Below, piece after piece: positions 1 through 25,880 of a stretch of DNA of 25,880 bases. Position 1 is the stretch's first letter, and every line of letters begins with the position of its first letter. Source of the DNA: a virus (taxonomy: Duplodnaviria > Caudoviricetes); IMG/VR virus record IMGVR_UViG_3300030376_007868, positions 1 through 25,880 of that record. One strand, 5' to 3'. Below the pieces are notes generated by a model. The model did no database searches. It was not told the DNA's origin and saw only the letters and a list, made by a program, of their open reading frames with translations. A program made the position numbers and the translations under genes.

Positions 1-699
1 CAATTACAGAATAGAGTGGTACTTAAAAACGGTATAAAATATCCTGGTAATGAACACATGGGAGCATTTGGTTGTGACTCTTATGATATATCAGGGACTG
101 TAGATGGAGAAGGTTCTAAAGGAGCATTACATGGCTTAACCAGGTTTAGTATGGAGGACGCTCCTGCGAATAGCTTTTTTTTAGAGTACTTATCAAGACC
201 ACCTACAGCTGAAATATTCTTTGAAGATGTTTTAATGGCGTTAGTATTTTATGGTATGCCAATATTAGCAGAGAACAACAAACCACGTCTTTTGTATTAT
301 TTAAGACGTAGGGGTTATAGAGGTTTTAGTATGAATAGACCTGATAAATCATGGAACAAATTATCTGTAGCAGAAAAAGAAGTAGGTGGTATACCAAACT
401 CTAGCGAAGACATAAAACAAGCTCACGCAGCCGCTATAGAAATGTACATACAAGATCACGTTGGTATAAGACAAGATGGTAGTCACGGTGATTTATATTT
501 TAACTCACTTTTAAACGACTGGGCTAAGTTTGATATAAATAAAAGAACAAAGTTTGATGCGTCAATAAGTTCTGGGCTAGCTATTATGGCTAACAATAGA
601 CATTTATATGCACCAAACTCTAAGGTTGAAAAACCTAAACTAAATATAAATATTTCCAAGTATAGTAATACTGGGACTAATTCACAAATAATAAAATAA
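1..699 (+). CDS. terL: Terminase large subunit, C-terminal nuclease region (5' truncated by window)
   Basis: Frame is open from base 1 (QLQNRVVLKNG...), so the ORF-track start at 16 is not the real start. Shows an RNase H-like TerL pattern (AFGCDSYD, FFLEYLSRP, ILAENNKP, KFDASISSGLA) and lies directly upstream of the portal. Confidence 0.85.
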   Translation, partial: QLQNRVVLKNGIKYPGNEHMGAFGCDSYDISGTVDGEGSKGALHGLTRFSMEDAPANSFFLEYLSRPPTAEIFFEDVLMALVFYGMPILAENNKPRLLYYLRRRGYRGFSMNRPDKSWNKLSVAEKEVGGIPNSSEDIKQAHAAAIEMYIQDHVGIRQDGSHGDLYFNSLLNDWAKFDINKRTKFDASISSGLAIMANNRHLYAPNSKVEKPKLNINISKYSNTGTNSQIIK

Positions 700-701
700 A
701 T

Positions 702-3116
702 ATGGCATATTCTAGTAAAAGTTATTTTCCAAGTCAAGCGGTGAGTGACGCTGAAAAGCTAAGCTACGATTATGGTTTAAAAATAGCTAAGGCTATAGAA
801 ACAGAATGGTTTAATGAGGAAAGAAGTTCTAATAGGTACATGTCTAACATTAAAGATTTTCATAATTTAAGATTGTACGCTAGAGGTGAGCAATCTATAC
901 AAAAATATAAGGATGAGTTATCTATAAACGGTGATTTGTCCTATTTAAATTTAGACTGGAAACCTGTTCCAATTATATCTAAGTTTGTAGATATAGTTGT
1001 TAATGGTATTGCTGAGAGAACATATGATATAAAAGCTTTTGCTCAAGATCCATTTAGTATAACAGAAAGAACTGAGTACATGGAGGCTATAATGGAAGAC
1101 ATGGAGATGAAGCAGTTTGATGCTGAAGTAGCTAGTGATTATGGTATAGATATGAGAAGCACAGAGGTAGAGCTACCAGACTCACCTGAAGAATTACAAC
1201 TTCACATGCAGTTGAATTACAAACAAGCCGTAGAACTAGCTGAAGAACAAGCTTTAAATGTTTTGTTTGAAGGTAACGATTACGAATCTATAAAGAAAAG
1301 ATTTTACTACGATTTAACAGTTCTAGGTATAGGTGCTGTAAAAACAAATTTTAACACATCCGAGGGCGTGACTATAGATTATGTTGATCCTGCTAATTTA
1401 GTATACTCATATACAGACTCGCCTAATTTCGATGATATATATTACGTTGGTGAAGTCAAGTCAATTCCAGTAAACGAATTAGCTAAACAATTTCCTCATT
1501 TAACAGAATCAGATCTTGAAGATATAATGAAAAACAAAAGTTATAATAGAAATAATTATAACACAAGGTATTCCGCAGACAAAGAAGATAACAACACTAT
1601 TCAAGTTTTATATTTTAATTATAAAACATATATGAATGAAGTTTATAAAGTAAAAGAAACTGGAACTGGAGCTGATAAAATTATACCTAAAGATGACTCG
1701 TTCAATCCACCTGAAGAAAAAGAAGGTGGTTATGGTAGAATGCTTAGATCTATAGAGTGTCTATATGAAGGCGCTTTAATATTGGGTACAAATAAGTTGC
1801 TTAAATATGAAATGGCTAAAAACATGATGAGGCCCAAAAGTGATTACACTAAAGTAAAAATGAATTATGCTATTGTAGCTCCTCGTATGTATGATGGTAA
1901 AATAGATTCGTTAGTAAAACGTATAACTGGTTTTGCAGACATGATACAACTTACGCATTTAAAATTACAACAAGTAATGTCGCGCATGGTACCTGATGGT
2001 GTCTACTTAGATGCTGATGGCTTAGCAGAAGTTGATTTAGGCAATGGAACAAATTACAATCCACAAGAAGCTTTAAACATGTTCTTCCAAACTGGTTCTG
2101 TTATAGGTAGATCGTTTACTCAAGATGGTGATATGAATCCTGGTAAAGTACCTATTAAAGAAATAACATCTGGTAGCGGAGGTAATAAAATGCAAGCTCT
2201 TATAGGTAATTACAATTATTATTTACAAATGATAAGAGATGTAACCGGACTTAACGAAGCTAGAGACGGTAGTATGCCAGACAAAAACGCTTTAGTCGGT
2301 GTACAAAAATTAGCAGCTGCAAATAGCAACACGGCAACAAGGCATATATTGCAAGCAGGATTATATTTAACATCCGAAACAGCCGAGTGCTTATCTCTTA
2401 GAATATCAGATGTCATAGAATACTCTCCAACTAAAGATGCTTTTATTCAAGCTATTGGTGTGCATAACGTTGCTACATTAAAAGAAATTTCTAATTTACA
2501 TTTGTATGATTTTGGAATATTTTTAGAGCTACAACCTGATGAAGAAGAAAAAGCTATTTTAGAAAACAATATTCAAATGGCGCTTCAACAAAAAACAATA
2601 GATTTAGAAGATGCTATTGATCTTAGAGATATAAGAAGTGTTAAGCTAGCTAATCAACTTTTAAAAATACGAAGAAAGAAAAAAGAAGACAAAGATAGAG
2701 CGTTGCAAATGCAAAACATACAAGCGCAGACTCAATCTAACACTCAAGCGGCTCAAGCTGCTGCCCAAGCTGATATTCAAAAAAACCAAGCTTTAAATGC
2801 TAGTAAAGCAGAGTTACTACAAATAGAAGCTCAAATAAATGCTCAAAAAATGCAACAAGAAGTTGAAATGAAAAAAGAATTAATGGCTTTAGAGTTTCAG
2901 TATAACATGCAGTTAAAAGGTGTTGAGGTTGATGGGATAAAAGAAAGGGAAAAACAAAAAGAAGATCGTAAAGACGAAAGAACAAAAATACAAGCTACAC
3001 AGCAATCAGAAATGATTGATCAAAGAAATAGTGGAAAACCACCTAAAAACTTTGAGTCCGCAGGTAATGATACCTTAGGCGGAGGATTTGATTTAGGCTC
3101 GTTTGAACCTAGATAA
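702..3116 (+). CDS. Portal protein (804 aa, crAss-like/Flavobacteria podophage type)
   Basis: Follows terL. Has the LNLDWKPVPIISKFVDIVVNG and IRDVTGLNEARDG motifs I recognise from portals of this phage group, and a long Q/A/E/K-rich C-terminal coiled coil like a P22-type portal barrel. Confidence 0.88.
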   Translation: MAYSSKSYFPSQAVSDAEKLSYDYGLKIAKAIETEWFNEERSSNRYMSNIKDFHNLRLYARGEQSIQKYKDELSINGDLSYLNLDWKPVPIISKFVDIVVNGIAERTYDIKAFAQDPFSITERTEYMEAIMEDMEMKQFDAEVASDYGIDMRSTEVELPDSPEELQLHMQLNYKQAVELAEEQALNVLFEGNDYESIKKRFYYDLTVLGIGAVKTNFNTSEGVTIDYVDPANLVYSYTDSPNFDDIYYVGEVKSIPVNELAKQFPHLTESDLEDIMKNKSYNRNNYNTRYSADKEDNNTIQVLYFNYKTYMNEVYKVKETGTGADKIIPKDDSFNPPEEKEGGYGRMLRSIECLYEGALILGTNKLLKYEMAKNMMRPKSDYTKVKMNYAIVAPRMYDGKIDSLVKRITGFADMIQLTHLKLQQVMSRMVPDGVYLDADGLAEVDLGNGTNYNPQEALNMFFQTGSVIGRSFTQDGDMNPGKVPIKEITSGSGGNKMQALIGNYNYYLQMIRDVTGLNEARDGSMPDKNALVGVQKLAAANSNTATRHILQAGLYLTSETAECLSLRISDVIEYSPTKDAFIQAIGVHNVATLKEISNLHLYDFGIFLELQPDEEEKAILENNIQMALQQKTIDLEDAIDLRDIRSVKLANQLLKIRRKKKEDKDRALQMQNIQAQTQSNTQAAQAAAQADIQKNQALNASKAELLQIEAQINAQKMQQEVEMKKELMALEFQYNMQLKGVEVDGIKEREKQKEDRKDERTKIQATQQSEMIDQRNSGKPPKNFESAGNDTLGGGFDLGSFEPR

Positions 3117-3143
3117 ATTTATTAATTATTATTATATTATATT

Positions 3144-4355
3144 ATGGAAGAAAACAAAGAAAACGTAGTCGAAGAGACTACACAGCAAAACCAACAAGAT
3201 CCAGGTGATGAAAACGTGGTAAAAGTTGATGAAAGTAAATTTGAATCTGCTAAAGACGACAGTGTTGTAAAAGTAGATTTAAGTAAACCACCAACACCAA
3301 AAGAAGAAAAAAATGAAACTAAAGAAGATAACGCTGACAACAGCGGAGTGGTTACAGAGCCTGAAAATGCCGAGCCCACACAAAAACAAAAAGAAGTACA
3401 ACCGGAAGCAGAAACACAAGAAGCTCCAGTATTAGAAGAAATTACTGAAGATTCTACAGAGGAAGAAGTTGCAGAAGCGGAAGAAAAAATTGAAGAGGCT
3501 GTTGCTGAGGCTGAGGCTACTGGAAAACCATTACCAGAAAATATCCAAAAGCTTATGGATTTTATGGAAGAAACTGGTGGTGATTTAAATGACTATGTAA
3601 AGCTTAATCAAGACTATTCAAAATTAGATGATCAAAATCTATTATATGAATACTACAAGCAAACCAAACCTCATTTAAATAATGAAGAAATTAACTTCCT
3701 TATGGAAGATTCGTTCTCTTACGACGAAGAAGAAGATGAAGAAAGAGATATACGAAGAAAAAAATTAGCGTTAAAAGAGCAAGTTGCCAACGCTAGAGCC
3801 CATCTGGACGGGCAAAAGTCCAAATACTATGAAGATATTAAAGCTGGAAGTAAGCTCACAACAGAGCAGCAAAAAGCTGTAGATTTCTTTAATAGATACA
3901 ACAAAGAGTCAGAAGCAACTCAAAAAACAGTTAAAAAGAACACTGATATTTTTACACAGAAAACTAATCAAGTTTTTAACGACAAGTTCAAAGGTTTTGA
4001 ATATAACGTCGGTGATAAGAAATACAGGTTTAACGTAAACAATGCTGAAGAGGTTAAAAATACTCAGAGCGACATAAGCAATTTTACCAAAAAGTTTTTG
4101 GATAAGAACTCTGCTTTAACAGACGCTAAGGGTTATCATAAATCTTTATACACAGCAATGAATGCAGACGCTGTTGCAAAACACTTTTACGAACAAGGTA
4201 AAGCTGACGCTATGAAAGATAGTGTTGCTAAATCTAAAAATGTAGATATGAATCCACGACAAAGTCATGGAAAAATTGAAGCAGGAGGTATGAAGTTTAA
4301 AGTGTTAGGTAGTGATTCTTCTGATTTGAAGTTTAAAATTAAAAACAATAAATAA
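3144..4355 (+). CDS. Putative capsid scaffolding/assembly protein (403 aa, very acidic)
   Basis: Lies between portal and MCP. E/D-rich, probably disordered N-half and helical C-half. Internal duplication DENVVKVDESK / DDSVVKVDLSK. Confidence 0.65.
   Translation: MEENKENVVEETTQQNQQDPGDENVVKVDESKFESAKDDSVVKVDLSKPPTPKEEKNETKEDNADNSGVVTEPENAEPTQKQKEVQPEAETQEAPVLEEITEDSTEEEVAEAEEKIEEAVAEAEATGKPLPENIQKLMDFMEETGGDLNDYVKLNQDYSKLDDQNLLYEYYKQTKPHLNNEEINFLMEDSFSYDEEEDEERDIRRKKLALKEQVANARAHLDGQKSKYYEDIKAGSKLTTEQQKAVDFFNRYNKESEATQKTVKKNTDIFTQKTNQVFNDKFKGFEYNVGDKKYRFNVNNAEEVKNTQSDISNFTKKFLDKNSALTDAKGYHKSLYTAMNADAVAKHFYEQGKADAMKDSVAKSKNVDMNPRQSHGKIEAGGMKFKVLGSDSSDLKFKIKNNK
3313..3435 (+). CDS. Overprinted small basic protein (40 aa) in the +1 frame of the scaffold gene, ArfA-like C-terminal motif
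   Basis: ATG 3313 to TAG 3435 translates MKLKKITLTTAEWLQSLKMPSPHKNKKKYNRKQKHKKLQY. A-rich leader (aagaagaaaaaaATG). KNKKKYNRKQKH resembles the KNKKGKGSYMRKGKH segment of E. coli ArfA. Confidence 0.55.
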   Translation: MKLKKITLTTAEWLQSLKMPSPHKNKKKYNRKQKHKKLQY

Positions 4356-4375
4356 CAATTTAAAATTACAAAATT

Positions 4376-5842
4376 ATGGCAATTACTGCAGGAGGTAGTT
4401 TAAATAGTGTACCTGCTCCACAGCAGCAAACACTATCTACAAACTACGTAGATTTTACGTCCACTTCAACTGAAGGTTGGGCACAACAGTACTTACCTGA
4501 GTTAATGGAAAAAGAGGCTGAGGTTTTTGGACCTAGAACAATCTCTGGTTTCCTTAATCAAGTAGGTGCAGAAGAAGCAATGACTTCTGACCGAGTTATA
4601 TGGTCTGAGCAATCAAGATTACATATAACTTTAACTGGTACTATAGATTTAGATGGTAACGTATCTTCATCTGGTGCAAAAGGTAAGTTTACAAGTGTTA
4701 AAGATGTAGACGGTAACGCGATTACAACTACACACGGTGTTCGTAATCATGACCTTTGTTTACTTTCAACTCCAGGTAAAGTATCTAGAGTTTTAGTTGT
4801 CGCTGTTGACGGCGCTGCTATTGGTATTAGAGCTTACGACGAAGATGTTTTAACTGGTCACTCTGAAACAGCTGAAGCTGCTACTTTATTAGTTATCGGT
4901 TCTGAATTTAAGAAAGGTGATAACTACGATGGTACAACTACAAGAGGCGCTAACGAGCCTGACTTTAAAACTTTCACCAACAAACCTATTATCATGAAAG
5001 ATTACTACGAAGTATCTGGATCTGATGCTGGTAGAATTGGTTGGGTTGAAGTTTCTTCTGAAGGCGGTGCTTCTGGGTACTTATGGTACTTAAAAGCTGA
5101 AGCTGACACAAGAGCTCGTTTTACTGATTACTTAGAAATGGCAATGCTTGAGTCTATTCCAGGTTCTAATTCAACTAATGTTGATGGTGAACTAGGTTTA
5201 TCTCCAGAAAGCGATGCTGGTACTGAAGGTTTATTCTACGCTATTGAGCAAAGAGGTAACGTTACTACTGGTGTTACTGGTACTAACGCTGCTACTGATT
5301 TAGCTGAATTTGACGCTATTTTAGCTGAGTTTGATAAGCAAGGTGCTATTGAAGAAAATATGATGTTCGTAAACAGAGCTACTAGTTTAGCTATGGATGA
5401 CATGTTAGCTTCTATGAATTCTTACGGAGCTGGTGGTACTTCTTACGGGGTATTTGATAACTCTGAAGATATGGCATTAAATTTAGGTTTCTCTGGTTTC
5501 AGAAGAGGTTCTTATGACTTCTATAAGTCTGACTTCAGATACTTAAATGACAAAGCTACAAGAGGTGGTATTAATGCAACTGCTGGATCTGAAGCGTTAA
5601 GAGGTGTTATTATACCAGCTGGTTCTTCTTCAGTTTACGATCAAACTGTTGGATCAGCTGTTAGACGTCCTTTCTTACACGTTAGATATAGAGCTTCACA
5701 AACTGATGACCGAAGAATGAAAACTTGGGTTACTGGTTCTGTTGGCGCTGCTACATCTGCTTTAGATGTAATGCAGATACATATGTTATCAGAAAGATGT
5801 TTAGTTACTCAAGGTGCTAATAACTTTATGTTAATGAAGTAA
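4376..5842 (+). CDS. Major capsid protein (488 aa)
   Basis: Synteny (portal-scaffold-MCP-terminator). Strong T/A-ending codon bias (GCT, GGT, ACT, TCT) as expected for a highly expressed gene. WAQQYLPEL...RTISGFL and LNLGFSGFRRGSYDFYK motifs recognised from this MCP family. Confidence 0.88.
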   Translation: MAITAGGSLNSVPAPQQQTLSTNYVDFTSTSTEGWAQQYLPELMEKEAEVFGPRTISGFLNQVGAEEAMTSDRVIWSEQSRLHITLTGTIDLDGNVSSSGAKGKFTSVKDVDGNAITTTHGVRNHDLCLLSTPGKVSRVLVVAVDGAAIGIRAYDEDVLTGHSETAEAATLLVIGSEFKKGDNYDGTTTRGANEPDFKTFTNKPIIMKDYYEVSGSDAGRIGWVEVSSEGGASGYLWYLKAEADTRARFTDYLEMAMLESIPGSNSTNVDGELGLSPESDAGTEGLFYAIEQRGNVTTGVTGTNAATDLAEFDAILAEFDKQGAIEENMMFVNRATSLAMDDMLASMNSYGAGGTSYGVFDNSEDMALNLGFSGFRRGSYDFYKSDFRYLNDKATRGGINATAGSEALRGVIIPAGSSSVYDQTVGSAVRRPFLHVRYRASQTDDRRMKTWVTGSVGAATSALDVMQIHMLSERCLVTQGANNFMLMK

Positions 5843-5853
5843 GCATTTTTATA

Positions 5854-5890
5854 AAAAGACCGGGGCTTCGGCCTCGGCCTTTTATTTTAT
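5854..5890 (+). terminator. Intrinsic terminator after MCP
   Basis: Stem CCGGGGC (5860-5866), TTCG loop, GCCTCGG (5871-5877, one G-U pair), extended by AAAAG/CTTTT and followed by a T-rich tract. Confidence 0.88.
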
Positions 5891-5912
5891 TAATTTTATT
5901 ATATATTATATT

Positions 5913-6734
5913 ATGGCAAAAAAACAAGAAACAAAAAAAGAGGTAGAGGTACCTGTTGTTGAAACACCAGTTGTTGAAGCACCAAAACCTAAAAAAGTTG
6001 AAATTAAAAAACCAACCTGGGAAATAAAAGATAGAGTTTACTATCTAACTAGAAAAAGAAAACCTTTATCTTACATGGTTAGATCTGCTGGTATATATTT
6101 CTTTGACGAAAGCTTAGGCTATGAAAGAGAACTTAAGTATTGTCAAAATCAAAAAACTCCTTTTGTAGACGAAATGAAAGGCGATCAAAGATTGGAACAT
6201 ATTATTTTTAGAAACGGAGCACTTCACGTTCCAAGAAACAAGCAAACTTTACAAAAGTTATTGTCTTTATATCACCCTCAAAGAAATGTATTATTCGAAG
6301 AGTGGCAACCAGAAGTGGCAGCTGCTGATGATTTAGAAATTTTAGAACTAGAATTAGAAGCATTAAATATAGCTAAAAATATAGATATTGATTTAGCAGA
6401 AGCTATTATGCGTGTAGAATATGGCTCTAGAGTATCTAACATGAGCTCTAAAGAACTTAAAAGAGACTTGTTACTATACGCTAAAAATAATCCTATTTTG
6501 TTCTTAGAACTAGCTTCTGATGATAATGTTCAACTTAGAAACTTTGGTATTAAAGCTGTTGAATTAGGTGTGTTAAAATTATCTCAAGATAATCGTAATT
6601 TTTTATGGGCTTCTAATGATAGAAAATTAATGACAGTGCCTTTTGACGAGCATCCGTACACCGCTTTAGCACATTGGTTTAAAACTGATGAAGGTATGGA
6701 GATATATTCAAATATTGAAAAAAGATTAAATTAA
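5913..6734 (+). CDS. Conserved hypothetical virion-module protein (273 aa)
   Basis: Long ORF directly after the MCP terminator. K/E/P/V low-complexity N-terminus with a PVVET/PVVEA tandem, then a globular region. Function not assignable from sequence. Confidence 0.7.
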   Translation: MAKKQETKKEVEVPVVETPVVEAPKPKKVEIKKPTWEIKDRVYYLTRKRKPLSYMVRSAGIYFFDESLGYERELKYCQNQKTPFVDEMKGDQRLEHIIFRNGALHVPRNKQTLQKLLSLYHPQRNVLFEEWQPEVAAADDLEILELELEALNIAKNIDIDLAEAIMRVEYGSRVSNMSSKELKRDLLLYAKNNPILFLELASDDNVQLRNFGIKAVELGVLKLSQDNRNFLWASNDRKLMTVPFDEHPYTALAHWFKTDEGMEIYSNIEKRLN

Positions 6735-6740
6735 TCTAAC

Positions 6741-6779
6741 TGTAGATGCAGTCGCTCTACGGGGCGATTGCAAACTACA
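6741..6779 (+). promoter_or_regulatory. Stable intergenic RNA hairpin with a C(UACG)G tetraloop, no U-tract
   Basis: TGCAGTCGCTC (6747-6757), TACG loop, GGGCGATTGCA (6762-6772): 11 bp with two G-U pairs, plus an outer TGTAG/CTACA stem. Confidence 0.7.
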
Positions 6780-6793
6780 AACAAAATACAATT

Positions 6794-6979
6794 ATGAGAG
6801 GAAATTTGCAAAACTACACTAGAAAATCTAGGGGACTAGGAGATACAATACATAAATTTACAACAGCAACTGGTTTGAGCAGCTTGGCTCAATTGGGAGC
6901 AAAGGCAGTAGGCAAAAAAGATTGTGGCTGTAAAAAAAGACAAGAAGCTTTAAACAAAGCTTTTCCTTATAAAAAATAA
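6794..6979 (+). CDS. Small basic protein with GLGDT...DCGC motif (61 aa)
   Basis: MRGNLQNYTRKSRGLGDTIHKFTTATG...KDCGCKKRQEALNKAFPYKK. Start moved from 6746 (inside the hairpin) to ATG 6794, which has the A-rich ...acaattATG context seen at other genes. Confidence 0.75.
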   Translation: MRGNLQNYTRKSRGLGDTIHKFTTATGLSSLAQLGAKAVGKKDCGCKKRQEALNKAFPYKK

Positions 6980-6984
6980 CAAAG

Positions 6985-7737
6985 ATGATAAGTATAGATA
7001 CGGTATATCAAAGAGTTTTAGCTTTAGCTAATAAAGAGCAAAGAGGTTATATAACTCCTTTAGAGTTTAATCTTTTAGCTAACCAAGCACAACAACTTAT
7101 ATTTGAGCAGTATTTTTATGACTTAGATGAAGCAAAGAAACTAGATACTGATACAACCTCTGTGTCAGATATGGTAGAGTTAATTGAAAGTAAATTAGCT
7201 ACTTTTACTTCACTAGCTCAAGTTAACAATGGTACGCAATACCCAACGGAAATAAATGACGTTGTTACTGGCAACCCTATACCAGTATATAGAACTGGTA
7301 GAATTTTTGTTTTAGTTGGAGGAAACGTTATTGGTAGTGCTTCTAATTACGAAGCCAAGTTGGTTGATGTTAATGAATCACGAAATTATTTAGACTCTCG
7401 TTTTCACAGGGCTGGTTTACGAAAAAACCCTATATACGTAAGAAGCAATTCGGCTGGTGGTGATATAGAAGTTTATAATCACAATGGCGTGTTAGACCAA
7501 GATGTTACTTGTGAGGTAATAGTTAGACCTGTTAAAGCTGAATGGGGCTACGACGTGATAAATGAAAGGGCTTTATACAACGCTAGTAGATCTACACTTT
7601 TTGAATTACACGAATCTGAAGAAACAGAACTAGTGCAAAAAATATTAGTATTAGCTGGTATTACTATTAATAAACCAGACTTAGCTCAAACAGCTGTTCA
7701 ATTAGAAACTTTAAAAATACAACAAGAAAAACAATAG
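6985..7737 (+). CDS. Tail ring / head-tail adaptor-like structural protein (250 aa)
   Basis: N-terminal VYQRVLALANKEQRGYITPLEFN and C-terminal FELHESEETELVQKIL helices. Position between capsid and nozzle genes. Confidence 0.65.
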   Translation: MISIDTVYQRVLALANKEQRGYITPLEFNLLANQAQQLIFEQYFYDLDEAKKLDTDTTSVSDMVELIESKLATFTSLAQVNNGTQYPTEINDVVTGNPIPVYRTGRIFVLVGGNVIGSASNYEAKLVDVNESRNYLDSRFHRAGLRKNPIYVRSNSAGGDIEVYNHNGVLDQDVTCEVIVRPVKAEWGYDVINERALYNASRSTLFELHESEETELVQKILVLAGITINKPDLAQTAVQLETLKIQQEKQ

Positions 7738-7740
7738 AAT

Positions 7741-9195
7741 ATGAATCAACATGCCTATTATAGTGGTAATGATTTTGGTGGATACCAATTTATTTCGCTA
7801 AATGAAGTTATAGATAATTTTACAGCAACTTATGTCGGTGAAGGAAAATTACTACAAAGAACGCTTAGAGCTGATGTTAGTTTTCACGCACATAGAGCAC
7901 TTCAAGAATTATCTTATGATACTTTAAAATCTTGTAAGTCACAGGAGATAGAGGTTAACCCAAGTTTAACAATGCCACTGCCTCACGACTATGTTAATTA
8001 TGTAAAATTATCTTGGGTTGATAACTCTGGAATAGAGCATATAATATATCCAACTAGTAAAACATCAAATCCTACACCTATAAGACAAAATGAAGATGGT
8101 GACTATACTTTAACCGCTGTAGGGACATTAACAGAAAATTCTCCAACTGTAGTATTAGACGGGGAATATCCAGAAATATTAGTTGGTATGCAAGTTGTAG
8201 CTCCAAGTATACCAAATGGTAATGGTAGTAGCGCTACGAGTAATGCTGGTTATTTAAGTATAACTGTTGTTGGAGCTGTTTCTAACAGTGGTGGAATTAC
8301 AACTATAACGCTACATGATGAAGTTGGCGTTGAGGTAGACGCCGATTGGGGCACTGGTACTTCTACTAACTCTCAAGAAACTTTAACATTTCTACCAACC
8401 TACATGGCTTTGCCAGCGCTTGTTCAGCCAACTACTTGGCCTAGTTCTCAAACTAATCCCCATCTAGCAAATGCTACTGGTCCTTCTGATGTATATTTAC
8501 AAGAAGAAACAAATCACATAATAGAATCTCTTAGCTGGGATACTTCAGACCCTAAAATACTAGCTGCTTCAGCCTCTGATATATCTGATATTAAAGTTGG
8601 AATGAAAGTTTCACATAAAAATTTTCCACCAGGAACTGTAGTAACAGATGTTAATGGCGCTTATATCACTGTCTCTAATACAGCTAGTGTAGCAGTCACA
8701 TCAGCAACTGGTGAAATAACATTTTCTTCAGGTGAAATAGTTTCAGATACTTTTACTAATTATAAATCTTCTATACCATCAGAAAATAACAACCAAGAAT
8801 ACGAAGACGATGTGTATTGGCCAAACGAAGGTAGAAGATATGGTTTAGATCCACAACACGCTCAGGTAAATGGTTCTTATTATATAGATTGTGCGGGTGG
8901 AAAAATTCATTTTAGCTCTAATTTATCTGGAAAAACTGTAATATTAAAGTATATAAGCGACCATCTTGGAACTGAAGAGGAGACAGTAGTTCCTAAATTA
9001 GCAGAAGAGGCTATATATAAATGGATAGCTCACGGTTGTTTATCAGCAAAAATAGGTATTCCAGAGTATGTGATAAATAGATTTAAAAAAGAAAGATTTG
9101 CTGAAACCAGAAAAGCAAAGTTAAGACTTTCTAATATTAAACTAGAAGAAATTACTCAAATATTAAGAGGTAAGTCAAAACAAATTAAACACTAA
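7741..9195 (+). CDS. Tail ring / tail tubular structural protein with internal insertion (484 aa)
   Basis: Conserved-looking ends (YQFISLNEVIDNF, RALQELSYD, LPHDYVNYVK; YISD...VPKLAEEAIY, AKLRLSNIK) flank a T/S/G/V-rich insert of about 210 aa. Confidence 0.65.
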   Translation: MNQHAYYSGNDFGGYQFISLNEVIDNFTATYVGEGKLLQRTLRADVSFHAHRALQELSYDTLKSCKSQEIEVNPSLTMPLPHDYVNYVKLSWVDNSGIEHIIYPTSKTSNPTPIRQNEDGDYTLTAVGTLTENSPTVVLDGEYPEILVGMQVVAPSIPNGNGSSATSNAGYLSITVVGAVSNSGGITTITLHDEVGVEVDADWGTGTSTNSQETLTFLPTYMALPALVQPTTWPSSQTNPHLANATGPSDVYLQEETNHIIESLSWDTSDPKILAASASDISDIKVGMKVSHKNFPPGTVVTDVNGAYITVSNTASVAVTSATGEITFSSGEIVSDTFTNYKSSIPSENNNQEYEDDVYWPNEGRRYGLDPQHAQVNGSYYIDCAGGKIHFSSNLSGKTVILKYISDHLGTEEETVVPKLAEEAIYKWIAHGCLSAKIGIPEYVINRFKKERFAETRKAKLRLSNIKLEEITQILRGKSKQIKH

Positions 9196-9199
9196 TTAA

Positions 9200-12100
9200 A
9201 TGCCGGATTTAAATCGTAAGTTTTACGCAGGTAAAATGAATAAGGATCTAGACGAAAGACTAGTTCCCAATGGAGAGTATAGAGACGCTATGAATGTTCA
9301 AGTGTCAACTTCAGATAATTCTGATGTTGGCTCTATACAAAACCTTTTGGGAAACATAGATGTTTCGTCTAATTTTTTTACAGATCCACAAGGTAGTGTT
9401 TTAAATTCTGCTCTACTAGAAACTTATGGTTTTTATTGTGTTGGTAGTGTTACTGACGATAAAAACGACAGATTATACTGGATGGTGTCTGGTCTTGGAA
9501 TAGACTTTATTGCTGAATACGATTATAAAACAAAAAAAGTATCACCTATTGTTGTTGACATATTTCAAAATAATGTATCACCAGGTGGTGACGGTAGGGT
9601 TTTACATTTTGATAAAAGCTATTTAATTACTGGTATTAATATAATAGAGGACACGTTGTTTTGGACAGATAATAATACAGAACCAAAAAGAATAAAAATA
9701 TCAGAAATTAGAATTGGTACAACTGATTTTTTAACTCACACACAGTTTTATGTACCAAATCCAAATAAAGGCCCCGCATCAACCTCAACTCCTTTTGTGT
9801 CTGCTGGTGATTTAAAGCATGAGCATATAACGGTTATTAGAAAAGGCCCGCAAAAACCTCCAACGTTAGAAATGAAAAATACAAGACGTGAGGATGTAAC
9901 AGGGTCTGGGCCAATACGAGGAGAAATAACAACAACTATAGAGCAAGCTAGTGGTCTTTCTTATCTTTTTGATGTTGCTACAGGAACGTTTATAAATCCT
10001 CCTGGAGGTGTATCTATCACGTTTGACACGGCTCCAGATTTTATTGAAGGAGATAAATTAGTTATAGAATCTAAAAAACCGGGTACTAATGTTTTGAAAA
10101 AAACAAAAATTATTGTTGAGGTAGTAGGTGCTATTTCTTACTCCGCACCTCCCAACTCACAGTTAACATGTAATGTAAAAGTACTTAGTATGGATAAAAA
10201 TATAGATTTATCTAATACTTCTTATTACGTTTCTTTACTTCAAGATACCCCATTGTTTGAATTTGTTTTTCCTAGGTTTGGATGTAGATACAAATACAAA
10301 GATGGCGAGTACTCTGCTTTTTCACCGTTTTCAGAAGTAGCGTTTTTACCTGGGCGATATGATTATCTACCTAAAGAAGGTTATAATTTAGCAATGGTGA
10401 ATACAGTGAGAGCACTTGGGGTTTGCAACTTTGTAGACGCTCGTTCTATACCTAAAGACGTTGTTTCTATTGATATACTTTATAAGGAGTCTAACTCTCC
10501 AAATGTGTACTCTATAAAAACCGTAGATAAAGTTGCTATAGAAGAAGGTGTTTACGATTCTTGGAACGCTATTTCACCAACAGAAATGAGAGACCCAAAC
10601 TTAATTGCAAAACAATTAACATATGGTTATTTAGACGTAGAAGCAGAAATGATTCACTCTATACTTCCTTCAAATCAACTTTTAAGAGGTTGGGATAATG
10701 TACCTAGAAAAGCACTTGCACAAGAAGTTATTGGTAATAGACTTGTTTATGCAAATTATTTACAAAATTACAATGTTTTCTCATCTGCACTACAAAGACC
10801 ATCCGCTCTTTACAACGACATTAATTATCAAGACGCTGTATTAAGGCCTTCTAAAAATATAGAAGTAGACGTAAAACTTAGTTATGATTCCACCCTTGAT
10901 GTAGGAACTATTATACCTGAACAACTCGATGCTGGTAAAGCGTATACTTATAAGTCTGCAAAAACAATAAAATCTCTTAGAACGTATCAAGTTGGAGTTG
11001 TTTACATTGATGAGTTTGGAAGAGAAACACCTGTATTTTCAGATCAAAAAAGTAATAAAAACACAACGTATGTACCAAAAGAAAGCGCACATAAACAAAC
11101 AAAATTAAACGCTCAAATTTTTAGTTCCACACCTGACTTTGCAAAAAACTTTAAATTTTTAATTAAAGAAACTTCAAGCGAGTATTATAACTTAGCTATG
11201 GACAGGTGGTACTTTGCTGACGATGGTAACATTTGGGTTTCTTTTCCTTCTTCTGATAGAAGTAAGGTAGATATAGAAACATTTTTAATATTAAAAAAAG
11301 CTCACGAATCTTCCGAGGTAATAACAGATTTAGCAAGATATAAAATACTAGATATTGATAATGAGGCTCCTAAATTTATAAAAACCAAAAGAACTGCTGT
11401 AAGAACTGTAAATAGTGGTTTTGTAGATGTTGCAAACAATATACCTATTATAATGCCGAATGGTACATCTGATGGTAATTTCCCTTATATAGACGGAACT
11501 TTTATACAGATACATGATGATGTTTTTGGTCCTCAAGTAAGATTATGGGATGCTGAAACTGAAGCAACTGAAAAACAATTTAGATTAGTCTCTCCTGAAG
11601 GTGCTAGTGATTGGTATGATGTTAAGAGTTGGGAAAATCCTAATTTTCAATCTGGCTCTACTACAGCTTCAACCGCTACTATTGGAGTTGGTGGATATTG
11701 GAATATAAAATCTTCAAGAAAATTTGGAGTTGATATGTCCATAACAACACCTTTTGCGGCGCCTATTTCAACAGTTGAAAAAGCTTACGCCAACATTAAA
11801 GTTGAGTTTATTAAAAAAGAAGAGAAAAATTTACCAGAATTTGAAGGTAGATTTTTTGTTAAAATATTAAAAGATGCGCAATTACAACAGTATATCATAG
11901 GTTATGCTGACACATCTACTACGTACACATCTATTAATCAAATAGTTTGCCAATACATAAACCCTATGGACCCAGAGGTTCAAGCAGGTGGTGAATTAGA
12001 TGATGGTACTCAGTTTTACAACTGCGAAAAAGATAAAATATCTATAGACAATAGTAATACAACTACGGGTCTACATCCATTAATAGGAAATGGCCACGGT

Positions 12101-15100
12101 CATTATTTTTGGCAAAGCGCTGGTGACACGGAGCATACAACGAGCGAATCTAGCGGTTGGTTTATAGACAAAATAGAAGCCTTTAGGCCGTTTGCTTATA
12201 ATGCTTATTATTTTGATAGATCTGATGAACACTCGAAAATAAGTCTTTTCAATAGCCCAGTTCTTAGTGTCCCAGCAGGTAAAAGAGCACCGTATCAAGA
12301 GCCAACTCTTTTTGATTTTAGTACCATGGGTTCACCATGGGAAGCTGGTTGGGACGATGGTCATGGTACTACTTGGAACGCTCCAAATAGAGCGTTGGGA
12401 ATAAAAGCACAGCTTTATGGTGCGGGACAAACTGATAGATCTTGGAGCGATGGATGGTTTGAGCCTCTCACACCTCCAGCTTGGGGGGTAGGTTTTCCAA
12501 CTGGAAATAATTTTGGATTGGCTTGGGATACACCAGGTCCACCAGCAACAAGTGTGCCGGGTTATGTAACTCCTTATAATTATATAGAAATGACTGATCG
12601 TGCTGGTGATAAAGCAAAACAACTTCAATTAATTGGTGATTGTACTAATTATCGCAACGGTCAAGGTGCGCCGCATAAAGGATATTTAGGTCACGATGAT
12701 ATTGCAACACCAGTTAGATACATTAGCGCAACTGGAGAGTGGCACCCTGTGCTTGAGTTTGCTAAAGAACCAGCATCGGGTAGTAGAAATCAAAACGGTA
12801 GAATATTACCAGCTGTTGGCGTTGATCAAGTTAATAATATTATAACTCTTTCTTACGCTGGTATAGGTAATTCAAAAAACTATACAGATAAACATTGGAA
12901 TGGTTTTGAAAATACTGACGGATCAGAAACTCTTAAATCGTATTTTACGCACACTGCCTGGGGTGGTACATATGTGTCACACCAAACTTTTATAGATTCT
13001 ATTACCACTCCTGGAACAATATGGAGATGGAAACAAGATCCTAGTCAAGTTGTATATCAAACACAACAGTTAGATGCGGCTAGTGGACATGGTTCTAACT
13101 CTAGCGTTAGCCAAAACACATGGAATTACAACGAGGTTGATTATGCTGACTGGAACTCTTCAACGGCAAAAGGTGTTGAGCTTTTTAATTATACTAAAAT
13201 ACAAGATTATCTTACTTATCATTTTTTAGAAATACAAAGAATGTCTACGAGCACAGCACATTGTTACGCACCAAGAGCTAATTGGGCAACTCAAGCTATA
13301 GGTAATTATTCCACTCCAGAGAGCACTGGGATAGGAAGTAATTTATGTATACCGATGTCGCAGTCTTTTTATTCTTATTCTGCAGAAAAGTCATTCTTTC
13401 CTAGATTTAACTCAACTGACGACGCTGTGCCTGCTCAAGGTATCACTGCTGAAGATCGTAGAAGTAGAAGGTGGCCTATGTTTACCTCAGACTGGGACTC
13501 AGCATCAAATAGAAGAAGACGTTATACAATACATGCGAAACCTTTACCTTATCAATTTACTGGTACAGCATATGAAACAGACGGTACTGAAAAAATTGGA
13601 GATATAGGTCCACATTTTTATTCCCCAACAAACAACTCGGCTCTTGATCCGCATTTTGATCATAATGGAGATGTTCTTACTACGATACCAGCTACAAAAG
13701 CGCCTGGTATACGCCCAGATGGTATGTACACAGGCCGTCCTCATTTAACCGACCAATCACTTGGTATTACAACGATTCCAGGTTTAAAAACTTTAAATAC
13801 AGATACAAATAAAGTAGGTCGAGCACCTGGAAGTGTTATTTGGCAAATACTAGATAATTATGTTGAAGACGGGGCTAGCGAAGGTTATTTTAGTCAAAAC
13901 CCTGGTGTTTGGGAAACAGAACCTAAAGAAAAATTAGGATTAGAAATATATCACGAGGTAGGACAGATATACCCAACAGAGTTAAATGAAACAAATTTAG
14001 AGCAATTTTTTGGACCTATTTATCAAGGAGATCCTACTGTTGATCCATCTTACTTAATTAAAAACAGTAAAGTAACTTGTTTTCAACCACCACCTGTTAC
14101 TTTAACACCTACCGGTAGTCCAAAAGCTTTAAGTACCAATGCTGGTAATGGAGATCAAGATTTTGATATTAGAGTGCAACGGGTGGTTTGGAATGGTGAC
14201 AAGGCATATGTTTGGCTTATGGATGTTAACGGTAACGCGTTAACAAGTATAGGTGGTACAGTTGCCCCAGCAAAAGACGAAACTTTAATATTCACTAGAG
14301 CAGACGGAAGTAAAACTCAAGTAAATGTAAAAAGTGTAGTGTCAACATTTGTACAGATTTATGAAGTGCATCTTGATACTCATAACTACGAAGTAACATT
14401 GCCTTTTTTCAACGCTTATTCATTTGGAAATGGTGTTGAATCAGACCGTATTAGAGATGATTTTAATCAAGTTACTATAGATAATGGACCAAAAGTTTCT
14501 GCAGTTCTTGAAGAACCATATTTAGAAGAAAATAGATCAAGCGGTTTAATATATTCTGGTATATACAACTCAATGAGTGGTGTCAATAATCTTAATCAAT
14601 TTATTCAAGCAGAAAAAATAACAAAAGATTTAAACCCAAGTTATGGTAGTATACAAAAATTATTTGCTAGAAATACAGACCTAGTTACATTTTGTGAAGA
14701 TAAAGTATTTAAAATACTAGCCAATAAAGATGCCTTGTTTAACGCTGATGGAAATGCCAACTTAACAGCAACAGAAAACGTATTAGGACAAACGGTTCCT
14801 TTTGTTGGGGATTATGGTATATCTAAAAATCCAGAATCATTTGCGGCAGATGCTTTTAGATTATATTTCACAGATAGAACAAGAGGTAATGTTTTAAGAT
14901 TATCACAAGATGGTATTACTTCAATATCTGATTACGGTATGAAGGACTGGTTTAATGATAATTTAACAGGCGCCAGTAGAGTTATAGGTAGTTTTGACGA
15001 TAAAAAAAGTGAGTATAATATAAGTTTAGATTATTACAACTACGAGAGCTATGAAGTTGGAATTATAGGAAATCCTAATATTGGACCCGCTATTCCAGGC

Positions 15101-18100
15101 ACAACCACGCCATTGACTTATGTAGTAACTAACGAGTTAGCAGTTTCTTACGAGGTTGCTAACAATATGGAAGTAGATGATACTATATTTGGAAATGGAA
15201 TACCAGTTGGAACAACAGTTGTTTCTAAACAAAACTTAGGTGGAGGACAGTGGAAGATTTATATGAGCGCACCTGGTGACAATACTGTTTTAGGTTCTTA
15301 TGTTTCATACGGTGTTCAGCAAGCTGGAGTTCCTGGTCCTGTTATATGGAAAACTAAAGTTTACAGTTCTAAAGACGATCTACAAGCATACACACTATCT
15401 TACTCAGATTCTGTTAGAGGTTGGCCTAGTTTTAAATCTTTTTATTATGAAAATGGTTTAAGTTTAAACAATGATTATTTTACTATTAAAGGAGGTCAAC
15501 TATATCAACACCATGCCAACGATTCGCACAACACTTTTTACGATGAGTTTGCAGAGTCTAGCGTTGAGGTTTTATTTAACGAACAATCTGGCTCAGTTAA
15601 AAGCTTTCAAACTCTTGATTACGAAGGTACACAGTCTAAAGTTACATCTGATGGTGGTTTAAATGAAACAAGCAACTCTGCGGAATACTGGGATAATTAC
15701 GATAAATTAGGTTGGTATGTTGATAACATGTTTACAGATTTACAAGAAGCAGAGCCTGCTGAATTTAAAAACAAAGAGGGTAAATGGTTTTCTACAGTAA
15801 AAGGAGTTGCTACAGAGTGGTTAGATGATGGGGCTGCTGGAAATATAGATACTAAAGAATTTTCATATCAAGGTATAGATGAAGCAAGTGAGATTACAGT
15901 TCTTGATGAAGATGGTGGTTATACTTCTTGGGATTGTCAACCTATCAATGGTGGTTATCTTGGTTCTTGTTGTGTTGACAGCAATGGTAATCCACTGCCG
16001 GTTTATCCAACTATTTTACAAAGCAATCCACCTGTTGTTCCAAACACTCTTATTGCACCTGCTAGTCCTTTAGCTTATCAAATTATGAGTCTTTTATTTG
16101 ATAATCCTACTATTTTAGTTAATAACACTGTTTTTGAGTACGATGATGGTACAGCTGGCTCTATTTGGTGCTCTGCTTTTGGTGGTGGCGCATTAATAGA
16201 TGGCAGTGTATATCCTAACTCTCAACTACAACCTTTTGTAGACATACACTCAAACCCTGGTCCACTTACGGGTGGAACTCAATATGTCGATAATATTACT
16301 CTTCAACCAGCCGCTCCAGGACAAGTAGATTCTTATACTGCAAATCCAGATTATGCAAACACTACTGACCACCGCGTAGTTTACACTAATATAAACTATT
16401 TAGTTCAGTGGTGTTCTACATACTTAGATTCAAATGTATTTTATTTGGGCATGAGTTTTCACGATTGGTACAACGCTATGGCCGGAAGCTCTCATGGAGG
16501 ATCTTTACCTGGTCAATTTGTTTATGCTGGTGTTTACGCAAACGTAACAAATCCTTGTGCTAGCGGTGGTGCTGTACAACCAGGATCTTTTAACTGTATT
16601 GAAGTACAGGGCTTAAGCGGTGCTTATCCTAACGAAGCTGCATGTTTGGCAGACCCTGATTCTGAGTGTAATCCAGATTGCCAAACTGACAACGATGTTA
16701 CAGTGCACACTGTAGACGCTTTTGTATCTTCTTGTATTAACGGTAGGGTTTCTGTGGAGGTTTATTTAGCTGGTAATGCTACTAGTTGGTCTGTAGAATA
16801 TTTTTACTCTGCAAATGACGCACCTGTATATTATCTTGTAGATAATAATAGTTATACTCATAATGGTTTTTCTAATGATTTAATGGGTGCTCAAGGTAGT
16901 TACTACGCTATAGTTACCGATGACTTAGGCTGTACAGTGAAAAAATACTTTACAATAGGATGTAATCCTGTTGCACAACCTTGTTCTCCAACAAATCCAC
17001 ACTCTTTTAATGGTCCTTTAATACAAAATCCTCAAGATCTCAATAATACAGGTTGTTGGGAGACTGGTGATCCAAATGTAAGTACAGAAAGTGGTAGCAT
17101 TACGTTTATAAATACTTCTCTAGTATCTCCAGCAACATCTTGGGGATATGAACTTTATGTAGTTATAAATGGAAACGCCACTATAATTGCTAGTGATACT
17201 GGTTTGCTAGCTGGTGGACCAAACGAAAAAATTGACGGTCTTGAAAATGGAGATTACGTATACCGAATAACTGACGATAATTGTGAATACGAGTATGTTC
17301 CATTTACATTAGACTGTACTGATGCTGCTGCTCCGTGTGATCCACCAGTACTTGGTCAATCAAGCACAAGTACAACAATGAGTACTAGTAATGATAATTG
17401 TGTAACAGATAACAGCGATGGTAAACACGAACTTTTAAATGTTTTATCTGCTCCTACAGGCTCATATTATACCGCGTACTACCGTTATGACAATACACAA
17501 TACTCATCTTGGCCGGGTTTTGCTAATGCAACAATAATGGGCACAGTTCAAGGACCTTTCACATCTACAGCACCAATTGGCGCAAATCCTAATATTGTAA
17601 GTCGTTCTGGTTTATCAGACTCTATTTTAAGTGGTAATAACTATGTGATTGTAGTTTCAAACGATATAGATTTTGAATGTGCAAGTGTAAATGAGTTTAC
17701 AATTAACTGTGATGATACTGAACCTGTTGACCCTTGTGTAGGTGAGAATAATGTGAGTTTAGGCCCTAAAGTTACAGGTGCTATTATAAACGCGACTAGT
17801 TATGATTGTGATGCAGCTAGTCCAATTTACGTATCTTACGGCTCTCATACTCTTACTACTGTGCAAACACAACCTGCAGCACAAGGATTTACAGTTGAAT
17901 ATTTTTCTCCAGCAGGCTTTAATATAACAGCCCAAGCTGGTGGTGTTCAAAGTTTTAGCGCTGGAGCAACGATGGTGCAAGCAAACGGTCATGATTTCTT
18001 AATGCCCGGCGGTCCTTACACTTGTGTTATAACAGACAATTTAGGCTGCTCTACAACAATAACGTTTGTGGTAAAGTGCGAACAAATAGTAGGTGTAGAT

Positions 18101-18940
18101 CCTACTTATGATTGTAATAATGGCTGTAACCCAAGCACGCTACCAATTTCAACAGCAGCGCCATTTACTATTTTTAGTAGTTATGCTGCTTGTATAGCTA
18201 GTGATTGTTATACGTCTCAAGTGTGCACAGGACAACCCTGGGTTGGTTGTTGCGATTATGTGCAAAATACTGGTCAAGGATACCCTCCTTCACCAAGTGT
18301 TGGAGATAGTGGTCCAAATATAGATCCTGTAACTGGAGTTGGCAAATCTTGCTATGAAGATCCTTGTTGCGATTGTTGTGGGGAAAATAATTTGGGAGCC
18401 ACTGCAAGCGGTTTGTATCCTATACCACATCCATCAAACCAAAATTATTTACATCAATCTTGTCAAGGCGCACATTGGGACTTTCCTAATAACACTGGAC
18501 CTATTTGTGTAGAACCTAACTTGAGTTGCTTTACTAAAAATGATTCAGTTGAAATGTTTGATGGTGCATTAAAACCTATAAGTGAGATTAAAATTGGTGA
18601 TGAAGTAAAATCTATTAAAAATGGTAAAACTACAAAAGGTATTGTAACAGAATCGTTAGTACATCCATTTAACAATACAACTGAAGTTGTAAAAATAAAC
18701 GGTATAACTGCAGAACCTTATCACCCTGTCTACATAGATGGTAAATGGATACCTATTAAAGAATTAGGCGAAACAACTTATCAATTTATTGATAGTTGGT
18801 ACAACTTAGAAATAGATGGTAATATTGATGATAGTGAACATAATTATATTATTGGCGGTATAATTGCCTCTGGACTAGGTGATAACGAAAAACTTAACAA
18901 CAAGTACAAACGTCAACCCAAACAAATATTTAACTTGTAA
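9200..18940 (+). CDS. Giant tail stabilisation/nozzle protein (P22 gp10 / crAss muzzle-like) with a Cys-rich, SprB-like C-terminal extension and a terminal Hint domain (3246 aa)
   Basis: Family-type motifs GKMNKDLDERLVPNGEYRDAMN, LFWTDNNTEPKRI, VPRKALAQEVIGNRLVYANY, FGNGVESDRIRDDFN, GDYGISKNPESFA, FKNKEGKWF. After KEFSYQGID (~15880) come about 1000 aa of Cys-rich repeats. Hint domain starts at Cys3110 (18527). Confidence 0.8.
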   Translation: MPDLNRKFYAGKMNKDLDERLVPNGEYRDAMNVQVSTSDNSDVGSIQNLLGNIDVSSNFFTDPQGSVLNSALLETYGFYCVGSVTDDKNDRLYWMVSGLGIDFIAEYDYKTKKVSPIVVDIFQNNVSPGGDGRVLHFDKSYLITGINIIEDTLFWTDNNTEPKRIKISEIRIGTTDFLTHTQFYVPNPNKGPASTSTPFVSAGDLKHEHITVIRKGPQKPPTLEMKNTRREDVTGSGPIRGEITTTIEQASGLSYLFDVATGTFINPPGGVSITFDTAPDFIEGDKLVIESKKPGTNVLKKTKIIVEVVGAISYSAPPNSQLTCNVKVLSMDKNIDLSNTSYYVSLLQDTPLFEFVFPRFGCRYKYKDGEYSAFSPFSEVAFLPGRYDYLPKEGYNLAMVNTVRALGVCNFVDARSIPKDVVSIDILYKESNSPNVYSIKTVDKVAIEEGVYDSWNAISPTEMRDPNLIAKQLTYGYLDVEAEMIHSILPSNQLLRGWDNVPRKALAQEVIGNRLVYANYLQNYNVFSSALQRPSALYNDINYQDAVLRPSKNIEVDVKLSYDSTLDVGTIIPEQLDAGKAYTYKSAKTIKSLRTYQVGVVYIDEFGRETPVFSDQKSNKNTTYVPKESAHKQTKLNAQIFSSTPDFAKNFKFLIKETSSEYYNLAMDRWYFADDGNIWVSFPSSDRSKVDIETFLILKKAHESSEVITDLARYKILDIDNEAPKFIKTKRTAVRTVNSGFVDVANNIPIIMPNGTSDGNFPYIDGTFIQIHDDVFGPQVRLWDAETEATEKQFRLVSPEGASDWYDVKSWENPNFQSGSTTASTATIGVGGYWNIKSSRKFGVDMSITTPFAAPISTVEKAYANIKVEFIKKEEKNLPEFEGRFFVKILKDAQLQQYIIGYADTSTTYTSINQIVCQYINPMDPEVQAGGELDDGTQFYNCEKDKISIDNSNTTTGLHPLIGNGHGHYFWQSAGDTEHTTSESSGWFIDKIEAFRPFAYNAYYFDRSDEHSKISLFNSPVLSVPAGKRAPYQEPTLFDFSTMGSPWEAGWDDGHGTTWNAPNRALGIKAQLYGAGQTDRSWSDGWFEPLTPPAWGVGFPTGNNFGLAWDTPGPPATSVPGYVTPYNYIEMTDRAGDKAKQLQLIGDCTNYRNGQGAPHKGYLGHDDIATPVRYISATGEWHPVLEFAKEPASGSRNQNGRILPAVGVDQVNNIITLSYAGIGNSKNYTDKHWNGFENTDGSETLKSYFTHTAWGGTYVSHQTFIDSITTPGTIWRWKQDPSQVVYQTQQLDAASGHGSNSSVSQNTWNYNEVDYADWNSSTAKGVELFNYTKIQDYLTYHFLEIQRMSTSTAHCYAPRANWATQAIGNYSTPESTGIGSNLCIPMSQSFYSYSAEKSFFPRFNSTDDAVPAQGITAEDRRSRRWPMFTSDWDSASNRRRRYTIHAKPLPYQFTGTAYETDGTEKIGDIGPHFYSPTNNSALDPHFDHNGDVLTTIPATKAPGIRPDGMYTGRPHLTDQSLGITTIPGLKTLNTDTNKVGRAPGSVIWQILDNYVEDGASEGYFSQNPGVWETEPKEKLGLEIYHEVGQIYPTELNETNLEQFFGPIYQGDPTVDPSYLIKNSKVTCFQPPPVTLTPTGSPKALSTNAGNGDQDFDIRVQRVVWNGDKAYVWLMDVNGNALTSIGGTVAPAKDETLIFTRADGSKTQVNVKSVVSTFVQIYEVHLDTHNYEVTLPFFNAYSFGNGVESDRIRDDFNQVTIDNGPKVSAVLEEPYLEENRSSGLIYSGIYNSMSGVNNLNQFIQAEKITKDLNPSYGSIQKLFARNTDLVTFCEDKVFKILANKDALFNADGNANLTATENVLGQTVPFVGDYGISKNPESFAADAFRLYFTDRTRGNVLRLSQDGITSISDYGMKDWFNDNLTGASRVIGSFDDKKSEYNISLDYYNYESYEVGIIGNPNIGPAIPGTTTPLTYVVTNELAVSYEVANNMEVDDTIFGNGIPVGTTVVSKQNLGGGQWKIYMSAPGDNTVLGSYVSYGVQQAGVPGPVIWKTKVYSSKDDLQAYTLSYSDSVRGWPSFKSFYYENGLSLNNDYFTIKGGQLYQHHANDSHNTFYDEFAESSVEVLFNEQSGSVKSFQTLDYEGTQSKVTSDGGLNETSNSAEYWDNYDKLGWYVDNMFTDLQEAEPAEFKNKEGKWFSTVKGVATEWLDDGAAGNIDTKEFSYQGIDEASEITVLDEDGGYTSWDCQPINGGYLGSCCVDSNGNPLPVYPTILQSNPPVVPNTLIAPASPLAYQIMSLLFDNPTILVNNTVFEYDDGTAGSIWCSAFGGGALIDGSVYPNSQLQPFVDIHSNPGPLTGGTQYVDNITLQPAAPGQVDSYTANPDYANTTDHRVVYTNINYLVQWCSTYLDSNVFYLGMSFHDWYNAMAGSSHGGSLPGQFVYAGVYANVTNPCASGGAVQPGSFNCIEVQGLSGAYPNEAACLADPDSECNPDCQTDNDVTVHTVDAFVSSCINGRVSVEVYLAGNATSWSVEYFYSANDAPVYYLVDNNSYTHNGFSNDLMGAQGSYYAIVTDDLGCTVKKYFTIGCNPVAQPCSPTNPHSFNGPLIQNPQDLNNTGCWETGDPNVSTESGSITFINTSLVSPATSWGYELYVVINGNATIIASDTGLLAGGPNEKIDGLENGDYVYRITDDNCEYEYVPFTLDCTDAAAPCDPPVLGQSSTSTTMSTSNDNCVTDNSDGKHELLNVLSAPTGSYYTAYYRYDNTQYSSWPGFANATIMGTVQGPFTSTAPIGANPNIVSRSGLSDSILSGNNYVIVVSNDIDFECASVNEFTINCDDTEPVDPCVGENNVSLGPKVTGAIINATSYDCDAASPIYVSYGSHTLTTVQTQPAAQGFTVEYFSPAGFNITAQAGGVQSFSAGATMVQANGHDFLMPGGPYTCVITDNLGCSTTITFVVKCEQIVGVDPTYDCNNGCNPSTLPISTAAPFTIFSSYAACIASDCYTSQVCTGQPWVGCCDYVQNTGQGYPPSPSVGDSGPNIDPVTGVGKSCYEDPCCDCCGENNLGATASGLYPIPHPSNQNYLHQSCQGAHWDFPNNTGPICVEPNLSCFTKNDSVEMFDGALKPISEIKIGDEVKSIKNGKTTKGIVTESLVHPFNNTTEVVKINGITAEPYHPVYIDGKWIPIKELGETTYQFIDSWYNLEIDGNIDDSEHNYIIGGIIASGLGDNEKLNNKYKRQPKQIFNL
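16679..18079 (+). repeat. Four degenerate SprB-like / Ig-like protein repeats (about 95-125 aa each)
   Basis: Repeat ends: GSYYAIVTDDLGCTVKKYFTIGC, GDYVYRITDDNCEYEYVPFTLDC, NNYVIVVSNDIDFECASVNEFTINC, GPYTCVITDNLGCSTTITFVVKC. These match the G-x-Y-x-V-x-V-T-D-x-x-G-C end of SprB repeats. Confidence 0.7.
18527..18940 (+). other. C-terminal Hint (hedgehog/intein-like) autoprocessing domain, non-splicing type
   Basis: Block A CFTKNDSVEMFDGALKPISEIKIGDEV, block B AEPYHPVY, block F WYNLEI...HNYIIGG. Ends IASGLG rather than the His-Asn splice junction. Confidence 0.85.
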
Positions 18941-18943
18941 TAA

Positions 18944-20443
18944 ATGGAAAAAAAAATAAATTATATTGAAGTTGAAAACGCGATACAACACATCAAATCT
19001 ATTGGTGAAACTCGTAAAATTAAAGTTAAAGGCACAAGCGGAGCTGGTTTTTCAATAGAGGTAAATGATGGTAGCGGTGCTTGCATTTTAGAAGAACCGT
19101 TACAAAACATAGAAATACCAGAAACAGGCGTGTATATATTAACTCAAGAATTTCCAGACATTACAACAGGTGCTAATGGAGGTTTAACAGAGGAGTACTA
19201 TGACATAGTTTTAAGACCACACGCGGATGTTGAGGCTAGTATACAAGCGCAAAGATTATATCAATATCCAGATGTTACAATGACACTAACAACAAAGTCA
19301 TCAGCGACTTCACCATCCATAACTGTTAGAGATGATGATGGTGTGTTTAGCAGTATGACAGCGACAATGCCGGCTAAATCAAAAAATAGGGTTAATAAAA
19401 CTTTAAATTTAACAATTAACGAAGCTAGTGGCACGGCTGGGTTTTTTTACATAAAAGACACTTTTAACAATTCGCTTTCTAAAAATACCACCTTTACGAG
19501 AAAAGTCACAACAAGTGACAAGCCCAAACTAGGAAGTATTGTCACGTTAAAACCTCTTACCACAAAAACAATAGGCTCTACAACGTCTGGAGATTTAACT
19601 AGAGGAAACGAAAATGATTTAATGAGCAATGATATTGAGGTTGGTATGAGGGTGTATAGCAAATTAACAAAAAGTAAAATTGTATACGAAAGCTTAGAAG
19701 TTCCAACATGTAAAAGAGCTACAAATAAATTCGCATTAAGCGACACTGTTGGTTTGTTTCCCGGTATGATAGGTAAAATTAAAGGCCTGCAAGACTTTAC
19801 ATTAATTTCTGTTGATTGTGAAAAAAATATAACAGTAAGTAAAAAAATAATTATACCTGAAAACACAGATGTTGATTTTGTTTATGAAATTACATCTTCA
19901 GTAGGTAAAGTGCTTGAACAAGTAGACAAAGAAGGTAATGCTTGCGTTACTTTAAGTAATGAAATAATGATAGTAAACGATATGGTACTTGATTTAGATG
20001 CCGATAAGTCTCAATTTTTTTCTGATTTTGTTTTTAGTGGTAGCGGTACCGACGTTGTTACCTTAAAAGGAAACGTTGAGTTTTCAAAACCTGGATTAAA
20101 AGATGTTACTCATACTATAGATATAGATAATATGGTAACTAGAATACCTAACATTCGTGATTTTAAAGTAGATGTTCCAAAAAATAGTAGTAGATACACA
20201 ATAAACACTCTTAAAGGTGAAATTGATCAAAATGCTTCGGCTACAATTAGCGAAGATACGGTTGCAAGTGGAAAAGTTGTAGCTGTAACAAGAGAACCAA
20301 GTAATGGTTCGACAGCAATAAGCGCTAGAGACTTGTATTATACTCCTAATCCAGATTTTGTTGGTAGCGATGAAATATTGTACACTCTTAACGATGGTAC
20401 AAACACTAGCTTAGAAGGTAAAATTAGTATAACTGTAAAATAA
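18944..20443 (+). CDS. Virion-associated beta-rich protein with C-terminal Ig/cadherin-like domain (499 aa)
   Basis: C-terminus EPSNGSTAISARDLYYTPNPDFVGSDEILYTLNDG...ISITVK has the YTPxxxFxGxDxxxYxxxDG signature of bacterial Ig-like (Big_9/cadherin-like) domains. Confidence 0.7.
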   Translation: MEKKINYIEVENAIQHIKSIGETRKIKVKGTSGAGFSIEVNDGSGACILEEPLQNIEIPETGVYILTQEFPDITTGANGGLTEEYYDIVLRPHADVEASIQAQRLYQYPDVTMTLTTKSSATSPSITVRDDDGVFSSMTATMPAKSKNRVNKTLNLTINEASGTAGFFYIKDTFNNSLSKNTTFTRKVTTSDKPKLGSIVTLKPLTTKTIGSTTSGDLTRGNENDLMSNDIEVGMRVYSKLTKSKIVYESLEVPTCKRATNKFALSDTVGLFPGMIGKIKGLQDFTLISVDCEKNITVSKKIIIPENTDVDFVYEITSSVGKVLEQVDKEGNACVTLSNEIMIVNDMVLDLDADKSQFFSDFVFSGSGTDVVTLKGNVEFSKPGLKDVTHTIDIDNMVTRIPNIRDFKVDVPKNSSRYTINTLKGEIDQNASATISEDTVASGKVVAVTREPSNGSTAISARDLYYTPNPDFVGSDEILYTLNDGTNTSLEGKISITVK

Positions 20444-20448
20444 AAAAT

Positions 20449-21309
20449 ATGCCATTAGTACAATTAGATTTTTCAAACCCACTAAACACTTCAGTTCAAA
20501 CTGGCGATGTAGCTTATTTTTCTAATCCAATTGATTATGGTACAGCTGGTAATTCTTTAAACAATGGGGACCAATGGAGCTCTACTACAACACCTCATTT
20601 AACATCAAATCAAAGTGATATTATAAAAATAGGTGTTATTGAAACAATAATACCATGGGATGGCACTGTTAGTTCTATAATTTGTGACATGCCACAAAAT
20701 TTATTTAACCAATACTTTTCAAAAATACAAACAGGTGGTTGCACGCCAGACACCAGCGGGGGTCCACTTACAAATTCTTGTGATGGATACACTTTATACC
20801 CTGATGGACAAGCATTGATGGATTATGCTTTTATTAACGAACCTACCGTAAAGTTTCAGTTTATTGGCGCTTATGACGCGATAGCATATTCTACTGGTAC
20901 TGGGCAAATTTGTGACGCTAAAAAACTATTAGCTGCATATTACCACCCGCAAACGGGGTCAAATCCTGCAATACCCTCATTGTTAGACGCGCAGTCTGTT
21001 ATAAATTTTTTTAAAAACCAATATAATGTTCCTGGTTTGTCTGTAGGCATGTCAAGATTAGATTTTGAAGCCGCTGTTTACGCTGTTGACTCTGATTTTT
21101 TTGGTCACACCGGGGCTTCGTCTTCAAAATGTAAATGTACTTATCCAGAAATTTGTGTTGATGGTAGCTTTATAATGTTTAGTAAAGATAACAAAGTAAA
21201 TTTAAGTAGTGCATTAGGTTATTATGCTAGTGTTACGTTTAAAAACAATTCTACAGAGAAAGCAGAGCTGTTTAACGTAGGTGCTGACGTATTTGAAAGT
21301 AGTAAATAA
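20449..21309 (+). CDS. Conserved tail-associated protein with Cys-bounded insertion (286 aa)
   Basis: N-terminal LNTSVQTGDVAYF and C-terminal FIMFSKDNKVNLSSALGYYASVTFKNNSTEKAELFNVG...ESSK flank a roughly 140-aa insert. Confidence 0.65.
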   Translation: MPLVQLDFSNPLNTSVQTGDVAYFSNPIDYGTAGNSLNNGDQWSSTTTPHLTSNQSDIIKIGVIETIIPWDGTVSSIICDMPQNLFNQYFSKIQTGGCTPDTSGGPLTNSCDGYTLYPDGQALMDYAFINEPTVKFQFIGAYDAIAYSTGTGQICDAKKLLAAYYHPQTGSNPAIPSLLDAQSVINFFKNQYNVPGLSVGMSRLDFEAAVYAVDSDFFGHTGASSSKCKCTYPEICVDGSFIMFSKDNKVNLSSALGYYASVTFKNNSTEKAELFNVGADVFESSK

Positions 21310-21352
21310 ATAGTGAAAACTGTGACTATATTAGTATAAATTAAATTAAATT

Positions 21353-21772
21353 ATGCACAGTGAATTAACTTTTAGGAGTTTTAAAGATAAAGATTACAAT
21401 ACGGTAAATAGTTGGTGGGATTATTGGTGGACAGAAGGAGATGGAATAGAAAGAAAGTTTTTACCACGCAACAAATCTTGCTTTATAATAGAAAAAGGTG
21501 ATATACCTATAGCTGCTGCTTTTTTATTTATAGATAAATATTCACCTATGGCTTATTTAACCTACATGGTATCTAATCCAAAATACAGAGAGAAAGATAG
21601 AAGAAGTATTATAGAGCAATTAATAGCAAACATAGAAAAAGAAGCAAAATCACAAGGAGTAGAATTTATATTTACTGTTTGTGGTAATATACACTTAGAA
21701 AATATACATGGAAAACTAGGTTGGACAATTGATAAATCCGCTCCAGCTTATGAAACTTTTAAATATATATAA
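21353..21772 (+). CDS. GNAT-fold acyltransferase-like protein (139 aa), at the T7 gp13-like position
   Basis: GNAT-like order: CFIIEKGDIPIAAAFLF, YLTYMVSNPKYR, helix EQLIANIEKEAKSQG, FIFT, KLGW. Lies between tail and ejection genes. Confidence 0.72.
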   Translation: MHSELTFRSFKDKDYNTVNSWWDYWWTEGDGIERKFLPRNKSCFIIEKGDIPIAAAFLFIDKYSPMAYLTYMVSNPKYREKDRRSIIEQLIANIEKEAKSQGVEFIFTVCGNIHLENIHGKLGWTIDKSAPAYETFKYI

Positions 21773-21773
21773 T

Positions 21774-22709
21774 ATGGGAGGAAAAAAAAGAAGAGCAATA
21801 GCTAAAGAAGCTAAAGACGCGGCTAACGCGTCATTATTAGACGCGGAAGATAGAAGAGCTGTCGCTCAAGCTGGTGTTGACAAACAAAGAGCTGCGTATG
21901 AAAGTTTTGAATTTACAAATCCTTATGCCAACATGCAAAATCAATATGCGGGCATGGAAAACACTTATGAAGACCTAACTGTTAACCAACAGCAGGCTCA
22001 ATTTCAAGCGCAACAAGGGCAACAGCAAAGAGCAAACATAATGCAGCAAATGCAAGGCGCTGCTGGAGGATCTGGTATAGCTGCGCTAGCTCAAACACTA
22101 GCTAATCAAGGCCAATTACAAACACAGCAAATATCAGCATCTATAGGACAGCAAGAGGCGATGAATCAAAAACTAAGAGCTCAAGGTGCTGCTCAAATAC
22201 AACAACAAGAAAGAATGGGAGCCGCCGCTGTAGATTTACAACAAAGACAAGGCGAAGCAATGGTACAGCAAGCAGAAAGCGGAAGAATATCAACTTTATT
22301 GGGTATGGAATATGGTGCTTTAACAGGTGCAGAAGCAGGTGTACAACAAGGCTTTGCTAACCAACAAAGCGCTATTGGTATGGATGCTCAAATGTATGCT
22401 GCAAATCAACAAATGAAAGGTCAAATAATAGGTAGTGCTATAGGAGCAGCAGGAAATGTAATGGCTGCAAACATGAAAGTGCCAGCAGTGCCACCTTCCG
22501 ACAGAAGGTTAAAGAAAAATATAAATAAAATTGGTGAATCACATAGTGGGTTGAATATATATAGTTTTGAATATAAAAACCCTAAACATGGAGAAGGATT
22601 ATTTCAAGGTGTAATGTCTGATGAAATACCACAAGAGGCAGTTGTAAGTAAAGGTGGTTATGATCATGTAGATTATAGTATGCTAGACGTAGAATTTAAA
22701 CAAATATAA
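21774..22709 (+). CDS. Ejection/internal virion protein with C-terminal S74-type autocleaving chaperone domain (311 aa)
   Basis: Start moved to ATG 21774 (MGGKKRR), 1 nt after the GNAT stop. Q/A/G-rich helical body with glycine-zipper-like IIGSAIGAAG. C-terminal SDRRLKKNI...IYSFEYK...GVMSDEI...VDYSML begins at Ser242 (22497). Confidence 0.75.
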   Translation: MGGKKRRAIAKEAKDAANASLLDAEDRRAVAQAGVDKQRAAYESFEFTNPYANMQNQYAGMENTYEDLTVNQQQAQFQAQQGQQQRANIMQQMQGAAGGSGIAALAQTLANQGQLQTQQISASIGQQEAMNQKLRAQGAAQIQQQERMGAAAVDLQQRQGEAMVQQAESGRISTLLGMEYGALTGAEAGVQQGFANQQSAIGMDAQMYAANQQMKGQIIGSAIGAAGNVMAANMKVPAVPPSDRRLKKNINKIGESHSGLNIYSFEYKNPKHGEGLFQGVMSDEIPQEAVVSKGGYDHVDYSMLDVEFKQI

Positions 22710-22711
22710 AT

Positions 22712-24607
22712 ATGGCAAAAGGAGTAGGTAGTTTATCAGGTAGAGCAGATGCAACATTAGTAGGCGCGGCAACAAGAGCGTCGCTAGCTGCTGTACCAAA
22801 AGATCTTAGTGGTGTTCACCAAAGGACAGCTGCTGCATATGCATCTATGGCACAAACCACAGGTGCTGTATATGGTAAAGCTCTTGAGGTTATTGGTCAA
22901 ATTGGTGGCCAGCTAATAGAAAACGCAAAAATAAAAAAACTTGAGCCAGAAAGCGAGTGGAGTGATAACCAGATGAAAGATTTTGAAACAAAACCACCAC
23001 CACCACCAAAACCAGCTGATATTAAAGCACCCGAAACTGATTCTCCTATTGTTGAAGTTGACGAAGACTCTGCAAGCGGTGAAGAATATACTGTATTCTT
23101 ACCTGGTGAAGTTGAAATAGGTGCTGCTCCTGAAAAACCAAATTATGTTTACACTTACGCAGACAATGATGGCAACGAGGAGCCTATAACTGTTCAAACT
23201 ACAGCTCAAAAACTAGAAGGCTTAAGAGAAGAATTAAAAAATGTTAAAAACCTAGGTTTAGATAGAAAAGGTAGAAAAGCAGAAAAAAACAGAATAAGAA
23301 ATGTTATGGATAGGATAAGGCAAGAAAATGTTACTTTTGGCGCTTTTCAAGAAACTATGACAACTATGCTTGCGCAAGATCAAGTTAATTTTGAAGCCTC
23401 GGGTATATACGGCATGAGTAAAATGCTTTTTAGTCGAGCGTTGTTAGCTGGTGGTAAACCGGTAAAAGAAACAGATCCAAACTTAGCCGCTTACAACGGT
23501 GCTAGAGCTATCCAGGGTTACGACAAAAATGGTAGAATGGTATTTACTTATGTAGATAAGTACGGTGTACCTTTTAAAAACGAAGATGGTAGCGATATGA
23601 CTATAGATAAATCAGCAATTGCATCTGGTGATTTGTTTATTGCAAAATCAGAAAAAAGACCTATTATAGATGGTTTAATAAATACACAGTTTATACAACA
23701 AAATTATAAAGCCGGTTTTCAAGATTTTGAAAACTTAATAAATAAAGGTGTAGATGAAAACATAACTGATAAAAATACTTTTCTTGATATAGCTCATTAC
23801 CATAGCTCAAATACTACCGGTTCTTTAGCAAGTGTATTAAACAACGTTGAGTATGATGGTGATGGAGTACCACAAATTAAAGAAACAGAAATGTCTGGAC
23901 TACTTGTTGGTGCTTTACAAGGGCTTGGTAACAAAAATCAATTTGACGTTAGTGGAGATGGTGTGTTTGACGAAAAAGATTACGCAACACAAGAAAACTA
24001 TGCCATGCTTGTTAAAAAAGTATTATCTGGAGATGATCTTCAACTTGGAAAATCGTTATTAAAGGCTCATTATAAAAACGCTACCAATGCTCAAATTGAA
24101 AAATTTAAAAGTTTAGAACCAGCTCCAGTAACAGACGCGCTTACTGTTGATCAAAAAAGATATTACGACGTAATTAACGCACGAAATAGAACAGCGTTAG
24201 ATAACGCAAAATTTTTATCACAACAAAAAGTAAAAGAAGAAGAAAAAGTAGACACGCAGAATACTGTTTATAGTATTGAGTCTGAATTTAGTGCTGGGCA
24301 ATCAACTATTGGTAAAGGAAGTAGATACGTGCAAAAAACCGAATCAACTCCAGAAACAGTTGTTGATGGTGAAACAATCCCCGCACAAGAAGCAGGTTGG
24401 ACATTTTATAAAGATGGTAAAGTAGTTAAAACTATGCTAACTAGCGAGGCAGACATACTAGATGAAATAACTAAGCATGTAACCGATACGTCTGGAAAGT
24501 ATGAAAGTTTTACAATTGGAGAAACAAAAGTAGTTAAAACCGGTACACCTGTTAGAAACACTACTTATGAGTACAAAGGTAATGGCAAGTGGGAGCTTAA
24601 AAATTAA
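22712..24607 (+). CDS. Putative second ejection/internal virion protein (631 aa)
   Basis: Lies between ejection-type genes. A/G-rich N-terminus, KPPPPPKP linker, EF-hand-like loop DVSGDGVFDEKD. Confidence 0.55.
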   Translation: MAKGVGSLSGRADATLVGAATRASLAAVPKDLSGVHQRTAAAYASMAQTTGAVYGKALEVIGQIGGQLIENAKIKKLEPESEWSDNQMKDFETKPPPPPKPADIKAPETDSPIVEVDEDSASGEEYTVFLPGEVEIGAAPEKPNYVYTYADNDGNEEPITVQTTAQKLEGLREELKNVKNLGLDRKGRKAEKNRIRNVMDRIRQENVTFGAFQETMTTMLAQDQVNFEASGIYGMSKMLFSRALLAGGKPVKETDPNLAAYNGARAIQGYDKNGRMVFTYVDKYGVPFKNEDGSDMTIDKSAIASGDLFIAKSEKRPIIDGLINTQFIQQNYKAGFQDFENLINKGVDENITDKNTFLDIAHYHSSNTTGSLASVLNNVEYDGDGVPQIKETEMSGLLVGALQGLGNKNQFDVSGDGVFDEKDYATQENYAMLVKKVLSGDDLQLGKSLLKAHYKNATNAQIEKFKSLEPAPVTDALTVDQKRYYDVINARNRTALDNAKFLSQQKVKEEEKVDTQNTVYSIESEFSAGQSTIGKGSRYVQKTESTPETVVDGETIPAQEAGWTFYKDGKVVKTMLTSEADILDEITKHVTDTSGKYESFTIGETKVVKTGTPVRNTTYEYKGNGKWELKN

Positions 24608-24610
24608 TAT

Positions 24611-25880
24611 ATGGCTAATAAAACAATTACAACAGAAGAATTATTTTCTTTAGATAATATTGAAACTACTACACCAGTAGAAAATGATAATCTTATTTCA
24701 ACTGAAGATCTTTTTAAACTGGGAAAAGTAACGAGCTCGACGATAGATCCGACGACGGCGAGCGATACGGAATTAGAGTCGGACGATGGTTCTTCGGAAT
24801 TACCAGATAACAGGGGTTGGTTTGAGCAAGCAATGGACGCTGGTGCTGTTAATGCAGATTTATATGATAATGCTGACGCCATATTTGATATTAACAACAC
24901 AGATGAGGCTAGAAATTTAAGTAACTCTGAACTGCAAGCTTATATTGATTTAGTTATTAAATCTAAAACAGCTAGCTCAGAAATGGAAGAGCTAAACAAG
25001 TTTACAACAGCTTTTGAAAAATATAATAAAAAAGGTGAAAACTGGTTAACTTCTACTATTATGGCTGTCAAAGAAAATGGAGGTGTAACTGGTGGTGGTA
25101 TGAAAGGTTTTGCACAAGCCTCTATACAAAGTTATAGATCAATGCTTCCGCAATCTTTTGATGTAGAAGGTTTAAAATCTTACGAGTTAGGTAAAGAAGT
25201 CGCGGTACCAACTTTAGGTGCTGCTGGTGCTGGTAGCGTCTTGCCCGTTGTTGGTACTTTAACAGCTGGAACAACCGCACTTTTTACTTCTTTAAATTAT
25301 GGTCTAGAAACTATAAATACTTTTAACACGTTATTAGAAGAAGAAATAGCTAATAATCCAGAAAAATACAAAGATGGTTTTACGCCAGAATCAATAAGAA
25401 TGGTTATGGCAGACGACGAGGCTAGAACTAGAATAAAAAAACAAGCAAGAGCAAGGGGCAGGACAATAGCAACTGTAGAAGGTGTTACCAATGTTATAGG
25501 TATAAAGGGTTCTGGAGCTATACTAAAAGCAGGTAAAAACGTTACAAGCACAGCTGGTAAGGCGGGTGTTAAAACAGCAGCTGGTACTGTAGCCGCTGGT
25601 ACTGAAATAATTGGTGGTGGTACCGGTGAGTACTTAGGTGAAAAAGTTATTGGTAGAGATGCTTCTGGCGTGGAAATAGTTTTAGAAGGTTTATCTATGG
25701 CTGCTATAAAAGCGCCTATAGATGTAACTGTTGCTAGTATTGAATTAGCTAAGAATAAGCCTAACTACCAGATTGACGGAGCTAAGGTTTCAAAACAAGC
25801 AGTTGAAGATTATGTTAACGGGGCGGAAACAGCAGAAGAAATAGCTAATCTAAACGTAAAAATAGATAATGATGATGCTT
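24611..25880 (+). CDS. Large ejection/internal virion protein, N-terminal 423 aa (3' truncated; absent from ORF track)
   Basis: Translated by hand from ATG 24611 (MANKTITTEELFSLD...) to the window end with no stop. G/A/T-rich hydrophobic segments (TLGAAGAGSVLPVVGTLTAG, KTAAGTVAAGTEIIGGGTGE) are typical of membrane-interacting ejection proteins. Confidence 0.78.
   Translation, partial: MANKTITTEELFSLDNIETTTPVENDNLISTEDLFKLGKVTSSTIDPTTASDTELESDDGSSELPDNRGWFEQAMDAGAVNADLYDNADAIFDINNTDEARNLSNSELQAYIDLVIKSKTASSEMEELNKFTTAFEKYNKKGENWLTSTIMAVKENGGVTGGGMKGFAQASIQSYRSMLPQSFDVEGLKSYELGKEVAVPTLGAAGAGSVLPVVGTLTAGTTALFTSLNYGLETINTFNTLLEEEIANNPEKYKDGFTPESIRMVMADDEARTRIKKQARARGRTIATVEGVTNVIGIKGSGAILKAGKNVTSTAGKAGVKTAAGTVAAGTEIIGGGTGEYLGEKVIGRDASGVEIVLEGLSMAAIKAPIDVTVASIELAKNKPNYQIDGAKVSKQAVEDYVNGAETAEEIANLNVKIDNDDA
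24721..24810 (+). promoter_or_regulatory. Candidate -1 programmed ribosomal frameshift cassette (slippery site, pseudoknot, 27-codon transframe ORF)
   Basis: In-frame G_GGA_AAA (24721-24727), 7-nt spacer, stem1 24735-42/24756-63, stem2 24748-53/24778-83. The -1 frame reads SNELDDRSDDGERYGIRVGRWFFGITR and stops at TAA 24808-10. Confidence 0.7.

Follow-up and report, generated by a model that had tools for sequence, protein, structure and literature searches.

We describe a small gene of 40 codons hidden in the +1 frame of a longer phage gene, which itself probably encodes a capsid scaffold. Comparison across relatives has shown purifying selection on the protein read in the +1 frame, and the nested gene is almost certainly real. 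Its product is a basic peptide with a C-terminal tail that is probably homologous, judging by sequence, to the tail of the ribosome rescue factor ArfA. The peptide as a whole fails as a member of the ArfA family.

The nested ORF and its selective constraint

The DNA analyzed here (the window) is a linear, 25.9-kb virus record from a marine phage and represents about half of a complete genome. On its + strand, the C-terminal part of a terminase large subunit (16..699; phrog_6681, E 4.5e-55) is followed by a portal protein gene (702..3116; phrog_6547, E 5.8e-155), by the gene that encloses the nested ORF (3144..4355; 403 aa) and by a virion structural protein gene (4376..5842; phrog_13704, E 5.2e-92) that is likely, from its position, to encode the major capsid protein. 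We infer from position and acidic composition alone that the enclosing gene encodes the scaffold. The scaffold protein begins with an arm that is variable and acidic, with 41 D+E among residues 1-128, and its C-terminal part is conserved; it had no PHROG match and nothing significant in Pfam or NCBIfam (best E 0.33). Flavobacterium elemo phages have an identical gene order, with a counterpart of the scaffold gene that is 37% identical and annotated as 'structural protein', and these relatives make Bacteroidota the probable bacterial host. Elsewhere in the window, a 3246-aa ORF with Cys-rich repeats (9200-18940) ends in a segment that presumably resembles a Hint domain.

The nested ORF (3313..3435, + strand) starts with ATG, ends with a TAG at 3433-3435 and encodes 40 residues, including 13 K+R and 1 D+E. 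It spans residues 57-97 of the scaffold protein in the +1 frame, with its start, open frame and stop all contained in the longer ORF, and its designation as a gene is based on selection and family matches. An earlier note on this DNA had described a complete 40-codon +1 ORF with an A-rich leader, and the ORF was found there with the sequence as given. An in-frame TAA shuts the +1 frame 10 codons 5' of the ATG (3280..3282, + strand; 1-11 codons in relatives). The 15 bases preceding the ATG (3298..3312, + strand) read CAAAAGAAGAAAAAA. This A-rich leader has an A at -3, lacks a Shine-Dalgarno and likely forms a Bacteroidota-type initiation region. Initiation without a Shine-Dalgarno is described for Bacteroidetes (PMC6847099), and an A at -3 fits it. 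Such an A was present in 78% of 163 nested starts versus 41% of 3979 control +1 ATGs, in part as a by-product of the Glu and Lys codons of the scaffold frame. It was also found at 9 of 12 starts elsewhere in the window, and the nested leader is less U-rich than theirs. Wobble variation in the scaffold frame falls already at residues 46-54 (3280-3312), ahead of the nested ATG, and this drop may mark the internal initiation region. Four RNA-library runs yielded assembled contigs of relatives, some spanning the nested region; contigs of this kind show no strand, level or translation.

Constraint was measured on 76 loci. Out of at least 590 confirmed relatives of the scaffold, the best 80 were taken; one 5'-incomplete locus and four duplicates were removed and the window was added. 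The nested ORF was intact in 68 of these, with the ATG, open frame and motif recognized by pattern in 67 and a variant in the other (L077); two of the remaining eight carried internal stops and six had no ORF. The ATG was kept in all 68 intact loci and the A-run before it was variable. Length variants of the ORF had whole codons inserted after the ATG. At L059, L068, L031 and L070 the copy in the arm is broken or has been lost in part, the last two retaining only the tail end in the +1 frame.

On a tree of the 68 intact loci, the ratio of parsimony changes at codon position 3 to those at position 1 of the scaffold frame was 0.30 inside the overlap versus 1.33, 2.18 and 2.52 outside. Since position 1 of the scaffold frame is the wobble position of the +1 frame, the low ratio indicates constraint on the +1 frame. 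The pN/pS values, which are pairwise and uncorrected for kinship, were 0.31 for the +1 frame (column bootstrap 0.22-0.44) and 1.13 for the scaffold frame (0.83-1.51) in the overlap of all 76 loci. In three flanks the +1 values were 0.73, 0.95 and 1.03, and the overlap interval lies below the flank intervals. The 68-locus set gave 0.20 and 1.65, respectively; it was selected for an intact ORF, which makes stop depletion within it circular, and pN/pS was therefore redone on the 76 loci, a set unselected for the ORF. The earlier note had proposed to check whether the +1 ATG, frame and motif are retained as the scaffold frame diverges, and this was borne out.

An open frame by itself is weak evidence, since 1144 of 5000 synonymous recodings of the scaffold segment retained the ATG and an open +1 frame; the earlier note had warned in a similar vein that basicity of a +1 frame is not evidence by itself. 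The motif is another matter, as the real peptide scored 68.5 bits against a profile of database-called relatives and the best of the 5000 recodings reached 41.9, in a control made imperfect by the nested gene itself having shaped the scaffold residues. In 68 of 69 nested loci, the nested peptide was nearer to that of the window than was the scaffold frame over the same DNA (mean 0.71 versus 0.51).

Relatives of the peptide and their probable link to ArfA and DUF7230

The best 80 DNA matches to the peptide profile were all nested with an identical frame relation, versus two entries in an exact-length protein search, so gene callers do largely miss the peptide, as had been predicted. A motif scan gave 120 loci, of which 109 were nested and 11 free-standing (three assigned by re-reading), and a scan with database-called relatives added 78 new loci (69 nested, 9 free-standing). 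The earlier note was therefore correct that free-standing small phage ORFs carry this motif, and one of them, gp147 of the cultured Flavobacterium phage immuto, is an annotated stand-alone gene among small hypothetical genes. The free-standing relatives start at about the position of the nested ATG, and an HHalign comparison of the nested set with the database-called relatives gave a probability of 99.3%. Many called proteins of 36-60 residues that came up in profile searches show the whole pattern L-T-x-x-E-W-x-x-A ... H-K-N-K-K-K-Y-x-R-K-x-K-H-K, with gene context examined for the contig matches; of 8000 candidates that were scored, 2521 reached E<=1. Three free-standing motif genes (L189, L221 and L275) each lie directly 5' of a gene that we take to resemble a UV-damage endonuclease. 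PAK2, designed coiled coils and an Atlas neighbour, 'L5 gene 78', also turned up among matches. Searches with the peptide by tblastn against cultured phages and against NCBIfam returned nothing, and no account of the nested peptide was found in the literature searched (mostly non-subscription papers).

Nested copies persist in scaffold proteins of as little as 33-34% identity. The peptide is not universal in the arms of these phages: an elemo-centred scan found it in none of 58 non-duplicate arms, and the elemo arm itself also lacks it. Together with the 8 of 76 close relatives in which it is missing or broken, this makes the nested gene dispensable. A loose first-pass search found no free-standing copy in 10 records with peptide-less arms (three with a completeness of 90% or more, plus the elemo record), where it was run without a positive control, or in four other records.

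The peptide has two recognizable parts. Residues 10-17 (3340..3363, + strand) form a predicted short amphipathic helix (AlphaFold2, mean pLDDT 84.7, pTM 0.34), and residues 23-36 (3379..3420, + strand) form the basic tail H-K-N-K-K-K-Y-x-R-K-x-K-H-K, with its Y, R and KH in the register of Y39, R41 and K44-H45 of ArfA. The conserved columns fall in both parts: among 84 family members, T9 and E12 were each present in 79, Y29 in 81, R31 in 83, K34 in all 84 and H35 in 79.

ArfA (PF03889; E. coli b4550) is likewise small, is also encoded by phages, and has a short helix followed by a basic tail K-N-K-K ... Y-x-R-K-x-K-H. The tail of the window peptide carries the Y-x-R and the KH pair in the ArfA register, and the alignment set out in the earlier note, with three residues missing, is the one that HMMER produces with ArfA from the PDB and that is seen in a phage ArfA. 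ArfA was the top natural match among 177,635 PDB sequences (E 0.12, which alone is not significant); a PDB search with the nested-only profile returned nothing. In both directions of comparison the tail outscored shuffles matched for composition. The ArfA profile scored a mean of 8.4 bits on the 84 members versus 2.0 for half-shuffles. HHalign against a phylum-wide ArfA reference set gave a probability of 27% with the nested set and 63-75% with the family, and none of 200 column shuffles reached the HHalign score; basic low-complexity tails can converge, and shuffles leave such convergence unmodelled. PF03889 was found on 23% of the members of one Atlas neighbour cluster.

The earlier note had proposed a search with the ArfA profile. 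Against PF03889 (cut-off 25.5 bits) there was no match to the window peptide at E<=10, to any of the 84 family members at E<=0.1, or to the whole genome at E<=1. The resemblance is confined to the C-terminal 22-24 columns, with the N-terminal half unaligned in every profile comparison, and there is no sequence alignment between the predicted helix 10-17 and helix 15-24 of ArfA. K34-S38 of the ArfA motif K-G-K-G-S-Y/F is invariant in the 27 ArfA sequences used for this purpose; the GKG is missing in the peptide, which has K in place of S38 and nothing that corresponds to the invariant F25, G35 and G37. Neither L24-F25 nor the N-terminal segment is matched. The position of the RF2-binding strand 27-30 of ArfA reads P-S-P-H here (M-P-S-P-H, no Phe), in which the two prolines are ill suited to a beta-strand; some free-standing members read M-R-x-x-V-H/E, nearer to the F-R-Q-R-V-E of ArfA. 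Foldseek found nothing with the 40-residue model, which is too small for that result to inform. The peptide further differs from ArfA in its nesting, its probable Bacteroidota host and its own stop. This TAG after 40 codons, and the lack of a terminator-like site on the + strand inside the ORF in a simple pattern scan, mean that the non-stop control of ArfA is absent here.

DUF7230 (PF23876) has the same tail as the window peptide. The match of the peptide to its profile (E 1.6e-4, 22.2 bits, cut-off 27) covers profile positions 17-35 only; 64 of 84 family members match at E<=0.1, and a free-standing member (L246) scores 28.3 bits, above the cut-off. Core DUF7230 genes start K-N-P-V, in contrast to the L-T-x-x-E-W of the peptide family. 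The peptide also matches PHROGs 6310, 1359, 2701 and 18092, below or without cut-offs. No literature naming DUF7230 or the linked PHROG accessions was found, and no function is recorded for them. A protein of Pseudoalteromonas phage J2-1, ATN93434 (L478:133-285), passes the cut-offs of both PF03889 (41.3 bits versus 25.5) and DUF7230 (28.6 versus 27), which suggests that DUF7230 is a relative of ArfA. It combines an ArfA N-terminal half with a shortened tail without GKG, and searches that start from it bring up core DUF7230 genes, of which three of three tested were above the cut-off. Two ORFs of Roseobacter phages that are 59% alike are similarly divided, that of CRP-212 passing for ArfA and that of CRP-9 for DUF7230.

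Candidate function and competing explanations

ArfA and BrfA place a basic C-terminal part in the empty mRNA channel of the ribosome and recruit RF2 through a short strand, and the KH pair common to both contacts 16S rRNA of the channel (PMC8012679, PMC6881298). BrfA, like the peptide, is small and basic, and was not among the PDB matches of the peptide at E<=10. ArfT, a small basic rescue factor of ~40 aa (PMC8012679), can be set beside the peptide by description; passages of PMC6514570 gave no link to ArfT.

The conserved Y, R and KH of the peptide match the channel-binding part of ArfA and BrfA, and the peptide is therefore likely to bind the host ribosome. It is hypothesized that it is an ArfA-type factor, with a tail that would insert into the vacant mRNA channel when host ribosomes stall and an N-terminal helix that would help to recruit a release factor. 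We give this hypothesis about an even chance, and release-factor-dependent rescue as such is just as finely balanced. Initiation would take place within the head-gene message, at the nested ATG, by way of the A-rich leader, and the peptide would be made together with the head proteins. Its tail would be an ArfA-type tail minus the three-residue GKG loop, and recruitment of the release factor, the weakest step, would free stalled ribosomes for virion protein synthesis. Rescue factors are poorly exchangeable across species (PMC8012679, PMC6881298), and the conservation of the predicted helix suggests that it is placed for a host-specific second contact. A pelagiphage ArfA gene, with its function assumed from annotation, is reported to be highly transcribed both early and late (PMC12753301).

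The competing explanation that fares best is possible but on balance unlikely. An ArfA-type tail could plug the channel without activating a release factor, competing with tmRNA-SmpB or parking ribosomes. The tail is the sole ArfA-like part of the peptide, nothing in it clearly matches F25 and the strand by which ArfA contacts RF2 (with prolines at that site in the subtype of the window), and an SmpB tail peptide alone is reported to block tmRNA-SmpB binding (PMC8012679). A plug would not account for the conservation of T9, E12 and the helix, which suggests a second contact, and a general block of translation would presumably hurt a phage that is making head proteins.

We consider it improbable that the peptide serves in the virion, binding packaged DNA or the acidic scaffold arm. 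The 13 K+R in 40 residues, the nesting in the head module and the second, unrelated basic peptide in the same arm of relatives (described below) would suit such a role, as would two free-standing copies (L249 and L264) that adjoin structural-looking genes. Against it, nine free-standing copies and immuto gp147 lie mostly amid small non-structural genes, and the DNA-condensing role offered as an alternative in the earlier note lost ground on this account. Y29, R31 and K34-H35 are also nearer to invariance than charge alone would need, and a phage ArfA has the same tail.

A programmed frameshift or transcript slippage that fuses the scaffold N-terminus to the basic peptide is very unlikely. An A-run does precede the ATG in the window, and scaffold-peptide chimeras occur among database proteins (P0002, P0008, P0009, P0134, P0135, P0143 and P0144), with nearby junctions in three (P0134, P0143 and P0144). 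These proteins are predicted from DNA, so the chimeras are probably contig indels. The constant ATG, the in-frame stop 1-11 codons 5' of it, the inconstant A-run and the similar starting point of free-standing relatives all argue for internal initiation instead. That there is no second gene at all, and only a shadow of the Glu-rich scaffold or an RNA or DNA element, is scarcely credible: 23% of synonymous recodings do keep the ATG and open frame, but variation sits at the +1 wobble position, where it is non-synonymous for the scaffold, and full-length free-standing relatives exist.

A second nested family and the origin of the nesting

One relative (L078) has no KHK peptide and carries another +1 ORF, with an M-P-F-x-S-x-A-Q start, in the same arm (L078:1598-1756). 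Further members of this second family include L433:2815-2976 and L420:2836-2973, with 65 loci among L484-L563. Among six second-family peptides tested, four matched phrog_1375 (best E 9e-6); a search of cultured phages with the second-family peptide gave nothing, and the second gene is absent from the window. Its 76 non-duplicate loci comprise 65 nested in the scaffold arm, six under another long frame, one of which is a truncated scaffold, and five free. The second family was seen under long frames other than the scaffold at L544, L550, L555, L558 and L562. In 10 of the 65 scaffold-nested loci it stands in tandem, ahead of the KHK peptide. Over 22 codons, pN/pS was 0.25 for its +1 frame and 0.89 for the scaffold frame.

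In a tree built from the C-terminal domains of 134 scaffolds, several of the deep branches include arms that carry both genes, and closely related sisters have one or the other. This fits an ancestor with both genes followed by reciprocal loss or arm exchange. The sample was biased to positives and near-identical tips with different labels were kept, so the change counts of 25 and 18 are not rates.

Complete small +1 genes inside longer phage genes are familiar from phiX174, where E lies in the external scaffold gene D, and from lambda, where Rz1 lies in Rz. Nested genes and phage ArfA are already known kinds. The present case differs from E and Rz1 in that the inner product has free-standing relatives and the arm may hold one, both or neither gene family. 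The earlier note had called the peptide overprinted. The nesting stands; the origin of a new gene inside an old one is doubtful, since the peptide has full-length free-standing relatives and, of the two frames, it is that of the scaffold arm that varies. For the same reasons, the likelier history is that the arm captured a small gene that already existed, with escape from a nested origin as the alternative. Capture would have needed the removal of stops, which occur in eight of nine free-standing copies when read in the scaffold-type frame. An acidic, flexible arm would tolerate it, as Lys-rich codons read one base earlier give Glu, Gln and Lys. The peptide tree has three changes between nested and free states with supports near 0.8, too weak to tell capture from escape. 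The arm would illustrate how nesting can arise through capture, with a Lys-rich gene serving as a Glu-rich linker one base earlier.

By such a route, other acidic arms should also conceal basic genes, and two more examples were found. In Roseobacter phage CRP-212, the 41-aa ORF that passes the ArfA cut-off (L479:139-261) is unannotated and overlaps gp38 in the +1 frame, where the acidic tail at the C-terminus of gp38 is encoded, between the portal and coat genes. Of 11 relatives, 4 keep it intact and 6 have a shortened copy that lacks a start. In CRP-9, the related ORF (L566:1477-1614) overlaps, again in +1, the acidic N-terminal portion of gp53, which directly precedes the coat gene; its only candidate starts are GTG or TTG. 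The relative in HTVC027P is a called gene adjoining the small terminase.

We tentatively propose, at somewhat less than even chances, that acidic arms of head proteins are a swappable cassette for hidden +1 basic genes, and that marine Bacteroidota phages and Roseobacter phages would separately have tied rescue peptides of the ArfA superfamily to head-gene expression through it. The present family would then be an unrecognized rescue branch that uses Bacteroidota release factors, with DUF7230 as its sister. If the link to ArfA is true, thousands of unannotated small phage proteins, along with DUF7230, acquire a function that can be tested, and phages control ribosome rescue more widely than ArfA-annotated phage genes imply. 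ArfA-like ORFs are also unannotated in Ralstonia phage RsoM2USA and Pseudomonas phage pf16 (L477 and L483), where a hypothetical gene is called on the opposite strand.

Follow-up and report, generated by a model that had tools for sequence, protein, structure and literature searches.

A probable programmed −1 frameshift hidden near the start of a giant phage virion gene

The giant gene and its surroundings

The window described here is the whole 25,880-nt stretch of marine phage DNA that was analysed, and all coordinates are counted from its first letter. Its gene order corresponds to a podovirus-type morphogenesis module, in which terminase, portal, capsid-like and tail genes are followed by the gene for a 3246-aa protein, two mid-sized genes and finally a giant gene, which starts with ATG and whose reading frame stays open up to the window end (Table 1). 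By portal and capsid, the nearest phages are MW202828, Maribacter phage Panino, the Flavobacterium elemo phages, Cellulophaga phi38:1 and phi40:1, and Calle; the phi18:3 group comes next. Calle and Gundel are podoviral (PMC8776804). The 3246-aa tail or muzzle protein (9200-18940) shows a crAss muzzle C-terminal match (E 3.9e-6), ends in a Hint (Vint) domain (E 2.4e-11) and is possibly self-cleaving. The gene at 21729-22709 yields a weak Peptidase_S74 match under the cut-off (E 4e-4), and its true start is probably the first ATG past the upstream gene, not TTG 21729.

The giant gene matches phrog_32588 (E 8.7e-17), and a Pfam search with it gave no match. Longer homologues of its product span 858-2077 aa, and relatives can exceed 2000 aa. 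By eye, we noted what we take to be an HExxH motif in three of the longer homologues (P0001, P0002 and P0003) and a DxDxT motif in P0002 and P0003; Pfam found nothing in these three proteins. The final genes of phi18:3 and phi40:1, which match the giant gene in position, are annotated as structural by MS/MS, and a pairwise comparison of the window's giant protein with the giant genes of the cultured phages gave no significant match. The sequence-only reading, a first inspection of this DNA, had spoken of an ejection gene; that name is based on position, size and the PHROG match. Because the link to the cultured-phage counterparts consists of position and the PHROG match, we infer the name "ejection protein". 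As in podovirus ejection (internal core) loci, a very large virion protein gene lies last in the module, behind two mid-sized core genes. The gene is thus regarded as coding for a putative ejection (internal core) protein, its packaging into the head and its ejection being deduced from position and size.

Close to the start of the giant gene, a slippery heptamer is followed by a spacer, a potential pseudoknot and a −1 frame that is closed just upstream of the slip site. The predicted transframe product comprises 66 aa, and its last 15 residues include four Arg and four aromatic residues and no acidic one. What the sequence-only reading had stated about heptamer, spacer, stem arms, −1 stops, the 27-codon open frame devoid of starts and the product length holds in every point. 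Its observation that NCG codons are enriched was equally accurate: 10 of the 17 NCG codons in the giant gene fall inside the 27-codon −1 stretch, and at most 4 occur in any 27-codon stretch of the window's other 14 genes. The same stretch forms the top CpG peak of the window (12 per 90 nt; runner-up 8). The 15 genes of the window contain 72 in-phase X_XXY_YYZ heptamers, and two others precede −1 frames of 31-32 codons. Within the window alone, a heptamer with an open frame is therefore not beyond chance, and the case rests on conservation.

Table 1. Features of the giant gene and its frameshift cassette (window coordinates).
Feature	Position	Strand	Remarks
Giant gene, last in virion module, 0 frame	24611..25880	+	Runs off the contig end
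Variable N-terminal module, common to both predicted products	24611..24720	+	Relatives have unrelated modules ahead of this cassette (8 clusters)
TAA ending the −1 frame right before the slip site	24715..24717	+	
Slippery heptamer G_GGA_AAA, in phase	24721..24727	+	Giant-gene codons 37-39 = CTG GGA AAA
Hidden −1 frame, 27 codons plus TAA (24808-10)	24727..24810	+	No ATG, GTG or TTG
Spacer from heptamer to stem 1, GTAACGA here	24728..24734	+	6-7 nt; fixed length, variable sequence in relatives
Pseudoknot stem 1	24735..24763	+	Arms 24735-42 / 24756-63; loop carries the stem-2 5' strand; duplex -9.5 kcal/mol
Family-type stem 2, degenerate here	24746..24774	+	GAUCCG 24746-51 with CGGAAUU 24768-74; duplex -4.3 kcal/mol
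Stem 2 of the sequence-only reading (TCCGAC/GTCGGA)	24748..24783	+	24748-53 with 24778-83; six Watson-Crick pairs; -8.1 kcal/mol
Conserved tail motif RYG-h-x-h-G-x-WF-h-G, −1 frame	24763..24798	+	

Read by eye, the N-terminal module of the giant gene contains the short motif I-[TS]-TE-[ED]-LF twice, and a tandem duplication of a short unit is likewise seen in many unrelated N-terminal modules (the window, L035, L163, L164, L165 and L167). In independent assemblies, the cassette is identical in contigs of runs X3, X4 and X8, of which X4 is possibly the window's own source, and a contig of run X17 carries it with the variant heptamer G_GGA_AAG. In related contigs, identity turns to divergence or is interrupted by a 178-nt insertion at 24794-24815, exactly at the 3' end of the cassette, consistent with a recombination hinge. 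A minus-strand ORF of 98 codons (24604-24900) overlaps the cassette and is probably a shadow of the GC-rich stretch. Elsewhere in the window, an A9 run occurs in the first codons of a 499-aa gene (18948-18956) and eight A in a row (A8) lie close to the beginning of a 326-aa gene (21782-21789); no hidden tail lies behind either, since both −1 frames close within 5 codons.

Conservation of the slip site, the RNA structure and the hidden frame

Among three close homologues of the giant gene, two carry the cassette despite unrelated N-termini, and the third is entirely without it. Further relatives were gathered with a pattern of the mid-structure only, from which the heptamer and the 3' part were excluded, and comprise 19 viral and at least 120 metagenome loci. 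Including the window, the search gave at least 140 matches, at least 121 of them distinct. Of the distinct matches listed, 82 are flanked by AT-rich sequence, and the other 39 are chance hits of GC-rich character. An in-phase G_G(G/A)A_AA(A/G) heptamer at constant distance to the stem is present, among the matches listed, in 82/82 distinct AT-rich relatives and in 0/39 chance hits, and the conservation of the slip site that had been proposed as a check was thus found. The heptamer reads G_GGA_AAA in 51 of the listed relatives, G_GAA_AAG in 20 and G_GGA_AAG in 11. Its first G is invariant as the third base of 13 different codons among these matches, and G-ending codons make up 9.5% in 11 window genes. 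The G_GAA form, which is the poorer one at the P site, is followed by AAG in 20 of the 20 listed cases and never by AAA, a pairing that fits the known shift-prone nature of A_AAG (PMC5009743).

Within 27 codons, a stop interrupts the −1 frame in 1/79 and the +1 frame in 78/79 of the listed matches, 3 of the 82 being too short to count. The tail motif is missing in 3 of the 82 listed loci, namely two at contig ends and the decayed copy L118, in which heptamer and stems are intact, a 3' deletion has occurred and the −1 frame stops; this locus looks like a decaying copy. The 82 loci share kinship, and all these counts are thus taken from related loci. Additional G_GGA_AAG cassettes (L179, L197, L198, L203, L217, L222, L374 and others) differ in the linkers between slip site and tail, which are often Cys-rich, and this variety suggests several independent stimulator structures ahead of one tail.

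The RNA structure was analysed in the 77 of the 82 listed cassettes that have canonical length; three were too short and two are deletion variants, including that of the window. In all 77 listed cassettes, stem 1 and a stem 2 of the type GAYCC/GGRUC form an H-type pseudoknot 6 nt past the heptamer. In the 78-row alignment of the matches listed, pairing holds in 99.8% of 1011 cells, with double-sided changes at three pairs, and stem 1 by itself is 99.8% paired with two double-sided pairs. None of 500 shuffles reaches the observed level, and slid controls attain 17-48%. The variable pair of the family stem 2 is U-A in 39, C-G in 31, U-G in 7 and C-A in 0 of the 77 listed cassettes. On a tree, pairing is kept in 18/19 and 11/11 state changes at the two main pairs, mostly via G-U; as the tree was built from the cassette itself, this evidence is supportive, not independent, and recombination inflates the state-change counts. 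RNAalifold recovers stem 1 without guidance and also proposes a competing 3' hairpin that has no double-sided changes. Stem covariation, a further check put forward at the outset, is hence a property of the family pseudoknot.

The pseudoknot of the sequence-only reading had the same topology and a stem 2 made of TCCGAC/GTCGGA. Its six perfect pairs are present in the window, but the stem 2 that covaries in the family is GAYCC/GGRUC. Across the family, the pairs of the former stem hold in 75% of the cells among the matches listed: its inner four pairs persist, and its outer two are broken in 43 and 70 of the 78 listed rows. The window and locus L162 are shorter by whole codons (3 nt in the window), have lost the family GGG and both carry UCGGA. 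In the window variant, TCCGAC/GTCGGA is a more stable duplex than the family-type stem 2, and it is probably used in the 3-nt-shorter variant only. When 24728-24815 is folded as a nested minimum-free-energy structure, it does not outperform shuffles (z 0.85); this is uninformative, because single-sequence folding cannot model pseudoknots. Rfam returned three matches for 24400-25100 with E-values of 3.3-4; none of them lies in the cassette, and their scores fall far short of the gathering score.

Selection on the two overlapping frames was estimated as omega from parsimony counts at positions outside the search pattern. Among the matches listed, the −1 frame gives 0.43-0.57 (p 1e-5 to 3e-8) and the 0 frame 0.94-1.28, which is not significant; within the tail motif the values are 0.43 and 1.04, respectively. 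The −1 frame keeps Tyr, Gly, Trp, Phe and Gly fixed in the listed matches, whereas the 0 frame swaps Ser/Leu, Met/Thr and Glu/Val/Ala/Gly. Purifying selection across the cassette acts on the −1 frame, not on the frame of the giant protein, and the expectation that the −1 motif should be conserved better than the 0-frame linker was borne out by omega in both frames. Since the −1 frame is constant while the 0 frame flips, WFFG is ruled out as a by-product of a Ser/Gly linker. A search of the ESM Atlas with a 30-aa peptide gave no usable hit, and when cassette and tail were compared by blastn and tblastn with the annotated phage collection, there were no hits; the cultured relatives were found by portal and capsid.

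A probable second route to the same tail, and a modular cassette

A search with the tail peptide retrieved 58 viral loci, 52 of them distinct, in which the tail is preceded by a G-type heptamer (34), by a run of at least nine A (16) or by neither (2). In these tail-selected loci, the tail frame has a Met of its own in 0/52, and the body frame is open one base on in 52/52. A pattern requiring only A8 ahead of the tail motif gave at least 120 loci, at least 104 of them distinct. Among the matches listed, the run is 9-11 A long in 103/104 distinct loci, and in 102/104 the N-terminal ORF and the body share one frame; one of the other two is truncated and one has A8. The final Gly of the motif, which lies outside the A-run pattern, is invariant in 89/89 distinct listed motifs and uses all four third bases, and the 0-frame residue opposite to it varies between E, V, A, D and G in the matches listed. 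In the minimal A10 form, a Lys/Arg run stands directly ahead of the tail motif. A scan of genome contigs returned two loci, one an A10 arrangement on a phage-like contig in a MAG and the other an unrelated GC-rich chance match.

The A-run arrangement extends to cultured phages. All 10 complete relatives inspected, which represent about five independent lineages and include nine cultured Flavobacteriia phages, possess an A9-A11 run (at record position 67515 in phi40:1) after an N-terminal module of 33-66 residues, and in 5/5 stretches of 20-46 kb from complete relatives the sole A/T run of at least nine sits at this site. Behind the run, a basic-aromatic frame follows, with WFFG in four Pachyviridae and twice in Panino, where WF-h-G stands in tandem in the tail frame (L164:28600-28760). 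The match to the tail motif is loose in cultured relatives, Callevirus, elemo and MW202828 being weaker than the WFFG of Pachyviridae and Panino.

Polymerase slippage needs a run of nine A/T to be efficient (PMC5009743). At least nine A are found at the frame change in 103/104 of the A-run loci listed and in 10/10 complete relatives, and as A9-A11 reaches this threshold, polymerase slippage is probable in those relatives. Judged by sequence, A-run relatives would thus probably access the tail by slippage of RNA polymerase, the alternative being ribosomal slippage on A_AAA_AAA. At the window's own site, G3A4, the run of nine A/T at the frame change is absent. Given that the tail motif stands behind either a heptamer or an A-run, one hidden product seems to be reachable by two recoding routes.

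As deposited, phi18:3 (L167:20310-26440), phi13:2 (L168), phi19:3 (L169) and phi46:3 (L170), as well as Panino (L164:28700-28900), have an A9 run. Their N-terminal ORF does not share the frame of the giant ORF, and the annotation treats the latter as a gene of its own that begins at a TTG or GTG further downstream. One gene may have been split by a homopolymer miscall, or these are real variants that need slippage for the full-length protein. The former is more likely, because 102/104 of the metagenomic A-run loci listed are in frame, and on the same ground obligatory slippage for the giant protein is disfavoured. This suggests that several deposited genomes wrongly split the giant gene at the A-run.

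The cassette links 8 N-terminal clusters to 8 body clusters, of which 19 combinations occur; the products predicted from these measure 61-102 aa. It is present in 3/8 loci selected by one body protein and missing in 5/8. In six relatives that lack the cassette, two of them in records at least 90% complete, the tail match occurs nowhere else in the records, and positive controls were found in 4/4 cases. The predicted short protein would be dispensable in some lineages. The sequence-only reading had suggested that the shift could fix a stoichiometry; the cassette is missing in one of three close homologues and in five of eight body-selected loci, and being optional, it is no universal stoichiometry device. 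A profile search of 1.84 billion proteins gave nine hits, of which seven are ORFs of 59-112 aa that combine N-terminal module and tail in one frame, and two (P0005 and P0008) were discarded as spurious repeats. Genes that are pre-shifted in nature, recombination or indels introduced during assembly could account for the in-frame proteins; for one of them (P0010), the nearest relative among viruses has the ordinary hidden layout. Pfam and PHROG scans of N-terminal modules and short products assigned no family, save for one weak PHROG match.

Mechanism, possible roles and related recoding systems

A conserved heptamer, a covarying 3' structure and an open, start-less frame under selection, the features by which programmed −1 frameshifts are recognized, occur together in this cassette. 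The ensemble very likely acts as a programmed −1 frameshift that would yield a 66-aa protein beside the giant virion protein, and with high confidence the predicted event itself is pseudoknot-stimulated −1 slippage at Gly-Lys. The pseudoknot would pause ribosomes with the Gly and Lys tRNAs on GGA AAA, and the paused tRNAs would re-pair one base back on the heptamer. Shifted ribosomes would translate 27 further codons and terminate at the −1 stop, such that the short protein would be made in fixed proportion to the giant one. Bypassing of the T4 gene 60 type is ruled out, since a 0-frame stop across the site is found in 0/79 of the matches listed.

What the short protein does is a more tentative matter. 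The largest single option, which analogy favours though it falls short of being probable, is that the product assists the giant protein as an accessory partner in assembly or loading. The shared N-terminal module would direct it to the site that the giant protein takes while the head is assembled. Through its basic-aromatic tail, which likely forms a beta-hairpin, it would attach to a conserved partner, in analogy to lambda gpG/gpGT.

Two unlikely readings accept the frameshift as genuine and assign it another purpose. The shift might throttle synthesis of the giant protein, the tail being a C-terminal degradation tag or another disposal signal. The cassette is indeed optional and follows unrelated N-terminal modules, and the tail resembles many protease tags in its C-terminal position and its hydrophobic and basic character. 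A stop immediately after the shift would throttle as well, however, as in Thermus dnaX (PMC5009743), and the invariant spacing of Y, G, G, W, F and G together with a free extension of 3-20 residues looks more like a folded binding motif. Equally doubtful is the reading as a virion or lysis peptide that is active on membranes or binds DNA through its Arg/aromatic tail, apart from assembly. The composition of the final 15 residues and the Lys/Arg run right ahead of the motif in the minimal A10 form speak for such an activity; against it, the tail lacks the length for a membrane span and carries too much charge, and its strict conservation, while N-terminal modules vary freely, points to a protein partner over lipid.

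It is highly improbable that no recoding occurs and that the cassette is a conserved DNA or RNA element, such as a recombination hinge or an RNA signal, in a Ser/Gly-rich linker. The many module-body combinations, with breakpoints concentrated at the 3' end of the cassette, would suit a hinge, and xGSSE codons read one base back do give WFFG. Yet the substitutions, synonymous when read in the −1 frame, alter the 0 frame radically (S/L, M/T, E/V/A/G), the rare codon TCG (24/588 Ser codons in 11 window genes) is retained, and the same motif stands behind two unrelated slip signals, always in the phase that reaches it. Least probable of all is access to the window's −1 frame through slippage during transcription or from an internal start: a homopolymer route is open to the family, as seen in the A-run class, and ATT codons are present in the tail frame, but G3A4 is far short of the run of nine A/T (PMC5009743), the fixed spacing to a covarying pseudoknot is a ribosomal signature, and none of the 52 tail frames has its own Met.

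Programmed frameshifting with pseudoknot stimulation, as preferred here, has several known counterparts. The closest in design is E. coli copA, where a pseudoknot also stimulates a truncating −1 shift early in a long gene and CopA(Z) of about 70 aa arises beside the 834-aa product (PMC5009743, PMC6182138). The present case differs in being a phage virion gene with the heptamer G_G(G/A)A_AAR, a selected added tail of 27 residues and N-terminal modules that are unrelated among relatives, and in having no copper-binding function; a P-type ATPase with an N-terminal metal-binding domain is not indicated, the giant gene being without a Pfam match. Like dnaX, which makes tau and gamma, the family produces a long and, as predicted, a short product, and relatives reach the latter via a ribosomal or a polymerase route: E. 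coli dnaX shifts ribosomes at A_AAA_AAG and Thermus thermophilus uses transcriptional slippage on nine A/T (PMC5009743), which the heptamer-plus-pseudoknot and A9-A11 classes parallel. In dnaX, the shift is followed at once by the end of gamma, and either shifted frame runs into a stop, whereas here a conserved peptide is found in the −1 frame only, the short product measures less than 5% of its long counterpart and the presence of the cassette is optional.

Lambda gpG/gpGT likewise stems from a phage morphogenesis gene with a −1 shift at a G_GGA_AAG-type site, which is the type of lambda's own shift site, and gives products with a common N-terminus in a fixed ratio. The pair couples the tape measure to tail assembly. 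Sites of this type are counted as shift-prone and are used in the g-t genes of haloviruses. In lambda and other long-tailed phages, the shift lengthens a small chaperone encoded upstream of the tape-measure gene, whereas here it would truncate the giant last virion gene of short-tailed phages; the giant-gene site has no pair of small genes placed between the major tail gene and the tape-measure gene and no lengthening shift, and no sequence relation to G/GT was found. T7/T3 gene 10 and the Ig-domain frameshifts of capsid and tail genes also obtain two virion products from one structural gene via a −1 shift, but they add a C-terminal extension close to the gene's 3' end, and the present site is codon 39 in a gene that exceeds 850 codons. 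IS3-family elements and IS1222 (NNA_AAG) share single-slippage A_AAG variants with a 3' structure, here G_GAA_AAG in 20/82 of the matches listed; they fuse two ORFs into a transposase, whereas no transposase or mobile element is found here. The giant-gene cassette thus belongs to none of the copA, dnaX and G/GT gene families.

The sequence-only reading knew of no such frameshift in ejection genes, and we likewise found no description of it, or of the motif strings, in the largely open-access literature searched by listings and abstracts. The word "frameshift" is absent from the available text of the paper on Calle and Gundel (PMC8776804).

As a broader and still less secure proposal, a large group of Bacteroidota podoviruses from the sea and fresh water (uncultured ones, Pachyviridae, Pervagoviridae and Elemovirus) may hide an unannotated virion or assembly protein in the giant core gene. 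Recoding would append a portable RYG-h-x-h-G-x-WF-h-G docking tag to any N-terminal module, and lineages would have changed between frameshifting by the ribosome and slippage of the polymerase. Among phages, the conserved frameshifts known so far mainly concern tail chaperones and capsid or tail extensions. If the proposal is true, a truncating shift in a giant core gene, combined with a selected tail and a pair of interchangeable recoding routes, would constitute a new class and reveal a hidden protein in abundant marine phages, as well as the first recoding-controlled component of podovirus core loading. For the loading of giant proteins in set numbers into the heads of short-tailed phages, the cassette would offer a concrete, mutable signal. 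Since phi38:1, phi40:1, phi18:3, Calle, Panino and elemo carry the A-run version, a direct test is possible in cultured phages.
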